A DNA stretch of 64,000 nucleotides from Promethearchaeota archaeon. Lineage in GTDB: Archaea; Asgardarchaeota; Lokiarchaeia; Sigyniarchaeales; SOKP01. The DNA lies in contig RDOE01000006.1 of NCBI GenBank assembly GCA_011364975.1, forward strand, positions 1-64,000, written 5' to 3'. Of the stretch, positions 1-64,000 are shown piece by piece. Position 1 is the stretch's first letter, and every line of letters starts with the position of its first letter. Below the pieces are notes generated by a model. It saw only the letters and a list, made by a program, of their open reading frames with translations, had not been told where the DNA came from and did not search any database. Position numbers and translations under genes: made by a program.

Positions 1-13
1 TTTTTTTATTAAA

Positions 14-1318
14 ATGAATACTAAAAGGGCTAAACCTCTTTTTAAAAACGAAAAAAGGGCTGTATTGTTTATAACTCTTGTTAGCTCTATTAGTGTTATT
101 AGTTTAGGGTATTTAATTTATTCCAACCCTAAGACTATCTCCAAAAGTTATGAAGTAAATAACCAATCTGTTTCTAATATTGAGATATATAATAATGTAG
201 AATTTGGAGATATCACTATAAATATGATTAATTCTAGTTCAAATAGTATTTTGAAAGCGGATTGGACGTATAACGCCTTATCGGGATATGGCCCCGCAAA
301 AGAAGTTATTTCATATCGTAGGGTGGGAGATACTTTAAAAATTTATATTAATTTTGAATATGATGAAAAAATTACTAACTTAAAATTCTATATTTATATC
401 AACCCTAATTATGAAAAGTATTCCCTTTTTAGTCAGAATGGCATTGCAAACCTTAAGGCTAAGTTTGATAGCATGATCTTTAATCATTTTTATGTAGGAA
501 CATCAACAGGGAATATTGATATAACCATGGATTATATTGGATTTTATAATAATCTAACTATCGAATCTAAATCTGGTAGAATAATTATGAATTGTTGGGA
601 AATGACATTCCATGGGAATGGTTGTTTTAATGTATTATCTGAATCAAGTTATATTGATGTAGACTGGGCTCAGCATGTCAGATTAAACCATAATGTTAAT
701 ATTACTTTTATTAGTGATAACTATGCCGAATTAGAATATTGGTGCCCCTTTGAAGTAAATCGCTATGATATTAAGTTGGAATCAATTAGTGGGACTAGAC
801 GCTTTTCAGGGGATGCTATTAATTTTATTGAAATTGAGCCGGATCATTATCAATCAATAGATATAAATGACACCAGAATTGATTTATTAACTATTAATTT
901 TAAATCAATTGAAGGGTATCTATGGGTTTATATCAAAGATTGCTTTAAACCCCAAAGATATTGTGACCAGTCAATGTCTCAATTTCCATGGGAAGTAGAA
1001 ACGAATGGAACATATCTTATACCTAGATCTAATTATGAAGTTACTGAAATTCATATTATTGAAAATATAGCAAACGCTAATATCACTTACTTTATTCTCC
1101 CTTTAGATTCAGAATACTTATTTAACTCTGAATGGAGTCTGATATATGAACAAGGTCCAGATCGAGGATTAGGTTTTATTGATCTAACAATTTCTAAAAA
1201 AATAGTGGGAGATGTTTTAGAGATTTATATTGATTTGATTTATGAAAAGGATAGAATCAAACCAATCTTTACCGGAGGCTATTTTTATATCTATTCTTAT
1301 CCAGGATTACTTACATAG
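14..1318 (+). CDS. Membrane-anchored, beta-rich extracellular protein (DUF4097/adhesin-like central region)
   Basis: Single N-terminal TM helix (AVLFITLVSSISVISLGYLIY); short beta repeats (TSTGNIDI, SKSGRIIM); N- and C-terminal regions resemble each other. Confidence 0.5.
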   Translation: MNTKRAKPLFKNEKRAVLFITLVSSISVISLGYLIYSNPKTISKSYEVNNQSVSNIEIYNNVEFGDITINMINSSSNSILKADWTYNALSGYGPAKEVISYRRVGDTLKIYINFEYDEKITNLKFYIYINPNYEKYSLFSQNGIANLKAKFDSMIFNHFYVGTSTGNIDITMDYIGFYNNLTIESKSGRIIMNCWEMTFHGNGCFNVLSESSYIDVDWAQHVRLNHNVNITFISDNYAELEYWCPFEVNRYDIKLESISGTRRFSGDAINFIEIEPDHYQSIDINDTRIDLLTINFKSIEGYLWVYIKDCFKPQRYCDQSMSQFPWEVETNGTYLIPRSNYEVTEIHIIENIANANITYFILPLDSEYLFNSEWSLIYEQGPDRGLGFIDLTISKKIVGDVLEIYIDLIYEKDRIKPIFTGGYFYIYSYPGLLT

Positions 1319-1337
1319 GATGTATCTTTAAATATAC

Positions 1338-1760
1338 TTAACTTTGATTATTCCAATTAACAATTATAGGAAAACCTTCCTTTAATGAATTGGAAACTAT
1401 GCAATGTTCCTGGAACTCTTTTATGCACTCCTCAATTTTTTCGAGGGAAGAATTCCCTTGAGTTTTATACTGCATATTTACCTTAACCTCTGTCAATCTC
1501 AGATGCTTTCTTTTACCAACATGTGATAATTTTCCATCTACAACAATTCCTAACTTATCTAAAAGAATTCTTTTTTTTTGAAGACAATAGATAAATGTAG
1601 TACCTAAGCACCCACCAATACCGATTAAGAGATATTCAACGGAGCTTGGTCCAAGATCTGTACCATGGAAAGAATGGGGTTCATCAATACTAATATCTGT
1701 AAATTGTCTTACTGCCGCTTTAAAATGAAGCTTCTCATTATAAGTCAATACTATTTTCAT
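1338..1760 (-). CDS. OsmC/Ohr family protein
   Basis: DEP...GTDLGPSSVEYLLIGIGGC motif and second Cys in HCIVSNSL. Confidence 0.9.
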   Translation of the reverse strand: MKIVLTYNEKLHFKAAVRQFTDISIDEPHSFHGTDLGPSSVEYLLIGIGGCLGTTFIYCLQKKRILLDKLGIVVDGKLSHVGKRKHLRLTEVKVNMQYKTQGNSSLEKIEECIKEFQEHCIVSNSLKEGFPIIVNWNNQS

Positions 1761-1814
1761 ATCATTACCTTTTAGTGATATATATAAAAAAAGGTTTAAA
1801 ATAGGTTCGATAAC

Positions 1815-2057
1815 CTATCCAATTTGCAGTAAATTATTAACGATAGATAAAATAAGCTGAATTACGTATGATAATACTCCAAGAATAACTAATCCAATAG
1901 CACAAATTTTAAAAACTAAAAAATAATCTTTCCTTGTTGGTTTATTCGCTATTTTTATGATCCTTTTACTGTTTTGAAAGAATAACATGATTCTTTCATA
2001 AAGAGTTAACTTCTTTCCCTTATCGAACTTTTCATATTGGGGATATTGTTGTGACAC
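1815..2057 (-). CDS. secE: Protein translocase SecE/Sec61-gamma
   Basis: RIIKIANKPTRKDY followed by one TM helix with GLVILGVLSYVI; adjacent to ftsY. Confidence 0.92.
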   Translation of the reverse strand: MSQQYPQYEKFDKGKKLTLYERIMLFFQNSKRIIKIANKPTRKDYFLVFKICAIGLVILGVLSYVIQLILSIVNNLLQIG

Positions 2058-2114
2058 ATATAAATTAAAACTAAATATTTAAAAAAGTTAACTGTTAGTT
2101 TCGTGTATTTCTTG

Positions 2115-3017
2115 TTAATCTCCATTTATCTCGAGAATACTGGAAATAAAAAGATCTCGATCAAACAACTCTAGATCGTCATAGCCTTGCCCAGTACCTA
2201 TAAAAATAATAGGTTTTTTTGTTTCAAATGATATTGATAAAGCAGAGCCACCTTTTGCATCAGCGTCAAATTTAGTTAAAATATTCGCATCAATTCCGAC
2301 CTTATCATTAAATTCTTTTGCTTGATTTAGAGCATCATTTCCAGCTAGGCTGTCACCAACAAATAAAATCAAATCAGGCTGTGCAATTCGAACAATTTTT
2401 TGCATTTCTCTCATTAAGTTTTTGTTACTCACTTGTCTCCCCGCAGTATCAACTAAAACCACATCAATACCTCTCGCAGTAGCATGTTCTATAGCATCAT
2501 ATGCTACACTCGCAGGATCTGATTGATATGCATGTTTAATTACTCTAATTCCTACACGGTCCATGTGAAATGAGAGTTGTTCAATCGCAGCAGCTCTGAA
2601 TGTATCAGATGCTGCTGCTACTGAGGAAATATTTTGCTTTTTTAAATAATGGGCGATTTTTGCTATGGTTGTGGTCTTCCCTGTACCATTTACTCCAAGA
2701 AAGACGATAACGTATGGTAGATTACTGGTTTTCTTCTTATTTATCTCCTCTATGATATCGATTTCATGATCAGGAGTTAAAATTCTTTCAACAGATTGTT
2801 TTAATATTTCAAATAAATATTTCTTTTTAGAGGAGAAACGGTTTAATTCTTCTCCTTTAATTGATTGTTGTATTGTTTTACATAAAACATCGGCAGTTTC
2901 AGTAGCTACATCATTGCTAATAAGTAATAAATTCAATTCATTTAGAGCATTTCCTACTTTCTCTTCTGTTAAAGTGGTTTTCACAAATTTCTTGAAAATA
3001 TTTCCTAATTTGTTCAT
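2115..3017 (-). CDS. ftsY: Signal recognition particle receptor FtsY
   Basis: GVNGTGKTTT, DTFRAAAIEQL, DTAGR, TKFDADAKGG, GTGQGYDDL motifs. Confidence 0.97.
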   Translation of the reverse strand: MNKLGNIFKKFVKTTLTEEKVGNALNELNLLLISNDVATETADVLCKTIQQSIKGEELNRFSSKKKYLFEILKQSVERILTPDHEIDIIEEINKKKTSNLPYVIVFLGVNGTGKTTTIAKIAHYLKKQNISSVAAASDTFRAAAIEQLSFHMDRVGIRVIKHAYQSDPASVAYDAIEHATARGIDVVLVDTAGRQVSNKNLMREMQKIVRIAQPDLILFVGDSLAGNDALNQAKEFNDKVGIDANILTKFDADAKGGSALSISFETKKPIIFIGTGQGYDDLELFDRDLFISSILEINGD

Positions 3018-3065
3018 CTAATGTTTCACATAGAAATAGCTTTTAGTAAAAATGTATAATATGAA

Positions 3066-3491
3066 TTACTTTTGCCCCATTTTAGTTTGGATTGATTGAC
3101 TCATTCCTTCAAGGCTTAATTCAAGTTTTTGAATGGTTTCTCCTAATAATTTTAATTGTTCTCTGGATTGATCAATTTGTTTATCAATAAATTCAACAGA
3201 TTCTTCTATAGGTTTTTCTATAATAGTATCTTGAGATACATTAATCAGTATTTTTTTAATTTCCTTAATATTAGCCTTAATACTAACTAGTCCACCAATC
3301 GGGATTAAAATTTCATCATTCTCTTCGACATTATCTCTAATATTCTCAATAGTAGTTTTGATCATTAACAAATTGCTTAAAGCCGCATTAAAAATTTCAT
3401 ATTGTCCTTGAGTGAATTCTAATTGTTCCTTCATAAATCTAAATTGAGATAATTCTTTTTCAAAATTTTGAGAATTTTCCATAAAAATCAA
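3066..3491 (-). CDS. pfdA: Prefoldin alpha subunit
   Basis: Coiled coils flanking EILIPIGG..beta hairpins; conserved position upstream of ftsY; ATG at 3482 is the more likely start. Confidence 0.9.
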   Translation of the reverse strand: MIFMENSQNFEKELSQFRFMKEQLEFTQGQYEIFNAALSNLLMIKTTIENIRDNVEENDEILIPIGGLVSIKANIKEIKKILINVSQDTIIEKPIEESVEFIDKQIDQSREQLKLLGETIQKLELSLEGMSQSIQTKMGQK

Positions 3492-3510
3492 TTAGTATTT
3501 AATTTTATTC

Positions 3511-3753
3511 CTATTCTGATAAATCGCGAATGAGGTAGTCTTGAACTTCATTAGGGCTTATTTCTTTAACCTCTTTAATATTTATCTGTCTCCTAAATAT
3601 ACCAATAGATGTAATTTGGCTCAAAGCTTTCTCTAAAGCATCCTCTTGTTTTAACGCTCTTACCTCTTTTCGAAATAAATATTTCTTATGATTCTTCTTA
3701 TAAGTGCCAATAATGCGATAAATCTTTACTTCTGACATAATATACAAATCCAA
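3511..3753 (-). CDS. rpl18a: Ribosomal protein eL20 (L18Ae/LX)
   Basis: KIYRIIG..FRKEVRALKQEDALEK..RRQINIKEVKEI; synteny between aIF6 and prefoldin; ATG at 3738 is the more likely start. Confidence 0.9.
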   Translation of the reverse strand: MDLYIMSEVKIYRIIGTYKKNHKKYLFRKEVRALKQEDALEKALSQITSIGIFRRQINIKEVKEISPNEVQDYLIRDLSE

Positions 3754-3848
3754 AATGGATCAAAGAACTTAAAATTGATAATAAAACAATCAATATTAAT
3801 TTTGCTTTTATAAACTAATTCATGAATTTGATACAAACCAGAGTCTTT

Positions 3849-4529
3849 TTATAATCTTAATACATTAGTTAATCTCATCATTTCTGGTCCAGTACATTCT
3901 AAACCAAAAATTCCACTAGTATCATTTACAGAAGCCCCCGAAGATAAATAAGGAATCCCACGATTTACTGTGGACACGTCAGTTTCATCTACTTTCAAAA
4001 TAGAAGTAATTTTTTCTATTTCGTCATCATTCGTTAAAGGGTGAACTAAACAACCGTTATTATTTACTAAGCCAATTGAACCTGGGAGATAATTATCTGC
4101 AAATTCATAAATTGTAACCTCAACTCCTAGGGTATCTTCAATTTCTTTTCTATAATCTTTTAAAAATGAGCTAATTATTGCACCTTTATCATTACATAAG
4201 ATTAAATTGCCGAATGCATTATCGATAGATTTTAAAACACCAATTCGGTAGTCATTGTTAAGTTTTTCCGTGTAAGTCTTTAAATTTGTTAATTCATCGT
4301 CTCTAATTATATGAGGAACAATAATCCCATTTTTATTACTTGCTGTATAGACTCCAATCAATGTAGAATTATTGATTGAAAAGGGAAATAAAGGCACTCC
4401 TAAAGCAGTCTTTATTTTTTTCTCCGCAGATTTGATTAAAGTTGATGGATATAGACCAAATAAGTTATTTAGTGCAATATATACACCAACTGAATTTCTT
4501 CCAAATAATTGATATTTTAATATAGTCAT
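3849..4529 (-). CDS. eif6: Translation initiation factor aIF6/eIF6
   Basis: LIGVY..SNKNGIIVP, GNLILCNDKGA, TVNRGIPY, TGPEMMR motifs. Confidence 0.96.
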   Translation of the reverse strand: MTILKYQLFGRNSVGVYIALNNLFGLYPSTLIKSAEKKIKTALGVPLFPFSINNSTLIGVYTASNKNGIIVPHIIRDDELTNLKTYTEKLNNDYRIGVLKSIDNAFGNLILCNDKGAIISSFLKDYRKEIEDTLGVEVTIYEFADNYLPGSIGLVNNNGCLVHPLTNDDEIEKITSILKVDETDVSTVNRGIPYLSSGASVNDTSGIFGLECTGPEMMRLTNVLRL

Positions 4530-4665
4530 ATAATTAAAATGTAAAACTTAGTATTGGATATAGAAAGTTTCAAAAAATAAATATTTTATTAAAACTGGGT
4601 TATTTTCGTGAATATTTCCGTAATTAGAGATATCTTTATAAGTAAAATTATATGAATTATAGAAT

Positions 4666-6912
4666 ATGATTAACTGGATTATTGCTTTTTACTATTTTTT
4701 AAACACCTTTGGTTTTTTAAACCTTGAGCAAATGCTTATACAAAATCTTCCCCTCTTATTGATTTGCCGTGGAATTTATATCATTACATATTACTTTAAT
4801 TATGAAAAGGATTATCTTAAAGAATTAAGAGGAGATGAGCAGTTATTCACAAAAAAGGAAGTTTATTATTTTAGCTTCAAACAACTTTTACTAATCTTAT
4901 ATGGGATATTATTTACTCCTATTGCTGTGTTTATTGCTTTTTATTCCCTATTAATAGGGGGGCATTATCTAAAAAGTGTAGGAAATAAAATTAATCGGAA
5001 AATACTAAAGATAATCGGGATTATTACCTACTTTTTCTCTCCATTGATTGGAATATTCTATTTCACTTTTATTTCTCCTAACTACTACTCTATTGCAGCT
5101 GTAGGTATTGGTTTGCTTGCTTTTTTATATTATGGATTGAAAAATTCAAAATTGTCGCTTCAAACTCTAATAGATAAATATACTAAACGCAAAATTAATA
5201 AAATCCCTAAACTTGCGAGTTATATTTTGTTTATAATTATTCTTGCGTTTCCTACTACTCTTATCATTGGAACTGCAGTATATAATCCTCAACCTAAATA
5301 TACCTTTAAGGTGCCAATGAGAGATGATGTTGAATTAGCTACTGATGTTTACTTTGCTCCAGGATCATTTGGGGCACCTCGTCCCGTTATTCTGATAAGA
5401 ACTCCATATGGTAAATCTGGTTGGGCCAATGATTTATATCTTCCAATCTACTCTATACAAGATTACCATGTCGTAATACAAGATCTTAGAGGAACTGGTG
5501 ATTCAGAAGGAGGGGGAAGCTACTTGCTTTTTGTAAATTCATATCTAGATGGTGTAGACACCATCAATTGGATTCTCAACCAAAATTGGTGCAATGGAAA
5601 AATCGCAAGTGCAGGTGTTTCCGCGTTATGTATTAATGAGTACTTCTACGCTGGAATGGGCCCTGATGGCCTTGTTGCTCAACAACTATGGTTTGGTACA
5701 CCTGAATTATTTGATCATGCGATATTTCAAGGATCGTATCATAAATCCTCAGTAGAAACTTGGATCTCTAGTACTTCGCCAACCAACGCTCAATATCAAA
5801 TTGATACCCTTTTTACAACCATACCAAAGAATGAAGTATTATATAATTCCACATCATTATCTATACCTCTTGGACCACACTATTCTAATATATCTGTTTA
5901 TGGAATTCATGTTGGAGGATGGTATGATCATTTCCTTCAAGGAACGCTTGATGGATATATAGGATATGATGATTACGGTAATTCCAGAGCAAAAGGCCAC
6001 CAAAAATTAATAATGGGCCCTTGGACACATGGTTCAGTCTATGGTGGGAAACAAGGAGAATTAACGTATCCAGAAAATTCAAATGGTTTTAACTTACTTC
6101 TCGATTGGGAAACAAAAGTTTTTGATGATGCTCTTTTAGGAATACCAACTGATTGGGATAATGCTCGAGTCGCTTATTATTTGATGGGAGATGTTGATAG
6201 TCCTTCAAATCAATGGAATTATTGGAGATACGCTTATGATTGGCCTTTGGATCACGTAGATGATGAATGGTTTTTTAATGCTGATGGTAGTTTAAGCAAA
6301 ATATCTCCGGGTGTAATTAATAAAAACTTCTCATATCTCTTTGATCCAAGATTTCCCGTTCCAAACCTTGGTGGTCAAAACCAACCCTTCGATTTAGCGG
6401 GGCCTATGGATCAATCTTCTATTGAGACTCGATCAGATGTTATAATTTTTGAGACCCCAGCTCTGACTGATGCTGTTGAAATAGTAGGAAGAATCTGGGG
6501 TCATTTATATATTGCATCAAATTGTTCTGATACTGATTTCACTATTAAACTTACGGATGTATATCCTAACGGAAGAAGTATGTTAATAACAGATGGTTCC
6601 TTAACAGTTAGATTTCGAGACAATTATTCTACAGAATTATTAATGTCTGGTAATGTGAATGATGTCTATGAAATATTAATCGATTGCTGGTCAACAGCTT
6701 ATACTTTTGCTCCAGGTCATAAAATTAGAATCGCAATTTCTAGTTCAAATTATCCTCGTTTTGCAACAAATCCAAATACAGGAGCACCTTTAGCAAGAGA
6801 ATACTTAACATCCTATATTGCTAATAATACTTTACTTACTGGTCCAAAATATAATTCTAGTATCATATTGCCAAGGTTAGTAAATATAAGCAGTACGCAT
6901 ATTATATATTGA
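4666..6912 (+). CDS. CocE/NonD family serine hydrolase with N-terminal multi-TM anchor
   Basis: MRDDVELATDVY, RTPYGK, QDLRGTGDSEG, nucleophile region GVSA, GGWYD, GPWTH, SSSNYPRF; about 200 aa hydrophobic N-terminus. Confidence 0.92.
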   Translation: MINWIIAFYYFLNTFGFLNLEQMLIQNLPLLLICRGIYIITYYFNYEKDYLKELRGDEQLFTKKEVYYFSFKQLLLILYGILFTPIAVFIAFYSLLIGGHYLKSVGNKINRKILKIIGIITYFFSPLIGIFYFTFISPNYYSIAAVGIGLLAFLYYGLKNSKLSLQTLIDKYTKRKINKIPKLASYILFIIILAFPTTLIIGTAVYNPQPKYTFKVPMRDDVELATDVYFAPGSFGAPRPVILIRTPYGKSGWANDLYLPIYSIQDYHVVIQDLRGTGDSEGGGSYLLFVNSYLDGVDTINWILNQNWCNGKIASAGVSALCINEYFYAGMGPDGLVAQQLWFGTPELFDHAIFQGSYHKSSVETWISSTSPTNAQYQIDTLFTTIPKNEVLYNSTSLSIPLGPHYSNISVYGIHVGGWYDHFLQGTLDGYIGYDDYGNSRAKGHQKLIMGPWTHGSVYGGKQGELTYPENSNGFNLLLDWETKVFDDALLGIPTDWDNARVAYYLMGDVDSPSNQWNYWRYAYDWPLDHVDDEWFFNADGSLSKISPGVINKNFSYLFDPRFPVPNLGGQNQPFDLAGPMDQSSIETRSDVIIFETPALTDAVEIVGRIWGHLYIASNCSDTDFTIKLTDVYPNGRSMLITDGSLTVRFRDNYSTELLMSGNVNDVYEILIDCWSTAYTFAPGHKIRIAISSSNYPRFATNPNTGAPLAREYLTSYIANNTLLTGPKYNSSIILPRLVNISSTHIIY

Positions 6913-6956
6913 ACTTTAAGTTAAAGATAAGATATAAAGCTTTATTTTCTTTCTCT

Positions 6957-7151
6957 TTAATCTATCATTTTTTTAAATTCCGCTTCATTAATAAACAAAA
7001 CTCCTAATTTTCTCGCCTTTTGAAATTCTTCAGATTCGTTACCTGAATTACTGGTGACAAAATACCAAAGATCATTAGTAATATCCTCTCGAATAACTCC
7101 ACCGCTTTCTTTTACTCTCTTTTCAGCTTCTTCTTTTGTGATAGTCTTCAA
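6957..7151 (-). pseudogene. Stand-alone or remnant BRCT domain resembling the LigA/RFC C-terminal BRCT
   Basis: TKEEAEKRVKESGG...KARKLGVLFINEAEF matches the BRCT consensus but lacks the first beta strand; TTG start. Confidence 0.6.
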
Positions 7152-7312
7152 ATCTTGAGAGATATAAAACTTAATTAAAGATAAATCTGCTATCCATCCT
7201 CACCAAAATTAGTATTGATCTAATTAAGTATATTGTTGAAAAATCTAAACTTAAAATAAGAAGACTATATAAAATTTTTAATTTGTTGAGGATCATAAAG
7301 CAATTAATAAAC

Positions 7313-7771
7313 TTAATCTGCTAAATAAACAACCACTAAACCATCAACATTCTTAGTTGCTCGCACTTTAATCTTTCTTGGTGGTTTTTGGATACCTCTC
7401 GACCAAATCTTTTGATTAAGTTCTTGCGAAATTATTAAAGATTCTGGCTTAAAGTGTCTTTCCATGAAGGTTCTTAAATATTTTACAGATTTCTTTGCCC
7501 ATTTAGTCCTAGGACCTCTTCTCGCTTTAGCTAATGGAACGATATAAATTCGTTCATCAATGATTTCCTCCTCAGGGGGAACCTCTTCTTCTTCTAATGC
7601 TTCAATTTCTTCTTCAAATACTTCTCCAACTTCTCCTTCTTCCGATATTTCCTCTAAACTAAATTCTTCAATCTCCTTGATCTTTGCTTCCTCATCACTT
7701 TCTACTAATTCTTCCTCAAGTTCTTCTTCTAAATCATCTAAACTTACTTCTTTCGATTTTTTCTTTGCCAT
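7313..7771 (-). CDS. rpl31e: Ribosomal protein eL31 with long acidic N-terminal extension
   Basis: ERIYIVPL, LNQKIWSRGIQKPPRKIKVR core; about 70 aa Glu-rich N-terminus. Confidence 0.95.
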   Translation of the reverse strand: MAKKKSKEVSLDDLEEELEEELVESDEEAKIKEIEEFSLEEISEEGEVGEVFEEEIEALEEEEVPPEEEIIDERIYIVPLAKARRGPRTKWAKKSVKYLRTFMERHFKPESLIISQELNQKIWSRGIQKPPRKIKVRATKNVDGLVVVYLAD

Positions 7772-7804
7772 ATTTTTTTCCTCGTGATATTATGTAAATT
7801 AACT

Positions 7805-7966
7805 TTAATCCCTCTTTAGGCGCCTATTACGCCATTCCCTTCTTGAATAGGGACTATTTCTGATTCTTCCTCCTGATTTTCGCACTATCCAAGTAGGAAC
7901 TGATTGACTTTGTTTACTTTTTTTTCCTCTTCTTATCTTTGATGGTAAATCCTTATTTCTTGCCAT
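7805..7966 (-). CDS. rpl39e: Ribosomal protein eL39 (missed by ORF track, 53 aa)
   Basis: Manual translation MARNKDLPSKIRRGKKSKQSQSVPTWIVRKSGGRIRNSPYSRREWRNRRLKRD; VPxW and RRxWR motifs; between PDCD5 and eL31. Confidence 0.95.
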   Translation of the reverse strand: MARNKDLPSKIRRGKKSKQSQSVPTWIVRKSGGRIRNSPYSRREWRNRRLKRD

Positions 7967-7981
7967 GATATTTTCTCTTTT

Positions 7982-8323
7982 TTACTTCTTTATGTTAAAT
8001 TCTTTCTTTTTTGCTTTAGCAGTTAATTGTTCTAATATTTTTTTAAACTCATTATCGGATAATGGAGTAGCTCCGCGTAAACGTCCTGATTGGAACAATT
8101 GTATTAATTGCAATTCAATCTGTTCCGCAAATTGTGGTTTCACCATTCTAATATTTTCTAATCGTTGTCTTCCCTCTTGGCTTAAAATTTGTCGCATCAA
8201 TTGATACTTTTTCTTTTCGTATTCATTTTGTTGTTGTTCTGCAATTTTTTGTTGAACTGCTTGCTGTCTTAATTCTTCTAGTTTTCTTCTTCTAATATTT
8301 TCTAATTCTTCTTCATCACTCAT
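7982..8323 (-). CDS. PDCD5-family DNA-binding protein
   Basis: DEEELENIRRRKLEEL, RQILSQEGRQRLENIRMVKP, QLIQL motifs; synteny with eS19. Confidence 0.93.
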   Translation of the reverse strand: MSDEEELENIRRRKLEELRQQAVQQKIAEQQQNEYEKKKYQLMRQILSQEGRQRLENIRMVKPQFAEQIELQLIQLFQSGRLRGATPLSDNEFKKILEQLTAKAKKKEFNIKK

Positions 8324-8363
8324 AATTATACCCTAAAAATAAATAAGCTCTAAAATATTGACC

Positions 8364-8783
8364 TTATTTCCTTAATATAATATATGCGGATCGTTCTAAA
8401 AGACTCGTTCCTTCTGGCGAAACAATTCTTCCTTCTTTTTCTTGTTTTATGATTAAATTTGCATTTTCTAGCTGTTGCAATGCTAATCTAATAATTTTTC
8501 CGCTTCCTCTAGCACTGTGATTTAATCCAACCCCCTTTCTATTTCTTCCACCATAAAATTTTCTCAATTTATTCACACCAATTGGTCCATATTTTTTAAT
8601 TCTTCTTAATAGCGAAGCACATCTTATATACCAAAAATTTTCATGATCAATGGGAGCTAATTCCTTGAAAAAAGCAGTTTTCCAAAACTGACTTCCTTTT
8701 GGGGGCTGAATTTCGTTAAATTCTTTCAGTTTTTCAGCAATAATTTTAATTAATTCTTCAGGCTCGACGATATAGATGCTAAT
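8364..8783 (-). CDS. rps19e: Ribosomal protein eS19 (139 aa, probable ATT start)
   Basis: Frame is open upstream of the tracked ORF: ISIYIVEPEELIK..KTAFFKELAPIDHENFWYIRCASLLRRI..GPIGVNKLRKFYGG; in-frame TAA two codons before ATT at 8783; GGTG 8 nt upstream. Confidence 0.93.
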   Translation of the reverse strand: MSIYIVEPEELIKIIAEKLKEFNEIQPPKGSQFWKTAFFKELAPIDHENFWYIRCASLLRRIKKYGPIGVNKLRKFYGGRNRKGVGLNHSARGSGKIIRLALQQLENANLIIKQEKEGRIVSPEGTSLLERSAYIILRK

Positions 8784-8859
8784 ATTTTATACACCAAGAA
8801 TAATAATAATAATGATACATTTTAAAAGAGTAAATAAATTAAAAATTTTTTGGTAATAA

Positions 8860-9144
8860 ATGTATTCTGGGACAATGAGAAATAATGAGGAGTTTAAAAA
8901 GATATTAAACGCCAAACCTGATTGTTCATTAGGTAAAAATGGGCTTACGAAAGAATTTCTTAATCATGTAGATCAATTACTGAAAAGATATAAAACAATC
9001 AAAATCAAAGTTTTAAAGACAATTGCATCTATGCATAATATAAATGATTTAGCCAATCAAATATCAAAAGCTACTGAATCTTATATTTTAGATACTAGGG
9101 GGAAAATGATTATAATTTCCAAACAAAACTTAAGCAAAAAATAA
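8860..9144 (+). CDS. YhbY/CRM-domain RNA-binding protein
   Basis: LGKNGLT, KTIKIKVLK, DTRGKMIII motifs. Confidence 0.88.
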   Translation: MYSGTMRNNEEFKKILNAKPDCSLGKNGLTKEFLNHVDQLLKRYKTIKIKVLKTIASMHNINDLANQISKATESYILDTRGKMIIISKQNLSKK

Positions 9145-9168
9145 AATTAATATTAAAAATTTAGTGAA

Positions 9169-9507
9169 ATGCCAAAACCTAAAAGATTTAACAAAAATAT
9201 CATAAAAAAAATAGCAGAAATAAGGATTAGTTATTTATTTGGAAAAGTTGAAGAGATTTTTCCCGAAAATAGAGATTTGGCAAATAGATATACATATTTA
9301 GCGCGAAAATATGCTCAAAGAGCAAAAATTGAGATACCTGAAAAATGGAATAAGCGAATTTGTCATAAATGTAAGAAATTTCTTTACCCTGGTATAAATT
9401 GTAGGATAAGACTTCATTCAAAAGGTAAAGGATCCCATGTTTCCCTCACATGCTTTGAATGTTATAGAACAACTCGATATTTTATCAAATTAAAGAGAAC
9501 TTTTTAA
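9169..9507 (+). CDS. rnp4: Ribonuclease P protein component 4 (Rpp21)
   Basis: IAEIRISYLF, ANRYTYLA, KRICHKC..PG..C.IR, TCFECYRTTRY zinc ribbon. Confidence 0.95.
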   Translation: MPKPKRFNKNIIKKIAEIRISYLFGKVEEIFPENRDLANRYTYLARKYAQRAKIEIPEKWNKRICHKCKKFLYPGINCRIRLHSKGKGSHVSLTCFECYRTTRYFIKLKRTF

Positions 9508-9521
9508 AGAAGTTTAAAGAA

Positions 9522-10196
9522 ATGCCGTTAATTTTATTATTAGTAGAATGCGGAATAGAATTAATCCCAACAAAAATCGAAAGTCATCCTTCGATTCAAC
9601 GTAATTTAAGGAAGGATAATTATTCATCAAAACTACTTGATAATGCCTTACACCACTCTGCAATGAATAAGCTGGAAAATTTTGAAAAGCGAGGGCGTCC
9701 TGATATTGTTCATAATTGTCTACTAAATGCCTTAGGATCTCCGTTAAATAAAAGTGGTAATCTTAAACTTTATATTCATACTTATCATAATAAAATTTAC
9801 GAAATTAATCCTGTGATTAAATTAACAAGGAATTATAATAGATTCAAGGGATTAATGGCAAAACTTCTCTCTGAAAATGAACTAAAATTTGAAAAACTTC
9901 AACTCATTTCACAATTTAAAGGAGAATTAAAGGATCTTATCAATAAATTCAAAAAGAGTGATATTATGATTTTATCCACGAAAGGGGACTTAATAAAGTA
10001 TCAAGATTTATTGTTTGAAAAAAATATAACTAGTAATTACATTATAATAATTGGTGGTTTTCAAAAAGGATTTTTTTCTCCCAAGATTTTAGAACTAAGT
10101 AAAAAACTTATTTCGATTTCAAATTACGCTCTTGATGCATGGGTCGTTGTCAATAAAGTTATTAGCCTTTATGAAATTGCAAATGATATTTTATAA
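9522..10196 (+). CDS. nep1: rRNA small subunit pseudouridine methyltransferase Nep1/Emg1
   Basis: LLDNALHHSAM, RGRPDIVHNCLL, RNYNRFKGLMAKLL, IIGGFQKG. Confidence 0.95.
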   Translation: MPLILLLVECGIELIPTKIESHPSIQRNLRKDNYSSKLLDNALHHSAMNKLENFEKRGRPDIVHNCLLNALGSPLNKSGNLKLYIHTYHNKIYEINPVIKLTRNYNRFKGLMAKLLSENELKFEKLQLISQFKGELKDLINKFKKSDIMILSTKGDLIKYQDLLFEKNITSNYIIIIGGFQKGFFSPKILELSKKLISISNYALDAWVVVNKVISLYEIANDIL

Positions 10197-10302
10197 TTTA
10201 TTAGAGATGAGAAAGTTTTTTTTTAATCATTAATATAGATCATTAATTCAGAATATTTTGCGATTAGTTTAAGATCTCTCTCAATTTACTCATTTCTAAA
10301 TT

Positions 10303-10373
10303 GCGCTCGTAGTATAGAGGTAGAATCGTGGCCTTCCAAGCCATGGACGCGGGTTCGAATCCCGCCGGGCGCA
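10303..10373 (+). tRNA. tRNA-Gly(TCC), no intron
   Basis: GCGCTCG/CGGGCGC acceptor stem, anticodon arm GTGGC-CTTCCAA-GCCAT, T arm GCGGG-TTCGAAT-CCCGC. Confidence 0.95.
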
Positions 10374-10423
10374 TTTTTCTAGGAAAATAGAATTAAATCT
10401 AATTAATACATATATATAACGCT

Positions 10424-10981
10424 TTAATAGTAAATCCTATTCATAATGACCTTTCCCTTATCTGAAAATTTGATACCTTCTAATTCTAATAATGAGTGTT
10501 TCATAGGTATTCCTCCTTGAAAACCTCCCAAATCGCCATCTGATCTGATTGCTCTATGGCAAGGAATCATAATGGGGAATGGATTCTTAGCTAATGCATT
10601 TCCAACAACTCTAGACGCATTTGACTTACCTAAATGCTCAGCAATGCGTTTATACGTGCTAATCCATCCTCTAGGTATTTCAGATTCTGCTAAAAGTACT
10701 TTGGTTTGGAATTCAAAGCACCGATTAAAATTCAGTAAATTTAATTGAAATTTAATATCTTCTCCTTGGAAAAATCTTTGAATTTTTTCATTTAACAAGG
10801 TAATTGACGGTGAAGAGCCTAATTTCATTGTTTTAAAGGTGTTTAATGCTTTTTTATCCGATTTTAGTTCAGCATCACTAAGAAATATACGTTCTATCCT
10901 AATTTTAGATTCCTCTTCTTCCCATACAATTGTATAAGGATTAAATGGAGATGAAAAAGTTTTATATAAAAAAATGCTCAT
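10424..10981 (-). CDS. ogt: Methylated-DNA--protein-cysteine methyltransferase
   Basis: IPRG..STYKRIA, ASRVVGNALAKNP, active-site IPCHRAI, LLELEG. Confidence 0.95.
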   Translation of the reverse strand: MSIFLYKTFSSPFNPYTIVWEEEESKIRIERIFLSDAELKSDKKALNTFKTMKLGSSPSITLLNEKIQRFFQGEDIKFQLNLLNFNRCFEFQTKVLLAESEIPRGWISTYKRIAEHLGKSNASRVVGNALAKNPFPIMIPCHRAIRSDGDLGGFQGGIPMKHSLLELEGIKFSDKGKVIMNRIYY

Positions 10982-11152
10982 AATGACCCAATATTATTAA
11001 TATAAAATTCTTATTAATTTCTCTTAAACATATTATCCTAATAAAATATTAATATGATATGAACAGATATCTAATTTCATGAAACGATGATTTCACAAGT
11101 ATAAATCTGTTATTATTCTTTTATTAAAATGAGCCTATAAAGAAAAAGTATA

Positions 11153-11254
11153 TATTAGCAAGTATGCATATTAAGTATGAAAAAACGCCCTTTAAACATT
11201 TTTTCCACATCCGTTTTTTAGTCACTTGCTAATAATGGGGGGGCGTTTTTTCAT
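11153..11254. repeat. Two interleaved perfect inverted repeats (A-B-A'-B')
   Basis: TATTAGCAAGT 11153-11163 with ACTTGCTAATA 11224-11234; ATGAAAAAACGCCC 11177-11190 with GGGCGTTTTTTCAT 11241-11254. Confidence 0.85.
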
Positions 11255-11337
11255 TTACTTTCTTATTTTTGTACTACTCATACCTAAACTTAAATAAATT
11301 CTACGATTAATTGACAATATTAATCACTACTATAAAG

Positions 11338-12489
11338 ATGGCTGAGAAATTTAGATTAATTTACAAAGAGTATAAGTCAGCAATAAATAAACTCAAATAT
11401 CCAGATTCATGGTTCTGGGTTAGATATACTATCAATCCTTATAGTGGATGCGCTCATACTTGCATATACTGTGATGCTAGAAGCCAAAGATATTATTTAG
11501 AACAAGATTTTGAGCATGAAATAATAATTAAGAGAGACATTGATAAGAAGCTGGAACATACTCTAAAAAGATCACGAAGTATGCTTCCGGATGTAATTGG
11601 ACCAGGAGGGGTTACAGATGGATGGCAACCTGTAGAAAGAGAAGTTGAGAATACACGAAAAGTATTGAAGGTAATAGCACAAAATAAATATCCTATTGGA
11701 ATATCAACCAAATCAAGTTTAATTATTAGAGATATCGATATTTTACAAAAAATTGCCCTTGACACGTGGTGTACTGTAGCTTTTTCAATTACTACTACAA
11801 ATGAGGAATTAGCGGGATTTTTAGAGCCTTTTTCTTCTGCTCCATCAGAACGATTTGAAACCCTTAAATCTCTCAAAGAAAAGGTGCCGCAAATACAAGT
11901 GGGAATTAATTTAATTCCCATAATCCCTTTTTTGGAGGATAATGAGGATGACTTAGAGGATATTGTTAGGAAGTCAAAATCTGCAGGTGCCGATTTCATT
12001 CTCTTTTCACCTGGTTTAACACTTAGAGATTCACAAGCTCAATTTTTTATTAATAAATTAAAAGAGAGTAAATATAATTACGTTGTTAAACCTCTATTAG
12101 AGCTATATAAAGGTCAAATGCACCCACCTTCGGAATACGCAAAAAAATTAAATTTGATCTTATATACGATGTGTCAAGAATATGATATAAATATAAGGGA
12201 AAAGCGGTGGATACCTAATGATTTTCGGAAATGGAATTATAAAGTTTCTGAATTACTCCTTAATAAAGAATATCTTGAATTGGTACGTACAGGAAAAGGG
12301 AGTAATATTATGAAATGGGCTGGTTTAATTTTAAATAACCTTAATGAATCAATTATCGATGTTTATCGGCGAGGAGATTTACCAAAACTTAAGAATTTCA
12401 ATAAAGAAGTAATTTCTATAATAAATCCCTTCCTAAATGAAGCCGCAAAATCAGAACCAAAACAAGGTATCGATAAATTTTTGAAATAA
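11338..12489 (+). CDS. Radical SAM protein, SplB/Rv2578c-like putative DNA repair family
   Basis: INPYSGCAHTCIYCDAR (CxxxCxxC), TDGWQPVE, STKSSLIIRDID, LEPFSSAPSERF; ATG 11338 preferred over TTG 11311. Confidence 0.88.
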   Translation: MAEKFRLIYKEYKSAINKLKYPDSWFWVRYTINPYSGCAHTCIYCDARSQRYYLEQDFEHEIIIKRDIDKKLEHTLKRSRSMLPDVIGPGGVTDGWQPVEREVENTRKVLKVIAQNKYPIGISTKSSLIIRDIDILQKIALDTWCTVAFSITTTNEELAGFLEPFSSAPSERFETLKSLKEKVPQIQVGINLIPIIPFLEDNEDDLEDIVRKSKSAGADFILFSPGLTLRDSQAQFFINKLKESKYNYVVKPLLELYKGQMHPPSEYAKKLNLILYTMCQEYDINIREKRWIPNDFRKWNYKVSELLLNKEYLELVRTGKGSNIMKWAGLILNNLNESIIDVYRRGDLPKLKNFNKEVISIINPFLNEAAKSEPKQGIDKFLK

Positions 12490-12528
12490 ATCTAAATATT
12501 ATTAAAATTTTAAATTCAAATCAATAAT

Positions 12529-13278
12529 ATGTCAGAATTAAATCAAGTTATCTCGGATATTAAATTATTAATCGAAAAATATAAACCTAATTTATCCAAA
12601 GATCAAAAAATAAGAATGTATAAAATTTTAAATCCGGATGTTGACGATTATATTATCTTAGGATTAAAAATAGCTGATTTAGAAAAAGTAGCAAAAGAAG
12701 CTCAGAGAAAATACAATCCTTCATTTAAATCAGCTATGCAGATATTTAAAACTCTTGCTAAATTTCCTGTGGAGGAGTATAAATTTGTAGCTTTTTTCTT
12801 TCTAGATCGATATAAAAATCAATTTACTATAGATATCCCCCAATTTTTTAAATCAGAATACTTTCCCTATTGTCACACTTGGAGTACGTGTGATAGTTGT
12901 TGTATTAGAGTACTTGGACCTTTTATAGCAAAGAGAGCTAATGAAGATTTAGCGATACAAACAATCGATGATTGGAGTCAAAATGAGTCCTTATGGCTTA
13001 AAAGAGCATCTCTGGTTCTGCTTTTAAAAATTGTAATGGTTCACAAGGATTTTAATGAAAATTATGTCTTTAAAAAAGTAGAATACATGCTATATTTCTC
13101 GAAAGAAAACTATATTGCAAAAGGGATAGGATGGCTATTAAAAACGTGTTCAAAATATAAACCAGATATAATAACAGAATATCTATTGACAAATCGTAAG
13201 CGATTATCAAGATTAATATTGAGATATGCAAGTGAAAAATTACCACAAGATAAACGACAATTAATTATGGAAAAATAA
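12529..13278 (+). CDS. DNA alkylation repair enzyme, AlkD-like HEAT-repeat family
   Basis: TWSTCDS, WSQNESLWLKRA, YIAKGIGWLLK, LRYASEKL. Confidence 0.88.
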   Translation: MSELNQVISDIKLLIEKYKPNLSKDQKIRMYKILNPDVDDYIILGLKIADLEKVAKEAQRKYNPSFKSAMQIFKTLAKFPVEEYKFVAFFFLDRYKNQFTIDIPQFFKSEYFPYCHTWSTCDSCCIRVLGPFIAKRANEDLAIQTIDDWSQNESLWLKRASLVLLLKIVMVHKDFNENYVFKKVEYMLYFSKENYIAKGIGWLLKTCSKYKPDIITEYLLTNRKRLSRLILRYASEKLPQDKRQLIMEK

Positions 13279-13376
13279 GTTCATGCGACTCATAAGACTG
13301 AAAAAATTTAAATGATATTTTATACTTTTTAAATCACTAATTTCGAATTTTTAAAAAATTCAAGCTTTTTATTAAC

Positions 13377-13478
13377 GGCAAGGTGGCGTAGCCCGGGAAC
13401 GCACCAGATACATTGGATTACCCGATACAGGTGAAACTGAAGATCTGGGTACCGAGGGTTCAAATCCCTCCCTTGCCA
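13377..13478 (+). tRNA. tRNA-Phe(GAA) with 28-nt intron at about position 30/31
   Basis: GGCAAGG/CCTTGCC acceptor; removing 13408-13435 gives CCAGA-CTGAAGA-TCTGG; BHB central helix CACC/GGTG with AGA and AAA bulges. Confidence 0.9.
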
Positions 13479-13680
13479 TTTATTAATTTTGAAATTAAAA
13501 AATTTATAATTAATTAGGACTTTAGCTCATTACCTATAGATATACTTTCTAATTTAGAAAATCATAATTTACTTTCAAAAAATGTATGAAAATTTTAATC
13601 ACATCAAAGTAAATTAATTTATTCTCTTAAACATATATTAATATTGATTTTTCTTAAAAATGAGAATTAGGTTGTGATAA

Positions 13681-15405
13681 TTGTCAAATCAAGAGGGAAA
13701 CCGTAATAATCAATATAGTTTTGATGATTATTTGTTTGTAAGAGATCACTTCAACTACTATAATGATGATGATTTCTTTCAAGCATTAGTTAGAAAATAT
13801 ACTGGAGTTGAGTTCGAACAGATTGAACGAGACCTTAGAGCAATTTCAGAATACGTTTCTTTTAGATTTAAAAATCTTGCCGATAAAGCTAATGAGCTGG
13901 AAAATCGAATGAAAATCACTAAACTCAAACATTTTGATGCATATAATCATAGAATAGATAGGATTGAACGATGTTCGGAAACTGAAAAATTAGAACAAGA
14001 AATCTTTAGTTTAGGTCTTTTTGATCCTCTAAGAAATAGTCCCTGGAATAGATTTGTTAAAATGTTCTTACTTTACCAGAATGGAGAAGCCGGTGTTATG
14101 TGTCCAGTGGCTTGTTCGCATGGTGCTGTTGAATTGATGCAAAAATACGAAGATTCTTTGAGTCCTGAAGCGAAGGATATTCTTAATCATATAAGAGAAG
14201 GAAAAGAAGGAGAATATGCTAAAGGTGCGCAATTTGTAAGTGAAATTCAAGGTGGAAGTGATGTTCCTGCTAATCTTGTAGAAGCTATTTATGTAAAAGA
14301 AGAAGGGAAAGATGGAGTTTCAAACTGCTGGAGATTATATGGACAAAAATTTTTCTGTTCTGCAACACATGCGGATTATGCTGTTGTCACAGCAAAACCA
14401 AAAGGTACGAAATCATCAACTAGAGTCGCTGCGTTTATAGTTCCTTCCTGGCTTCCTGGGAATAAAGAAAAAGAAAAAAGAAATTCCTTCACAATTGATA
14501 GGTTAAAACAAAAGTTAGGAACTGCAGAATTACCAACAGCAGAAATTACTTATAATGGAGCGGTTGCATATCCTATAGGTCCTCTTGAGATGGGCCTTGC
14601 TGACATTGTTGGAATTGTACTTTCACTGTCAAGACTTCATGTAGCTTTTGGTATGGCTGCTGGTGCTTTACGAGTTGCAAGAGAAGCAATACTATATTCC
14701 CAATTTAGAAATGCTTTTGGAATCCCAATTTCATCATTTCCATTAATGATTAATCAAATATATGATTTAGACCATTTTTCAAAAAGGAGTGCAGCAGGAG
14801 CATTCAAAGTGTATTCAGAATATATATATTTTGGTGAAGAATTAATCAGTGGAATAAGAGAATTAGAGAAAATGGATAACTTAGAGGAAAGAAAACGTCG
14901 TTTTCGATTACGTGAGTTAATAATGTTGCAGAAAATAGTTGTTGCTGATGAAGCTCCAAAAATGATTCGTAAGGCAATATCCTTTTTTGGCGGTCATGGG
15001 ATAATGGAGGACTTTTTACCATTACCAAGATTACATCGTGATTCTATGATTATGGAATTGTGGGAAGGACCAAGAAATGTACTCTTAACTCAAATCCATC
15101 GAGATCTTTCCAGAGTGAAAGATTGGTATCCTGCAGATGAGTTTTGTAGAGATGTACTTAAAGGAGCTGATTCTGATTTAATTGAAGAATATGTTTTAGA
15201 ATTCACCAGAATAATCTCTCATGACAGCCTTCTTAGAAATGATCAACAAACTTTAGCAATATGTCGCGATTGGGAAGAATTTTCTAATAATCTCTTTATT
15301 GCGTATCAAGAACAGGCTCTCAGGGAGCTTAATTATGCTGACAAACCATTAAATTTTTCAAAATTATTACGTAGTTTTAAAAAAAGGAATACTGCAATTG
15401 CCTAG
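13681..15405 (+). CDS. Acyl-CoA dehydrogenase, AidB-like subfamily
   Basis: EAGVMCPVA, SEIQGGSDV, LYGQKFFCSA, RLKQKLGT..PTAEI, FGGHGIMED, ELWEGPRNV. Confidence 0.88.
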   Translation: MSNQEGNRNNQYSFDDYLFVRDHFNYYNDDDFFQALVRKYTGVEFEQIERDLRAISEYVSFRFKNLADKANELENRMKITKLKHFDAYNHRIDRIERCSETEKLEQEIFSLGLFDPLRNSPWNRFVKMFLLYQNGEAGVMCPVACSHGAVELMQKYEDSLSPEAKDILNHIREGKEGEYAKGAQFVSEIQGGSDVPANLVEAIYVKEEGKDGVSNCWRLYGQKFFCSATHADYAVVTAKPKGTKSSTRVAAFIVPSWLPGNKEKEKRNSFTIDRLKQKLGTAELPTAEITYNGAVAYPIGPLEMGLADIVGIVLSLSRLHVAFGMAAGALRVAREAILYSQFRNAFGIPISSFPLMINQIYDLDHFSKRSAAGAFKVYSEYIYFGEELISGIRELEKMDNLEERKRRFRLRELIMLQKIVVADEAPKMIRKAISFFGGHGIMEDFLPLPRLHRDSMIMELWEGPRNVLLTQIHRDLSRVKDWYPADEFCRDVLKGADSDLIEEYVLEFTRIISHDSLLRNDQQTLAICRDWEEFSNNLFIAYQEQALRELNYADKPLNFSKLLRSFKKRNTAIA

Positions 15406-15427
15406 ATTAATATTGCAATATTACTTT

Positions 15428-15973
15428 TTAAAAAATTATTTTTATATTTTCTCTTCTTTTATCTCTTTCAATGTAATCCTTAAATTTAGGATTATTATCA
15501 TCAATAAATTCCCAAAACTTATCATAAATTTCCTTCAGTTTTAAATTCTCATCCTGAAGCTGAATTTCATTAGGTTTATCAGTAGAATTAGATTTTTCCT
15601 TTAACTTAGATTCAATTGGAATATACTCAATATAATTTCCTTCGAGAATCAAATTATCGAATAAAGAATTATCTTTTTCAATTTGATTTGTATCTAATTT
15701 CTTCTGTTCTATATTTGATTCAAACTTAAATTCATAATCAACTTTTTGATATCCACGGACTTTAAAATTTTTATCTACAAATGCTTGGAAATGATGGTCA
15801 CATATTAACCCTTTGGGTAATGAAATTGTAGTAAGTTGTTTTGCTTGATTAATTACAAACTGAGGAAATTGCAATGATTTTGCTGTTTTACAAATAGGAC
15901 ATACAAACTTAATTTCTGATTTTTCAGTTAAAGGGTGAGATTTTGAATAAACTTTATCGTTTATTATTGCCAC
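15428..15973 (-). CDS. Hypothetical protein with N-terminal putative Zn-binding domain
   Basis: CPICK...ICDHHFQAFVDKNFKVRGYQKVD (CxxC..CxH). Confidence 0.6.
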   Translation of the reverse strand: MAIINDKVYSKSHPLTEKSEIKFVCPICKTAKSLQFPQFVINQAKQLTTISLPKGLICDHHFQAFVDKNFKVRGYQKVDYEFKFESNIEQKKLDTNQIEKDNSLFDNLILEGNYIEYIPIESKLKEKSNSTDKPNEIQLQDENLKLKEIYDKFWEFIDDNNPKFKDYIERDKRRENIKIIF

Positions 15974-16085
15974 AGTAAATACACCTAAGAATTCTATACA
16001 AATAAAGATATAAAGTCCACCAAATTATTGAATTCTTTTCAATCCAAATCAATAATCTAAAAGTAGTTAAAAATAGAATTCTCTT

Positions 16086-16628
16086 TTATGTTTCTTTTGG
16101 ATCAAATTTCAAGTCTAAATTAGTTTTTGTCAACTCAAAACTAAATTCGAGTGTCGGAATTAACTCTGATTCAAATTTGAATGTATGCTTGCCTTCTTTA
16201 AAATTACTAAGACTTTCTTGATCAATTGAGATTAATATATTTAAATAATCTCCTAAAGCGATAATTCTTCCAGCTAACTTTCCGGCAAGAATATCCTCGA
16301 TTGTAAATTTATCTCCTTTATGATATATACTAAAATGATCCATTAAACTTCTCACATCAAATTTCTCCTTAGATACATCTATAGGTTTTTCATCAATATA
16401 CATTTTTCCATAGTCAGATAATTGAAAAGTACTTATATCAAAATTTTTTGTGCTAAATCCACCAAGCTCTATCTCATCTGGAACCTCCATAGCCATAATT
16501 ACATTCAAAGCTTTAATTAAAAGAGAATCTGTTTTCCCATCGCCGTTACTATCGACTGTAAAAATACATTTTTTAGGTGGAAAAATTTTTTTGAAAAGAA
16601 CCTTTAAAGCTGAAATATCATAAGACAT
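16086..16628 (-). CDS. Hypothetical protein
   Basis: 180-aa ORF with ATG start and normal composition; no recognised motif. Confidence 0.6.
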   Translation of the reverse strand: MSYDISALKVLFKKIFPPKKCIFTVDSNGDGKTDSLLIKALNVIMAMEVPDEIELGGFSTKNFDISTFQLSDYGKMYIDEKPIDVSKEKFDVRSLMDHFSIYHKGDKFTIEDILAGKLAGRIIALGDYLNILISIDQESLSNFKEGKHTFKFESELIPTLEFSFELTKTNLDLKFDPKET

Positions 16629-16757
16629 TGTGACTCAATTAGATAAATACAAACTTTTAATCTTTGCTTTTAATAATTCATTTTATATTATAAACTTTAG
16701 ATCTGAAAATTATTAGGTTCAGAATTTTGTCTAGTTTTCTCTATGAATTAACATAAA

Positions 16758-17780
16758 TTAATGGTCTATTTCAGAAATTTTCACTGGACGATTCTCAATC
16801 AAAGATTTTTGAGCTGCTAATGCAACTAACACACTTTTTAAGCCATCAATTCCATTAGGGGATGGTTCTTCATTATTGCGTAAGATCTGAAAAAAGTAAA
16901 CTAATTCTTCTGCATAAGAGTCTATATATCTTTCTAAGAAGAAATAAGGAATGTTATCTTCTTTAATTGTATTAGCAGTAAATAATCTTACTGTGTTTGA
17001 AGGCTCATTATTCGCGATAAGACAACCTTTTGAGCCAAAAACTTCAACTCTCTGATCATAACCATATACTGCTTGTCGAGAATTATCAACCAATCCGAAA
17101 GTCCCATTTTTAAATTTTAACAATGCAACTGCTGTATCAATATCTCCTAATTTTTTAATTTCAGGATCTATAAGAGCAGCTCCATTTCCATATACTTCTT
17201 CAATATCACTTCCTACCTGAAAGCTAGCCATGTCCCAATCATGAATAGTCATATCTATGAATAATCCTCCTGAATTTTTTATATAATTTATGGGAGGTAA
17301 AGTAGGGTCTCGTGATGTGATTTTAATAATTTGAGGATTACCAATTTGTCCAGACATTATTAAATCTTTTACTCTTTTGAAATTGCGGTCAAATCTCCTA
17401 TTAAAACCAATCATCAATTTTACACCTTCTCGATTAACTACATCTAATGTCTCCTTGATTCTTATTAAATCAATGTCTATTGGTTTTTCACAAAAAATCG
17501 ATTTTCGCGCTTTCGCTGCTTGTTGAATAAATTCCGAATGAGTTTCTGTAGATGATGCTATAATAACTGTATCTATCTCAGAATCCTTTATTATATCATA
17601 AGGGTTATTTGTAAGATTAGGAACCCCTATTTTATTAGCCCAACTTTTCAAATCATTATCAATCTTTATATCTGCTACTGCTTTTAACTTTACTTCGGGA
17701 ATTTTTCTCAAAACATTTTCTATATGGATTCTACCAATTCTGCCTGCTCCAATTACACCAATTGTGAAATTTTTTGTCAA
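16758..17780 (-). CDS. iolG: myo-Inositol 2-dehydrogenase (Gfo/Idh/MocA)
   Basis: GAGRIG, FCEKPI, GFNRRFD, TSRDP, GGLFIDMTIHDWD, YGYDQRVEVFGSKG, FFLERY. Confidence 0.92.
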   Translation of the reverse strand: MTKNFTIGVIGAGRIGRIHIENVLRKIPEVKLKAVADIKIDNDLKSWANKIGVPNLTNNPYDIIKDSEIDTVIIASSTETHSEFIQQAAKARKSIFCEKPIDIDLIRIKETLDVVNREGVKLMIGFNRRFDRNFKRVKDLIMSGQIGNPQIIKITSRDPTLPPINYIKNSGGLFIDMTIHDWDMASFQVGSDIEEVYGNGAALIDPEIKKLGDIDTAVALLKFKNGTFGLVDNSRQAVYGYDQRVEVFGSKGCLIANNEPSNTVRLFTANTIKEDNIPYFFLERYIDSYAEELVYFFQILRNNEEPSPNGIDGLKSVLVALAAQKSLIENRPVKISEIDH

Positions 17781-17938
17781 TTTTTCTCACAAATATTTAT
17801 TTATTATTTTCTTTCTTAGCATTGGAAAGTTTTTTAAAGTTGATTAACAAATACTAAATCACATTTATTCTATATTTTCAAAAACAAAAAAGCGATCTGT
17901 TTTAGTTTATAAATAATTTCAAAAAAAAAGTTGATTAT

Positions 17939-19345
17939 ATGAATAATGAAGAACCTCGAAAAATGTCTTTAGGCATGAGATTAGCTTTTGCCTGCGGCGA
18001 AGTAGGAGATAATGTTGCCCTTAATACTTTTACATTTTTGATTTTTACCTATTATTTTACTGTTGTTCGAATTCCAGCCCCAATAATGACATTAGGCTTT
18101 ATTCTCTGGGCTTTATGGAATGCATTTAATGACCCATTAATTGGATATCTCTCTGACAGAACTAAGAGCAGATGGGGACGAAGGATCCCGTGGATGATAG
18201 GTGCTACGATACCTCTCGGAGTTTTAATGATTCTATTGTTTACTCCACCAGGTGATTATCTTACAAATCAATCGGTTTTCATCTATTTCATTATAATTCT
18301 TATCCTTTTTGACTTTGCTTATACATCATTCAACTTGAATTATAACTCTCTTTTTTCTGAAATGTTTGTTGACATGAAAGAACGTAGTTCAACTGGCAGA
18401 ATCCGTATAATTTTTGTTCTAATTGCAACCATGTTTGCATTAACCTTCCCCACGTTTATAATTGAAGATATTACAAATAAAGATCCTTTAATCCCTGTCA
18501 GTACAACAATAACTGGTTATCAAATAACAGGGATTGTGGCGGCCATCATTATTTTTGTGTTTTATTTCCTAATTCTGAAATGGGGTGTTAAAGATCCCAA
18601 ACATATTTCTAAGGATGCAGAAAGTGCCATGTCATTTACAAAAACTCTTAAATTTACTTTCAAACATAAGTCATTTTTATGGTTTCTATTCCCCGCGCTC
18701 GGTACTTGGCTTGTTATTAATATATTACCTACTTTATCTCCTCTTTTTTTTGTATATGCAGTTGGAATTGAAGATGAATTTTTAATTGGGATTCTACTAA
18801 TGATTTCTTTTCTTGTTGCTGCGGTTTCAACACCATTGTGGGAATTAATAAGAGTTAAGAAAGGCGCTCGATTGTGCGGATTAATAGGAATTGTTGTATG
18901 GTTAGTTTCAGTCGTGTGTTTTGCGTATTCTGTCACTTTCGAAATGGCTCTAATTTTTATGATTTTCTTCGGAGTAGGATTGGGAGGCGGTCTTTACTTT
19001 TATGACCAATGCATTGCAGAGATTATTGATGAAGATGAAATCACATATGGAATAAGGCGTTCTGGTATATATTATGCGGTTCTTAACTTTCTAATTAGAT
19101 TATCGATGATCCTAAATTTCGTTATTATCGGATTAGTCTTTACTTCCACGGATTGGATGAATTATACTCCAAATCCGGGTGTAGATGTTATTTTAGGTCT
19201 TAGAATTTTAATGGGAATTTATCCAGGAATAGTTCTTGGACTATCTTTAATTGGTATGTATTTTTACCCAATAAAAGGAGAGAGGTTAGCTGAGAACAGG
19301 AGAAAGTTAACTGAATTGCATAAACAAAAGTTAGGCTCTGTATAA
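17939..19345 (+). CDS. MFS transporter, glycoside-pentoside-hexuronide (MelB-like) family
   Basis: WNAFNDPLIGYLSDRTKSRWGRRIPW; about 12 TM helices; within inositol cluster. Confidence 0.9.
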   Translation: MNNEEPRKMSLGMRLAFACGEVGDNVALNTFTFLIFTYYFTVVRIPAPIMTLGFILWALWNAFNDPLIGYLSDRTKSRWGRRIPWMIGATIPLGVLMILLFTPPGDYLTNQSVFIYFIIILILFDFAYTSFNLNYNSLFSEMFVDMKERSSTGRIRIIFVLIATMFALTFPTFIIEDITNKDPLIPVSTTITGYQITGIVAAIIIFVFYFLILKWGVKDPKHISKDAESAMSFTKTLKFTFKHKSFLWFLFPALGTWLVINILPTLSPLFFVYAVGIEDEFLIGILLMISFLVAAVSTPLWELIRVKKGARLCGLIGIVVWLVSVVCFAYSVTFEMALIFMIFFGVGLGGGLYFYDQCIAEIIDEDEITYGIRRSGIYYAVLNFLIRLSMILNFVIIGLVFTSTDWMNYTPNPGVDVILGLRILMGIYPGIVLGLSLIGMYFYPIKGERLAENRRKLTELHKQKLGSV

Positions 19346-19474
19346 TACTAAAATTATATCCTTTTTTTCCTATTTTTTTAATTTAAAGGTAAATTAACAT
19401 TTTCAAGAACAAAGTTTTATTTATTCTCTATCTAAATTATCAATTAAAAAGTATGATTACAATATTGAATTTTA

Positions 19475-20653
19475 ATGAAAGCAATAGAAATTAATGCAAC
19501 ATGGTATCCAAAACCATCCTTTAAATTAGGATCTAAAGATATTAATGGAAAATTAACTTACTTAGGCTCACAAGTTTGGCGCAATCCTATTGTTAAAATG
19601 GTAGAAAAGCCAAAACCTCATATTAAACCAAATGAAGTCCTAATAAAGGTGAAACGGTGTGGTATATGTGGAAGTGACGTTCATATGAACCAAACTTATG
19701 AAGACGGCTATATTTATTATCCTGGTCTTACCTCATTTCCTGTAACCTTAGGCCATGAATTTGCTGGTGAAATTGCAGAGGTTGGCTCACAAGCGATAAA
19801 TAAAAGAACAGGAAGGCCATATGAAATAGGGGAACCTGTAACAGTTGAAGAAATGGTTTGGTGTGGAGAATGTAAACCCTGCTGTGACGGTTATCCTAAC
19901 CACTGTGAAAGGTTACAAGAGATTGGTTTTTCCATCGATGGAGCATTTGCAGAATATATTGCAGTGCCTGCAAAGTTATGTTGGAGCTTAAGGAAATTAG
20001 ACAAAAAGTATAACGATATTTACAAAATTGGAAGCCTTGTTGAACCAACTTCCGTGGCTTATAATGCAGTAATAGAAAGAGGAGGAGGGATCCGCCCCGG
20101 TGAGAATGTTGTAATATTAGGAGCCGGTCCAATAGGGTTAGCAGCTGCAAAGTTATTAAAGTTTGCGGGTGCTGGAGTATGTCTTATGTCTGAACCTGAT
20201 CCTAATCGTGCAGGTTTAGCTAAAAAATTAGGTGCGGATTATGTAATAAATCCAATTAAAGATGATTTTGTCGAAAAAGTTAAAGAATATACTGGAAATG
20301 AAGGTGCTACATTATACCTTGAGGCTTCAGGATTACCGAATTTAGTTTGTGATGATATTCAAAATGCTATATGGGAATGTAAAGCTGTCAATAGTACTGT
20401 CGTAATTGTAGCTCGAGCTGAACAAAGAATGCCGGTTTGTGGTGAATATTTCCAAGTTCGCCGAGCACGAATTGTAGGTGCTCAAGGGCATTCTGGTCAT
20501 GGGACATTTTCGAATGTTATAAGTTGTATGGCAGCAGGCATGGATGTTAGTCCTATGATTACAAAAGAAATAACTTTAAATGAAGTACCAGATAATATTA
20601 AACTTCTTCAAACAGATAGGACTAACTGCAAAATTTCTGCAATAATTAACTAG
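19475..20653 (+). CDS. iolM: Zn-dependent dehydrogenase, scyllo-inosose 3-dehydrogenase-like
   Basis: CGICGSDVH, GHEFAG, WCGECKPCCDGYPNHC, GAQGHSGHGTF; context with iolG and creatininase-family gene. Confidence 0.85.
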   Translation: MKAIEINATWYPKPSFKLGSKDINGKLTYLGSQVWRNPIVKMVEKPKPHIKPNEVLIKVKRCGICGSDVHMNQTYEDGYIYYPGLTSFPVTLGHEFAGEIAEVGSQAINKRTGRPYEIGEPVTVEEMVWCGECKPCCDGYPNHCERLQEIGFSIDGAFAEYIAVPAKLCWSLRKLDKKYNDIYKIGSLVEPTSVAYNAVIERGGGIRPGENVVILGAGPIGLAAAKLLKFAGAGVCLMSEPDPNRAGLAKKLGADYVINPIKDDFVEKVKEYTGNEGATLYLEASGLPNLVCDDIQNAIWECKAVNSTVVIVARAEQRMPVCGEYFQVRRARIVGAQGHSGHGTFSNVISCMAAGMDVSPMITKEITLNEVPDNIKLLQTDRTNCKISAIIN

Positions 20654-20657
20654 AACT

Positions 20658-21473
20658 CTAATTCAAGATTAATTTTAAATACTCAAAAGAACTTTTAGCA
20701 ACCTCTTCAAATGATGGTTTCATTATAGTTTCAATGGACGCAAATTGATTATATCCAGCTTTTTTAAATATATTTAAGAAACCTTTAAAGTCAAAGTGAC
20801 CTGAACCAGGAGCTCTCCGATTACTATCTGCAAGATGGATATGTCCAACTTTATTGCAAATACTTTTTAAATCATCCCAAATAAAAAATGGATCTTCCTC
20901 CAAATATGTATGAAAAGAATCTATTAGAAGTGTTAAATTTTCAGATCCAATCTCTTCAATTAATTCAATTGATTCTCTTATTGTATTGTATGAATCTATT
21001 TCAAAACGATTTATAGGTTCAAATAACAATTCTACTCCACTATCTTCTGCGAAAGCAATACATCTTTTAAGTGAAGATATTATATTTGATTTTTCCTTCT
21101 TTGGGCTACTATCATATTTATATCTACCTCTGATTAATCCAATAATAACTTTCGATTTAATTTCACTAGCAAAATCAACATATTTATTGATTCTATCTAT
21201 AGCTTTTTCTCTATTTACTTCATTATTATCCCCTAATGAATACCCAAACCGAATATAAGTACTCCCAGTACCCAAAGCAGGGATTCGAATTTGATATGAA
21301 TCAATAACTTCCCTTATTTGCATGATATCAATCTTTTCTGGTTCTAAAAGACTCAATTCAATCCCATCATAGTCTAAAGATTTTAATAGATGACATAATA
21401 TCGAAAACTTTTTGATAATGCTTTCTTTATTGCTATTGGATTCATCCAATCCAGAAACGATGCTTATTAACAT
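20658..21473 (-). CDS. iolO: Sugar phosphate isomerase/epimerase, 5-keto-L-gluconate epimerase-like
   Basis: ALGTG, VIIGLIRG, EPINRFE, DSFH, HIHLADSNRRAPGSGHFDF. Confidence 0.8.
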   Translation of the reverse strand: MLISIVSGLDESNSNKESIIKKFSILCHLLKSLDYDGIELSLLEPEKIDIMQIREVIDSYQIRIPALGTGSTYIRFGYSLGDNNEVNREKAIDRINKYVDFASEIKSKVIIGLIRGRYKYDSSPKKEKSNIISSLKRCIAFAEDSGVELLFEPINRFEIDSYNTIRESIELIEEIGSENLTLLIDSFHTYLEEDPFFIWDDLKSICNKVGHIHLADSNRRAPGSGHFDFKGFLNIFKKAGYNQFASIETIMKPSFEEVAKSSFEYLKLILN

Positions 21474-21560
21474 ATATTAACTTAAAACTCTTTTATTAAA
21501 AAAATTTAACCGAAGTAAACTTTCATAATATTATAAAATTTGTAAAAAGGTGAAAATAAA

Positions 21561-22529
21561 ATGGGAAAATGGAATCTTCCTCCTAAAAGTGGTCATATGG
21601 ATATACCTGATGGGATATATCTACAAAACATGACTATAAAGGACATAAAAGAAAGAGTTAAAAAGAATGATGTTATTATAATTCCAACTGGATCAACCGA
21701 GAACCATGGTCCCGCAGCCTGTATTGGAGAAGATACTTTCCTGGTTACTAGAATGGCTGAATTGGTGGCTCAAAAAACTGGTTGCACTGTAGCTCAACCC
21801 ACTTGGTATGGTTCACACCCTTATCATCATGTGGGGATGCCTGGAACTATAATCGTACCCGAAGAAATCTTTAAAGGTTTATTAAGAGCGATAATTGCAG
21901 GATGTTGGAATATGGGGTTCAGAAAGATGATACTTCTTAATGGTCATGGCCAAGAATACGTTATTCCTTCTGCTATACATGAATGGGCTAAAATTTATCA
22001 ATTACCTGCTGTAATTTGTAATGTAAATTGGTATCATGCAATTCCTAAATATTGTATGGATATGGCTCATGGTGGTCCATTTGAAACGCCATTTATTCAT
22101 GCTGATGAGGCCGAAACATCCTTCTCTATGACATTATTCCCTGAAATGATTAAGAAAATTGATGCCTGTGAGGATAACGAAGTTGTTGGCTGGATGCCAG
22201 ATGGACATGTAGATAAAGCTGGCAATATATATCAAAGACCAATCCGATGGTATGGTCAAGTTGGTTTTGGGCCAATAGAGCTAGCTGCTTATCCCGAAGG
22301 TCATGTTGGATGTCCAAGTAAGGCTAAATTCGAAAAAGGAGAACCTGGAATGGAGGCTTTCTTAGATTACTTAGAGAAACTAGTAAATGATATTCTAAAG
22401 ACATTTCCTCCTGGAATCTTACCCCCAATAGAGGGAATAACACAGCGTGAGCAAAAAGAGCTTGAACCATACATTAAAGGACCGTTAAATGGTGGAAAAA
22501 GTATATATGAATTACGTTATCCTCCATAA
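21561..22529 (+). CDS. iolN: Creatininase-family hydrolase, 3-dehydro-scyllo-inosose hydrolase-like
   Basis: PTGSTENHG, GEDTF, YGSHPYHH.GMPGT, NGHGQE, PFIHADEAETS. Confidence 0.85.
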   Translation: MGKWNLPPKSGHMDIPDGIYLQNMTIKDIKERVKKNDVIIIPTGSTENHGPAACIGEDTFLVTRMAELVAQKTGCTVAQPTWYGSHPYHHVGMPGTIIVPEEIFKGLLRAIIAGCWNMGFRKMILLNGHGQEYVIPSAIHEWAKIYQLPAVICNVNWYHAIPKYCMDMAHGGPFETPFIHADEAETSFSMTLFPEMIKKIDACEDNEVVGWMPDGHVDKAGNIYQRPIRWYGQVGFGPIELAAYPEGHVGCPSKAKFEKGEPGMEAFLDYLEKLVNDILKTFPPGILPPIEGITQREQKELEPYIKGPLNGGKSIYELRYPP

Positions 22530-22615
22530 ATACTAATTTCTTTCCTTTTTTTTATCCTTTATATATTACTTTATCTTTATCTAATTAAAAAAAAACAGTA
22601 AAATAATGAAAGAGA

Positions 22616-22759
22616 TTAAATGTCGTATACATCATTAATAAATTCTGCTTCTTTTTGAAGTAGTGTTTTTTTTAGATTGGAATTGGATTTTTTACTATTT
22701 TTTTTTCGCGATTTTTGATTTTTAAGTTCCATTTTTTCATCATAAGTAAAAACTGGCAT
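22616..22759 (-). CDS. Putative small basic protein (47 aa, not in ORF track)
   Basis: Manual translation MPVFTYDEKMELKNQKSRKKNSKKSNSNLKKTLLQKEAEFINDVYDI; fills an intergenic gap. Confidence 0.4.
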   Translation of the reverse strand: MPVFTYDEKMELKNQKSRKKNSKKSNSNLKKTLLQKEAEFINDVYDI

Positions 22760-22908
22760 AATTTCACACTTTCTAGAAATAATACCTCTAAGGAGATCAA
22801 GTTAAATCGAAAATTTAAGTATTTTGATTAATTTTTATTTATTTTAAAATAACAATTTAAAGTCAAATACTAATACTAATAAAAGAGTAAAAAAATAGTA
22901 AAAAAAAA

Positions 22909-23415
22909 TTATAATTTTGATCCACAATATGCGCAGAAGGCAGCTTCACTACGCTCAATTGGAGTACCACAACTAGGACAAAATTTTGCGCCCTCTGGAG
23001 GAATCTTTTGAGCTATTGGAGGCTCTTCCTTTATAACCTGCATTTCTTTTGCAGAACCAGTGTCAGCGGAAAAATTGCCCCTTAATCTGCCTGATGCTTT
23101 TAAATCCAGTATTATTGCCTTTATATCTCTCACAGAAATTCCAGTATTATTACTAATTTCTTCGATTGAAATATTTGGATTCTGCTTGAATTCATATAAA
23201 ACAACATTTTTTAACTTGCTACGATTGACTAAAGCTGCAATTTGACTAACTAATATTGCTGTTCCAATACCAATCCAAAGAAAACCCATCCAATTAATAC
23301 CAAATCGCCAGAAACCGTCCATAAACGCATTAATCCCCCAGTAATAAAATATACCAGCAATTAATAATGCGCATATTGAAAATCCTTCTGTATATTGATT
23401 TCTTTTATATTTCAT
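22909..23415 (-). CDS. 2-TM + winged-helix + zinc-ribbon protein (paralogue 1)
   Basis: Two TM helices, SIEEISNNTGISVRDIKAIILDLKASGRLRG, C-terminal CPSCG..CAYCG. Confidence 0.75.
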   Translation of the reverse strand: MKYKRNQYTEGFSICALLIAGIFYYWGINAFMDGFWRFGINWMGFLWIGIGTAILVSQIAALVNRSKLKNVVLYEFKQNPNISIEEISNNTGISVRDIKAIILDLKASGRLRGNFSADTGSAKEMQVIKEEPPIAQKIPPEGAKFCPSCGTPIERSEAAFCAYCGSKL

Positions 23416-23561
23416 AGCAATTCTTCTTTTATTAATGATTAATAAAAAGTAATGGAAGAGAATATAAATCTCTTTTATGGTCCAATTTTTAACATGATTA
23501 TAGGTTTCATTAAAATTTTTTAAGAGAAAAATAAAAAGAAAAAATAGAATTTAATTAGAAA

Positions 23562-24074
23562 TTATAATTTTGCTCCACAATATGCACAATAGACCGCTGC
23601 ATCCTTACTTACTGGAGTTCCGCAATTTGAGCAATATTTTCCTTTTTCATAAACTTTAGATTCAGTTTCAGGCAACATAGTAGAATCAACTTCGACATGT
23701 TTAGCTTCTCCAGTTTTCGTTGAAAATTTCCCTCTCAATTCACCACGTGCTTTTAAGTCCAACACAATCGCGCGAACATCTTTAATAGTTATTCCTGTGT
23801 TTATTGAAATTTGCTCAATAGTTGCGTTTGGAGTTTGCTCAAATTCTAATTTAACAATGCTTCTAAGTTTACTTCTGTTAGAAAGAGCATAAATCTGGCC
23901 AGATATTATCGCAATACCTATAGCTATCCAAATAAAACCCGACCACCACCACCAATGCCAGCTATCCGTCATAAGCGTGTTAAATCCCCACCAAAGAAAC
24001 CCACCAGCTATTATTAATCCGCAGATACTAAACCCTTCTGAATATTGATTTTTTTCGTATTTCAATTTATTCAC
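23562..24074 (-). CDS. 2-TM + winged-helix + zinc-ribbon protein (paralogue 2)
   Basis: Clear tandem paralogue (NQYSEGFSIC, NRSKL, LDLKARGELRG, CSNCG..CAYCG). Confidence 0.75.
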   Translation of the reverse strand: MNKLKYEKNQYSEGFSICGLIIAGGFLWWGFNTLMTDSWHWWWWSGFIWIAIGIAIISGQIYALSNRSKLRSIVKLEFEQTPNATIEQISINTGITIKDVRAIVLDLKARGELRGKFSTKTGEAKHVEVDSTMLPETESKVYEKGKYCSNCGTPVSKDAAVYCAYCGAKL

Positions 24075-24185
24075 CTTAAATTTTACTCTATTATATTAAA
24101 TATTATATATATGATTTAGAGGGTCCGATATTTAATTAATTCTCTTTATTATAATAATCCAAAAATTATGAAAAAAACTAGTTTA

Positions 24186-24542
24186 TTAAGAAGGTTGAAC
24201 AGATTGATTGATTATATTAAAAACATCCTTTACCTTAACTTGATCTTCAGTTAAGAGGATTATTAATTTTTCTAATATTTTAATAGAAAGAATATAATAG
24301 TTATCCGAATGTATTATATTGAAATCTGGACTATGTAATCCAATGCTTTCAGTAGTTTCCTCAGCTAATTCGTAAAGCTGAGATACATTTAAAGATATAG
24401 ATGCTTTATTAAATTCATCCTCATTAATATATGACCTTATTACCACTCCATTTTCAGATGTAACTAAAATGAAGTAGACAGAAGGACCCAACTCGTTAAT
24501 TAAATTATTTAAGATTAAGTCCAAATCTAATAATACGGTCAT
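24186..24542 (-). CDS. Roadblock/LC7-like domain protein
   Basis: Helix, ILVTSENGVVI hairpin, long helix, three beta strands, C-terminal helix; 118 aa. Confidence 0.7.
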   Translation of the reverse strand: MTVLLDLDLILNNLINELGPSVYFILVTSENGVVIRSYINEDEFNKASISLNVSQLYELAEETTESIGLHSPDFNIIHSDNYYILSIKILEKLIILLTEDQVKVKDVFNIINQSVQPS

Positions 24543-24677
24543 TACTATATAGTTTATGATATTGGAATTATAAATATGTTTGTATGGTTTACTTATTACA
24601 TACTGATAGTACGTAAAGATTCCGACAAAAACCCCTAAAAAACCCCTGAAAAATTATTAAATTTTGAGGATTGAATA

Positions 24678-25478
24678 TTAAATAACGAAGTACCTATCAA
24701 CCACTTTTTCAAATTTCCCAAAAGGGCTTAAGTCTCCATTAAAATCCTTAATATGATCTTTATAGATCATAAAAAATTCTTCCATTAATAATTCAATATA
24801 TCTCTTTGTATTTTTGGATTTAACCGACTTCTCAACTAAATATGCGAAAATAATTTCATCTTTCATGCTTAGATATAATTGCTGATTTTCAAAACTTATG
24901 GCTTCTAAAACTTCACCTGAATGTTTCCCTACCACTTCATTTGAAAAAGTTATTATCGCAGAAATAAAACCACCAATCTGAATATAATTTTCAGATAAAT
25001 AATTCATATTTTTTTTAATTTTTGTAAACAATGAATGCCCTGTGCTACTAATTATAAATAAAGCAGAAGTATCTGTAGCATTTGGAACTGCCTTTTTACA
25101 AACATTATCGAATTCTGAAATTGGACGATTTAAAGTTATTATTTTTATAAACTCTTTTGAAAGATTGCACAAATCTTCATATCTAACTAATTTATCCTTT
25201 TCGTTTAAATAAAATATCGCAATGATCTCATAATCTAATTTATAGAAATGAACATAAACCGTATAACTCCCAATTAAGTCAATTACTTTCCCCTCTTCTT
25301 TTTGAAGAATTTCTTTTTTATATAACTGGATCATCTTTTTCATTAAAGAATTTCCAATCCCCTTACTATAGACGATATTATGAGTTATCTCAGAGATGCT
25401 AACTATTCCAAGTCCTATTAAATTTAATGAACCAGGAAAAACAATAGATTCCTCATAAGTATTTTCTAATACAATCAT
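24678..25478 (-). CDS. Protein with C-terminal longin-like domain
   Basis: LFIISSTGHSLF, IGGFISAIITFSNEV, LMEEFFMIY..FNGDLSPFGKFEKVV pattern typical of Asgard longin-like domains. Confidence 0.6.
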   Translation of the reverse strand: MIVLENTYEESIVFPGSLNLIGLGIVSISEITHNIVYSKGIGNSLMKKMIQLYKKEILQKEEGKVIDLIGSYTVYVHFYKLDYEIIAIFYLNEKDKLVRYEDLCNLSKEFIKIITLNRPISEFDNVCKKAVPNATDTSALFIISSTGHSLFTKIKKNMNYLSENYIQIGGFISAIITFSNEVVGKHSGEVLEAISFENQQLYLSMKDEIIFAYLVEKSVKSKNTKRYIELLMEEFFMIYKDHIKDFNGDLSPFGKFEKVVDRYFVI

Positions 25479-25733
25479 TTTTTCCTAATATTATGGTTAT
25501 TTTTTTGTGGTAAAATAATTGCTAAAAAAAAATAAATTATGTGCAAAAATAATTATTTGTACTAATAATTTTTAGATTATTTATATATTTAAATCTTTCG
25601 GTTGTGGTAAAAAAATTTTTAAAAAGGATAAAAATACAGTGATAAAATACTTATTAAAGACCTGAAAACATTTAAATTTCCATTTTTTTATAATTTAATT
25701 GTAAATAGAATTTTTGCATAACAAAAATGTAAA

Positions 25734-26090
25734 ATGTTATCAAAAAATGCGAATAATATGTTAGGTGTACTAAAAATGATAGAATTAATTCAAAATTTTG
25801 ATATTAAACCTTATTTAAACGAATTTAAGAAAAATAATTTCTATATTCAAACCTTAGTAGATATTGAAAATATATATTCCTCAAAAGAATATTCGCAGTT
25901 TATTACTAATTTATATGAATTCTTTAATCAACAATCCATAGATCATGAAGAAAAATCAGGTCATAATCATTGTATAGCTGTAAAAAAGGTTATTGATCAA
26001 TTTTGGAGCTTAATGTTAGGAGCAGATTTAATTAGAAAATATTCTAATTGTCTTAAAAAAAAATCGAAATTCAGCAAAAGTTTAACTTAG
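25734..26090 (+). CDS. Hypothetical protein
   Basis: ORF only; true start may be the later ATG following AGGTG. Confidence 0.45.
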   Translation: MLSKNANNMLGVLKMIELIQNFDIKPYLNEFKKNNFYIQTLVDIENIYSSKEYSQFITNLYEFFNQQSIDHEEKSGHNHCIAVKKVIDQFWSLMLGADLIRKYSNCLKKKSKFSKSLT

Positions 26091-26108
26091 CGTTCCAAAA
26101 AATTAATT

Positions 26109-26672
26109 TTATTTGGGATTTCTATGTAGCTGTATTATCGATAATAACCCAAGTAATTTTGAGAAATCGATTTCTTCTTGATTATCTTCTTTAGGATTCC
26201 AACCAAAAAGTATTTTTGCTGACTTACCGAATTCAGAAACATAACATTTCATTAAACTGATCTTTTGATTCTTTTCAGTTATAAATTCTACATGGCATTT
26301 ATAACGGTGAAATCCATGTCTTACTACTACATCTTCAGGATTGGCATGAAGATTTTTTACCCAACCTGATTTTTCTCCCATTGCAGAAAAAATTGTAATT
26401 ACATCCTCAAATCTCCTATACTCTAGGGGAGTTCTTCTTTTTTTCCCATCTTTCCACCCTATAGTTGTTAAGATTAAAATTGCCCATCCAAAACCTAGTA
26501 AGGGTAATACTCCTAAACGGTACAATGGTATCATGAAATATTTGTTTAATTTTTGCCACCTTCTCAACTTCTTTTTCTTTGAAAATTCATCTCGAAAGTG
26601 GAAATTATATATAACTGATCCAGGGCGTGGTAAGTCTCCAGTTTTTATTTTCTTTTTATCATTTTGAGCCAT
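26109..26672 (-). CDS. Deazaflavin (F420)-dependent nitroreductase family protein
   Basis: LILTTIGWKDGKKRRTPL, SGWVKNLHANP motifs. Confidence 0.85.
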   Translation of the reverse strand: MAQNDKKKIKTGDLPRPGSVIYNFHFRDEFSKKKKLRRWQKLNKYFMIPLYRLGVLPLLGFGWAILILTTIGWKDGKKRRTPLEYRRFEDVITIFSAMGEKSGWVKNLHANPEDVVVRHGFHRYKCHVEFITEKNQKISLMKCYVSEFGKSAKILFGWNPKEDNQEEIDFSKLLGLLSIIQLHRNPK

Positions 26673-26739
26673 TTTTTTTTAAAATTTGTATAATTTCTTA
26701 TATATCTTTTTTAAAGAGAGAATCTTAAGATTTATTAAT

Positions 26740-27012
26740 TTATTTTTCTGAAAATTGCGATTCTTTCGCAGAATTTTCACCCTTCTTATTTTTTTTATGT
26801 GGTTTTGGTATTGATAAAAAAAACAGAATAACTGCTAATGGAACCATAATATAATTCCCAACAACACCAGGAGCAATTCCTACAGTTTCAAAAGGTTTTA
26901 ATAAACCTACACCAATACGCATTATGTATTCAATTATGATTAAAATGTACATGAATGGTATCAAATTTTTATAACGAAAAAATACCACCAGAAAAACAAT
27001 ACTCATAAACAT
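26740..27012 (-). CDS. Small membrane protein, possibly a 5'-truncated remnant next to the tRNA-Arg 3' end
   Basis: Begins inside a hydrophobic helix (VVFFRYKNLIPFMY); 3 TM segments. Confidence 0.4.
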   Translation of the reverse strand: MFMSIVFLVVFFRYKNLIPFMYILIIIEYIMRIGVGLLKPFETVGIAPGVVGNYIMVPLAVILFFLSIPKPHKKNKKGENSAKESQFSEK

Positions 27013-27089
27013 TTTCTGCTCTCTCAGGAAGTAACTTTTTTAATAGGATAGACAAATTTGATCAACACCTCAAAAAATAGTATTTAAAA

Positions 27090-27194
27090 TGGGCCTAGCA
27101 GGATTCGAACCTGCGACATCCCAGTCCGAAGCCTTGTGCAGTATCGCACAGATTGCGAATCTTGGGCACCCTATCCAGACTAGATTATAGGCCC
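27090..27194 (-). tRNA. tRNA-Arg(TCG) with 30-nt intron at about position 29/30
   Basis: GGGCCTA/TAGGCCC acceptor; removing 27134-27163 gives CCCGG-CTTCGGA-CTGGG; BHB central helix GTGC/GCAC; T arm GCAGG-TTCGAAT-CCTGC. Confidence 0.88.
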
Positions 27195-27300
27195 ATTATC
27201 GAGATAATAAATTTTGATTATAAGGAGATCATGTTTTCTATCTAAAAAAAGTTTGGATATCTAAGAATTATCTCAACCATAAATTTTACAATCAAATAGC

Positions 27301-27768
27301 TTAGATGTGGTTGGTTAAATAATAATTAATATATTGGAAGAAAATCTTCAACAAATTTCTAATAATAATGCCATCAGACAAATTTCCTTGTATTTTAACC
27401 AACCCTCTCATAAATGAATCGGTAGGGTCTAATCTTTGAGTAAATATTCTTTTAAAAACTTTCTTAGAAAGAATAAAGTGAATGATTTTCATTTCTTCTG
27501 GGACATTTTCATAATAAGATGTATTAAAGGTTAATTTTGCTCCTACTTTCTTTATCCATATATTATAATCTATATCATGAATGTATATATGAAAAAACAT
27601 GTCATCATACAGATTAAGTTCGTCTTTTAAATCTTCGGATTCATGTGATATCTCTACAATTAATTTAACTAACTCATCTAAAGTAGATTTAGCGTTCCCT
27701 CCTGTTGATTCTAATGAGTTTAAAATCAAACTTATTACATTTGAATCAATCATACTAACTTCAGTCAT
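27301..27768 (-). CDS. SCP2 sterol/lipid-binding domain protein
   Basis: LDPTDSFMRGLVKIQGNL motif; EDLKDEL shared with neighbours. Confidence 0.82.
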   Translation of the reverse strand: MTEVSMIDSNVISLILNSLESTGGNAKSTLDELVKLIVEISHESEDLKDELNLYDDMFFHIYIHDIDYNIWIKKVGAKLTFNTSYYENVPEEMKIIHFILSKKVFKRIFTQRLDPTDSFMRGLVKIQGNLSDGIIIRNLLKIFFQYINYYLTNHI

Positions 27769-27880
27769 TTAGTTCCATAGTCAATTTAACATGTTAAATA
27801 TTCATGTAACCGATGAAAAATATAGAGATGAATTATTTAAAACTTCATATAATATAGCGATGATAAGATCATACTTTTAA

Positions 27881-28312
27881 TTATTTTTTATAATTCGCTT
27901 TTGACAAATATTTAAAGAATAAACGAAAAAGTTTGATATATCTTACACCCTGAGAAAGATCTCCCTCGACATTAATCTTTCCTTTCATGAACTCATCAAC
28001 ACCACTCTCTTCACCCTTGAGTATCTTTATTATTAAACTTTTGGTAAATATCATTTTGAATTTTGCTTTAGGATTAATTCCTTCAGAATAGTCTAATCTC
28101 CCATTTGATACTTCTAACCAATATTTAAAATTAACATCCTTTATACAAGTTTGGTAAATATCATCTAACCCAAGCAATTCTTCTTTTAATTCTTCTGTGT
28201 TATTAATTACATTAACTCCAATCTTAATGATTCTTTCTAGGATTTTTATAAATTCCTTATTTGTCCCTTCTAAGCCATTTAATAATGAATTTATGGCATC
28301 ATTATCGAGCAT
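27881..28312 (-). CDS. SCP2 sterol/lipid-binding domain protein
   Basis: GEESGVDEFMKGKINVEGDL motif. Confidence 0.85.
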   Translation of the reverse strand: MLDNDAINSLLNGLEGTNKEFIKILERIIKIGVNVINNTEELKEELLGLDDIYQTCIKDVNFKYWLEVSNGRLDYSEGINPKAKFKMIFTKSLIIKILKGEESGVDEFMKGKINVEGDLSQGVRYIKLFRLFFKYLSKANYKK

Positions 28313-28514
28313 TTAGTTTTTTGAACAAACTTGTAATTATTATTCTCTTACCTTATATAACAATCTCAGAATTAATATTTATGTCTTTATTTTAATGACT
28401 TAATAACCTTATTGTCAGCAAGTATGATTTAATCTCATTCTACAAATTCTATAATAAAATTTTTATATTTGAAACTATTTCAATTGTTATATAACATAAG
28501 ATATTTCGCACTAA

Positions 28515-28619
28515 GCCCGCTTAGTGTAGCCCGGTCCAGCATTCGGGACTGTCACTCCTGCGACGCGGGTTCAAAAAAAAAGGGTTATTAACTCTTTTCT
28601 GAAATTCCCGCAGCGGGCG
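28515..28619 (+). tRNA. tRNA-Asp(GTC) with 30-nt intron in the T loop (59/60)
   Basis: GCCCGCT/AGCGGGC acceptor, CGGGA-CTGTCAC-TCCTG anticodon arm; removing 28576-28605 restores GCGGG-TTCAAAT-CCCGC; BHB helix TTCA/TGAA. Confidence 0.92.
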
Positions 28620-28834
28620 CTTTTTATCTGTATTTGAATTATTGATAATTTTTAGATTAGATAAAGTCTTTTAAGAATTCAAACGACAAAATGAAATATT
28701 ATTTTAATCTTTAAAAACATAATCATCATAAAAGCTTAAAGCTTTTTAAGTTAGAATAAATTTTCATAATCACAATTCAAATTAACTTCAAATTAATTTT
28801 GGAGATAAAAAAATTAAAAATTGGATGAGAAAAT

Positions 28835-29263
28835 ATGGTTGATGAAAAATTATTAAAGACTTTTAAAGAAAAGATGGATGCTGGAGCAGCAGCAGCTGAT
28901 CCAAAAGACACCTTAATGGTTTACGAGCTTTTTAAGCAAGTTGCCGAAGAAAATGATGACTTAAAAGAAGAATTAGAAGATATGGATATTACCATTCAAA
29001 TGATTCTTACTGATGCCGGTGATAGATTCTGGTTAAAAGCTCACGATGGCACTTTAGAGTTCGGCGAAGGTGATGTTGATAATCCATCCTTTACTTTCTC
29101 TGCGACCAAAGAAGTTGGTGCCGGATTATTATTCGGAGAAGTTGATGCTACAAGTGCCTATATGGCTGGTGACATCACCGTAGAAGGTAATCTACAAGAT
29201 GCGATGGCATTTCAAGAGATCATTGAATTAGCTCTTGAAGCTGTTGAGGATATGCTTGATTAA
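28835..29263 (+). CDS. SCP2 sterol/lipid-binding domain protein (acidic)
   Basis: GEVDATSAYMAGDITVEGNLQDA motif. Confidence 0.9.
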   Translation: MVDEKLLKTFKEKMDAGAAAADPKDTLMVYELFKQVAEENDDLKEELEDMDITIQMILTDAGDRFWLKAHDGTLEFGEGDVDNPSFTFSATKEVGAGLLFGEVDATSAYMAGDITVEGNLQDAMAFQEIIELALEAVEDMLD

Positions 29264-29595
29264 GTTGGAAAAATATTTAAATCAGAAATTCTCCAACACT
29301 AAATTTATCTTCTTTTTTATTTTACAAACAATCTATTTTTTTTAATTTATTTTATATTTCGGCTAAATTTTTCTCTTAAATTAATCCTTTTTACCGACAG
29401 ATTTCATATTAATAATTTATCGGAATTTTATAGGTTAAAAAATATTTTTAAAAAAGTATGGGGTGAGAAATAAAACCTTTTTATATATTAATGGGTTATA
29501 TTTAATAGTATTTATATAATACATAAATACTAAATTCAATTTAATTGACTGAAAATCAAAAAGATAGGTTGATATAATCAAAAGAGTTGATTAAT

Positions 29596-30030
29596 ATGGT
29601 TGATGAAGCATTATTAAAAGAAATGAAGGGAAAATTTGATGCTGGAGCCGCTGCTGGAGATCCAGCAGACTCTTTAAAGGTTTTTGAGCTCTTTAAACAA
29701 ATTGCTGAAGAGAATGACGACTTAAAAGAAGAATTGGAAGATATGGACATTGTTATTCAGGCGGTAGTTACAGATGCTGATTATAAATTCTGGCTAAAAG
29801 CCCATGATGGGACCTTAGAGTATGGTGATGGAGATGTTGATAATCCATCCTTTACGTTTTCAGCTAATAAGGAAGTCGGGTTAGGTATGTTATTCGGAGA
29901 AGTTGATGCTACAAGTGCCTATATGGCTGGTGACATCACAGTAGAAGGTAACTTACAAGACGCGATGGCTTTCCAAGAAATTATCGAATTAGCCTTGGAA
30001 GCGTATGAAGATTTAGCTGAAGATTTATAA
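29596..30030 (+). CDS. SCP2 sterol/lipid-binding domain protein (acidic, close paralogue of 28835..29263)
   Basis: Near-identical protein; ATG 29596 (MVDE) aligns with the paralogue start. Confidence 0.9.
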   Translation: MVDEALLKEMKGKFDAGAAAGDPADSLKVFELFKQIAEENDDLKEELEDMDIVIQAVVTDADYKFWLKAHDGTLEYGDGDVDNPSFTFSANKEVGLGMLFGEVDATSAYMAGDITVEGNLQDAMAFQEIIELALEAYEDLAEDL

Positions 30031-30119
30031 AAAGATTAAGTCTATTAAATTCATTTATCTTCAGAGAAATCTAATCTCATTTTTTTTTATTTATTTTTAT
30101 CAATAAACTCAAGTTATAA

Positions 30120-31382
30120 TTATTTTCTCTGTTTTATGGTTAGTTTAAACACTTTATCATTTTTTTTTACTGGTTTATCCACTAATACACCGATAGAAAT
30201 ACTTTGAGTACCTGATTTAATGATGGGAGTTTCAGTAAGGTTCTTTTTCTGCTTAATTTGAATTGAAGTTACTTTTTGTCGTAAATATGTATCCGTATGC
30301 GTTCCAGTAATGAAAATTTCATCCCCCAATTTTAATTTACCTCTTGAAAGTAGTATTTTAGCTGCTTTTCTCTCTGGATAATAATTTAAAACTTTGCCAA
30401 TTTCGCTCTTTCTATATTTCGATACATTTCCATCATCCTCTCTTTGGATTTCTGTTCCTGTGGGTAAACCATAATAAAATCCAGTTGAAAAACCTCGATT
30501 GTATACCTTATTTAATTGTGAAAGCCAATATTTTACCTTTTCTTCTCTATATTCCTTGTTGAAATATGCATCAATCGCTTCTCTATAACATTTAGTAGCA
30601 GTCTCAACATATATTGGATCCCGCATTCGGCCTTCTATCTTAAAAGCATCAATATCGGCTTCAATCAATTCGGGGATATGTTCTATCATACACAAATCCT
30701 TAGTGTTGATAAAGAATACACCATCATATAGGAGTTCGTTTGATTGATCATCAACGACTCTCCATCTTCTGCGACAAGGTTGGATACATCGACCTCGATT
30801 TGCAGAATATTCTTGAGAACCACAAATTTCCGCAGAAAAATAACATCTTCCGGAGATAGAAGTACATTGAGCACCATGTACAAATGTTTCTATTTCAGTA
30901 GTAATTAATTTATTCTTAATTTCTTTAATTTGATTAAGAGAAAGTTCTCGAGCAAGGATTAGTCTTTGAGCGCCCAACTTCTCATAAAATTTTGCGCTTT
31001 GGGAGTTAGAAATATTTGCTTGAGTTGATATATGAAATGGTAAACCTCGCTCCTTGACTAATTCGATGGCACCAATATCATGAATTATTACTGCATCAAT
31101 TTCCGCTTCTAAAGCTTGATCTAATACATTTTTGAGCAATTCGAGCTCATTTTCATAGATCACGATGTTTGTGGTTAAATACGCATTAATGTTGAAATCA
31201 TGACACGTTTTTACGACATTTGATAAATCACTTAATTTAAAATTATCACTGAACATTCTCATATTAAAAGATTCTACGCCAAAATACACAGCATTAGCAC
31301 TTTCTAATACCGCATTTAATGACTTGTAATTTTTCAAGGGTGCCATTAATTCAGGCTTTTTTTTAGTAGCCATTATCGCCAT
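30120..31382 (-). CDS. Peptidase U32 family protein (TrhP/RlhA-like Fe-S hydroxylation family)
   Basis: PELMAP, HISTQAN, ILARELS, HGAQCTSISGRC, CIQPCR, FKIEGRMR. Confidence 0.92.
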   Translation of the reverse strand: MAIMATKKKPELMAPLKNYKSLNAVLESANAVYFGVESFNMRMFSDNFKLSDLSNVVKTCHDFNINAYLTTNIVIYENELELLKNVLDQALEAEIDAVIIHDIGAIELVKERGLPFHISTQANISNSQSAKFYEKLGAQRLILARELSLNQIKEIKNKLITTEIETFVHGAQCTSISGRCYFSAEICGSQEYSANRGRCIQPCRRRWRVVDDQSNELLYDGVFFINTKDLCMIEHIPELIEADIDAFKIEGRMRDPIYVETATKCYREAIDAYFNKEYREEKVKYWLSQLNKVYNRGFSTGFYYGLPTGTEIQREDDGNVSKYRKSEIGKVLNYYPERKAAKILLSRGKLKLGDEIFITGTHTDTYLRQKVTSIQIKQKKNLTETPIIKSGTQSISIGVLVDKPVKKNDKVFKLTIKQRK

Positions 31383-31476
31383 CCCATATTAAATACTTAT
31401 AATAGAAATAAGTAAACAAGGTAAATATTATGATTGATTATTAAAAAAAATAAATAATAAAAAGTTGAATTAAGTT

Positions 31477-33201
31477 TTACAAAGCGGTAAACCAAAGATA
31501 AAACAAGAACATTCCAATTGCAAAGAATAGTCCTGAAAAAATATACGCCATATGTTTTGCATAATTGCGAAAACGTCTTCCTGACTCGGTTTCTATTGTA
31601 TCTACTTGAATATATGGATTTGGGCCCCTTCGATACCAGCCTTTTATTCTAACGTTTTGCCCAACTAACCGTTTAGCCTTGGTAATAGCCCAGAAAAAGT
31701 CTACAAAAGGCAATCCATAGCGGTAATCTATATACATTAAACCAGTGCTATCTTGAAAAAATAAATCTTCACTAAAGTAATAACCTGGAATTCCCCTTCC
31801 AACAATTCTTCCTTCAATTATTGTAGGTACCGTTCGTATTGGAGATACTTTTATATTGGACACTAGTTCCACAATGTTATTAAACTCAAATCCGGTACGA
31901 TATTTAAAGTATGCTCTAGCTATTACTCCTATTCCTATTGCAAAGAATCCTAGAGCCCAAAATAAGATAAAATTACTATAGAATAAAGGAATTTGCCAAG
32001 AAAATAACCCTACCATCCCTAAAATCTGTATAATTGTTAAGCCAAGTAATATAAAGAATATTAGCCATGGTAAGTTTTTTATAGTTAAATCCACTAAAAA
32101 CTCATCTAACATAGACTTACCTGCTTGCTCTTCTTTAATCTTTTTAGCTCCTGATAAATCATATTCAACTGGAACCCCATAAATCTCACATTCTTTGTTA
32201 AGTCTTTGGATTCTTTTAGCAGGTAGAGGATGTGTACTAAAGAGTTGAAAGTATTTTGCCCATGGATTGAATAAATCCCAACCAGCAGCTGCTTCAACTG
32301 CTTTTTTCGAAATTTGACCATCTAAACCTATTATAGTTTGCGTTGAAATAAGACCGGACTTATTGGGCTCAAAAATACCTAGACCACGAAGTGCTCTGAC
32401 GGGAGATTTACGTTTTTCATGCATTTCTTCTGTTGATCCACTCACAAGTAAACCATAAGCTATCTTAATTAAAGCAGTTGAGAGATCGTTTGGATTGTTA
32501 GTTATTTCTGCAGAATGTTGATCAGCATAATATTCTCGGATTCGACTTATTAATAATGATACTAGATATCCAATGTAATACGCTATATAGGATATTGCAG
32601 CTATAGCTATTAAGGCTAATCCAATGTAATTACCTGAATCACTATCTCTAGATCGCCTCGAACTTCCAGAAAATCTAGCAGCATAATAAGACCATCGTGC
32701 TATGGTCAATAATATTAGAGGAATAGCGAATACAACTGTCATTAATATGAAATCACTATGTACAATATGTCCTAATTCGTGAGCAACTACAGCTTTTTGT
32801 TCTTTCTTATTTAGATAATGTAAAATGCCATCTGTGACAACTAATCTAGCACTATTCTTAGTCCAACCAAATGTAAAAGCATTTGGATTTAGATCATGAA
32901 TAATTCCCATTTTCGGGGTTCTTATTCCTTCATATTCAACAACTTTGTTTACTGCGTCAGCAAGATGTGGAAATTGAAAAGTAAAATCCTCATACGTGAT
33001 CCAATCTATCCTATAAATCCAACGAATAATAAGAGGGGATATTCCATACTGAAAAAGAACAATCAAAATTGTGAATGCAACCATCAAGAAAAGTCCAAAT
33101 AAGTCATTTGGAAGAAACCATATACCTATTGTAAATACAACCGCATAAATCAATCCAAACAAAAACAAAACAGCAAAAGAGGATGCTAATTTTAGTCCCA
33201 T
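31477..33201 (-). CDS. htpX: HtpX-like M48 zinc metalloprotease with C-terminal extension
   Basis: PNAFTFG, AHELGH, SRIREYYAD, STHPLPAKRI; extra TM and OB-like C-terminal region. Confidence 0.88.
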   Translation of the reverse strand: MGLKLASSFAVLFLFGLIYAVVFTIGIWFLPNDLFGLFLMVAFTILIVLFQYGISPLIIRWIYRIDWITYEDFTFQFPHLADAVNKVVEYEGIRTPKMGIIHDLNPNAFTFGWTKNSARLVVTDGILHYLNKKEQKAVVAHELGHIVHSDFILMTVVFAIPLILLTIARWSYYAARFSGSSRRSRDSDSGNYIGLALIAIAAISYIAYYIGYLVSLLISRIREYYADQHSAEITNNPNDLSTALIKIAYGLLVSGSTEEMHEKRKSPVRALRGLGIFEPNKSGLISTQTIIGLDGQISKKAVEAAAGWDLFNPWAKYFQLFSTHPLPAKRIQRLNKECEIYGVPVEYDLSGAKKIKEEQAGKSMLDEFLVDLTIKNLPWLIFFILLGLTIIQILGMVGLFSWQIPLFYSNFILFWALGFFAIGIGVIARAYFKYRTGFEFNNIVELVSNIKVSPIRTVPTIIEGRIVGRGIPGYYFSEDLFFQDSTGLMYIDYRYGLPFVDFFWAITKAKRLVGQNVRIKGWYRRGPNPYIQVDTIETESGRRFRNYAKHMAYIFSGLFFAIGMFLFYLWFTAL

Positions 33202-33403
33202 AATTATCGATTTAATTTTTTAATTTAAATAGTATTTATTAATCATTTTTTCAAAATGAATACTTATGATATTCAAGGAGGATTGGACTATTAACTTTAA
33301 TGGTGATTAAGGTAAGTTTTAAGAATTAATTTTCAATATCGAAAGAATTAAAACTGAAATCTTACATAATTATTTTAGGTTTTTTCCTATTATAGGTGGA
33401 TTA

Positions 33404-34030
33404 ATAATCGATTCAGATTTAAAAAAGCTTTATGATTTAACAGATTACCTTATCAAGCAACAATTTTATTTAACAGGCACTGACACCATTTTAGGGAGAA
33501 CTCCAGAAATATCAATAAAAATAAAGCATTCTGGTAAAGTTGTACGCAGATTTAAAGATCTTTTTTTAGATAATATCCATTTGTTCTTGGAGGGTAAATA
33601 CTTAGACTTTTTTGAAACTTTTAAACGAATTGAAGGGATTGATGATAACCATATCAAAGAGATTTATCAAGATATTCAAATTAAACTTGCAACCATGCAT
33701 ACGGAAGATTTTGATGTTACAATTCTCTATACTATTGCGTTAAGTTCATTGCTTTCAGGTATTCGAGAAATACATTTTAATATTTCTATTAATAAAGTAA
33801 TTGAAAGATTGATGATGCAAAATTCAGAATTAACAAAAAATCATATTCAGTTTGAATTAGATAAACTTTTTATGAAAAATAACGAAAATATTTCTATTCT
33901 CTACAATATATCTTTTCTTGAGGCTTTAGCGGAATCATTTAATTTTAAGTCAGTTTCTAAAAGATGTAAAATAGAGAATGCAAAATATAGGAACATAGTG
34001 GTAAAATTAATTCTAACCTCTACAAAATAA
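33404..34030 (+). CDS. Hypothetical protein (probable ATA/ATC start upstream of tracked TTG 33581)
   Basis: Frame open at least 59 codons upstream of 33581 (IIDSDLKKLYDLTDYLIKQQFYLTGTDTILGRTPE); AGGTGG just upstream of ATA 33404/ATC 33407. Confidence 0.55.
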   Translation: MIDSDLKKLYDLTDYLIKQQFYLTGTDTILGRTPEISIKIKHSGKVVRRFKDLFLDNIHLFLEGKYLDFFETFKRIEGIDDNHIKEIYQDIQIKLATMHTEDFDVTILYTIALSSLLSGIREIHFNISINKVIERLMMQNSELTKNHIQFELDKLFMKNNENISILYNISFLEALAESFNFKSVSKRCKIENAKYRNIVVKLILTSTK

Positions 34031-34180
34031 TCATTTTTATTTTATTAGGGAAAATTTATTAATAGAATTTAGCATCATGAATCAAAAGAAATTTATCTTG
34101 ATAAAGAGTATTATAATCATATATAAAATCATTTAAAATGTATAAATAACTTAAGAGTTTAAATTTACTTAGGTGATTGA

Positions 34181-36085
34181 ATGTCTGAAGATTATAAAAA
34201 AAGGTTTTCAAATCAATTGAAAAATTATAATAAAAAAGAAGTCACCCTCACAAAAGCAATAAAAGATTATATTAATCCTGGTGATAGGATTTTTATCGAT
34301 TCTGGGTGTTCAGAACCAATTGAATTAACAAAAAAGTTAATAGAATTGGGTGTAGAACTTCCAGATATCGAAATTATGCATTTTCTAAGTCTAAGTGATC
34401 TTGATTATTATGAAACTGCCGGTGGGATTGAAGATCTTTTCCGGCATAACGCATTTTTTATTGGAAAATCTCTACGCAAATACATTAAAGCCGGACAAGC
34501 AGACTATACTCCTATGCTTCTTTCAGAAATTCCTTGGCTTTTTAAGCTAGGAAAGATGCATTTGGATACTGCTTTAATCCAAGTTAGTCCTCCCGATAAA
34601 TATGGATTTTGTAGTTATGGAATAAATGTAGATATTGTTAAACCTATAGCGGAATCAGCTGAATACGTAGTAGCTGAAATAAACCCGAAAATGCCCCGTA
34701 CTTTAGGAGATTCATTTATTCATATGGACGATATCGACGCTTATGTTGTTACAGATCATGATATTATTGATTTTAATTATGGAGAACCTGATGAAGTATC
34801 ACAAAAAATCGCTAAATTCGTAGCATCACTTATAGAAGATAATTCTACTATTCAAATGGGAATCGGTCAAATTCCTAATGCAGTTACTAACGAATTAGGA
34901 GAAAAAAAAGATTTAGGGGTCCATAGCGAAGTATTTTCTGATGGGATTGTTGATCTAGTGGAGAAGGGAGTAATTACATGCAAGAAGAAAACAATTCATA
35001 AGGATAAAATAATTTGTTCTTTTGTAATGGGATCTAAACAGTTGTATGATTTTGTTGATGACAATCCTATGGTCGAGTTCCATCCTTGCGATTACACAAA
35101 TGATCCTTACATTATAAGCCAAAACAGAAAACAAGTAGCGATTAACGCAGCATTATCGGTGGATTTGACTGGACAAGTTAATTCAGATTCCATCGGACAT
35201 CAATTTTATAGCGGTATCGGTGGTCAAGTAGATTTTGTAAGAGGGGCAGCAAGAGCGATTGATGGAAAGCCTATCATGGTATTACCTTCAACAGCTCAAT
35301 TAAAAGATGGTACTATGATCTCTAGAATTGTACCATTTTTACAACCGGGTACTGGTGTAGTAGTAACACGAGGTGATGTTCACTATTTAGTCACCGAATG
35401 GGGTATCGCTTATCTCTATGGTAAAAGTATACGCGAAAGAGTACTTGAAATGATAAATATTGCACATCCTGATTTCCGTGAAGAGCTTTTGGAGCATGCA
35501 AAGAAATGGAATTATCTCTATTCTGATCAAAAACTTCCCTCTTCTATTAATGGTAGAATTAGTATTTATCCTGAAAAATATGAAACTATGAAAGAGTTAA
35601 AGAATGGGAAAACCATAAAGATTCGTCCAGTGAAGCCAACTGATGAACGTATAATCCAAGAACTTCATTATTCCTTAGATGAAAAGGATAGATATCTCCG
35701 ATTTTTCTCACCTGTGAAAGATTTCAGACATAAAAAAATGCAACCAATGGTGAATATAGATTATACAACAAATATGATTTTAGTCGTAGAATACTCTGAA
35801 AATGGTCAAGAAAGGATTGTTGCATTAGGGGCTTTCTTTAAAACTTTTAATCCATCATTGGCGGAAATATCTTTTGTTGTTCATAAGGATTGGAGAGGAT
35901 TAGGAATTACGAGATTTTTATTGAAATATTTAGCACAAATAGGAAAAGAGTTGGGATATAAAACCTTTGGTGGATCTATATTGATTGAAAATCGCCCAAT
36001 GCTTCACATTATTAACAATTCAGGATATAACCTCAAGTTAAAGAAAATTGAAGAGGGTGTTTTTGAGTTTGCCTTTGATCTTTAA
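34181..36085 (+). CDS. Acetyl-CoA hydrolase/CoA-transferase fused to C-terminal GNAT domain
   Basis: QVSPPDKYGFCSYG, QMGIGQIP, LGVHSE, SGIGGQVDFVRGA, VTEWGIA; GNAT part IRPVKPTD, YLRFF, WRGLGI. Confidence 0.92.
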   Translation: MSEDYKKRFSNQLKNYNKKEVTLTKAIKDYINPGDRIFIDSGCSEPIELTKKLIELGVELPDIEIMHFLSLSDLDYYETAGGIEDLFRHNAFFIGKSLRKYIKAGQADYTPMLLSEIPWLFKLGKMHLDTALIQVSPPDKYGFCSYGINVDIVKPIAESAEYVVAEINPKMPRTLGDSFIHMDDIDAYVVTDHDIIDFNYGEPDEVSQKIAKFVASLIEDNSTIQMGIGQIPNAVTNELGEKKDLGVHSEVFSDGIVDLVEKGVITCKKKTIHKDKIICSFVMGSKQLYDFVDDNPMVEFHPCDYTNDPYIISQNRKQVAINAALSVDLTGQVNSDSIGHQFYSGIGGQVDFVRGAARAIDGKPIMVLPSTAQLKDGTMISRIVPFLQPGTGVVVTRGDVHYLVTEWGIAYLYGKSIRERVLEMINIAHPDFREELLEHAKKWNYLYSDQKLPSSINGRISIYPEKYETMKELKNGKTIKIRPVKPTDERIIQELHYSLDEKDRYLRFFSPVKDFRHKKMQPMVNIDYTTNMILVVEYSENGQERIVALGAFFKTFNPSLAEISFVVHKDWRGLGITRFLLKYLAQIGKELGYKTFGGSILIENRPMLHIINNSGYNLKLKKIEEGVFEFAFDL

Positions 36086-36196
36086 CTTTTTTTAAATGAT
36101 CAAAAATAAGGAAAATTCTTAATATGATCTCAAGATCGAATTAGATTAATTAAAAAAGCAAAAAAAAAATTAGAAGAGATTATAGGAACAAGTTTA

Positions 36197-37201
36197 ATGA
36201 ATGAATTTATTAAACCTAAAGTTGTAGTGAGTAGGTGCTTGGAATTTGATTACTGTAGATGGAATGGGAATATCATTAAAAGTCCTATTGTTAATATTAT
36301 GAAATCTTATATTGACTTTCAGCCTATTTGTGCTGAATTTGAAATAGGATTAGGAGTACCTCGGCATCCAGTTCGAATTGAAATTAAAAATAATGAATTA
36401 TTTATGATACAACCAATAACTGAAACAGATGTAACCGTAAAGATGAGGCAATTCAGTGATACTTTTTTAAATACTTTAGGAAAGGTTGATGGTTTTATTT
36501 TTAAATCTGATTCTCCTTCTTGTGGTGTTTATAATGTTAAACATTATATAAGATCTGAAAAAAATGAAGCTTATGTAAAAGAAAGAGGATGTGGTCTCTT
36601 TACTAAAATTATTTTAGAACATTTCCCCTATTCCGCTATCGAAACTGAAGCCAGATTGAGAAATTTTCGCATAAGAGAACATTTTCTTACTAAACTTTAT
36701 ACTATTGCCTCCTTTCGGGAATTAAAGCAGTCGATAAGTATCCCAAAACTTATCCAATTTCATACTTATAATAAATACTTATTTATGGCATATAATCAAA
36801 CTGAAATGCGAATTTTAGGGCGATTACTTGCTAACCAGAAGGAATATTCATTAAATGATCTACTACATAAATATGAACAATCCATGTTGAATATACTAAG
36901 CTATCCTCCGAAATATACTTCAAATATTAACATTCTGATGCACATGTTAGGATATTTCTCTAAAAACCTTACAACAGAAGAAAAAGCATTCTTTTTAGAT
37001 GAATTAGAAAAATATCGAGCAGGTTGGGTTCCTCTTTATGTTTGTAACAACCTAATCAAATTATGGATAAGGAAATTTAATGAAGAATATCTAAAAGAGC
37101 AGAGCTTTTTGAACCCTTTCCCACAAGAACTCATGAATTTTGATTTAAAGGATACATGGAGAGGTAGAGATTATTGGAACAAACCCGAAAAAAGGTTATA
37201 A
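36197..37201 (+). CDS. YbgA family protein (DUF523 2-thiouracil desulfurase-like + DUF1722)
   Basis: VSRCL..CRWNG, CAEFEIGLGVPR, KSDSPSCG, HMLGYFS, PFPQEL. Confidence 0.9.
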   Translation: MNEFIKPKVVVSRCLEFDYCRWNGNIIKSPIVNIMKSYIDFQPICAEFEIGLGVPRHPVRIEIKNNELFMIQPITETDVTVKMRQFSDTFLNTLGKVDGFIFKSDSPSCGVYNVKHYIRSEKNEAYVKERGCGLFTKIILEHFPYSAIETEARLRNFRIREHFLTKLYTIASFRELKQSISIPKLIQFHTYNKYLFMAYNQTEMRILGRLLANQKEYSLNDLLHKYEQSMLNILSYPPKYTSNINILMHMLGYFSKNLTTEEKAFFLDELEKYRAGWVPLYVCNNLIKLWIRKFNEEYLKEQSFLNPFPQELMNFDLKDTWRGRDYWNKPEKRL

Positions 37202-37259
37202 TAAAAAAGGATCAAACTCTTTTATAATTAATCAGATACTAAGCTATTATAAATTATGG

Positions 37260-38123
37260 TTGATTTTTATCTTAATTACTCAATTTCATGAAATTTTTAA
37301 AAAGGAAGGATTAAGCTCAGAAGTAATTAATACATTCCACCAGATTATATGTTCATATTTTAAGAGAAATGGAAGAAATTTTTCCTTCAGAGATGAAATA
37401 TCTCCATATAAAGTATTAGTATCTGAAATGATGTTACAACAGACTCAAACGAATCAAGTTGATGAAAAGTTTGAACAATTTATAAAAAAATATCCTGATT
37501 TTAAAACATTAGCTAATACCTCTAATGAGGAATTATTAGCAATATGGCAAGGCCTAGGTTATAATCGAAGAGCTTTAGCTTTAAGAGATATAGCTCAAAA
37601 AGTAATTAGTGAGTATAATGGCATCTTACCTGCAGATGTAGAAATACTTAAAAGTTTTCCTCAAATAGGTCATAACACAGCATCTTCGATTGTTGCATTT
37701 GCATTTAATATGCCAACATATTTTATTGAAACTAATATTAGACGTGTGTACATTTACTTTTTTTTTCCCGGGAAGAAATCTGTAAAAGATAGTGAAATAT
37801 TACCCATAGTAAAAAAAACATTGGATAATAAACATATTCGAGAATGGTATTATGCATTAATGGATTATGGAGTTATGCTCAAAAAAACTCACCCTGAACT
37901 AAATAAAAAAAGTGCTCATTATAGAAAACAATCTCAATTTAAAGGTTCAACAAGAGAAGTTAGAGGAAGAATTTTGAAATTATTAATTAATAAAAAATCT
38001 CTTTCAGAATCAGAGATACGTCACCACTTCTCAAATTCATCGGTCGATGTTTTAAAAGTATTAAAAGTGTTAATAGAAGAAGGTTTTCTTAAAAAGGAAA
38101 AAAGAAGGTATACTTTAGCTTAA
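37260..38123 (+). CDS. A/G-specific adenine glycosylase (short MutY-like, HhH-GPD)
   Basis: PYKVLVSEMMLQQTQ, WQGLGYNRRA, IETNIRRV, ALMDYG; no C-terminal Fe-S cysteines. Confidence 0.88.
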   Translation: MIFILITQFHEIFKKEGLSSEVINTFHQIICSYFKRNGRNFSFRDEISPYKVLVSEMMLQQTQTNQVDEKFEQFIKKYPDFKTLANTSNEELLAIWQGLGYNRRALALRDIAQKVISEYNGILPADVEILKSFPQIGHNTASSIVAFAFNMPTYFIETNIRRVYIYFFFPGKKSVKDSEILPIVKKTLDNKHIREWYYALMDYGVMLKKTHPELNKKSAHYRKQSQFKGSTREVRGRILKLLINKKSLSESEIRHHFSNSSVDVLKVLKVLIEEGFLKKEKRRYTLA

Positions 38124-38133
38124 TTATTCAATA

Positions 38134-39414
38134 CTATTTCTTTTGTTTCATCAGCCGCGCGATCTTGAAAGCTAAATCTTCTTGTTTTTTCCATTCACCA
38201 AATGCTAAACCTCGTACATTCAATTCATGAAGAATCTTCCTCACCTTTCTGCTAATTTTTTTAACATTTAAAGATTTAAAAGCAGTTTGAGGTAATGGCA
38301 AAAAAGAGTGAGTATGAATTCTTGCCCCCATTGTTGTAAGTTCTTTTATAACATCTATAGTCAAATCAATATCTTCATCTTCTTGAAATGGAAAACCAAA
38401 AATAAAGTCTACAATAGCTTTCAGTCCAAAATCAAGCGTTAATTGAACCGCGTTAAAGATATCATCAATACTATGGCCCCTATTACATAAATCAAGGATA
38501 CGTTGGCTTCCAGATTGGGCTCCGATAACAATATTATCATTTGAAGCATAATTCTTAACCAATTCTAAAGTTTCTTCCATGACATGTTCAGGTCTAACTT
38601 CTGAAGGAAATGATCCTAAAAATAACCTACCATCAGGTTCAATAATACTTTTAACTCGTTTAACTAATTCCTTTAATTTGATTAGATTTAGAGTTTTTCC
38701 ATCTAAAGAACCATAGGAAAAAGCATTAGGAGATATAAATCGAATATCTTTCTTATCGTACCTATTGGCCATAAATTCTACAGCTTTACAGATTGAATCG
38801 ATACTGCGGTGTCTAGGGAAGGTTCCTAAAAGATATGGTGTTTGACAAAAATAACAAACATAAGGACATCCTCTTGTAATTTCTATTGAGCCAAATTTTA
38901 CATGTTTAATGGGTAAAGGTGGATAGTCATCTAAATCAATAAGTTTACGTTTACTCGTAAAATGATACTGTTTTTCTTTATCCAAGTAAGCAATTCCTTT
39001 GATCTCGGTCAAATTTTCCCCGTCTTTTGTTTTTCTCATAATCTCAATGAGAGTTTCTTCTCCCTCTCCAACAACTACTAAATCAAATCCCATCTTAAGC
39101 GTATTGAAGGGTTCACCTGTAGCATGAGGTCCACCAGCAACTTTTATAACTTTTTTGGGATGTTTTTTATTTATTTTTTGGATTAAGTCATATATTTCCA
39201 ATAATTGAGATGTAAAGAACGAAATGCCTAAGATTATTAAATCAAATTTTGGTAAAATTGACTTTAGTTTATCAAATAGATTTTCTTTTCCTCTAGCAAA
39301 AAAGATTCTAATATCATCTAGATCTTTCTGGGTTTCTAAAGCAGCTACTAACGCATTAAAGCTGAAGAAATTCTCTTTTTGATAATAAATAAGAAAGGCG
39401 ATTTTTTTTTGCAC
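38134..39414 (-). CDS. B12-binding domain/radical SAM protein
   Basis: VAGGPHATG, VGEGEE, EITRGCPYVCYFCQTP, FPSEVRPE, GAQSGS. Confidence 0.92.
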   Translation of the reverse strand: MQKKIAFLIYYQKENFFSFNALVAALETQKDLDDIRIFFARGKENLFDKLKSILPKFDLIILGISFFTSQLLEIYDLIQKINKKHPKKVIKVAGGPHATGEPFNTLKMGFDLVVVGEGEETLIEIMRKTKDGENLTEIKGIAYLDKEKQYHFTSKRKLIDLDDYPPLPIKHVKFGSIEITRGCPYVCYFCQTPYLLGTFPRHRSIDSICKAVEFMANRYDKKDIRFISPNAFSYGSLDGKTLNLIKLKELVKRVKSIIEPDGRLFLGSFPSEVRPEHVMEETLELVKNYASNDNIVIGAQSGSQRILDLCNRGHSIDDIFNAVQLTLDFGLKAIVDFIFGFPFQEDEDIDLTIDVIKELTTMGARIHTHSFLPLPQTAFKSLNVKKISRKVRKILHELNVRGLAFGEWKKQEDLAFKIARLMKQKK

Positions 39415-39511
39415 TAAATTTACACGAATAATATTAAATTATTGAAATAGTATTATATATCAAAATAAATTAAGATTTAATTAATAATTTAAAAACTTGG
39501 TTGAGAGATAA

Positions 39512-39964
39512 ATGTTTTTGGGTGCTGACCTAATAGCAACTAATCCAAGCCAAGTAGGTATCGCTTGGCTAGATTTCTATTCTATAGGACATATTTGTTA
39601 TGGAATAGGATTATTTCTCTTTTTTTCACTTTTTTATACGATCCCTAAAAAGCACGGAAATGTTCCTATATTTTCTTTACTGTTTGTGTTCATCTTAACG
39701 GTGATTTTTGCTATACTTTGGGAACTTGTAGAAAATTCACTATTTATAGACCTTGGTTGGAAATTTGAAGGGAGAGCTGATAGTTGGCAAAACATTACTT
39801 CAGATATCATATTCGGTTGTCTTGGAGGGTTGGGTTCATGGTTATTCTGTTATTTAATTTTTGTTAAAGAGAAGAATATCTGGTTCTACTACATATTCGG
39901 ACTTCTTGGATTTGGTATATGGCTTGGAATCTTCATTATACTACGTAGTTTAACTTTAACTTAG
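39512..39964 (+). CDS. Membrane protein (DxxS.GH / WE.xEN motif family)
   Basis: DFYSIGH, WELVEN, DSWQNITSD; 4 TM helices. Confidence 0.6.
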   Translation: MFLGADLIATNPSQVGIAWLDFYSIGHICYGIGLFLFFSLFYTIPKKHGNVPIFSLLFVFILTVIFAILWELVENSLFIDLGWKFEGRADSWQNITSDIIFGCLGGLGSWLFCYLIFVKEKNIWFYYIFGLLGFGIWLGIFIILRSLTLT

Positions 39965-40049
39965 AAATCAAGGTAAAATAACAAAATGAAATACTTTATA
40001 ATTTATTTTTTCTATTTTTATTAAATAACTACTGTAGCTTGATTGATTA

Positions 40050-40820
40050 TTGGATAATATAATTTTAAGGGAATATATTGATTCATATCGGGGAAATATA
40101 CCTTTAATTTTATCTGTACCGCATGGTGGTAATATAAAACTTCCAGCAATACCTGATAGAGTTGATGGGATTCTTGGAATAGATTTAAAAACTATAGAAC
40201 TTGCATATGATTTAATCGATTCCATAAAAACATATATTAAGAAATCAAAAAAATTAAAAAAATCCCCTTCATATTTGATATCTCTCATATCACGCAGTAA
40301 AATTGACTTTAATAGAGATGAATCAGAAGCATTTAACCAAAAATCTAATTTAGCAAAAAAATTTTTTAATTTTTATCATCAAAAATTAATGGAATTCATT
40401 AATTTCAATTTAAGAACATTTAACACATCATTATTAATAGATATTCATGGTTTCGAGAGAAATAAGCGTCCTGAGGGATATCGTGATGTAGATTTAGTAT
40501 TAGGGTCTAATAATTTGGGTACTATATATGCTTTTCCCGTTCCTAAAAAATTTTGGGGGAAAAATATTCGAGGTAAAATTGTTAAAGCTTTTAATAAAAA
40601 AGGCATACTCATTGCTCCAGGACATCACCTAAGGAAAGAATATGTGTTAACTGGGGGGTATATTACAACCAAATATGGAGCAAGCAATATACCAAATAGT
40701 CAATCAATTCAAATAGAATTTTCTGATCAGGTAAGACTTTATGATAAATCATTAAGAAAAGATGTAATTAAGATTCTAACTCAAATAATCTATGACGAGT
40801 ATATTCAAAAATATATATAA
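40050..40820 (+). CDS. N-formylglutamate amidohydrolase-like protein
   Basis: LSVPHGG, SRSKIDFNR, LLIDIHG, GGYIT, IQIEF. Confidence 0.78.
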   Translation: MDNIILREYIDSYRGNIPLILSVPHGGNIKLPAIPDRVDGILGIDLKTIELAYDLIDSIKTYIKKSKKLKKSPSYLISLISRSKIDFNRDESEAFNQKSNLAKKFFNFYHQKLMEFINFNLRTFNTSLLIDIHGFERNKRPEGYRDVDLVLGSNNLGTIYAFPVPKKFWGKNIRGKIVKAFNKKGILIAPGHHLRKEYVLTGGYITTKYGASNIPNSQSIQIEFSDQVRLYDKSLRKDVIKILTQIIYDEYIQKYI

Positions 40821-40905
40821 ATAATATATGCGAATATAAAGAAATATATAATAATACTCCTTCTAATATATCAAAAAATAATTAACACCTATTTTTATTG
40901 CGTCT

Positions 40906-41241
40906 ATGACTGGAGATAAAATAGATATTGAAGATTTGGAATCTTTTATCGATGGTTTGAAAATCTCCATGGATATGCTTGATGGAGCCGATCCTGCCAA
41001 ATCAAAAGGATTTCAAGCACAGCTGGCGAAAACTATCTCAGATCTGAGAGTAAAACGAGTTCAGCTATTTGAACCAATACCTAAAATATTAGGGAATGTT
41101 ACAAAAGAAGATATTAAGAATTATTTACTTAAAGAGTTATCAATATTAATGGATTATCTAAATAAGCAAGAATATCCAAGTGGTAAATTCAAATTAGTCA
41201 AAAAAATTGTGGATTTGAGAGCAGAAATAACCCATTTATGA
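40906..41241 (+). CDS. Hypothetical protein
   Basis: 111-aa helical ORF with ATG start. Confidence 0.55.
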   Translation: MTGDKIDIEDLESFIDGLKISMDMLDGADPAKSKGFQAQLAKTISDLRVKRVQLFEPIPKILGNVTKEDIKNYLLKELSILMDYLNKQEYPSGKFKLVKKIVDLRAEITHL

Positions 41242-41292
41242 TAGTTAATCTATAAAACAAAGTTAAAAAGCTCGTATGTAATGGTGATTTGA

Positions 41293-42054
41293 ATATTAAT
41301 TGATGTACACTGTCATGCTAACCTTTATTTACTCATATCGAATGTAATTGAAGATGCAAAACAAGTTGGAGTAAACAAAATTATTGCGGTAGGAATGAGC
41401 TCAACAAGTCAAGAAAGAATCTTAGAAATTGCTGCTCAATATAAAGAAATATTTCCCTCATTAGGGATTCATCCTGAAGAAGTAAAAATGAATAAAAAAA
41501 TTGAAAGTGAACTTGAAAAGATCACAGAATTAATCCTAAAAAATGAACATAATATTTGCGCAATAGGAGAGATTGGTCTAGATCATCATTTTATAAAAGA
41601 AAAGGATTTATATCCTCTTCAAAAGAGAATTTTCGAAAATATGTTGAATATAGCACAGGATTTACAATTGCCTGTAAATTTACATACAAAGGGTGCTGAA
41701 AAATTAGTATTTGAAACCTTACCTTCTTATAACATTCCAAATGTCAATATTCATTGGTATTCGGGTCCAGAGACTTATTTAAAGATCGGGATCGATAGAG
41801 GATATTATTTCTCAATAACACCTGCTATTAATTATTCTCCTGCGGTCAAAAATACAGCAACTGTTGTTGAAAAAGAATATCTTCTTTTAGAAAGTGACGG
41901 TCCAGTAAAATATGCTAATGAAATTGGGGCTCCGTATATGATTGCCAATGTATTAAAAATAATATCTGATCTAAAGAAATTAGATATAAAAGAAATGGAA
42001 ATTCAAATTGAAAATAATACAAGAAAAATTTTTCCTAAACTATTCTCAATTTAG
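41293..42054 (+). CDS. tatD: TatD family nuclease (probable ATA start)
   Basis: N-terminal LIDVHCH lies upstream of the tracked ATG 41395; GIHP, IGEIGLD, LLESDGP; GGTGA 5 nt before ATA 41293, in-frame TGA immediately before. Confidence 0.9.
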   Translation: MLIDVHCHANLYLLISNVIEDAKQVGVNKIIAVGMSSTSQERILEIAAQYKEIFPSLGIHPEEVKMNKKIESELEKITELILKNEHNICAIGEIGLDHHFIKEKDLYPLQKRIFENMLNIAQDLQLPVNLHTKGAEKLVFETLPSYNIPNVNIHWYSGPETYLKIGIDRGYYFSITPAINYSPAVKNTATVVEKEYLLLESDGPVKYANEIGAPYMIANVLKIISDLKKLDIKEMEIQIENNTRKIFPKLFSI

Positions 42055-42066
42055 TACGAAAATCTC

Positions 42067-43119
42067 CTACTTAGAGTTGCGTATTTTTTTTATACCTTCC
42101 CATAACCCAGATAAATACATTATCCCTAAAGCTCTATCGTATAAACCATAACCTGGTTTCCCTCTTTCTCCCCATATCATTCTGCCGTGATCAGGACGAA
42201 TCATTCCCTTAAAATCAATATCAACTAAAGCCTTGATAACTTTAAACATGTCAATATCTCCAAATTCAGTAGGATGAGCAACTTCAATAAAGGATTGACC
42301 ATTTATCCTCTTTATATTGCGTATATGGACAAATGGAATCCTATCCAAGGAACCAAACTTATATATACTTTTAATTAAATCCATTTTTAAATTTGGACCA
42401 AATGAACCTGTACAAAAAGTAATTCCATTTGAAGGGCTATCTATTATATCTATTAGTCTATCTAATGCTGCTTCATTAGTAATTATTCGTGGAAGATTAA
42501 AAATTGGCCATGGAGGATCATCTGGATGAATACTAAGTCTTACCCCTGCTTTCTCTGCCACAGGTATAACTCTTTTTAAGAAATATTCTAAATTTGACCA
42601 CAAAGTTTCTTCATCCACTTTAGAATAAGCCTTAAGTAAATCCTCTAACTCTGCCTTTCCATAATTCGTTGCCCATCCCGGTAATTCTATGGATTCTTCA
42701 CTTATATTTATCTTATTGATTTCATCTTGATCATACGCAAGACTCGTTGACCCATCAGGATTTTTTTTTGATAAATTAGAGCGAGTCCAATCAAATACGG
42801 GCATAAAATTATAACAGAGAACATTTATCCCTAGAAAACCCATATTTTTGATATTTTGGCAATAGTTTTCGATATATTTGTCTCGACTTCTTCTACCTAA
42901 TTTTATATCTTCATGTACTGGTATACTTTCAATAACAGATAACCTTAAACCCACAGCCTCTATCATCCTTTTTAAGGATTTAATTTGTTCTTGAGGCCAA
43001 ATTTCGCCTATTTTTACATCATAAAGAGCAGATACAATTCCACTTATTCTTGGAATCTGTTTAATATATTCAAGTGGAATTGGGTCACTTTTACCATACC
43101 ACCGAAAGGTTAATTCCAT
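42067..43119 (-). CDS. uxuA: Mannonate dehydratase
   Basis: FRWYG, ESIPVHEDIK, CYNFMPVFDWTR, HPDDPP, RPDHGR, PGYGLYDRALG. Confidence 0.96.
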   Translation of the reverse strand: MELTFRWYGKSDPIPLEYIKQIPRISGIVSALYDVKIGEIWPQEQIKSLKRMIEAVGLRLSVIESIPVHEDIKLGRRSRDKYIENYCQNIKNMGFLGINVLCYNFMPVFDWTRSNLSKKNPDGSTSLAYDQDEINKINISEESIELPGWATNYGKAELEDLLKAYSKVDEETLWSNLEYFLKRVIPVAEKAGVRLSIHPDDPPWPIFNLPRIITNEAALDRLIDIIDSPSNGITFCTGSFGPNLKMDLIKSIYKFGSLDRIPFVHIRNIKRINGQSFIEVAHPTEFGDIDMFKVIKALVDIDFKGMIRPDHGRMIWGERGKPGYGLYDRALGIMYLSGLWEGIKKIRNSK

Positions 43120-43168
43120 AGCCTATCTATGTATTTAATGATAATTCAAATTATAAATGTTTGTTCTT

Positions 43169-44023
43169 TTATACTCCTGAAAATGCTGAAAAACCACCGT
43201 CAACGGGTATTACAATTCCATTGACAAAACCAGAAGCTTCTTCATCAATTAGCCATAATAATGTTCCTAATAAATCTTCTGGTGTTCCAAATCGTTCTAA
43301 TGGAGTATGATCTAAAATTCTCTTAGCTCGAGAATTAAACGCACCATTCTTATCTATTAAAAGCGAACGATTTTGATCAGTTAAAAAGAAACCAGGAGCT
43401 ATCGCATTTACTCTTATACCAACCTTAGAAAAATAGACAGCTAACCATTGAGTAAAATTACTAACAGCAGCTTTTGCAGCACTATAGGCGGGAATTTTAC
43501 TTAATGGACGAAAAGCATTCATTGAAGATATATTAATTATTATAGCACCTTTTTGATTTATCATTTTTTTAGCAAATACTTGAGTACTTAAAAAAGTACC
43601 AAGGAAATTTAAATCAAAAACAAAATTAACACCCTCTATATCTAAATCAAAAAAATTCATAATTCCTGGTCCTTCATTATTTAAATCATTTAAGGTTAAA
43701 TATTCACTAGAAGTAGTTCCCTTAGGGTGATTTCCCCCTGCACCGTTAATTAATATGTTCCATGGACCCAACTTGTTCAATATAAGGCTTTCAGCTTTTT
43801 TCAAACTGTTTTTATCTAACACATTAGCTTCAATAGGTAAAGCAGTCCCACCTTTTTCATTAATCTTTTGTGCCACAAATTCTGCAGCTTCTCTTTTCAA
43901 GTCAATAATAGCAACTTTAATGCCATATTCTGCAATTTTTTCTGTTAGATATCCACAAAGTATTCCACCACCACCGGTCACAACCGCAATTTTTTTCTTT
44001 AAACTTGAACTAGAGGTAATCAT
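43169..44023 (-). CDS. uxuB: SDR-family D-mannonate oxidoreductase (fructuronate reductase)
   Basis: TGGGGILC, NGAGGNHP, YSAAK, NFTQWLA, PVDGGFSAFSGV; directly upstream of uxuA. Confidence 0.88.
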   Translation of the reverse strand: MITSSSSLKKKIAVVTGGGGILCGYLTEKIAEYGIKVAIIDLKREAAEFVAQKINEKGGTALPIEANVLDKNSLKKAESLILNKLGPWNILINGAGGNHPKGTTSSEYLTLNDLNNEGPGIMNFFDLDIEGVNFVFDLNFLGTFLSTQVFAKKMINQKGAIIINISSMNAFRPLSKIPAYSAAKAAVSNFTQWLAVYFSKVGIRVNAIAPGFFLTDQNRSLLIDKNGAFNSRAKRILDHTPLERFGTPEDLLGTLLWLIDEEASGFVNGIVIPVDGGFSAFSGV

Positions 44024-44071
44024 TATATTCTATTAATTCTCAGTTTGATATATGATCTTTGGTTGGTAATT

Positions 44072-45076
44072 TTAATCTTTTTTCATTAAGTTTAAAATTT
44101 CATCACTAAGTTCTTCTCTATTTTTCATGCGGTTTAGCATATCCATTACTTCTGGAATTGAATCCCCATAAATATGTAATGAATTACTAAAATCCAAATA
44201 ATGCCCCATCTCTAGATTTAACTCTTCAGCAACGTATTTTTGTATATGGATCATTCCGTTTACATTTGCTTCCCATGCTCTAAATAAATCTCTACTCCTC
44301 CAAGTAGTTTGCATTATTAATTTATTATTCTTAACTCTCATATAGATTCGCTGAAGACACGGAGGATCAAAATGGAACGGGTCCACTAACGGTCTCCAAG
44401 TTATCGCTTGAGCTCTCCTTGAATAAGGTGTTTGTCTTAATGTTTTTATAATATAATCAATTTGATTTATTCTTGGAAATTGAAGTATTTCAATTGGTAT
44501 TCTTTCTAATCCTAGTTGGTTTGAAATTTTTTGATTTAAATCGAATATAACATCATTTTTTAAGTTCCAATTAACGGAATTCCCGGACTCTTCTACTTTG
44601 TTTGCTTTCAAAAGTTTTTGATGTTGTTTAACAAAATTATGATTAATTATGCCTAAATCATAATTAACATGGATACTATCTTCTAATGAATAAGGAGCAT
44701 AATTAAAAATTCTATCATGGTATGAATAGGGAAAACTTACATCCGAATCCCAGATATAATGATCATTCACTCCTTGAAGTATTTCTTCAATATAACCACT
44801 TTGAATTGATCCTATGAGGTAAGTATCAGCCATACATCCATATACTTCATAAGAATTTCCATATTTCGTTTTTATCTTTATGACTTTATCTTTCCTCATA
44901 ATTGGATTGCTTAAGGGTTTTTTAACTTCAATTAATACTGAAGCATCCTGTGAGGGTAAATCTCCTGATTTATCATATTCGGTAATTATTTTATCTCCAT
45001 TATACAGAACTTGAGTAAGAGCAGAAAGCCAAGCCTCTCTAACATTATCTTTTGATACAAATATTACTTCAGCCAT
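44072..45076 (-). CDS. thyA: Thymidylate synthase (archaeal ThyA type) with central insertion
   Basis: FPYSYHDR, SRRAQAITW, DPPCLQ, WRSRD, AWEAN, SLHIY. Confidence 0.85.
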   Translation of the reverse strand: MAEVIFVSKDNVREAWLSALTQVLYNGDKIITEYDKSGDLPSQDASVLIEVKKPLSNPIMRKDKVIKIKTKYGNSYEVYGCMADTYLIGSIQSGYIEEILQGVNDHYIWDSDVSFPYSYHDRIFNYAPYSLEDSIHVNYDLGIINHNFVKQHQKLLKANKVEESGNSVNWNLKNDVIFDLNQKISNQLGLERIPIEILQFPRINQIDYIIKTLRQTPYSRRAQAITWRPLVDPFHFDPPCLQRIYMRVKNNKLIMQTTWRSRDLFRAWEANVNGMIHIQKYVAEELNLEMGHYLDFSNSLHIYGDSIPEVMDMLNRMKNREELSDEILNLMKKD

Positions 45077-45313
45077 AATTCGAAACCTTAATTAATACAC
45101 TAAACAAGATATTTTTTTGATTTTATAATTTTTTTGTTAAAACTTTAACAAAGATCGTTAAAAACACTTATTATTCAAATCTTTATTAAAAAAGATCTTT
45201 TTTTTTAAAATTTTGATAATATACTTCATCTCTTTAAAAAATTAGCGCTAAAAATTTATATTTTAATTAATTTAAACTATCAAAACTACATAAAATTAAG
45301 AGATAAATTAGGT

Positions 45314-45607
45314 ATGATTTCTCTGAAGTTTAGATTTGAGCCCCCATTCAATGAAATAACTAAGAGTACTAATCAGACACTTCATTTTGATAAAGAGTTA
45401 TCCCTTAATGAATTATTGGAGCAACTGAAGGTTCGATATGGAGAAACATTTTACGAATTACTTTGGGATAAGAAAAACAAGTCTGATTTCAGCTCGTTTC
45501 TCTCTATCATCATTAATGGGAAAAGTTATAGAGATGAAAACTTTCTTAATACAATTTTAAGAGATGGAGACGATATAGCCTTTCTTTATCTATATTTTGG
45601 TGGTTAA
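45314..45607 (+). CDS. MoaD/ThiS/SAMP-like ubiquitin-fold protein
   Basis: IIINGK, LRDGDDIAFL, C-terminal GG. Confidence 0.88.
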   Translation: MISLKFRFEPPFNEITKSTNQTLHFDKELSLNELLEQLKVRYGETFYELLWDKKNKSDFSSFLSIIINGKSYRDENFLNTILRDGDDIAFLYLYFGG

Positions 45608-45622
45608 CCTTAAAATATTTAG

Positions 45623-46654
45623 TTAAATGATATATATTAACCACATTGTAAAACCTGTCAATAAAGGATTCAAGATATTGTCAGAAATATATATAGTAAA
45701 ATAATCGATTAAAAGAAAGATACATGTTGATAAAATTGCCATCATAAGAATCTTGATTATACTTATTGGCATTAAATAATAGTATCCATTTAAAACTAGC
45801 AACACAACAATGAATGTACTCAACCCTCCTGCTATGAAACCTTCGATTGTCTTTTTCGAATTTTTTCTCAATTTGTGCGAACCAAACTTCTTTCCTATAA
45901 TACATGCTAAAGCATCTGCTCCAGTGGTTATTATTGCAACTGAGGCGAATATTGGAAAGGGCGTAAATATAAATGGAGTAAATGATAAAACTAGAGGCGT
46001 AGACGCAATAAATGTTTCAGTTTCTTCAGGTCTCATAGATAAATACCACTTTCTTGCCCAATTTGGCAGCATATAATACTTATTTAATCGGGCAAGATCT
46101 GCAATTTGAAACATAAACACAAAAGCAAATCCTATTGTTACTATTAACCAATGCGAAAAACTATAATTATCCAAACCAAATTGCGACAAAAAACCACTAT
46201 TTTCAAGAATAGTTCCTAATGTCCATAAAATAAAAATTACAGAGCAAGTAAATAGATGTAAAATTTTTCTTCCAAATTCACTCTTTACACTTTCATCCCA
46301 GTTATCATAAACTTTTTGCACATAATCATAATAATCTCTTTTAGCCATTATTTCAGGATTCTTCTTCGATAAATTTGAATTATATCTTAAAACAAAACCC
46401 CATACAATCATTTCTATAATAAATACAAAAGAAGATGTTGCCCATAAGAAATTTAATGTAAGAGTGGATAAAGAATTTGAATGATATTGGAACATAAAAG
46501 GAAAAATAACACCAGAAATAAAAAATAAAAGTACTAACATTAATTCATTTAAAAATAATTTTTTCTGAATTTTTTCTTTTCTATGCTGAATCAAATAGAT
46601 GAAAGTTATGATTGAATATCCGATAAGAATTAAACTTGTAGGTAAAAACAACAT
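45623..46654 (-). CDS. CTP-dependent isoprenol/diacylglycerol kinase family membrane protein (dolichol/phytol kinase-like)
   Basis: RKILH, GADALACIIGKKFG, KKTIEG, SDNILNP. Confidence 0.8.
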   Translation of the reverse strand: MLFLPTSLILIGYSIITFIYLIQHRKEKIQKKLFLNELMLVLLFFISGVIFPFMFQYHSNSLSTLTLNFLWATSSFVFIIEMIVWGFVLRYNSNLSKKNPEIMAKRDYYDYVQKVYDNWDESVKSEFGRKILHLFTCSVIFILWTLGTILENSGFLSQFGLDNYSFSHWLIVTIGFAFVFMFQIADLARLNKYYMLPNWARKWYLSMRPEETETFIASTPLVLSFTPFIFTPFPIFASVAIITTGADALACIIGKKFGSHKLRKNSKKTIEGFIAGGLSTFIVVLLVLNGYYYLMPISIIKILMMAILSTCIFLLIDYFTIYISDNILNPLLTGFTMWLIYII

Positions 46655-46721
46655 AAATTATCTAATTATATCAATATTGATTATATAAATTAATTTGATC
46701 AGATCTTAAATATAATTTTTA

Positions 46722-47828
46722 TTAGATCCAAATTAAAAAAATTGTAACCATATCTAACCGGAATAAGAACTCTATTACTGTGTACACTAATCCTAAACCA
46801 ATAGGTAATAGTAGATTATCAGATAATTTTAAAGGTTTGTTGGTGATAACATCAAATATTAAAAAGAATAATGTAAATATAACTGCCCAGTTAAACCCCA
46901 TAAAAAACAAGCTAATAATAAAACAACTAATAGTTCCGGCTATTGTTCCTTGCCAGGATTTTTCTTGATTCCATTTAATCTTAGTTTTACCATATCTAAT
47001 TCCAATTTGGCTAGTTAATAAATCTGAAATAGAACTTATCCCTAAAATTGCGAAAAAAACCATTGGAGGAGTTATAAATGCAGCAAACATCTGACCGAGT
47101 GTAAAATAAAGATAAGCACCATAACTTAATTTTTCTTCCTCAGAAAAAAATATTCGGCATACAAAGTTAAATGGAAAAGCAAACAATGCTGTCTTTCTGG
47201 TAAACTCATTTGCTAACATAATTAAATTCAAACAATAAAAAAAGAAAAATAAAAGATAATAAAACCAACCTAATGAAAAAAGAACGTCTCTTATGTTATT
47301 GGGGTTCATTATTAACCCAAAATATAATCTGCCCATATCGTTTATTTCAGGGATCATTCCACTAGTCGACCCTGAAAAATCAATTACAAAAGCAGTTCCG
47401 ATGTACCACACTATAAACAAGCCAATAAACATTATTACATGAGGTATTTTCCTCAGAGTATCCCTCATAATTTTAGACCTCTTTTTTGAGCTCTCCTCAA
47501 CCCTCAGCCAAAATTGATTAAAATCTCTATTGAAAGCAATTTTTTTAATTAGAAAAACTATAATCGTTGAAATGATTATTACTAAGCCTATTATTAATAT
47601 TGGTAAACTTAGTGTATAAGAAAACATAGGAATTATATCTATATAGAGTGTTGGATCTTGATTCATTAATAGCATTACCAAAAGAATATTAATAAAAGTA
47701 AAAAGTAGAGCTCCAAATCCAAAAATATTGTTTATGAAATCTTTTTTAAAAGAAAAATGCATATACCAAAATAATATTAGAAAATATGATCCTAAAAGAA
47801 GCAAAAACCAAATTATATACAAATCCAT
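46722..47828 (-). CDS. CTP-dependent isoprenol/diacylglycerol kinase family membrane protein (second copy)
   Basis: RKIPH, SDLLTSQIGIRYG, EKSWQG, SDNLLLP. Confidence 0.78.
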   Translation of the reverse strand: MDLYIIWFLLLLGSYFLILFWYMHFSFKKDFINNIFGFGALLFTFINILLVMLLMNQDPTLYIDIIPMFSYTLSLPILIIGLVIIISTIIVFLIKKIAFNRDFNQFWLRVEESSKKRSKIMRDTLRKIPHVIMFIGLFIVWYIGTAFVIDFSGSTSGMIPEINDMGRLYFGLIMNPNNIRDVLFSLGWFYYLLFFFFYCLNLIMLANEFTRKTALFAFPFNFVCRIFFSEEEKLSYGAYLYFTLGQMFAAFITPPMVFFAILGISSISDLLTSQIGIRYGKTKIKWNQEKSWQGTIAGTISCFIISLFFMGFNWAVIFTLFFLIFDVITNKPLKLSDNLLLPIGLGLVYTVIEFLFRLDMVTIFLIWI

Positions 47829-47910
47829 AATTATTTCAAATTAATTATATTTATTGTACATATTAAATCTAGAGGTTTTAAAAACTTTTAAAAATCGTTA
47901 TTGATAATTA

Positions 47911-48513
47911 ATGAAAAAAATAATTCTTGCCTCAAGATCTGTAGATAGAAGCGAATTATTAAAGCGCGCTAAAATACCATTTGAAATAATATTCTCGAAT
48001 ATTGAGGAGGAGTATTATAAAAGAATTATTTCAAATCCTTATCAATTAGTTAAGGAACTTGCTAAAGCAAAAGTGCTTGATGTTAAACAAAGATTATTTC
48101 AAAAGAAAGAAGATGCATTAATCATAGCGGCAGATACAATTGTCGAACTCAAAGGAAAAATACTTGGAAAGGCGAATAACAAAGAACAGGCGTTCCAAAT
48201 ATTAAATAAATTAAGCAATAACTCGCATAATCTTATTACTGGATTTGCAATTACAGATGTAATAGGTCCTAAATTAGTATGTGGTTATGATCAGACTATT
48301 GTTTATTTTTCTAATATCACTGAAAGAGAGATAAATCAGTATATTGAATCAGATGAATGGATGGGAAGAGCAGGGGCTTATTCTATTAGAGATAAAGCAG
48401 CACTCTTTATTGATTCAATAGAAGGTTCTTTTTCAAATGTAATAGGCTTACCTCTTAATAAAATATTTAAAGTACTGAAAAAGGAATTCAATTTGAATCT
48501 TTTAGAATTATAA
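47911..48513 (+). CDS. maf: Maf family nucleotide pyrophosphatase
   Basis: IILASRSVDRSELL, AADTIV, ILGKA, RAGAYSI, NVIGLP. Confidence 0.93.
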   Translation: MKKIILASRSVDRSELLKRAKIPFEIIFSNIEEEYYKRIISNPYQLVKELAKAKVLDVKQRLFQKKEDALIIAADTIVELKGKILGKANNKEQAFQILNKLSNNSHNLITGFAITDVIGPKLVCGYDQTIVYFSNITEREINQYIESDEWMGRAGAYSIRDKAALFIDSIEGSFSNVIGLPLNKIFKVLKKEFNLNLLEL

Positions 48514-48536
48514 AACCCTAAATTTTTTAAAAATAT

Positions 48537-48707
48537 TTAAACCTCTCTATCTCTGCGCAAAGTTTTCAAACTTTCGTAAAACCTGAGTATTTTTTCTAAT
48601 TTTGAGGCAATATTATTATAATATATTTGGTCAGCAAATTCACTTTTAGCTAAGTTTTTAGCGATAGCGATATCCTGTTTATAACTTTGTATTTTTTCAT
48701 CCAGCAT
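48537..48707 (-). CDS. Putative small helical protein (56 aa, not in ORF track)
   Basis: Manual translation MLDEKIQSYKQDIAIAKNLAKSEFADQIYYNNIASKLEKILRFYESLKTLRRDREV; convergent with maf. Confidence 0.55.
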   Translation of the reverse strand: MLDEKIQSYKQDIAIAKNLAKSEFADQIYYNNIASKLEKILRFYESLKTLRRDREV

Positions 48708-48882
48708 ATAAGATTCTCAAAACCTACGATATTTATTTTAGAAAAATATCTATATATTACTTTCGTATTACAATGCGGAGAATCGATTAAATTCTAGAAC
48801 GAGTACAATGTGAAGAAAATTTAAATGCTATAATATGTTAATAACATAATTAAAATGAAATTTTCATTTGAGATGAGATATA

Positions 48883-49218
48883 ATGGCTAAACATTATAAA
48901 AATGAAAAAATAATGAAGTTTCTAACTATTCTTGGAGCCTTAATTGGATTGGTTACCCTGATCCTATATATTCTAGGGCTTGAAAATTATGGTTTTGTCA
49001 ACCCTGTTTTAGCTTTAGACCGCGTTTTCAACTTCATTATCGGATTGGTAATAGTCTTTCTTACTTTTCTTGTAGCATTGAAACCTGATAAACCATTACC
49101 TTTTCATTGGCTTGTATTGTTCTTATTAGGTGTTTTTCTTGTTATATTCGGAGCAGGAATTATCTCTTGCGTTCTTGTAATCATTGCTTCATTAATTGGA
49201 TTGTTAGAAAGCATCTAA
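48883..49218 (+). CDS. Small hydrophobic membrane protein
   Basis: About 4 TM segments. Confidence 0.65.
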   Translation: MAKHYKNEKIMKFLTILGALIGLVTLILYILGLENYGFVNPVLALDRVFNFIIGLVIVFLTFLVALKPDKPLPFHWLVLFLLGVFLVIFGAGIISCVLVIIASLIGLLESI

Positions 49219-49270
49219 AATCTTAATTCATTTTTTCCTTTTTACACTCTATTTCTTCCTTTTATAAAAA

Positions 49271-50146
49271 TTAAACATTATTGAGAAAATAATTAACAAT
49301 TTCTTCAGCAAGATTAATTTCTGTTACCTTCTGCAGAGCAGTAAATCCTGGAATGGAATTAACTTCCAAAATGGATAAACCCTTCTTCGTTTCGACAATA
49401 TCAACACCGGCAATCTCAGTTCTTGTTACTTTTGCGGCTTTAACCGCTAGATTTGTAAGTTCTTTTGTTAAGTCAATTGGTTTCATGGTTGCTCCGGCAT
49501 GAATATTGGTTTTCCAAGTATCACTTACTCTATACATTCCTGCAATCGCTTTATCACCTAATACTAAAATTCTTATATCTCGATTTTTATGTTCAACAAA
49601 TTCTTGAAGATAAAACACTTCATTTAGTTGTCCAAGAGTATAAATTACATTTTCAGCAAATCCCTTATCCCGTATCCTTGTAATACCAACTCCTCTCGAG
49701 CCATAAAGTGGTTTTATTACCACATCGTTCCCAAGTTCTTCGAAAGCAATAATAGCATCTTCAGGATTTTCACATATTATAGTTTTCGGGGTAGGTAAGT
49801 TATGTTTTTCTAAAAAAAGAGACGTTAAGAACTTGTCACTTGCTATTTCTAAAGATTGTCTAGAATTGATTAACTTCAAACCATATTCTTCCATAGCACT
49901 TAGTAAATCTAACCTAAAAAAGATCTTTTGTGTAATAGCTGCACCAAAACCTCTAACTAGTGCTCCATAGGGATCTAAATCATCAAAAAGTGCTCCAAAA
50001 CTAGATTTTTCTATATTTACCTTTACTGACGATGGTATGAAATATTGAATATCATAACCTCTCTTATTAAACTCTTTTGAGAGTACGAAAACTTCAGGAT
50101 CAGAGGGTTTGGGAGTAATAATCATTGATTTCATACAAATACACAA
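49271..50146 (-). CDS. RimK-family ATP-grasp alpha-L-glutamate ligase (MptN/CofF-like)
   Basis: FFRLDLL, DKFLTS, IKPLYGSRGVG, WKTNIHAG, LEVNSIPGF. Confidence 0.9.
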   Translation of the reverse strand: MCICMKSMIITPKPSDPEVFVLSKEFNKRGYDIQYFIPSSVKVNIEKSSFGALFDDLDPYGALVRGFGAAITQKIFFRLDLLSAMEEYGLKLINSRQSLEIASDKFLTSLFLEKHNLPTPKTIICENPEDAIIAFEELGNDVVIKPLYGSRGVGITRIRDKGFAENVIYTLGQLNEVFYLQEFVEHKNRDIRILVLGDKAIAGMYRVSDTWKTNIHAGATMKPIDLTKELTNLAVKAAKVTRTEIAGVDIVETKKGLSILEVNSIPGFTALQKVTEINLAEEIVNYFLNNV

Positions 50147-50212
50147 TTTATAAATTACTTAATTCTTCTAGCACTAAATAAATAAATAAATTTAATTTCT
50201 TTAAAAATATAT

Positions 50213-50833
50213 ATGAAAACAATGAAGCCTACAGATAAAGAACAAGAAACTGAAAAACTAACCCATATACTTACCCAGCTTCAAAATATATATTATAAAA
50301 AAAAAGAACATTTAGAAGAGTTAGAATTAGAAATAGCAGAATTGCACACTGCTATAAATAATTTAAGTTCACTTATTTCAGGAAAATCATTTGCTAGTGC
50401 TGATGAGTTATATCTAGATTTGAAATCTAATAAAAATCAAATTTCTGATAATGATTACTTTAAAGAAGATTTACCTGTAGAAAAGTTTAAAGGTACAAGT
50501 ATAAAAAGAAAAATTTTCTCAAGTGATAAGCATAATGAAGAAGATTTAATTTGTGTTTTAAATTTAATTGATCTGAAAAGAGTAGAAATTAAATTTGTTG
50601 ATCCTGAAAAAAGAGGTATAATAGAAACTTCTGAAGATTTTATAAAAATTTTTCTTAAGGGAGCTCTGATTAAAATTAAGGAGAGTAACCCAAACTTAAG
50701 CGTAAACTATAATTTTTTTAAAAATACAGATAAAATTGAGAAAATATATCTTTCAAATCTTACCTCAATTAAAGATTACGATCTCATAACTGAAAAAGTA
50801 CGTGAATTATTAGCCTGTGAGAAAACGAGTTAA
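50213..50833 (+). CDS. Hypothetical protein with N-terminal coiled coil
   Basis: Heptad-rich N-terminus, SFASADEL motif. Confidence 0.6.
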   Translation: MKTMKPTDKEQETEKLTHILTQLQNIYYKKKEHLEELELEIAELHTAINNLSSLISGKSFASADELYLDLKSNKNQISDNDYFKEDLPVEKFKGTSIKRKIFSSDKHNEEDLICVLNLIDLKRVEIKFVDPEKRGIIETSEDFIKIFLKGALIKIKESNPNLSVNYNFFKNTDKIEKIYLSNLTSIKDYDLITEKVRELLACEKTS

Positions 50834-50980
50834 TGAAAAGTTAATTTTGATAAAGTTTGAATAGTAATTATCATTACCAAAATATTATATTGAGATAACA
50901 TATCGATTAAAAAAAAATACAAAAAATTAATTATACATAATTTATATTATTTTTAAAACTATATTGGAAGTGCAAAAATA

Positions 50981-51793
50981 ATGGCGAAAAGGAAAAAATG
51001 GCTTATTATGCCAGTAATCCATTCAAAATTCAACGATAATAAACTTGAGGAAGCTCTCATCAATAAATCAAGAGATCTCTTAACTAAAGAACAAGGATTT
51101 GTTCCATCTTTTATATTTCTTTCAGGTAGTTTCTTCGATATTAAAGGATTTGTTTATACAGGACTTCGAGTTTGGAAGGGCGCAGTGAAACCTTCTGATT
51201 CAGATGAGGGTAGACGACCGTTATTAGAAGCAACGTTTGCCTCATTATCTGTATATCTTAGCTCACTTTTAGCGCTTCAATCAGATTTTTACTTCGCTTA
51301 CGATGAAATTAAAGATATCCTTCTAGATAAAAAAAGAGAAGATTTGTGGACAATCGTTTCCGAAAAGTTACCATTTATATCATTACCCCCTAAAGAAATG
51401 TATGGAAATCAAGTTTCTCCAATATCCCCTTATTACGTTATTGAACAAGATGATGAACTTATTTTAGGTGAAATTTATCCTTCTGCTTATTTAACTAAAA
51501 TTATTGACTCAATTAAGACCAGATTTTTTGTATTTTTTCAATATCAAGGATACTCTGCCTTTGGATTCTTTGATTCTCTCCCTGAGCGAACCAACTTCGG
51601 ATTTGAAGAAAGAGCAAGAAATTTTGATAATGATCCTTCACCAGAAAATTTAAAGAAGTATGCTGAAAATGCAAAAAATTTGAAGGAAGTATTAATTGCT
51701 TTAATTGAAGCACACAATAATGCTTATCTTGAGCAATTTTTAATTCCAGACTATGAATTACTATTAAACAAACTACTTGAGGGAGAAGCGTAA
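50981..51793 (+). CDS. Hypothetical protein translationally coupled to the small GTPase
   Basis: Stop overlaps the GTPase start (TAATG at 51791-51795). Confidence 0.65.
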   Translation: MAKRKKWLIMPVIHSKFNDNKLEEALINKSRDLLTKEQGFVPSFIFLSGSFFDIKGFVYTGLRVWKGAVKPSDSDEGRRPLLEATFASLSVYLSSLLALQSDFYFAYDEIKDILLDKKREDLWTIVSEKLPFISLPPKEMYGNQVSPISPYYVIEQDDELILGEIYPSAYLTKIIDSIKTRFFVFFQYQGYSAFGFFDSLPERTNFGFEERARNFDNDPSPENLKKYAENAKNLKEVLIALIEAHNNAYLEQFLIPDYELLLNKLLEGEA

Positions 51794-52428
51794 TGGTAAA
51801 CATTGGTTTATTAGGAGATATAAGTGTGGGAAAAACGTCAATCTTGCGATTGTTTGTAAGATACCTAAATAAGGGAGAAATTGAAAATGTACAAGGTGGA
51901 TTGAAATGTACGGTTGTTAAAACCGATTTCTCAGGTGAAGCTACGGTTCCTGGAGGAAATAAGGATGATTCTTTGAATGAAAAGGAAACTAAGACCATTC
52001 ATCCAAATAGAGTGGTATTTAGAGAAGATACATCAGGGAAAGCTCATACGATTTTCGCACCAGGCGGTGATAGACAGCGTGCAGTTGTCAAGATGGGTAT
52101 AATTACAATTTCTCGTATTGCTACTCAGATAATAGCTGTATTTTCCCTAGATAGAGAGTTAGAAAGGCAATTTGAATTCTTTAATGATGTTAGGTTCTTT
52201 CCAGACAAGATTTATGTTTGTATCAATAAAATAGACTTACTTGAAGGCGATAGAAATAAAAAACTCGAGGAATTGAGGGCAAAAATTACCACATTCTTTA
52301 GCAAAAGAAAAATAGCAATCAATGAATTTTTTGATACCTGCGGAGAAACAGTTGAAAATTTTGAAGAAGTACAAAAATTTAATAATCGTGTAGCAGAAAT
52401 GATTTTAGAAATCACTACCACACATTAA
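51793..52428 (+). CDS. Atypical small GTPase (Ras-like superfamily)
   Basis: G1 GDISVGKT, G2-like TKTIHP, G3 variant FAPGG (no Asp), G4 NKID, G5-like DTCG. Confidence 0.85.
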   Translation: MVNIGLLGDISVGKTSILRLFVRYLNKGEIENVQGGLKCTVVKTDFSGEATVPGGNKDDSLNEKETKTIHPNRVVFREDTSGKAHTIFAPGGDRQRAVVKMGIITISRIATQIIAVFSLDRELERQFEFFNDVRFFPDKIYVCINKIDLLEGDRNKKLEELRAKITTFFSKRKIAINEFFDTCGETVENFEEVQKFNNRVAEMILEITTTH

Positions 52429-52452
52429 GAGTCCTTTTAAAGTTAAATTTTC

Positions 52453-52968
52453 TCAATCTTTTACTTTTAAAGCGGTATTTAATAATAATCTAGCAATATC
52501 TAATTGATATCCAATTAGTGGAGTTAATTTAACTTGCTCTGTTTCTTTTCTTATTTCAATATATCCTAATACCTCTAATTCTTTTAAATCATCTTTTATA
52601 TATTTCTTATTACGTGCCTTCTGTATTTCTGATATGTATGCATTTCCTGATGATTTTAAACAATATATAAGAGTACAAAACAAAGTTGCGGCTAAACTTG
52701 GTTTTCCTTCAAAAGGATTAGCAGAAATCAATTCAGAAATTTCTGATTCAAATCTTATATACCAATAAGAATTTAAAGGGTTATACCTAATCTGCATTCC
52801 AATTGGCTGAAGATAATTTGATAACTGTACTAATAATTTTTGAAAATATATTGAACTATTTTTATCTTTAGCACCTAATACTTCTAAAATTTCTTCTTTA
52901 GGAGCACCAAATTGACCATTATATCCTTTTTTACTTAATAAATTCATTAATAAAGATATTTCATTCAT
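52453..52968 (-). CDS. KITE-like tandem winged-helix protein (Nse1/Nse3/ScpB-like)
   Basis: LLVQLSNYLQPIGMQIR (first wH) and DLKELEVLGYIEI..VKLTP (second wH); last gene of the SMC operon. Confidence 0.65.
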   Translation of the reverse strand: MNEISLLMNLLSKKGYNGQFGAPKEEILEVLGAKDKNSSIYFQKLLVQLSNYLQPIGMQIRYNPLNSYWYIRFESEISELISANPFEGKPSLAATLFCTLIYCLKSSGNAYISEIQKARNKKYIKDDLKELEVLGYIEIRKETEQVKLTPLIGYQLDIARLLLNTALKVKD

Positions 52969-52978
52969 AATTTTCTCC

Positions 52979-53629
52979 TCATAAATATAGCATATTAGTT
53001 TCTTTATGATATTTTATTCTCCCTTGCTGTAGAAGGTGTAACAAATAAATAAATTTCTCATAAATCTTAATCTGATCATTTTCCCCATCGAAGATTTGTT
53101 CAAATAAACACGGGAGTTTATCCCTAATTCCATCAAGAAAAATACTTAATTTTTCAATAAATTGCTGTTCTGGTATTTCAATTAAAAATTGTTCATTTGA
53201 AATTGCCCTTATAAGATGTTCAATTTCTAAATTAGATTCTTTCTCTTTACAGTACCGATTTTTAGCATAAGTTAAAAAATTTAAGGATAAATCCTCAATA
53301 TAAAAATTTTTATACCAGCAATGGTCAAATAAGCTACAAATTTCTTTATCTTCCGGTTTTTTCTTTAAGAAATTTATTATTTTCTGATCATCATCTAATA
53401 ATCTTAATAGTTTTTTTAATTCTTCAAATTTTTGCTCTAGAATTTCACAAGCTTTTTTATAGGTAGCAGAATAATTCTCTATATTAAAAATGTTAATAGA
53501 ATTCTCTATTTCATTAAAAAGGACACTTAATTCTAATTCTAATAAGGTAATTTTACCTGAAGTTATATCCTTCTTAATCATTTCAATCTTATTATCTAAT
53601 TCTAAAGACATATCCTTATGATTAATCAA
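52979..53629 (-). CDS. Kleisin-like protein (ScpA/Nse4-like)
   Basis: C-terminal FEQIF..IYEKFIYLLHLLQQGRI matches the kleisin C-terminal winged helix; N-terminal ACEILEQK helix; immediately downstream of SMC. Confidence 0.72.
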   Translation of the reverse strand: MINHKDMSLELDNKIEMIKKDITSGKITLLELELSVLFNEIENSINIFNIENYSATYKKACEILEQKFEELKKLLRLLDDDQKIINFLKKKPEDKEICSLFDHCWYKNFYIEDLSLNFLTYAKNRYCKEKESNLEIEHLIRAISNEQFLIEIPEQQFIEKLSIFLDGIRDKLPCLFEQIFDGENDQIKIYEKFIYLLHLLQQGRIKYHKETNMLYL

Positions 53630-53631
53630 TA

Positions 53632-56600
53632 TTATTCACTCACAAACTTTGGAATAAAAATGGTAGACGCTTCATTTTTCCCTACTCTTGCAACTCCTAT
53701 CAACTTATCAGCTAACTTATATAAAATGTTTGAGGATTTTGGGAGAAACATAAGCAATTGGATTGCATTCTTATCCAGAGTCGATTTAATCATTTGGTAT
53801 GACGCTTCAGCATTCCTCTCATCTAAAAACATTCCAGCCTCATCAAACATACATAAAGGTGATGGTTTCATTTCTTGCAGTGATAAAATTAAATTAATTG
53901 AAATCATCGAAATTTGTCCACCACTTAATGCAGTAAATGTTTTTAGTTGGTCTTTTGAAGTTGCAGCTTTAATTTCTATTCCTAAATCCTCAAAATTGCC
54001 AATTAAACTCAATAAACAAAACGCTTTAATATTCGAATCTTCAAATCTTTTATTTACCTTTAAATTTAAATCTTCCAGAGCTAATTTAAATCGCTTATAA
54101 TAGGTCTCCTCAAGTTTATCTTCTGTGTTAATAGCAGCTTTAATGTCAATATCAAGTTTCTTTTGATTTCTTGTTATTTGTTTTAAATTACTCAATATTT
54201 GTTCTCGTTCGATTAAAATGGATTCATCCACGTCATAGTATTTTAATAATTTTTTATTAATTTCTAAAACATCCTTTTCAATCTCCTCAACAGGTCGCAT
54301 AGTAATAGAACTAAATTTAGAGAAATTTCCAATTTTTGTTTCAATTCGTTCTAAATCTTCCATTTTATGCTTTAATTGATGAATAAGCGAAGAATGGTTT
54401 ATATTTTCTTGTTCTAAAGACAATTTCAATTGCAAATCATATTTGTTTAATGTATTTTTTTCATTATTTAATTCCACTTTATTATCTTTAAGTTTTTTCA
54501 AATAGCTTTCAATTTTTTCTAGTTCTTCCTCGATTTTTTCTAGATTTTTGTATATTTCAAACGCTTTTTTGTCTAATTTTTTAAAATTTTCCTCTTTTCC
54601 CCTAAAATCATTTTTAAATGTTTGTAACGAATTGCTAGATATAAGCATTTTTTCAATTAATTCTTGATTTACTTGAAATATTTCGCTTAATTTCAAATTC
54701 CATTTAGTAATTTCTTTGTTTTTAGTATTAAGCTCTATAGGTATTTCTTTAAGCCTATCATTCCATTTGAAAAAATTCGGTTCTTTCTGTTTTTCTAATT
54801 CTTTTATATGAGAATTGAATTGATCAACTTTTTTCTTTATATTAGAGTTAGATTCCTCCAAGGAATAAATTAAGTTATATAATTTATTTTTCTTTTCTGT
54901 TAATCGTTGTTTCTGAGTAAAATGGTAGAGTAGATCATTAAAAATTTCTTTCTTTTTATAAATACTTCTCTGAATCTCATCCATTTTGGATTGATTAGTC
55001 CTTAAAATATCAAATTTATTGTTTATATCAATTATTTCTCGTTCTAATATTTCTGCTTGTTCCTTTTGAGTACCAGTACTTAATAAACCCTTTAATCTTT
55101 TAATATGTGGGCTTTCATAAACATACTTATAGGAAACAATCTGTTCCCCCTTTAAAGTTACACACTTACCATTAAAATTATCATGAGTATATAGATATCT
55201 TCCAGATTGATAATCTTTAACAACAACACAATTTTTAACCTTGGAATATATTACTTTTTGAATATCCAAATCATTATTTAATATTTTAATAAGCTGAACT
55301 AAGTAACCTATTAACCCATCAGCTCTCATCTCGGGATATGAAGTGAGATGCACATTTTTAGGGAGATAGATATTACAATATGCATTGTATTTGTTCTTCA
55401 ACTTTCTAAAAAGATTTAGACTATCCCAATCCTTAGCAATAAAGCTGTGGAGTAATCTCTCACCAAGGACAGATTCAATGGCATAACTTAGTTCATCATT
55501 ATAACTTAAATATTCGATAATAGGACCCTTTACCTTATCACTTAATCCTCTTTTACTTATTTCTTCTTTTAAAACATTAATATTAGCAGGTAAGACAATT
55601 CTACGTTCTTTTAGAGCATTTTGTAAATCCTTTAACTTATTTATTTTTTTTGTTCTCTCATAATTTAACTGCTCAAGTTCAACTTTAGTATCGAATAGTT
55701 TTAAGCTTGAATCTTTAAGCTCCTCATCAAATTGTTTCATTAAATCCTTAGTTGGGTTATCTAAGAACCACTTATTATTTTCCAATTTATGATTGATATC
55801 TTCTAAACTTTGAAATATATCGTTAATATCTTTTTCAGTATTATTTACAACTTCATTATTTTCAATAATATTTTTTTCTAAAGCATCTTTTTGCATTAAA
55901 AGTCCATTATACTCCTCCAAGAATTCACGGTTTTCTTTAACTTTCTTAGTTAATTGATTTTGTTCGTCTATAAGGGTCTCTAATTTATTTTTTAACAAAT
56001 CTTTTTCTTTGTTAGCGGTTTCAATTTCCTGTTCTATTTTCTTCTTTTGATTTTCTAAATTTTTATATTCTTTTTCTTTTATCACAATTTTTTCTGAATA
56101 CTGGTCAAGATCTTGTTTCATTATGATTTTTTCTTTTTGCCAGACTTGAATTTGATTCAAATAATCTTTTTTTTTAAAAGTATACTCTCCCATATCTAAA
56201 GTAATTCTACTTATATCATCCTCAATAATAGAAATTTTCTCTTCTACATTCTCTATTTGCTTTATATTATGATTAATATCATCTTTTAATTGATAGATTA
56301 TTTCTTCAGCTTTCTTTACATGTCTTTCAAGGTCTTCAATCTCGCTCTTTAATTTTTCTTTATTTGCCCATAGAAGCTCATCTTCATATTCTTGTTTCTC
56401 ATTTAGCAGTTTCTTTTTTTGTTCTAGTCTTATTAATTTTGGTTTTAATAATTCTAAATTAAAATTTAATGTATTCCTTTTAGTAATAAGGCTTTCAAAA
56501 TCTCTTTTAAGCCTATATACACTGTCCTTTTGTTGAAGAATTTCTTCACGTAAACTTTTAAGCCCAATACCTTCCTCCAAAAAGTTACAGAGTTCTACTG

Positions 56601-57096
56601 GCTTAAGATTTTTAATTGCATCAATTTTACCTTGACTTACAAAAGCAAAGTGGTTATCAGGATTGATCTGTAAATTCGTAACAAGCTTTTGAAGGTCATT
56701 AGCATGAAATTTACTGAATTTTGCATAACCCTTTCTTTGAATTTCATAATAAGGCGCTTTTCCACGAAGAACTATCCTTCTGATTTTGATTAATTCTTCG
56801 TTATATTGAATATGTAACTCCACCATTGCATGATTTTGGCCATTTCTTATAAAATCTGACCATTTTTTATAACGATCGTCTCTTTCATTGCTTCCAAGAA
56901 CAAATTTAATCGCTTGAAAAATTGAGGTTTTTCCACTCCAGTTAGGACCAATTATTAAAATAAGTCTTGGTGATTCACTTCTACTAGTTCCAGTAAAATC
57001 TACTTCATCTCTTTGGAAAGAGAGGAAATTTTCTAAGATTAGTTTTTTTAAATGGATATTATCGCTCTGATTTAAGGATGAAGTAACCGTTTTAAT
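53632..57096 (-). CDS. SMC protein, SMC5/6-related (up to 1154 aa; non-canonical start)
   Basis: Walker A GPNWSGKT and LENFLSF lie in frame upstream of the tracked ATG 56826; Q-loop FVSQG, hinge (KGPIIEYL..AIESVLG..CVTLKGE), signature LSGGQ, Walker B MFDE, long coiled coils. Confidence 0.92.
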   Translation of the reverse strand: MKTVTSSLNQSDNIHLKKLILENFLSFQRDEVDFTGTSRSESPRLILIIGPNWSGKTSIFQAIKFVLGSNERDDRYKKWSDFIRNGQNHAMVELHIQYNEELIKIRRIVLRGKAPYYEIQRKGYAKFSKFHANDLQKLVTNLQINPDNHFAFVSQGKIDAIKNLKPVELCNFLEEGIGLKSLREEILQQKDSVYRLKRDFESLITKRNTLNFNLELLKPKLIRLEQKKKLLNEKQEYEDELLWANKEKLKSEIEDLERHVKKAEEIIYQLKDDINHNIKQIENVEEKISIIEDDISRITLDMGEYTFKKKDYLNQIQVWQKEKIIMKQDLDQYSEKIVIKEKEYKNLENQKKKIEQEIETANKEKDLLKNKLETLIDEQNQLTKKVKENREFLEEYNGLLMQKDALEKNIIENNEVVNNTEKDINDIFQSLEDINHKLENNKWFLDNPTKDLMKQFDEELKDSSLKLFDTKVELEQLNYERTKKINKLKDLQNALKERRIVLPANINVLKEEISKRGLSDKVKGPIIEYLSYNDELSYAIESVLGERLLHSFIAKDWDSLNLFRKLKNKYNAYCNIYLPKNVHLTSYPEMRADGLIGYLVQLIKILNNDLDIQKVIYSKVKNCVVVKDYQSGRYLYTHDNFNGKCVTLKGEQIVSYKYVYESPHIKRLKGLLSTGTQKEQAEILEREIIDINNKFDILRTNQSKMDEIQRSIYKKKEIFNDLLYHFTQKQRLTEKKNKLYNLIYSLEESNSNIKKKVDQFNSHIKELEKQKEPNFFKWNDRLKEIPIELNTKNKEITKWNLKLSEIFQVNQELIEKMLISSNSLQTFKNDFRGKEENFKKLDKKAFEIYKNLEKIEEELEKIESYLKKLKDNKVELNNEKNTLNKYDLQLKLSLEQENINHSSLIHQLKHKMEDLERIETKIGNFSKFSSITMRPVEEIEKDVLEINKKLLKYYDVDESILIEREQILSNLKQITRNQKKLDIDIKAAINTEDKLEETYYKRFKLALEDLNLKVNKRFEDSNIKAFCLLSLIGNFEDLGIEIKAATSKDQLKTFTALSGGQISMISINLILSLQEMKPSPLCMFDEAGMFLDERNAEASYQMIKSTLDKNAIQLLMFLPKSSNILYKLADKLIGVARVGKNEASTIFIPKFVSE

Positions 57097-57108
57097 TCAC
57101 CACTTCTA

Positions 57109-58392
57109 TTAATCATACCCAAAAACTTTTTTTATTTGATCAATTCGTTTCTTTCCTTTCTCAAGACGAATTTGCGCCATTTTAGGGTGTTCATTTAAAA
57201 GAAAGGGATATTTTCCCAACAATTTTCTATCATTATCTTCTAGTACTTCATTCTTGCTTAATTTTTCAATAATTATAATTAGTTCATTATAATTTTTAGA
57301 AGCAGCATCTTCATAGAGTTGTTCTAGCATAAATTCAGAAATATTTTCATTTTGAAAATGATTGATGTAATCAGTGGTAATTTTTTCTTGTTCCTCAAGT
57401 GAGATCATCCCCTTCTTTGAGTTTACATTAAAGGGAGAATCTTCTGATTGCTCAACATTAATGTAAGTTCTCTTGTTAGATTTATATTTAATTGCGGACG
57501 ATGGAATAAACTCTCCCTCATCAATTATATTCACCAAAATATCTGTAATTTCGTTACTTAAATTATTCAATTCAGAATTTAAAAAATGTTTAAAGATACC
57601 TACTTTTAAAAGCTGAGATAAATCCTCAACTTCCCAATCTTGCGTTTTTTCAACTATAGTATCAATATCGAATACAATTTTCGGGTTATTTTCTGAAAAG
57701 TTTTTTAATAGCTCCTGCCGTTCAATATTATCTAATATAGGTATCTTTATGAACAAATCAAAAATATAATATATTTTATTTTGATTTGCTAAGATATCAT
57801 CATAACAATTATTAATCCAAATCAATATGGTGTGATTTTTAATGAAAAAATCAGAATTTTTGAAATAGTTAATAAACCTGGAAAGAAAGTATTTTTCTGT
57901 AAAAAAATAGGGTGGAAACTCACGTTCATTAAAAATTAAAATCTTAAAATTATTTTTTGAATCTCCTAAATTATTATTTTCAATAGAAGATTGTTGAGAG
58001 ATTTCCTTTTTTATATTTTTATTTGATTGATTAATTATAAATTCTTCAATAACTATAGGAAAATCATCTATAAAGTCTTTCGGATTACTAAATATTTCAT
58101 TATAATTCAATTCTATTAATTTTAACTGATAGTTTTTAGAAATCAGCTTTAAGTAAAATTCGATATCACTACCTGGATTGATGTTTATTAATAGGCAACC
58201 CTTCGGGTTTATATATCTTAAATAATCGACACTAACAGTATCTTCGAAATTGGTTAAAATGATTTTTAAATAATTGATTATTGTATTATATTTCTTTCGA
58301 TAAAATATATCTGCTTCATCAATATTGATTTCGGTTGATGAAGTTATTCGAAAATATTTCACTTGGTTCAAATCTTCTTTCGATCTTTCCAT
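57109..58392 (-). CDS. Degenerate AAA+ (Cdc48/PAN-like) domain protein
   Basis: PKGCLLININPGSDI at the Walker A position (no GKT), ILIFNE at Walker B, IFDLFIKIPILDNIERQELL..DIDTIVEKTQDWEVEDL lid region. Confidence 0.65.
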   Translation of the reverse strand: MERSKEDLNQVKYFRITSSTEINIDEADIFYRKKYNTIINYLKIILTNFEDTVSVDYLRYINPKGCLLININPGSDIEFYLKLISKNYQLKLIELNYNEIFSNPKDFIDDFPIVIEEFIINQSNKNIKKEISQQSSIENNNLGDSKNNFKILIFNEREFPPYFFTEKYFLSRFINYFKNSDFFIKNHTILIWINNCYDDILANQNKIYYIFDLFIKIPILDNIERQELLKNFSENNPKIVFDIDTIVEKTQDWEVEDLSQLLKVGIFKHFLNSELNNLSNEITDILVNIIDEGEFIPSSAIKYKSNKRTYINVEQSEDSPFNVNSKKGMISLEEQEKITTDYINHFQNENISEFMLEQLYEDAASKNYNELIIIIEKLSKNEVLEDNDRKLLGKYPFLLNEHPKMAQIRLEKGKKRIDQIKKVFGYD

Positions 58393-58665
58393 AATGGATT
58401 CATACTCATTATCGGCTTAAATTTATGAACATTATTTTCATGTAAATTCACACATAAATATTTAGTGATACTATTTTAGGTTTTGACTAAAGTTTTTATC
58501 CGTATATTGTTAAAATAATAGAACATCTTATAATTTATCAATTAAATTAGGTCTTTATAACCAATATGACTTATTAAAAATATTGAATTGCGAATCAGCG
58601 TTCAATTATTAAAAATTCATTTTTCAATATTGATGTCAAGAATAGGAAAAAGTAAGTTCTTAAAG

Positions 58666-58920
58666 TTATTTTTTACCTTCCTTACCATAAATACAAAACC
58701 AGCCGCCTTCTAGTTCATACTTCTCAAAGATCCCACAACCAAAGCAGAAACATCCATTATCTTTTATTTCAGATAAATGCTGGTCTGTTTTTCCCCGTGA
58801 ACAGAAAAGAGCATGTGGTTCTATTTCATTTAACTTATTTGGTTTAAATGAAGGACAAGAACCACAAAATTGGCGACAAACTTTAATAGAATCCTCCGTA
58901 TCGGGGACAGGATCTGGCAT
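58666..58920 (-). CDS. Small Cys-rich protein (DUF2769-like)
   Basis: C..FCGSCPSF, LFCSRGK, GCFCFGC, WFCIYG. Confidence 0.75.
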   Translation of the reverse strand: MPDPVPDTEDSIKVCRQFCGSCPSFKPNKLNEIEPHALFCSRGKTDQHLSEIKDNGCFCFGCGIFEKYELEGGWFCIYGKEGKK

Positions 58921-59094
58921 TATAATCTCTTAAAATTTAATTAATAAAATAGATTTTTAAATCTGATAATTCTCAACTATATTCAAAAGAACTTTATCAC
59001 CATTTAAAGTTAATATTTATAGTTTATTAGTTAAAATTGTAAAGAAGCAGAGTTTAAATTAATTTTCAGAATTGAATGACAACATACTTAGGTT

Positions 59095-59502
59095 TTAGTC
59101 AAATTGCAATTCTTTTTTAATCTGATTTAAATATTGATTGAAATTCTCTTTAAGAAGTGAATAATATGTAAATTTTCCTTTTTTCCAACCACGTATAAGA
59201 TTTAATTTCTCTAACTCTCTTAAATGATGCGAAATAGAAGGCTGAGACTTATCTAAAATTGTTTCCAATTCACATACGCATCTATCTTTATCCTTTAGAA
59301 CGTTTATTATAATTAATCGTTCCCTATTTCCAACTACGCTAAAAAAATCAACTATTTGATTAATTTTAGTATCTGTTTGTAACTCTTTTCCTATTCGCTG
59401 TAAAGATATGAAAAGCGTATTAATATCTTTACATTCATCACAAGAACATAACATTTTTTTTATATCATTTTGTCGTTTAGTTTTAATTTGACGCACCACC
59501 AT
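59095..59502 (-). CDS. arsR: ArsR/SmtB family metalloregulator
   Basis: RLIII..L..DRCVCEL, SQPSISHHLRELE, KKGKFTYYSL; extra N-terminal CSCDEC; divergent from acr3 operon. Confidence 0.9.
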   Translation of the reverse strand: MVVRQIKTKRQNDIKKMLCSCDECKDINTLFISLQRIGKELQTDTKINQIVDFFSVVGNRERLIIINVLKDKDRCVCELETILDKSQPSISHHLRELEKLNLIRGWKKGKFTYYSLLKENFNQYLNQIKKELQFD

Positions 59503-59572
59503 TAGAGTATTATAATCTCAACAATATACATTATAGTTATAAAATTATAAAAGTTTTATTCAAATAAATTTT

Positions 59573-59624
59573 TTTCGATTCAAATCGAAATCTTTTTATT
59601 TGAGATAGAATAATAAGATCTCAA
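59573..59624. promoter_or_regulatory. Candidate ArsR operator(s) in the divergent promoter region
   Basis: TTTCGATT-CA-AATCGAAA (59573-59590) and TTGAGAT-N11-ATCTCAA (59600-59624) inverted repeats. Confidence 0.45.
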
Positions 59625-59658
59625 GCTCTAACCAATTATATTTAAATTTAATATAATA

Positions 59659-60384
59659 ATGCAAACTATAAATAAATTAAAGGTTGGAGTAATTTCAGAT
59701 GGGAAATACGGTGAGAGAGCTTACGAGAATATCAAAAAGACCTTTAATACGACTTGGATATTAGTACCAAATATTGAACCCAACATATTAATAGAAGATA
59801 ATCTCGAATTAATAATTCCTGAATGTGATGTTTATATCTCCTATGCTAGACATCCAGATATAATATTGCAAATTGCTGAATTGAAAAAACCATTAATTTT
59901 AGGAGTGCTTCCTGGTTATGGACTTTATCAACAAGCAAAGAATATTAATAATCAAACCATTCACGCTCCTACTATGTGTTCTTTAGAAAATCACACGGGA
60001 ATTGTTGAGGTTGACACATTCATTTCTTTCTATGGAAGACCCATATATGAACTTAAAATAAATGAAGAGGGAATAATCCAACAAATCAAAGTTTTGCGTT
60101 CATCTTTATGCGGATCTTCTGAAGCAGGAGCTAAATTCTTGCTAAATAAACAAGTGAATGAAGAAAACCTTCAACAATTTGCTCTAAACGTTTGCCATGA
60201 GTGCCGAGCTCCGAGATTTGGGCGTACTTGTGATAAAGAAGTAGCAGGAATAATTCATTTGTGCTCATTAATAGAAAAATTTCCTCCTGAAACATATAAT
60301 AAATTTGATAAAGGCCTAATAGAATTTATAGAAAATATTAAAGACCAATATAAAATTAGACATGAAAAATCAATATTAGAGTAA
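59659..60384 (+). CDS. DUF166-like protein
   Basis: DGKYGERAYENI, HPDI, PTMCSL, GRP, VLRSSLCGSS, Cys-containing C-terminus CHECRAPRFGRTC. Confidence 0.7.
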   Translation: MQTINKLKVGVISDGKYGERAYENIKKTFNTTWILVPNIEPNILIEDNLELIIPECDVYISYARHPDIILQIAELKKPLILGVLPGYGLYQQAKNINNQTIHAPTMCSLENHTGIVEVDTFISFYGRPIYELKINEEGIIQQIKVLRSSLCGSSEAGAKFLLNKQVNEENLQQFALNVCHECRAPRFGRTCDKEVAGIIHLCSLIEKFPPETYNKFDKGLIEFIENIKDQYKIRHEKSILE

Positions 60385-60389
60385 TTAAT

Positions 60390-61451
60390 ATGGTTGAAGA
60401 GAAATTTGAAAGTGAAGTTAAAGAAAAATTAGAAGAAAAGAAGGACCAAGAATCTCGAAAGATTAATTATTTTGAAAAGTTGCTACCACTCTGGGTCGCA
60501 ATCTGCATTTTCATTGGGATCTTGCTTTCTCAAATGGTACCACAAATTAGCGAAGCGATTGATTCTCTGCAGATTGGTGGTATTTCAATACCTATAGGGA
60601 TTTGTTTATTTTTAATGATGTATCCCGCAATGTTAAACTTACAAGTTTCTGAACTGAAAAAACTAGGTAAAAACCCGAAACCCATTATTTTAACACTTGT
60701 ATCTAATTGGTTAGTAGCGCCATTTGTAGGTCTAGCAATGGTAAACATTTTTCTACCAGGTGATACAGTAGCCATACGTCAATTAAGTGTAGCTATCATT
60801 TTGTTATCAAGTTCGCCTTGTACTGCGATGGTATTAGTATGGGGTTGGATGGCAAAAGGAAATCAAGAACAAAACGTATTAAACACTAGTTTAAATACAA
60901 TTACAATAATTTTTGGATATGTTGGAATGGTCTCTCTTTTAACAGGTATACAAAATATTCCTATTAATACTTGGCTTTTACTTATTTCACTGATTTTTTT
61001 CATTGGTTTACCCTTAGTTTTGGGGATATTATCTAAAAGATTTATTGTAAGATCAAAAGGCTTAGAATGGTTTAATGATACCTATAGACCTTTCGTGGGA
61101 AAAGTATCGATTGTAGCATTATTAACTACCCTAATAGTCTTATTTTCTTTAAATGGAGATGTCTTGATTAATAATCCTGACTTACTTTTACTTGTTTCTA
61201 TACCATTACTGGTCGGGTTTGTTATCGTAGTTGGCTATAATATCTTAATAACAAAGGTTTTTAAACTGAAATACAAAGAAGCGGTAATAACAGTGATTAT
61301 CGGTTCTTCCAGCCATTTTGAAATTGCAATCGCTACCGCCGTTGCAATGTATGGAATTGGATCATTTGCTGCGTTAGGAACAACGATGGGTTTATTTTGG
61401 GAAGTACCTGTGATGTTGAAAAGTTGGATTTTGGAAATAAAGAGTGATTAA
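60390..61451 (+). CDS. acr3: Acr3-family arsenite efflux transporter
   Basis: FEKLLPLWV, LMMYPAM, SPCTAMVLVW, SSHFEIAIATAV, EVPVML. Confidence 0.93.
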   Translation: MVEEKFESEVKEKLEEKKDQESRKINYFEKLLPLWVAICIFIGILLSQMVPQISEAIDSLQIGGISIPIGICLFLMMYPAMLNLQVSELKKLGKNPKPIILTLVSNWLVAPFVGLAMVNIFLPGDTVAIRQLSVAIILLSSSPCTAMVLVWGWMAKGNQEQNVLNTSLNTITIIFGYVGMVSLLTGIQNIPINTWLLLISLIFFIGLPLVLGILSKRFIVRSKGLEWFNDTYRPFVGKVSIVALLTTLIVLFSLNGDVLINNPDLLLLVSIPLLVGFVIVVGYNILITKVFKLKYKEAVITVIIGSSSHFEIAIATAVAMYGIGSFAALGTTMGLFWEVPVMLKSWILEIKSD

Positions 61452-61497
61452 TTAATTTAAACCGATTACAAAAAAACAAAGAGATGAAAGAGATAAA

Positions 61498-63150
61498 GTG
61501 GCAGTAGTCTATATGAAAAAGTTGGAGGAAGAACCTGAAACCTATGATTCTAAATTTACGACGCTAACAAAAGGTGTTAATATAGACGTTCAGAGTTGGA
61601 TCCTGGAAAAGTTTGATACCAGTCAGTCAATTTTAGACATTGGCTGTGGTCCCGGTACTTTAGCAAAAAAATTAGCTTTAATGGGAAATAAAGTCAAAGC
61701 AATCGATATCAATTTCAAAATGATTAAATACGCGATAGATAATTATCCAACTGAAAAGGAAGTCGATCTCTTATACCAAATCGGATCATTTGAAAATCTA
61801 CAGGAGAATTCTGAGCTTTATGACACCGTAATCAGCACATTTATGATTTCAGAGTTAAATCAAATAGAACAACAAATCTTTTTAAGAACAGTGTGGAAAT
61901 TAATTAAAAATAATGGAAGGTTAATAATCGCTGCGGAATTTATACCATCTGGTTTGTGGAAAATTATCTTTAAATTGAAACGATGGTGGTTTAAAAAGAA
62001 GATACATCGACTACGGTTAAGAGGAACTCATATTATTAAACATTTTTTAGACTACCTAAACCCGATAGGATTTGAGATTATGTCTGAAAAACACTGGAAT
62101 CATGGATCCATTAAGGCATTAGAATTGAAAAAGATCCAAAATAACGAGAACAATGAACCAGGATATTATCGGCCTAAAACTAAAAAATTTACTGGTTTCA
62201 AATCTCAAATTAGAATATATCGTTGTCTTTTTACAGGGCAAGTGGATAGAGTGCCAATAGAACCTGGCCTTTATAGAAGCGGTAACCCTACTGAGGAGTC
62301 TCCTATTGTTGTTACAGCTAATTATGAATATACGTATATAAAAGTTATGCGTGATCTTAGAGATTTGGACGCTTGGGTTTTATGCGTTGATTCAAATGGT
62401 ATAAATGTTTGGTGTGCCGCCCGAGGTAATGATTTTGGCAATAAGCAATTAATCGACGCGGTTAATGGAAGTGGAATTGACAAGATTTCGAAAAATAACA
62501 AATTAATTCTTCCACAATTGTCCGCTGGAGGGATATCAATTCCAAAATTAGCTAAGAATTTTCCATTTAAAATTGTATATGGCCCTGTTTGGTCTAAACA
62601 TTTGAAAAAATTTATAGAAAATCGTCCGATAAAAAAACCAGATTCGATGAAACTCGCAAAATTCACATTTTCCCATAGGATCAGAGCTGGAATCACTCAC
62701 ACAACATTCTTATTTCGTAAGATCTTTTTATATCCTCTTTTAGTTTTGTTGCTTTCACTTTTAATACTCAATCAAATTGACAAGTTATGGTGGATTGGAG
62801 AATTAGCAATATGGATAACTTTTTCAAATGCTGTTATAGCAATTTTTTTCCCCTTATCTAAATTTACAAGGAATTTTATAATAAAAAGTTTATTTTTTGG
62901 AATTTTAAATTTGATACTTTTTAGCTTTATTACTTGGTGGATTCATAATTCGCTCATATTTATGTTAACAAATACAGGAATACTTTTTTGGATAAGTTTT
63001 TTTTCTACTATGTCATTTAGTGGATACACGATGGCTACAAATCCAAGAGAAATTCAAAATGAATATCCCATCTTCCGGAAAATAAATATTAGTCTAATAG
63101 TAATTGTGATAATTTTATTAGGATTAAATATAATATTTTTCATAAATTAA
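61498..63150 (+). CDS. Class I SAM methyltransferase fused to HgcA-like corrinoid-binding domain and TM domain
   Basis: N-terminal ILDIGCGPG; central IEPGLYRSGNPTEESPIVVTANYEYT, VDSNGINVWCAARG, LILPQLSAGG, YGPV; C-terminal 4-5 TM helices with SGYT..REI. Confidence 0.9.
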   Translation: MAVVYMKKLEEEPETYDSKFTTLTKGVNIDVQSWILEKFDTSQSILDIGCGPGTLAKKLALMGNKVKAIDINFKMIKYAIDNYPTEKEVDLLYQIGSFENLQENSELYDTVISTFMISELNQIEQQIFLRTVWKLIKNNGRLIIAAEFIPSGLWKIIFKLKRWWFKKKIHRLRLRGTHIIKHFLDYLNPIGFEIMSEKHWNHGSIKALELKKIQNNENNEPGYYRPKTKKFTGFKSQIRIYRCLFTGQVDRVPIEPGLYRSGNPTEESPIVVTANYEYTYIKVMRDLRDLDAWVLCVDSNGINVWCAARGNDFGNKQLIDAVNGSGIDKISKNNKLILPQLSAGGISIPKLAKNFPFKIVYGPVWSKHLKKFIENRPIKKPDSMKLAKFTFSHRIRAGITHTTFLFRKIFLYPLLVLLLSLLILNQIDKLWWIGELAIWITFSNAVIAIFFPLSKFTRNFIIKSLFFGILNLILFSFITWWIHNSLIFMLTNTGILFWISFFSTMSFSGYTMATNPREIQNEYPIFRKINISLIVIVIILLGLNIIFFIN

Positions 63151-63174
63151 CAATAAATAATATAATTATAATTA

Positions 63175-63510
63175 ATGGTGATGAGAATGGTTGAAGCAAA
63201 TAATAATGCTTGTTGTAATACGAACACATTAGATAATATTCTTAATGTTCTAAATATAAGAATTATGATAAAAGAGCCCGAATGTACGGGTTGCGGACTA
63301 TGTGCTGAAATTTGTCCATTTGGATTACCTAAATCCAATGGGAATGGCAAATTTGAGATACCACATCCAGAATTATGCACCGAATGTAGTGCGTGTCAAC
63401 GAAATTGTCCTGTAAATGCCATTATATTAAATGAACAGAAAGGATGTGGATGTTTATGGAATGCTCGCCAAGCGGTCAAAAACAAACAAAACCAATGTAA
63501 TTGCTCGTAA
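63175..63510 (+). CDS. 2x[4Fe-4S] ferredoxin, HgcB-like
   Basis: CTGCGLCAEICP and CTECSACQRNCPVNAI, plus GCGC, terminal CNC and N-terminal CC; directly after the HgcA-like gene. Confidence 0.85.
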   Translation: MVMRMVEANNNACCNTNTLDNILNVLNIRIMIKEPECTGCGLCAEICPFGLPKSNGNGKFEIPHPELCTECSACQRNCPVNAIILNEQKGCGCLWNARQAVKNKQNQCNCS

Positions 63511-63543
63511 ATAACTAAAAAACAAAGATAGAATGGTGATTTA

Positions 63544-63819
63544 ATGGCTCAACAGAACAATAAGTTGAAGGTAGATATATATGTTCCTTTAGATGCATGT
63601 GCCTGTGAGTGGGATAAGTTCATGAATCGAGTATTTGAGGCAATTACACCTTTCATAAAATATATAAAATATGATACTAAAAATTTAAATTCCGATGAAG
63701 CTCGTAATCTTAATCTACATGGAAATTGTATTGTTGTCGATGGTCAGAGAAAATTTACCGCGGCTTATCTTTTAAAAAAGGAATTGCCTAATATTTTACG
63801 GGAAAAAGGGATTATTTAA
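63544..63819 (+). CDS. Small thioredoxin-fold-like protein with CxC motif
   Basis: VDIYVPLDACACEW and CIVVDG pattern. Confidence 0.55.
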   Translation: MAQQNNKLKVDIYVPLDACACEWDKFMNRVFEAITPFIKYIKYDTKNLNSDEARNLNLHGNCIVVDGQRKFTAAYLLKKELPNILREKGII

Positions 63820-63854
63820 ATTATTTAAAATTAATTTAGGTTTTGGAGGTAAAA

Positions 63855-64000
63855 ATTATTAAAAAGATTCATTTTGAAATCAGCTTACCTATAAAAGGGC
63901 TTCAGCAAGGTAAAAAGTATGACATCAATATTAGAGATGAGGGAACATTTTTAGAAGCTTTAGCTCTAGTTGATAAAGTAGAAATGGAGGCACCTGAAGG
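63855..64000 (+). CDS. Partial ORF running off the window end, possibly beta-grasp/ubiquitin-like fold
   Basis: GGAGGT then ATT ATT AAA AAG..: IIKKIHFEISLPIKGLQQGKKYDINIRDEGTFLEALALVDK; an in-frame TTG also exists at 63843. Confidence 0.45.
   Translation, partial: MIKKIHFEISLPIKGLQQGKKYDINIRDEGTFLEALALVDKVEMEAPE

Follow-up and report, generated by a model that had tools for sequence, protein, structure and literature searches.

A putative second SMC complex of a Lokiarchaeial archaeon, encoded by a conserved operon with a degenerate AAA gene at its head

In this work, we describe a four-gene operon, carried on the minus strand of a 64,000-nucleotide stretch of Lokiarchaeial DNA (the window), whose gene order is kept across the Asgard phylum. 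The genes, listed in Table 1, encode a degenerate AAA protein, a divergent SMC ATPase, a short kleisin and a kite. That an SMC-kleisin-kite complex is encoded here can be stated with high confidence; the AAA protein is quite likely to be a subunit or a dedicated partner of this complex, and the locus, taken as a whole, is probably the operon of a second SMC holocomplex of this archaeon. A specific kinship of the operon with eukaryotic SMC5/6 is nearly evenly balanced, with at most a slight lean in its favour.

Table 1. Genes and features of the SMC operon, in window positions.
Feature	Position	Strand	Description
P0308	57109..58392	-	427 aa; degenerate Cdc48/VAT-type AAA and conserved C-terminal domain of ~85 aa; first gene of the operon
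Divergent SMC ATPase	53632..57096	-	1154 aa, counted from the ATT at 57096; N-head, hinge, C-head
SMC 5' part, Walker A region	56826..57096	-	without canonical start codon
P0001	52979..53629	-	216 aa, TTG start; short kleisin with N-terminal helices, linker and C-terminal winged helix
P0002	52453..52968	-	171 aa, ATG start; kite, tandem winged helix

Inspection of the ORFs in the window bore out the original prediction of three contiguous, co-oriented genes, with gaps of 2 nt between SMC and P0001 and 10 nt between P0001 and P0002, and the three SMC motifs quoted there were all found in the translation. The predicted complex had also been called minimal, wrongly so, because a fourth conserved gene lies at the head of the operon, which spans 52453-58392 and does not start at 57096: P0308 ends 12 nt upstream of the SMC ORF, in the same frame. 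Within the SMC frame, the first ATG stands at 56826; no GTG or TTG precedes it after the upstream TGA (57097-57099), and the codon at 57096 is ATT. If started at this first ATG, as is the database protein P0003 (1064 aa), the SMC would lose its Walker A; the N-terminus upstream of 56826 is matched in SMC homologues. The conserved gene order and the number of homologues, 340 for the SMC at E<=0.001 (at least 53% identical among the 120 matches listed), 66 for P0001 and 171 for P0002, place the operon far beyond chance.

The largest gene had rightly been recognized as an SMC: its product matches Pfam SMC_N (1.1e-17) and SMC_hinge (4e-4), with the hinge at about residues 521-634, and carries a complete set of ABC-ATPase motifs. 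When aligned across Asgard, the family keeps Walker A, Q-loop, signature motif, Walker B and D-loop, with G50, K56 and Q155 invariant in the N-head alignment (A6) and S114, G116, D141, E142 and D148 in the C-head alignment (A8); conserved as well are the first two of the motifs originally quoted. Just after Walker A, the family lacks 8-9 residues; its D-loop is aromatic, and the histidine of the H-loop is replaced by proline. In a tree of 30 Asgard SMCs it forms a clade of its own (split support 1.0, branch length 0.92), apart from canonical Asgard Smc, and the tree roughly parallels the genome families, as expected from vertical inheritance.

For the two small proteins, structural models and Foldseek comparison agree with the predicted kleisin and tandem winged-helix folds. 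The AF2 model of P0001 (mean pLDDT 74) begins with helices and ends in a winged helix, with a disordered linker between them; its four best Foldseek rows are all kleisins, namely Brn1 and Nse4 (E 0.28-0.63), and VIA aligned it with Nse4 over the whole length (Z 7.0) and with the ScpA C-domain (Z 7.0). When compared with solved chains, the Asgard-wide P0001 family profile matched four ScpA C-domain chains (best E 1.4e-3), and not Nse4. All named language-model look-alikes of P0001 are kleisins: the nearest named cluster is archaeal (score 0.91), with Nse4_C present in 18% of its members, and Bathyarchaeota is its commonest phylum. The AF2 model of P0002 (mean pLDDT 86, pTM 0.73) is a tandem winged helix, to which only kites align along the whole length. 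Foldseek places ScpB first (E 2.3e-4, TM 0.57 to 3w6j_C), followed by JetB (8as8_C, E 2.4e-3), Nse3/Nse1, MAGE and MukE, and the VIA alignments rank ScpB (Z 12.4, rmsd 3.3 A, 150 residues) above Nse1 (Z 10.0, 155 residues). P0001 and P0002 miss the Pfam models PF02616 and PF04079, and no member of either family matches Pfam Nse4_C, MAGE or Nse1; a purely Lokiarchaeial kite profile, on the other hand, reaches two kites (2e-8 and 2.1e-5) which lie above the Pfam ScpB cut-off. In a set of 1.84 billion proteins the kite family has only 92 representatives; few of them are named, as Asgard or ScpB, and the family looks restricted to Asgard.

Out of 113 confirmed Lokiarchaeial loci, 80 were kept: the operon is complete in 56, a contig end truncates 22, and in 2 only the kite is present. 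In other Asgard families, the four genes are complete in 9 of the 15 loci fetched, and in most genomes the operon is single-copy. Among 400 Asgard genomes, the kite was detected in 218 and the C-terminal domain of P0308 in 213, with closely similar figures in family f1 (120 and 121 out of 134), in f3 and f4 (both in 14/14 and 4/4) and in the last three families, pooled (67 and 66 out of 89); both are missing from f13 (31 genomes), f16 (22) and f19 (19). Since some of the 400 genomes are kin and thus not independent, the argument from this co-distribution loses some of its weight.

The first gene of the operon encodes a relative of the classic-clade AAA proteins (VAT/Cdc48/p97; PF00004 and PF17862). 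The P0308 family profile (A3) matched VAT, p97 and Cdc48 AAA domains (E 3.5e-25 for VAT), and PF00004 and AAA_lid_3 were matched by 5 and 3 of the 24 members, respectively. The AAA core and lid are thus recognizable, but only a single AAA module is present; the Walker A GK[ST] is found in none of the 24 aligned members, which have lost both the Lys and the Ser/Thr, and the acidic Walker B pair is absent in most of them. The most conserved part is the added C-terminal domain, of no enzymatic kind. Judged by its motifs, P0308 is a Cdc48-derived pseudo-ATPase, predicted to be devoid of the usual ATP binding, and a probable accessory subunit. We found no account, in any paper, of a pseudo-AAA partner of an SMC operon.

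The SMC had been predicted to be SMC5/6-like rather than canonical, a claim which stood for the N-head. Here the family profile puts yeast Smc5 first (78.2 bits), with Smc6 at 72.3, Rad50 at 71.6 and Pyrococcus Smc at 61, a narrow spread, from 78 to 61 bits, that partly reflects general divergence. In contrast, a profile built from canonical Asgard Smc as control scores 37.3 bits with Smc5, 52 with Smc6 and 279 with Pyrococcus Smc: the Smc5 score is doubled in the family studied here, and three quarters of the Pyrococcus Smc score are lost. The single N-head sequence agrees on Smc5 (44.7 bits), with which the motif following Walker A and the Q-loop context also align ('kkWsdFirngq' in the family, 'KKVEDFIKNGQ' in yeast). 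This family is the Asgard paralogue most Smc5/Smc6-like in the N-head. The claim did not extend to the C-head, where the third quoted motif lies, and which scores best with Pyrococcus Smc (42.5 bits; Smc6, 23.6; Smc5, 18.0), nor to the kite and the kleisin C-domain, nearest to ScpB and ScpA; moreover, a full-length SMC search at E<=1e-3 matched Smc and Smc1-4, and no Smc5/6. These latter results support a rival explanation, in which the operon would be a fast-evolving, Asgard-specific duplicate of Smc-ScpAB, forming an SMC-kleisin-kite ring devoid of special kinship with SMC5/6, its Smc5-like N-head being due to convergence or to a long-branch effect. This explanation, which we consider possible but clearly the less probable one, also agrees with the sequence links of the kite family to Pfam-positive ScpB proteins, with the small size of that family, whose named members are Asgard-only, and with the monophyly of all eukaryotic SMCs, not rejected (p-AU 0.317) in the main text of van Hooff, Raas, Tromer & Eme (bioRxiv 10.1101/2024.01.07.573240). 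Against it stand, besides the N-head scores and motifs, the Nse4_C content of the kleisin look-alike cluster, to be taken as a lead only, and published trees grouping some Asgard/TACK paralogues with SMC5/6, Nse4 and Nse1/3 (the same preprint; PMC8665677).

Two further alternatives concern the role of the complex and its composition. An SMC system akin to Wadjet, Lamassu or MksBEFG, which senses foreign DNA and cuts or silences it in defence or plasmid restriction, would share the SMC, kleisin and kite make-up of JetABC; JetB is found among the fold matches of the kite, and PADLOC reports weak head matches to mad3 (55.7 bits) and LmuB (34.9 bits). We consider it highly improbable: the operon contains no nuclease or Toprim (JetD/MksG) gene, PADLOC assigns no JetA or JetB match to P0001 and P0002, JetC matches do not exceed about 20 bits, the level of coiled coils, and no known defence-system partner was found by PADLOC. 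The mostly single-copy state of the operon speaks against it too, while the phylum-wide gene order and an SMC tree roughly following the genome families are expected of a housekeeping gene more than of a mobile defence island. The complex might, alternatively, have three subunits, and P0308 be a mere conserved neighbour, such as a separate pseudo-AAA adaptor that is co-transcribed: unrelated genes can share operons, and searches with Pfam, NCBIfam, profiles and PADLOC revealed no relative of P0308 among known SMC partners. This appears rather unlikely, given that P0308 adjoins the 5' side of the SMC, at a distance of few bases, in 56 of the 58 Lokiarchaeial loci with room for it, occupies the same position in 9 distant loci of other Asgard, is single-copy and shares the presence/absence pattern of the kite; its C-terminal domain is, in addition, conserved as a docking surface would be.

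Like the predicted complex, eukaryotic Smc5/6-Nse1-Nse3-Nse4 (7qcd, 7tve, 7dg2) forms a ring of SMC, kleisin and kite subunits; the N-head profile finds its best solved match in Smc5, and Nse4 and Nse1/Nse3 align along the whole kleisin and kite models. Eukaryotes, however, have pairs of SMC and kite genes where the operon has one of each, the kite lacks a RING domain, and Smc, ScpB and ScpA are the better matches of C-head, kite and kleisin C-domain. Smc-ScpAB (B. subtilis, Pyrococcus) has the same architecture and subunit sizes, and also a hinge, besides the likeness of kite and kleisin just mentioned, but the SMC reaches only 187 bits with NCBIfam TIGR02169, whose cut-off is 729, the small subunits miss the corresponding Pfam models, the SMC motifs and clade are distinct and a gene for an AAA-fold partner, always adjoining that of the SMC, is added.

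Archaeal 'SMC5/6-related' SMCs were defined by Yoshinaga & Inagaki 2021 (PMC8665677), and the main text of the preprint reports that TACK and Asgard archaea have distinct operons for SMC, kleisin and kite, one of them SMC5/6-related. The SMC family found here is most likely the published one, an identity that we infer, since that main text names no Lokiarchaeial species. Shared features are a second, non-canonical SMC in its own operon with kleisin and kite, a host with another SMC system, a presumed SMC homodimer and an N-head closest to Smc5/6. The present kite, in contrast, looks Asgard-restricted and is linked to ScpB rather than to Nse1/3, and the operon is headed by an AAA gene, whereas AAA or Cdc48 genes do not occur in the main text of the preprint.

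Based on the textbook architecture of Smc-ScpAB and Smc5/6, two copies of the SMC, taken as homodimeric because the operon holds a single SMC gene, would dimerise at the hinge; the C-terminal winged helix of the kleisin would cap one head and its N-terminal helices bind the neck of the other, with a kite dimer sitting on the linker. ATP-driven head engagement would clamp DNA, which may then be entrapped or extruded, and the dead AAA protein, docked through its conserved C-terminal domain, may act as loader or regulator.

In the same genome, C50 carries a long SMC (about 1490 aa), which shares 42% identity with its long counterpart in G138 and 41% with that in G143, a type accompanied by a ScpB-like kite, and no canonical Smc of about 1200 aa was found by tblastn. 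The two complexes therefore probably share out the tasks of organising the chromosome and of repair or junction control. Operons of this kind have already been published as archaeal relatives of eukaryotic SMC5/6; the ATP-dead AAA gene leading this one appears to be new.

At this locus lies an operon of four genes, conserved across Asgard archaea, that encodes a predicted second SMC ring complex. Its packed ORFs, separated in order by gaps of 12, 2 and 10 nt, encode an AAA-type protein (P0308), an SMC protein, a kleisin (P0001) and a kite (P0002). The original prediction had described the last three of these genes; they, their gaps and the three SMC motifs quoted with them are every one present in the window sequence or its translation. 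The window is contig C169 of an assembly of 3.74 Mb in 200 contigs, 99% complete and with about 29% G+C, among whose six-frame ORFs a search with the Lokiarchaeia-only kleisin and kite profiles (A1 and A2) detected no second kleisin or kite of the same family.

Features of the operon and of its immediate surroundings in the window
Feature	Coordinates	Strand	Description
P0308	57109-58392	-	427 aa
SMC gene	53632-57096	-	ORF
P0001	52979-53629	-	216 aa, TTG start
P0002	52453-52968	-	171 aa
Two genes convergent on operon end	50981-52428	+	270-aa protein without family; 211-aa small GTPase (TIGR00231, E 6.9e-5, below cut-off)
Two genes upstream of operon	58666-59502	-	DUF2769 protein (84 aa, E 2.6e-12); ArsR-type HTH regulator (135 aa, E 6.8e-14)

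The reading frame of the SMC gene contains no ATG, GTG or TTG from the stop codon at 57097-57099 down to the ATG at 56826, and a start at the latter would cost the protein its Walker A motif. The database version, P0003, of 1064 aa, is N-terminally truncated exactly as by such a start. Since its homologues share the same N-terminus and feature ordinary start codons, the gene is judged from its sequence to be intact, the candidate start being the ATT at position 57096 or a codon close by. In P0004, a close homologue (81% identical), a Leu-coded start is found where the window has TTA. Homologues of the SMC protein number 340 at E<=0.001, with identities of 53-100% among the 120 matches listed, as against 66 for P0001 and 171 for P0002; those bearing a name are, for all three proteins, nearly all from Promethearchaeota, Lokiarchaeia or other Asgard MAGs.

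A split ABC ATPase head is recognized in the SMC protein by the Pfam model PF02463 (1.1e-17, over residues 15-1138), and the Walker A, Q-loop, signature, Walker B and D-loop motifs, all present in the window protein, are invariant across the family alignments of the N-head and of the C-head (A6 and A8). The hinge, PF06470, is matched at residues 521-634 with E 4e-4 and 21.2 bits, slightly below the sequence cut-off of 22.5 bits, and is annotated on most SMC homologues among the 120 matches listed. From just the head-hinge spacers, of about 345 residues, we infer long antiparallel coiled-coil arms. Rad50 was discarded as a possible identity, the protein having a hinge instead of a zinc hook and scoring at most 54 bits on Rad50 models, whose cut-offs are at least 700.

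Up to three SMC types are found in Asgard genomes. The canonical one, of about 1200 aa, scores 692-932 bits on TIGR02169, the model of canonical prokaryotic Smc, and in most cases precedes genes of the size of ScpA and ScpB; a second type reaches about 1490 aa. Members of the window's type score 140-280 bits on the same model, the window protein itself 187.1 against a cut-off of 729.4. In a FastTree phylogeny taking in Asgard SMCs only (30 sequences, 1126 columns), this type is set apart from all others by a branch of 0.92 with a FastTree support value of 1.0; branching within it approximately follows genome families, and a deletion of 8-9 residues is common to all its members.

The other SMC of the genome (contig C50, positions 4417-7170, locus L001) is cut by the contig end and belongs to the long type of about 1490 aa, sharing 42% identity over about 850 residues with the long SMC of genome G138 and 41% with that of G143. 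Its match to TIGR02169 omits model positions 505-669, corresponding to the hinge region. Contig C200 carries a Pfam-positive ScpB at its end (61412-62284, locus L009), and that end may adjoin the C50 gene. No canonical Smc of about 1200 aa was found in the window's genome by tblastn; among the 98 genomes of the class at least 90% complete, 10 contain a TIGR02169 match over the cut-off, none of them in the window's genus. Canonical Smc being absent from the genus, the cell therefore has just two SMC systems, and the window complex is one of them. A different Asgard SMC operon was also encountered, at L126 (G128:C3:661000-680000) and L131 (G125:C51), with products of 541 aa, 1192 aa (the SMC, 574 bits on TIGR02169), 225 aa and 166 aa (the kite), and lacking any match to the C-terminal domain of the AAA family.

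For the kleisin P0001 no Pfam or NCBIfam family match was obtained. Its AF2 model (pLDDT 74) features helices at 8-100, a low-confidence stretch at 105-139 and a winged helix at 157-215, which is the layout of a kleisin, with N-terminal helices, a flexible or disordered middle and a C-terminal winged helix. The best four rows of the Foldseek search are kleisins, Brn1 and Nse4, at weak E values of 0.28-0.63. VIA alignments end in a tie below the guide value of Z 8, Nse4, aligned along the full length, and the ScpA C-domain both reaching Z 7.0. Four ScpA C-domain chains are reached by the Asgard-wide profile A5 (E 1.4e-3, 3.5e-3, 0.1 and 0.38), and PF02616 gives a weak match (0.042) in only one of its 21 members; searched against the sequences of solved structures, the Lokiarchaeia-only profile A1 returned nothing relevant. 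Language-model clusters, to be taken only as leads, place nearest to P0001, among the named ones, an archaeal cluster (score 0.91, 187 shared features), whose commonest phylum is Bathyarchaeota and in which Nse4_C is found on 18% of members; the values are 0.82 for eukaryotic Nse4, and 0.83 and 0.81 for ScpA clusters.

The kite P0002 is modelled by AF2 (pLDDT 86) as a tandem winged helix. At E<=1e-3 Foldseek gives six matches to it, every one ScpB or ScpB-like, with JetB, Nse3, Nse1, MAGE and MukE coming thereafter; whole-length VIA alignments are to kites only: ScpB with Z 12.4 and an rmsd of 3.3 A over 150 residues, Nse1 with Z 10.0 and 6.4 A over 155 residues, and a MAGE-G1/NSE1 entry with 9.2. 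The predicted fold of the window kite is thus nearer to ScpB than to Nse1 or Nse3. Against solved-structure sequences the Lokiarchaeia-only kite profile A2 found nothing relevant, and the wide profile A4 generic winged-helix regulators only. ScpB matches from the large A4 search are weak evidence, because A4 includes two kites of the different, ScpB-like operon type, those of L126 and L131. These pass the Pfam ScpB cut-off, yet they are reached by the pure profile A2 as well (2e-8 and 2.1e-5), and it is on A2, not on A4, that the sequence link between kite and ScpB rests. The kite family is a small one: at E<=1e-3 the A4 search brought up 92 representatives from 1.84 billion proteins, the few named members being Asgard proteins or ScpB drawn in by the two ScpB-like rows. 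With Pfam SMC_N and hinge matches for the first, a kleisin-layout model for the second and tandem winged-helix kite matches for the third, the parts that the original prediction had assigned to the three genes all hold.

P0308, taken alone, matches no Pfam or NCBIfam model. The profile of its family (24 members), on the other hand, finds the AAA domains of VAT, p97 and Cdc48 at E 3.5e-25. Active classic AAA ATPases are marked by GxxxxGK[ST] as Walker A and hhhhDE as Walker B. Both motifs are absent from the 24 aligned members, whose P-loop is xPG(T/S)D or worse, in no case with a lysine, and whose Walker B is not DE. The region most conserved is the C-terminal domain, of about 85 residues.

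Gene order was compared in the best 80 of 113 confirmed Lokiarchaeial loci. The order P0308, SMC, kleisin, kite is kept in 56 of them, including one (L083) where 2.8 kb separate kleisin and kite; in another 22 a contig end falls before the missing genes, and in the remaining two, L014 and L043, the kite stands alone at the syntenic site. These lone kites (L014:7986-8525 and L043:6230-6757) have the same downstream GTPase neighbours, the GTPase next to the window operon adjoining the kite in both, and upstream of them no AAA, SMC or kleisin gene is found; one of the two genomes has its SMC and kleisin on a different contig. All four genes were also found in 9 of 15 fetched loci from other Asgard families. 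When one set of 400 genomes of the phylum was searched with both profiles, the kite was detected in 218 and the AAA C-terminal domain in 213, with nearly identical counts family by family and both at zero in the larger families without either. This co-distribution is supportive and does not amount to statistical proof, kin genomes not being independent.

Some irregular loci deserve mention. A fusion of P0308 with the SMC protein, suggested in genomes G225 and G267 by open frames of 1589 and 1563 aa, was rejected, as both loci contain two separate ORFs; in G225 the two genes are in the same frame, with a single TGA between them. Two kite copies are present in several Lokiarchaeial assemblies (G236, G241, G248, G182, G226 and G229), and in the cut loci L011/L061, L013/L036 and L056/L076 the kleisin also occurs in two copies; such assemblies, whose contamination is 4-9%, could hold a duplicated operon or be mixed bins. 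A full Lokiarchaeial four-gene operon (P0011, locus L032) is found in DATKTW010000069.1 under the public label 'Candidatus Nanopelagicaceae bacterium', probably a mislabelled bin.

The original prediction had taken the SMC protein as SMC5/6-like rather than canonical, and the evidence for this is divided between the parts of the complex. The N-head speaks in its favor. Yeast Smc5 is the best solved match of the single N-head (residues 1-200; 44.7 bits) and heads the list for the family profile with 78.2 bits, followed by Smc3 (74.4), a second Smc5 entry (9lwi, 72.5), Smc6 (72.3), Smc2 and Rad50 (71.6), Smc1 (70.9), B. subtilis Smc (63.5) and Pyrococcus Smc (about 61). The ranking changes with a control profile built from nine heads of canonical Asgard Smc, which gives 279 bits for Pyrococcus Smc, 158 for Smc2, 129 for Smc3, 52 for Smc6 and 37 for Smc5. 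Two of the quoted motifs, those in the N-head, align with Smc5 and accompany the 8-9-residue deletion. The C-head, the kite and the C-domain of the kleisin point the other way, to Smc, ScpB and ScpA. The C-head, within which the third quoted motif lies, scores 42.5 bits with Pyrococcus Smc, 23.6 with Smc6 and 18.0 with Smc5. Eukaryotic Smc5/6, too, are not known to have the H-loop histidine, which a proline replaces in the window's SMC family. A full-length SMC search found Smc and Smc1-4, and no Smc5/6 at E<=1e-3. Matches to the Pfam models Nse4_C (PF08743), MAGE (PF01454) and SMC_Nse1 (PF07574) were found neither for the kleisin profiles A1 (51 members, among the matches listed, for 25 of 47 families) and A5 (21 members, all 25 families), nor for the kite profiles A2 (56 members, among the matches listed, for 25 of 31 families) and A4 (23 members, among those listed, for 25 of 51), nor in 14 distant kites; a MAGE language-model cluster at 0.79 is a lead only. 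What had been observed is thus confirmed, and its interpretation partly supported: kinship with SMC5/6 is plausible, as suggested by the N-head and by published trees of clades not directly linked to the window operon.

A role in defence, as in the Wadjet (JetABCD) systems, would be a different reading of the same genes. With PADLOC the matches are generic ones to the SMC head, and neither JetA nor JetB nor a nuclease partner is found: its JetC matches to the SMC protein, of 12-20 bits, fall in the coiled coil, P0001 has no family, and P0002 only a DndH match (0.0056). The operon has neither a fifth gene nor a JetD nuclease gene. The kept gene order and the phylum-wide distribution fit instead a housekeeping role.

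The three-gene core is of an already published kind, SMC5/6-related archaeal operons being in print as phylogenetic inferences. By Yoshinaga and Inagaki (2021, PMC8665677), archaeal SMCs are split into canonical and 'SMC5/6-related' ones, the latter mostly from TACK archaea and also from Asgard. The main text of van Hooff et al. (bioRxiv 10.1101/2024.01.07.573240) describes separate SMC-kleisin-kite operons in TACK and Asgard archaea, a clade of TACK and Asgard kleisins with which Nse4 branches, and a third kite clade, exclusive to Asgard and present in some of its members, that clusters with Nse3; in the same work monophyly of all eukaryotic SMCs could not be rejected (p-AU 0.317). No Lokiarchaeial species is named in that main text, and AAA and Cdc48 have 0 occurrences; its Figure 4D and supplements may bear on the identity of the operon intended and on the fourth gene. 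A dead AAA partner was found neither in that main text nor by a literature search, and is, as far as these searches go, not in print.

The locus adds a concrete, Asgard-wide four-gene unit headed by a dead AAA protein; a graded likeness to SMC5/6, present in the N-head and not in the C-head, the kite or the kleisin C-domain; and a whole genus from which canonical Smc is missing, leaving the window complex as one of two SMC systems. We regard as rather unlikely the full proposal, in which P0308 would be a fourth and obligate subunit that docks via its C-terminal domain and acts as loader or ATPase regulator, and the four-part complex would be the direct archaeal forerunner of SMC5/6. If true, the ancestral SMC5/6 would have had, before eukaryotes, a dedicated regulator that is neither kleisin nor kite, functionally comparable to Nse5/6. 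Were both the kinship and the fourth subunit to hold, this complex, small, homodimeric and with partners in single copy, would offer a tractable model for the loading and action on DNA of SMC5/6-type complexes.

What the first reader, a model, noticed from the sequence alone, without database searches (positions are those of the whole stretch)
58666..63819. SAM-methyltransferase::HgcA-like fusion plus HgcB-like ferredoxin inside an ArsR/Acr3 locus: candidate corrinoid-dependent metal(loid) methylation system
Seen: one operon-like run DUF166-like, acr3, 550-aa fusion, ferredoxin, CxC thioredoxin-like protein, divergent from a Cys-rich arsR and a DUF2769-like Cys-rich gene. The fusion joins a class I SAM methyltransferase (DIGCGPG) to a corrinoid domain with the HgcA-type cap helix (GINVWCAARG) and a TM domain. 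Established: HgcA (N[VI]WCA[AG]GK plus TM domain) and HgcB (two 4Fe-4S clusters plus C-terminal cysteines) methylate mercury, canonical HgcA has no methyltransferase domain, and hgcAB often lie near ars genes. Inference: the fused domain loads the methyl group from SAM onto the Cys-ligated cobalamin in cis, the ferredoxin reduces it, and the substrate may be As, Sb or Hg. This would be an ArsM-independent detoxification route coupled to Acr3 efflux.
Basis: partly seen in the sequence, partly recalled or inferred. Interest (0 to 1): 0.92.

Follow-up and report, generated by a model that had tools for sequence, protein, structure and literature searches.

The report
Methyltransferase-fused HgcA relative in arsenic operon
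An Asgard archaeon keeps, inside its arsenic-resistance operon, a vitamin-B12-type protein related to the mercury-methylating enzyme HgcA that is fused to a SAM methyltransferase, which suggests an untested second way for microbes to methylate arsenic-like elements.

Summary
Window 58666-63819 holds DUF2769 and ArsR (minus strand) facing DUF166, Acr3, a 550-aa fusion, a two-cluster ferredoxin and a 91-aa CxC protein. The fusion is no artefact. Contigs from other sequencing runs span the domain junction, and 47 of 68 sampled genomes of the same family carry a full-length copy.

It is not canonical HgcA. It falls below the NCBIfam cut-offs for HgcA, HgcAB-like and CpaM. Its cap helix reads NVWCAARG, not ...GK. 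A careful tree puts it in the sister clade of HgcA (95/84), where every form examined carries a fused or adjacent CpaM-type methyltransferase.

The arsenic link is strong only in its own subclade: arsR, acr3, fusion, ferredoxin, p91 and p123, followed in 7 loci by an ArsC-like gene. More distant fusions keep only the ferredoxin, sometimes with an ArsR carrying a CVC motif.

Best reading (about 0.5): a methyl relay from SAM to corrinoid to a thiol-bound metalloid, probably As(III) or Sb(III). Nothing has been tested biochemically. I rate it a new variant of a known kind, interest about 0.7.

The parts
58666..58920 (-). DUF2769 Cys-rich small protein (84 aa)
   Evidence: PF10967, 47.6 bits. Orthologues sit beside arsR in 3 of the 15 related loci: L008, L010 and L011. 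The cysteines are conserved. Its role is unknown and its membership of the system is uncertain.
59095..59502 (-). ArsR/SmtB metalloregulator (135 aa), divergent from the operon
   Evidence: NF033788 68.9 bits, above the cut-off of 55; PF01022. All 12 sequences (window plus 11 orthologues) keep a CVCE motif just before the HTH and an N-terminal Cys cluster, LC[SA]C in 11. It was found upstream in 11 of the 11 related loci that have at least 3.4 kb of upstream flank.
59582..59603 (+). Candidate ArsR operator, 22 nt (AAATCGA-N9-ATTTGA), inside the 21-nt-arm inverted repeat 59560-59603
   Evidence: Inverted repeat I1. The strict pattern occurs once in the 64-kb window. Chance expectation is 0.27, and 24 of 100 shuffles give at least one match, so this alone is not significant. 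A looser form sits in the same intergenic region in 11 of 13 loci. The sites are related by descent, so these counts are not independent.
59659..60384 (+). DUF166 protein (241 aa), first gene of the plus-strand operon
   Evidence: PF02593, 99.9 bits. It is present in 8 of 12 related loci with upstream flank; in L012 it directly precedes the fusion. Cysteines are conserved. The genome has a second, more typical copy on contig C71. A DUF166 gene is needed for CODH/ACS-dependent autotrophy in Methanococcus maripaludis (bioRxiv 10.1101/2024.03.05.583561, passages).
60390..61451 (+). Acr3-type arsenite efflux permease (353 aa), with an altered 3' end in this assembly
   Evidence: TIGR00832 259.2 bits, below the cut-off of 282.8; PF01758. 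It is the only Acr3-like gene in the genome. The window lacks 29 nt behind 61417 that contigs of 3 of 4 laid runs carry. All 9 orthologues checked end ...EVPVMLS[IM]VY[LF]G[RK][YF]L plus a 9-18-residue tail (7 end ...GFWK..); the window ends ...EVPVMLKSWILEIKSD.
61498..63150 (+). Fusion protein (550 aa): CpaM-type SAM methyltransferase joined to an HgcA-family corrinoid and TM protein. The probable true start is the ATG at 61513.
   Evidence: AlphaFold2 model: pLDDT 90.3, pTM 0.86.
61498..62133 (+). Methyltransferase domain (residues 1-212)
   Evidence: NF043040 CpaM 139.5 bits, below the cut-off of 180; PF08241 and PF13649. G49, G51, G53 and D70 are invariant in 57 sequences. The model shows a Rossmann-type strand/helix pattern and matches class I methyltransferases with TMt up to 0.76. 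The only Cys in this domain is the one inside the GCG motif.
62254..62652 (+). Corrinoid-binding domain (residues 253-385). The cap helix GINVWCAARG is at 62398-62427, with Cys306.
   Evidence: PF03599 residues 240-343; NF040863 HgcA 172.7 bits (cut-off 275); NF043039 HgcAB-like 182.4 bits (cut-off 285). N303, V304 and C306 are invariant. Cys306 is kept in 100% of 121 and 100% of 23 sequences.
62668..63144 (+). Membrane domain of five helices (residues 391-549)
   Evidence: DSSP helices 391-423, 427-454, 460-483, 486-510 and 516-549 in the model. The region aligns over 324 columns to the HgcA chain of 9a0b.
63175..63510 (+). HgcB-like ferredoxin with two [4Fe-4S] clusters (111 aa)
   Evidence: NF040864 HgcB is the best family at 51.8 bits, below the cut-off of 99. 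All 14 sequences keep both cluster motifs, the GCGCLW motif and a C-terminal CxC or CC. The G-x-G-C position and the C-terminal Cys pair align with those of most of the 16 canonical HgcB sequences. It is adjacent to the fusion in 13 of 13 first-tier and 13 of 13 second-tier loci.
63544..63819 (+). p91: small thioredoxin-fold protein with a conserved CxC
   Evidence: No Pfam or NCBIfam family. AlphaFold2 pLDDT 86.9. Foldseek matches thioredoxins with TMq 0.39-0.64 and best E 4.5e-4. C19 and C21 are invariant in 13 sequences. Present in 12 of 12 related loci with enough downstream flank. The complex prediction gave weak support only.
63843..64000 (+). p123: start of a conserved 123-aa ORF that runs on to contig position 64214, beyond the window
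   Evidence: The ORF is read whole in L018. No Pfam or NCBIfam family. tblastn finds it after p91 in 14 of the 42 loci searched: 12 of the 15 genome loci plus L064 and L065.

Best explanation
This is an ars operon of an Asgard archaeon, controlled by ArsR, with a corrinoid methyl-transfer module built into it.

Shown:
- The operon is arsR | DUF166, acr3, fusion, ferredoxin, p91, p123. In relatives an ArsC-like gene follows.
- The fusion belongs to the sister clade of the mercury methylase HgcA.
- In that clade a CpaM-type class I SAM methyltransferase is always fused to the corrinoid protein or encoded next to it.

Inferred mechanism:
1. As(III) or Sb(III) binds the CVC site of ArsR and releases the operon.
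2. The HgcB-like ferredoxin reduces the cobalamin, held by Cys306 of the cap helix, to Co(I).
3. The N-terminal methyltransferase domain binds SAM and methylates Co(I) to methyl-Co(III) in cis.
4. The methyl group passes to a metalloid held by paired thiols: the GCGC motif and C-terminal CxC of the ferredoxin, and possibly the CxC of p91.
5. p91, a thioredoxin-fold protein, may deliver the substrate or re-reduce the product.
6. DUF166 may be an accessory factor of this type of corrinoid protein.
7. Acr3 pumps out unmethylated As(III) in parallel.

My odds: family and architecture 0.95; SAM-to-cobalt methyl relay 0.7; a metal(loid) as acceptor 0.55; arsenic or antimony specifically 0.4.
For: Family:
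- The careful tree of 69 rows separates the HgcA family from CdhE at 100/97. Canonical HgcA (24 rows) has 100/87. The sister clade of 40 rows has 95/84 and holds every methyltransferase-linked form, including the window. The quick tree of 98 rows agrees.
- The fusion model's best PDB match is the HgcAB model 9a0b_A: E 1.3e-11, 324 columns, TMt 0.58.

SAM relay:
- The same three modules occur in three arrangements. These are the methyltransferase::HgcA fusion plus a separate ferredoxin (window, 13 second-tier loci, bacterial loci); a separate CpaM plus an HgcAB-like protein (L032, L033); and one triple-fusion protein (L034-L038).
- The SAM-binding residues G49, G51, G53 and D70 are invariant in 57 sequences.
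- Purified canonical HgcAB takes its methyl group from SAM (PMC11588087, passages).

Metalloid link:
- ArsR is present in 11 of 11 and Acr3 in 11 of 12 related genome loci with enough flank. The ferredoxin is present in 13 of 13 and p91 in 12 of 12.
- An ArsC-like gene (TIGR02691 131-141 bits in the two scanned, cut-off 174.3) follows p123 in 7 loci, so the module sits inside the ars operon.
- The CVC motif of ArsR is kept in 12 of 12 first-tier sequences, and in the 4 ArsR-like genes directly upstream of second-tier fusions.
- Canonical hgcAB independently shows ars neighbours in 11 of 63 metagenome loci. The order ArsR-Acr3-hgcA-hgcB occurs in L092, L093 and L096.
- This genome has one Acr3-like gene and no ArsM above cut-off (best 56 bits against 263).
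- The paired cysteines of the ferredoxin and p91 are conserved.
- Methylcobalamin methylates As(III) without an enzyme when glutathione is present (PMC6950371, passages).

p91 as a partner (weak support only):
- Complex prediction scored 0.57, best of 3 controls 0.00. The mark was reached by 58 of 80 solved complexes and 2 of 110 mismatched pairs. At 0.60 or under it was reached by only 7 of the 80 and by both passing mismatches.
- The runs agree in at least 82% of contacts and the partner's pLDDT is at least 79.
- I used my own alignments and three chains, which differs from the calibration.

DUF166:
- A DUF166 gene is cofit with the CODH/ACS operon and is needed for CO2 fixation in M. maripaludis. 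CODH/ACS contains the PF03599 corrinoid protein.
Against: - No biochemical or expression data exist for any member of this clade.
- The only tested relative, the fused HgcAB of P. furiosus, made no methylmercury, and nothing else was assayed (PMC4646819, passages).
- The Acr3 link is essentially one inherited arrangement. In the subclade tree the ars-linked state sits on the early branches. Four loci of 57-63% identity (L063, L064, L066, L067) have no ArsR or Acr3 within 6 kb upstream.
- An unrelated gene, p427, is also syntenic in 9 of 15 loci, so part of the conservation is plain synteny.
- Outside the subclade, Acr3 was found in 0 of 13 second-tier loci and 1 of 7 third-tier loci. No ars neighbour was found at the 5 bacterial fusion loci with flanks. 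No other recurrent neighbour was found.
- As(III) is methylated directly from SAM by ArsM, so the need for a corrinoid, a ferredoxin and a membrane domain is unexplained.
- Acr3 is not known to export methylated arsenic (recalled).
- The window's scores fall below all three NCBIfam cut-offs.
Confidence: 0.5

Rival explanations
1. The module transfers methyl from SAM through cobalamin to an acceptor that is not a metal or metalloid, such as a membrane lipid, a quinone, a small thiol or a protein. On this view the ars neighbourhood in one Asgard subclade is inherited synteny or shared regulation, not a shared substrate.
For: - Most fusion-bearing lineages lack ars genes next to the module: 0 of 13 second-tier loci and 1 of 7 third-tier loci have Acr3, and 5 bacterial loci with flanks have none. 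Their neighbours are heterogeneous (GNAT, radical SAM, Na/Ca exchanger, aldo-keto reductase, Lgt, MarR).
- Four first-tier-like loci lack ArsR and Acr3.
- The CpaM of L032 also scores 84.5 bits on the UbiE/MenG subfamily model, and those enzymes act on membrane quinones.
- The protein has a five-helix membrane domain of unknown role.
- p427 is syntenic too.
Against: - The module is bracketed by acr3 and an ArsC-like gene in several loci.
- ArsR-like genes with a CVC motif recur directly upstream of second-tier fusions in a different arrangement.
- Canonical hgcAB independently gathers ars genes.
- The separate ferredoxins keep paired cysteines of the kind that bind soft metals. The fused ferredoxin domains lack them.
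Confidence: 0.2
2. It is a true mercury methylase: a functional HgcAB in which the SAM-binding function has been moved onto a fused domain.
For: - It has an HgcA-type cap helix with the essential Cys, five TM helices, and an HgcB-like partner carrying the mid Cys and the C-terminal Cys pair. The equivalents of these Cys residues are critical in HgcAB (PMC11588087, passages).
- SAM is the methyl donor of HgcAB.
- A published metagenome survey lists Asgardarchaeota among putative methylators (PMC12484752, passages).
Against: - It lies outside the canonical clade.
- HgcA model score is 172.7 against a cut-off of 275, while canonical representatives score 377-429.
- The conserved GK of the cap helix is replaced in all 12 fusion representatives.
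- A cultured member of the sister clade made no methylmercury.
- The operon context is arsenic, and no mer genes were seen at the locus.
Confidence: 0.1
3. The SAM domain and the ferredoxin serve only to reactivate oxidised cobalamin by reductive methylation, as the activation domain of MetH does (recalled). On this view the catalytic cycle uses another donor or runs another reaction, such as dealkylation of methylated metalloids or reductive dehalogenation.
For: - A SAM-binding module together with a low-potential electron donor is exactly what reductive remethylation needs (established for MetH, recalled).
- A 2026 preprint reports that heterologously expressed HgcAB dechlorinates CCl4 (bioRxiv 10.64898/2026.04.26.720869, abstract and passages).
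- The genome has a Wood-Ljungdahl methyl branch with CdhC, CdhD and CdhE.
Against: - For HgcAB, SAM is the catalytic donor. SAM-dependent methylation of the cobalamin centre is reported as effectively irreversible.
- The methyltransferase module is kept in every form of the sister clade and is fused in most, which is a heavy investment for a repair function.
- No other methyltransferase or dehalogenase-type partner recurs at the loci.
Confidence: 0.12

Closest known systems
HgcA/HgcB mercury methylation system (NCBIfam NF040863 and NF040864; Pseudodesulfovibrio mercurii ND132)
   Same: - It has a PF03599 corrinoid domain with a Cys-bearing cap helix (NVWCA), a five-helix membrane domain, and an adjacent two-cluster ferredoxin with a Cys after the second cluster and a C-terminal Cys pair.
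- SAM is the methyl donor of HgcAB (PMC11588087).
- An ArsR-family regulator and ars genes are often nearby (bioRxiv 10.1101/2022.10.17.512643, sections 16-17).
   Different: - It lies in the sister clade, not the canonical clade, and below both model cut-offs.
- The cap helix ends RG instead of GK.
- It carries a fused class I SAM methyltransferase, which canonical HgcA lacks.
- It is embedded between acr3 and further ars-linked genes.
HgcAB-like fusion protein with the corrinoid protein-associated methyltransferase CpaM (NCBIfam NF043039 and NF043040). This includes the 'fused HgcAB' family first seen in Pyrococcus furiosus and candidate phyla OP8 and OP9.
   Same: - It is in the same clade and has the same three modules (methyltransferase, corrinoid/TM protein, ferredoxin).
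- The function is unknown.
- NCBI already names one 527-aa bacterial fusion CpaM (P0294).
   Different: - Here the fusion joins the methyltransferase to the corrinoid protein, and the ferredoxin is a separate gene.
- The separate ferredoxin keeps the GCGC and C-terminal Cys motifs that the fused ferredoxin domains lack.
- The window's scores are below both cut-offs: 182.4 against 285, and 139.5 against 180.
- In the tree the HgcAB-like forms are nested within the methyltransferase fusions.
- The arsenic operon context is not part of the family description as far as I could see.
Corrinoid iron-sulfur protein of the Wood-Ljungdahl pathway (CdhD/CdhE in archaea, AcsC/AcsD in bacteria)
   Same: - The corrinoid-binding fold is homologous: 2h9a_A matches residues 244-376 at E 1.7e-8, and PF03599 matches.
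- A DUF166 gene is functionally tied to CODH/ACS in a methanogen, and a DUF166 gene sits in this operon.
   Different: - It forms a clearly separate clade (100/97).
- The genome has its own CdhE and CdhD elsewhere.
- The fusion has a cap-helix Cys, a membrane domain and a SAM methyltransferase.
ArsM, the As(III) S-adenosylmethionine methyltransferase
   Same: It is a class I SAM methyltransferase fold encoded in an ArsR-controlled ars operon beside an arsenite pump. The proposed product is the same.
   Different: - The methyltransferase region of the fusion scores 21.5 bits on NF008823 (cut-off 263).
- The methyltransferase domain has no conserved cysteines apart from the one in the GCG motif. 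ArsM binds As(III) through conserved cysteines (recalled).
- Here a corrinoid would stand between SAM and the substrate.
Reactivation module of cobalamin-dependent methionine synthase MetH (recalled, not tested here)
   Same: SAM together with a low-potential electron donor methylates protein-bound cob(I/II)alamin.
   Different: - The MetH activation domain is not a Rossmann-type class I methyltransferase.
- In MetH the methylation is a repair step, and the acceptor of the catalytic cycle is homocysteine.

Membership tests
HgcA (NF040863, mercury methylation corrinoid protein) | Whole-protein score at or above the curated cut-off of 275 bits | tested here: not met
   172.7 bits. Canonical representatives P0139 and P0140 score 429 and 377.
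HgcA (NF040863) | Cap helix N(V/I)WCA(A/G)GK with the cobalt-ligating Cys | tested here: inconclusive
   NVWCA and the Cys are present and invariant. The GK is replaced by RG, whereas nearly all stand-alone HgcA representatives end in GK. The motif definition itself is recalled from the literature.
HgcA (NF040863) | Placement inside the canonical HgcA clade | tested here: not met
   The canonical clade of 24 rows (100/87) excludes the window. The window lies in the sister clade of 40 rows (95/84).
HgcA (NF040863) | C-terminal multi-helix membrane domain and an adjacent hgcB gene | tested here: met
   Five helices at residues 391-549. The ferredoxin gene lies 24 nt downstream.
HgcA (NF040863) | Methylates Hg(II) | not testable with these tools
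   This needs an assay. A sister-clade member in P. furiosus was negative (PMC4646819, passages).
HgcAB-like fusion protein (NF043039) | Score at or above 285 bits, with the ferredoxin domain in the same polypeptide | tested here: not met
   182.4 bits, matching model positions 14-258 of 350 only. The ferredoxin is a separate gene. True members score 309-398.
CpaM (NF043040, corrinoid protein-associated methyltransferase) | Score at or above 180 bits | tested here: not met
   139.5 bits over model positions 2-214 of 216. L032 scores 282, L034 256 and L019 222. It is the best-scoring family for residues 3-210.
CpaM (NF043040) | Class I SAM-binding motifs, and encoded with or fused to an HgcA-family corrinoid protein | tested here: met
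   G49, G51, G53 and D70 are invariant. The domain is fused in frame to the corrinoid protein.
HgcB (NF040864, mercury methylation ferredoxin) | Score at or above 99 bits | tested here: not met
   51.8 bits; it is the best-scoring family.
HgcB (NF040864) | Two CxxCxxCxxxCP motifs, a Cys after the second cluster and a C-terminal Cys pair | tested here: met
   All are present and conserved in 14 of 14 orthologues. They align with the G-x-G-C position of all 16 canonical HgcB sequences and with the C-terminal Cys motif of most of them.
ArsR/SmtB metalloregulator (NF033788) | Score at or above 55 bits; a metal(loid)-binding Cys pair just before the HTH | tested here: met
   68.9 bits. The CVCE motif is kept in 12 of 12. 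That a CVC site senses As(III) is recalled from work on the R773 ArsR.
Acr3 (TIGR00832) | Score at or above 282.8 bits | tested here: not met
   259.2 bits over model positions 2-322 of 327. The 3' end is altered by a missing 29 nt in this assembly.
ArsM (NF008823) | Score at or above 263 bits | tested here: not met
   The fusion scores 21.5 bits. The best hit in the whole genome is 56.2 bits.

The most novel reading that the evidence does not exclude
The whole HgcA superfamily is at root a methylase that passes methyl from SAM through cobalamin to soft metalloids of the arsenic group, and mercury methylation by canonical HgcAB is a side reaction.

On this reading the Asgard operon shows the native arrangement: sensor (ArsR), pump (Acr3), methylase (methyltransferase::HgcA with HgcB), thiol carrier (p91) and reductase (ArsC-like). 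DUF166 would be a general activation or maturation factor for PF03599 corrinoid proteins, serving both this module and CODH/ACS.
Probability: 0.25. Interest if true: 0.9.

Novelty: new variant of a known kind. Interest (0 to 1): 0.72.

Why it matters
Why microbes keep hgcAB, and what its native substrate is, are open questions. The papers I read propose antimicrobial production, arsenic resistance and halomethane dehalogenation (PMC10083202; bioRxiv 10.1101/2022.10.17.512643; bioRxiv 10.64898/2026.04.26.720869).

This locus adds two things:
- In the sister clade of HgcA a SAM methyltransferase is physically fused to the corrinoid protein. This is genomic support, independent of the biochemistry, for the 2024 finding that SAM rather than methyl-tetrahydrofolate feeds this family (PMC11588087).
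- In one widespread group of sediment Asgard archaea the module sits inside a complete ars operon, in a genome with no ArsM found. That turns 'corrinoid-dependent arsenic or antimony methylation' into a concrete hypothesis that can be cloned and assayed.

If true, gene surveys that count only arsM would underestimate anaerobic arsenic methylation. The operon would also supply a candidate role for DUF166.

Tried and rejected
- **ArsD-like chaperone for p91.** Foldseek gave only generic thioredoxins, and no ArsD appears among the 50 matches shown. Pfam gave nothing even at E up to 1. The protein atlas gave PF13192 Thioredoxin_3 clusters only at 0.87-0.89, which is a lead and not a finding.
- **Recurrent neighbours of the more distant fusions.** blastp clustering of flanking ORFs from 20 loci found only the ferredoxin and, in 4 loci, an ArsR-like gene. 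Pfam scans of 20 immediate neighbours gave unrelated families.
- **Second DUF166 copy.** I tried to tie it to cdh genes, but its contig C71 is only 5.6 kb. Its neighbours are a double small-GTPase protein and ORFs without a family. The cdh genes lie on other contigs.
- **Expression.** No RNA holder is listed for 59000-63900. All four laid runs were contigs, so nothing can be said about transcripts.
- **Assembly artefact as an explanation of the fusion.** Rejected.
- **Grouping with CdhD/E.** Rejected.
- **Operator.** The strict pattern is not significant within the window alone: 24 of 100 shuffles give at least one match.
- **Distance between the SAM pocket and Cys306.** I could not measure it in the model, because no coordinates are given. 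I could not model cobalamin, because it is not among the ligands offered.
- **Taxonomy of the database representatives.** I could not get it from the listing of cluster members.
- **Literature.** None of these searches listed a paper that describes the methyltransferase::HgcA fusion or names CpaM:
  - HgcA + methyltransferase + fusion + arsenic: 6 papers.
  - CpaM + corrinoid: 0 papers.
  - HgcA + Asgard: 6 papers.
  - hgcAB + fused + Pyrococcus furiosus: 14 papers.
  - Asgard + arsenic + Acr3 + methyltransferase: 6 papers.
  - Caveats: I read only listings and the passages named in this report. Subscription journals are not searched.

Full report
**1. What is there**

- On the minus strand lie a DUF2769 protein (PF10967) and an ArsR/SmtB regulator. 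The regulator scores 68.9 bits on NF033788, above the cut-off of 55.
- On the plus strand, with gaps of 5 to 46 nt, lie:
  - DUF166 (PF02593).
  - An Acr3-type permease (TIGR00832 259.2 bits, cut-off 282.8).
  - A 550-aa fusion.
  - A ferredoxin with two 4Fe-4S motifs.
  - A 91-aa protein with no family.

The contig runs past the window. A conserved 123-aa ORF with no family (p123) follows, and then a YdjM-type membrane protein.

**2. The fusion**

Domain content:
- Residues 3-210 match class I SAM methyltransferases. The best NCBIfam family is NF043040, 'corrinoid protein-associated methyltransferase CpaM', at 139.5 bits (cut-off 180).
- Residues 252-540 match NF043039 'HgcAB-like fusion protein' (182.4 bits, cut-off 285) and NF040863 HgcA (172.7 bits, cut-off 275).
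- Pfam sees PF03599 (CdhD) at residues 240-343.

An AlphaFold2 model built on 57 sequences is confident, with pLDDT 90.3 and pTM 0.86. It shows a Rossmann-type domain, a linker helix, the corrinoid domain and five long helices at residues 391-549.

The model's best PDB match is chain A of 9a0b, the deposited HgcAB model (E 1.3e-11, 324 columns, TMt 0.58). Class I methyltransferases follow. By sequence, the only corrinoid proteins in the PDB that match are CFeSP large subunits (E 1.7e-8).

Conserved residues:
- The SAM-binding glycines G49, G51 and G53 and the acidic D70 are invariant in the 57-sequence alignment. So are N303, V304 and C306 of the cap helix.
- Cys306 is kept in all 121 close and all 23 distant fusions compared.
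- The likely start is the ATG at 61513. M6 is invariant, and the nearest cluster is 545 aa long.

**3. It is real and widespread**

- The 120 best database clusters are all 541-578 aa, cover 95-100% of the query and are 59-96% identical. Where named, they are called 'methyltransferase domain-containing protein' from MAGs labelled Promethearchaeota, Hodarchaeota, Hermodarchaeota, Odinarchaeota, Heimdallarchaeota or Lokiarchaeota.
- I searched 301 genomes sampled from the phylum. Of the 68 other genomes in the window's family, 47 have a full-length match of 54-68% identity, and 4 more have matches cut by contig ends. One genome of a second family matches at 51%.
- The stretch 59000-63900 is held near-identically by 20 DNA runs from 7 studies (marine sediment, estuary, mangrove, soil).
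- Contigs of runs X1 (61342-63371) and X4 (61366-62914) cross the domain junction.

**4. Where it sits in the family**

I searched 1.84 billion representatives with residues 236-550. This gave 934 hits at E up to 1e-3, and the best 150 were listed.
- Nearly all stand-alone proteins of 300-430 aa carry NVWC[AS][AG]GK.
- All 12 listed representatives longer than 500 aa whose corrinoid part starts after residue 230 lack the GK. Seven end RG, three GG, one GA and one SE.
- The proteins with a ferredoxin fused at the C-terminus have still other endings.

Calibration against NCBIfam:
- Canonical representatives pass the HgcA model (377 and 429 bits).
- HgcAB-like proteins and triple fusions pass both the HgcAB-like model (309-398 bits) and, where the domain is present, the CpaM model (248-282 bits).
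- A second-tier fusion, L019, passes CpaM (222 bits) but neither corrinoid model.

A careful IQ-TREE analysis of 69 rows, rooted on five CdhE sequences, gives:
- The HgcA family separates from CdhE at 100/97.
- Canonical HgcA (24 rows) has 100/87.
- A sister clade of 40 rows has 95/84. It holds every methyltransferase-linked form.
- Within the sister clade the bacterial fusions branch first, and the HgcAB-like forms are nested among the fusions.

Rows I left out of that tree: two fragments (P0122, P0124), half of the canonical representatives, and seven near-duplicates. A quick tree of 98 rows agrees. This split matches the two clades described by Lin et al. (PMC10083202, passages), who placed Asgard sequences in the fused-HgcAB subtree.

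**5. Three arrangements of the same modules**

Twenty further Asgard loci and the database hits show:
- Methyltransferase::HgcA(TM) plus a separate ferredoxin. This is the arrangement in the window, in 13 second-tier loci of two other families, and in bacterial proteins named from Abyssubacteria, Hydrogenedentota, Poribacteria and Lindowbacteria MAGs.
- A separate 220-aa CpaM plus a 365-369-aa HgcAB-like protein (L032, L033).
- One polypeptide of 601-655 aa carrying all three modules (L034-L038). Proteins of similar length from Desulfobacterales and Marinimicrobia MAGs match too.

This pattern of fusion and fission is the main argument that the methyltransferase works on or with the corrinoid protein. 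It fits the finding that purified HgcAB is methylated by SAM (PMC11588087, passages).

NCBI curators have evidently seen the association, since the CpaM model exists and one 527-aa bacterial fusion is named CpaM (P0294). I found no paper on it (0 papers).

**6. The ferredoxin and p91**

Ferredoxin:
- All 14 first-tier ferredoxins keep both cluster motifs, a GCGCLW motif just after the second cluster, and a C-terminal CxC or CC.
- Second-tier ferredoxins keep the GCGC motif and the C-terminal Cys. The ferredoxin domains fused into HgcAB-like and triple-fusion proteins lack both.
- Aligned with 16 canonical HgcB sequences, the GCGC cysteine falls on the conserved G-x-G-C position of all 16. The C-terminal pair falls on the canonical C-terminal Cys motif, which most of the 16 carry.
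- The equivalents of these residues (Cys73, Cys94 and Cys95 of HgcB) are reported as critical for mercury methylation.

p91:
- It folds as a small thioredoxin-like protein (pLDDT 86.9; Foldseek TMq 0.39-0.64). A CxC sits where thioredoxin has CxxC, and both cysteines are invariant in 13 sequences. Four orthologues add a Cys-rich N-terminal tail.
- A three-chain complex prediction with p91 as partner gave weak support only. The score was 0.57 and the best control 0.00.
- In the tool's calibration the mark was reached by 58 of 80 solved complexes and 2 of 110 mismatches. At 0.60 or under it was reached by only 7 of the 80 and by both passing mismatches.
- The runs agree in at least 82% of contacts, and the partner's pLDDT is at least 79. 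I used my own alignments and three chains.

**7. The arsenic link: how strong, and where**

In 15 related genome loci of 57-65% identity:

| Gene | Found in |
|---|---|
| ArsR | 11 of 11 with at least 3.4 kb of upstream flank |
| Acr3 | 11 of 12 with at least 1.3 kb of upstream flank (missing in L012, where DUF166 abuts the fusion) |
| DUF166 | 8 of 12 |
| Ferredoxin | 13 of 13 |
| p91 | 12 of 12 |

Further points in favour:
- p123 follows p91 in 12 of those loci and in two metagenome loci.
- A gene whose best family is thioredoxin-type arsenate reductase follows p123 in 7 loci. The two copies scanned score 131-141 bits on TIGR02691 (cut-off 174.3). The module is therefore bracketed by ars genes.
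- The ArsR keeps a CVCE motif in 12 of 12 sequences.
- The window's genome, 99% complete by markers, has this single Acr3-like gene and no ArsM above cut-off.

Points against over-reading this:
- The unrelated gene p427 is syntenic in 9 loci.
- Four metagenome loci of 57-63% identity (L063, L064, L066, L067) have no ArsR or Acr3 within 6 kb upstream.
- In a tree of the subclade the ars-linked state lies on the early branches, and the ars-less loci form one clade plus one single row. The link therefore looks like one old arrangement with at least two later separations.
- Outside the subclade, Acr3 is found at 0 of 13 second-tier loci and 1 of 7 third-tier loci. No ars gene is seen at the 5 bacterial fusion loci with flanks.

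Two observations are independent of that single arrangement:
- Four second-tier loci (L022, L024, L025, L026) have an ArsR-like gene directly upstream on the same strand, again with a CVC motif plus N-terminal cysteines.
- Among 63 canonical hgcA loci from metagenomes, 11 have ArsR, Acr3 or ArsC-like neighbours. Acr3 is present in 6, and the order ArsR-Acr3-hgcA-hgcB occurs in L092, L093 and L096.

The second observation reproduces what Gionfriddo et al. describe. In their work an ArsR-like regulator upstream of hgcAB responds to arsenic and SAH, and some hgc+ MAGs co-localise hgcAB with ars genes (bioRxiv 10.1101/2022.10.17.512643; abstract and sections 16-17 read).

**8. Regulation**

The divergent intergenic region holds an inverted repeat with 21-nt arms at 59560-59603. 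Its right half, AAATCGA-N9-ATTTGA, is the only match to that pattern in the window. Chance expectation is 0.27, and 24 of 100 shuffles give at least one match. A looser form recurs in the same region in 11 of 13 loci, often twice. It is a candidate operator. The loci are related by descent, so the count overstates the evidence.

**9. DUF166**

A preprint on Methanococcus maripaludis reports that a DUF166 gene is cofit (r 0.94-0.99) with the CODH/ACS operon. Its deletion abolishes CO2 fixation and is complemented in trans (bioRxiv 10.1101/2024.03.05.583561, passages).

CODH/ACS contains the PF03599 corrinoid protein, which is the homologue of HgcA. The window's genome has two DUF166 genes: one here and a more typical one on a short contig. 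It also has CdhC, CdhD and CdhE elsewhere.

I infer, without a test, that DUF166 assists PF03599-type corrinoid proteins, and that this copy serves the fusion.

**10. Most likely mechanism and its rivals**

The best-supported reading is a methyl relay:
1. The ferredoxin reduces the Cys306-ligated cobalamin to Co(I).
2. The fused methyltransferase domain methylates it from SAM.
3. The methyl group goes to a soft metalloid held by paired thiols of the ferredoxin tail, and perhaps of p91.

In this subclade the operon points to As(III) or Sb(III). Non-enzymatic methylation of As(III) by methylcobalamin with glutathione is on record (PMC6950371, passages).

Weak points:
- There are no experimental data.
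- There is no obvious reason to put a corrinoid between SAM and arsenic when ArsM does without one.
- Acr3 is not known to export methylated arsenic (recalled).
- The ars link is restricted to one subclade.

Rivals:

| Rival | My odds |
|---|---|
| A non-metal acceptor, with the ars context as inherited synteny | 0.2 |
| SAM and ferredoxin acting only in reactivation, with another catalytic reaction such as dealkylation or dehalogenation | 0.12 |
| True mercury methylation | 0.1 |

**11. Novelty and verdict**

- The kind is known: HgcA-family corrinoid methyl transfer, and the curated but unpublished CpaM/HgcAB-like pairing.
- New, as far as my searches show (supplements not seen), are three things:
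  - The methyltransferase::HgcA(TM) fusion with a separate HgcB-type ferredoxin appears to be the widespread, early-branching architecture of the sister clade.
  - It is embedded in a complete ars operon in sediment Asgard archaea.
  - It has the conserved companions p91, p123 and DUF166.
- I rate it a new variant of a known kind, with interest 0.72.

Noticed in passing
window 61417 (3' end of acr3, 60390-61451): The window lacks 29 nt that contigs of 3 of 4 public runs carry at this point. This shifts the frame of the last residues of Acr3. All 9 orthologues checked continue ...EVPVMLS[IM]VY[LF]G[RK][YF]L plus a 9-18-residue tail (7 end ...GFWK..), while the window ends ...EVPVMLKSWILEIKSD. 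It is either a strain variant or an assembly error.
   Followed up: partly
window 63843-64000, continuing to contig position 64214 (L018 344-715): p123 is a conserved 123-aa ORF with no Pfam or NCBIfam family, directly after p91. It is found in 14 of the 42 loci searched, and a second, more distant copy is present in L004, L013 and L064.
   Followed up: partly
L003 9979-10431; also L005, L007, L008, L009, L010, L016: Thioredoxin-type ArsC-like genes lie at the end of these Asgard operons (TIGR02691 131-141 bits in the two scanned, cut-off 174.3). A cold-seep survey states that Asgard lineages lacked arsC1 and arsC2 (PMC10060404, passages). The low scores may explain why HMM cut-offs missed them.
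   Followed up: partly
window 59604-59632 and the matching intergenic regions of L004, L007, L010, L011, L014, L015, L017: Just downstream of the candidate operator is a second conserved block. In relatives it reads about TTCTATTAATATCTTAAGCTCTAAC; in the window it is ...GATAGAATAATAAGATCTCAAGCTCTAAC. It is possibly the TATA/BRE region of the plus-strand operon.
   Followed up: no
window 57109-58392 (-): A 427-aa protein with no Pfam family keeps its place beside the ars locus in 9 of 15 related loci at 43-52% identity. This is a reminder that part of the gene order here is plain synteny.
   Followed up: no
L003 3583-6803 and the matching gap in L008: About 3.6 kb is inserted between acr3 and the fusion. 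In L003 it holds two minus-strand ORFs (869 and 204 aa) with no Pfam family.
   Followed up: no
L133 (own genome, contig C71) 102-2015: A 637-aa protein with two small-GTPase domains (Ras/Roc and Arf hits) lies near the genome's second DUF166 gene.
   Followed up: no
L004 9065-9451, L010 9111-9428, L013 9038-9463, L017 9023-9409: Four p91 orthologues carry N-terminal extensions, if the longest ORFs are the real genes. Three of these (L004, L013, L017) are rich in CC pairs, which looks like a metal(loid)-binding tail; the L010 extension has no Cys.
   Followed up: no
P0235, P0271-P0312; loci L052-L060: Bacterial methyltransferase::HgcA fusions of 522-537 aa have the cap helix NVWCAAG[AGE] or NVWCAASE and come from high-GC contigs. 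A prolipoprotein diacylglyceryl transferase (Lgt) gene lies divergently upstream in three of the loci (L054, L056, L059).
   Followed up: partly
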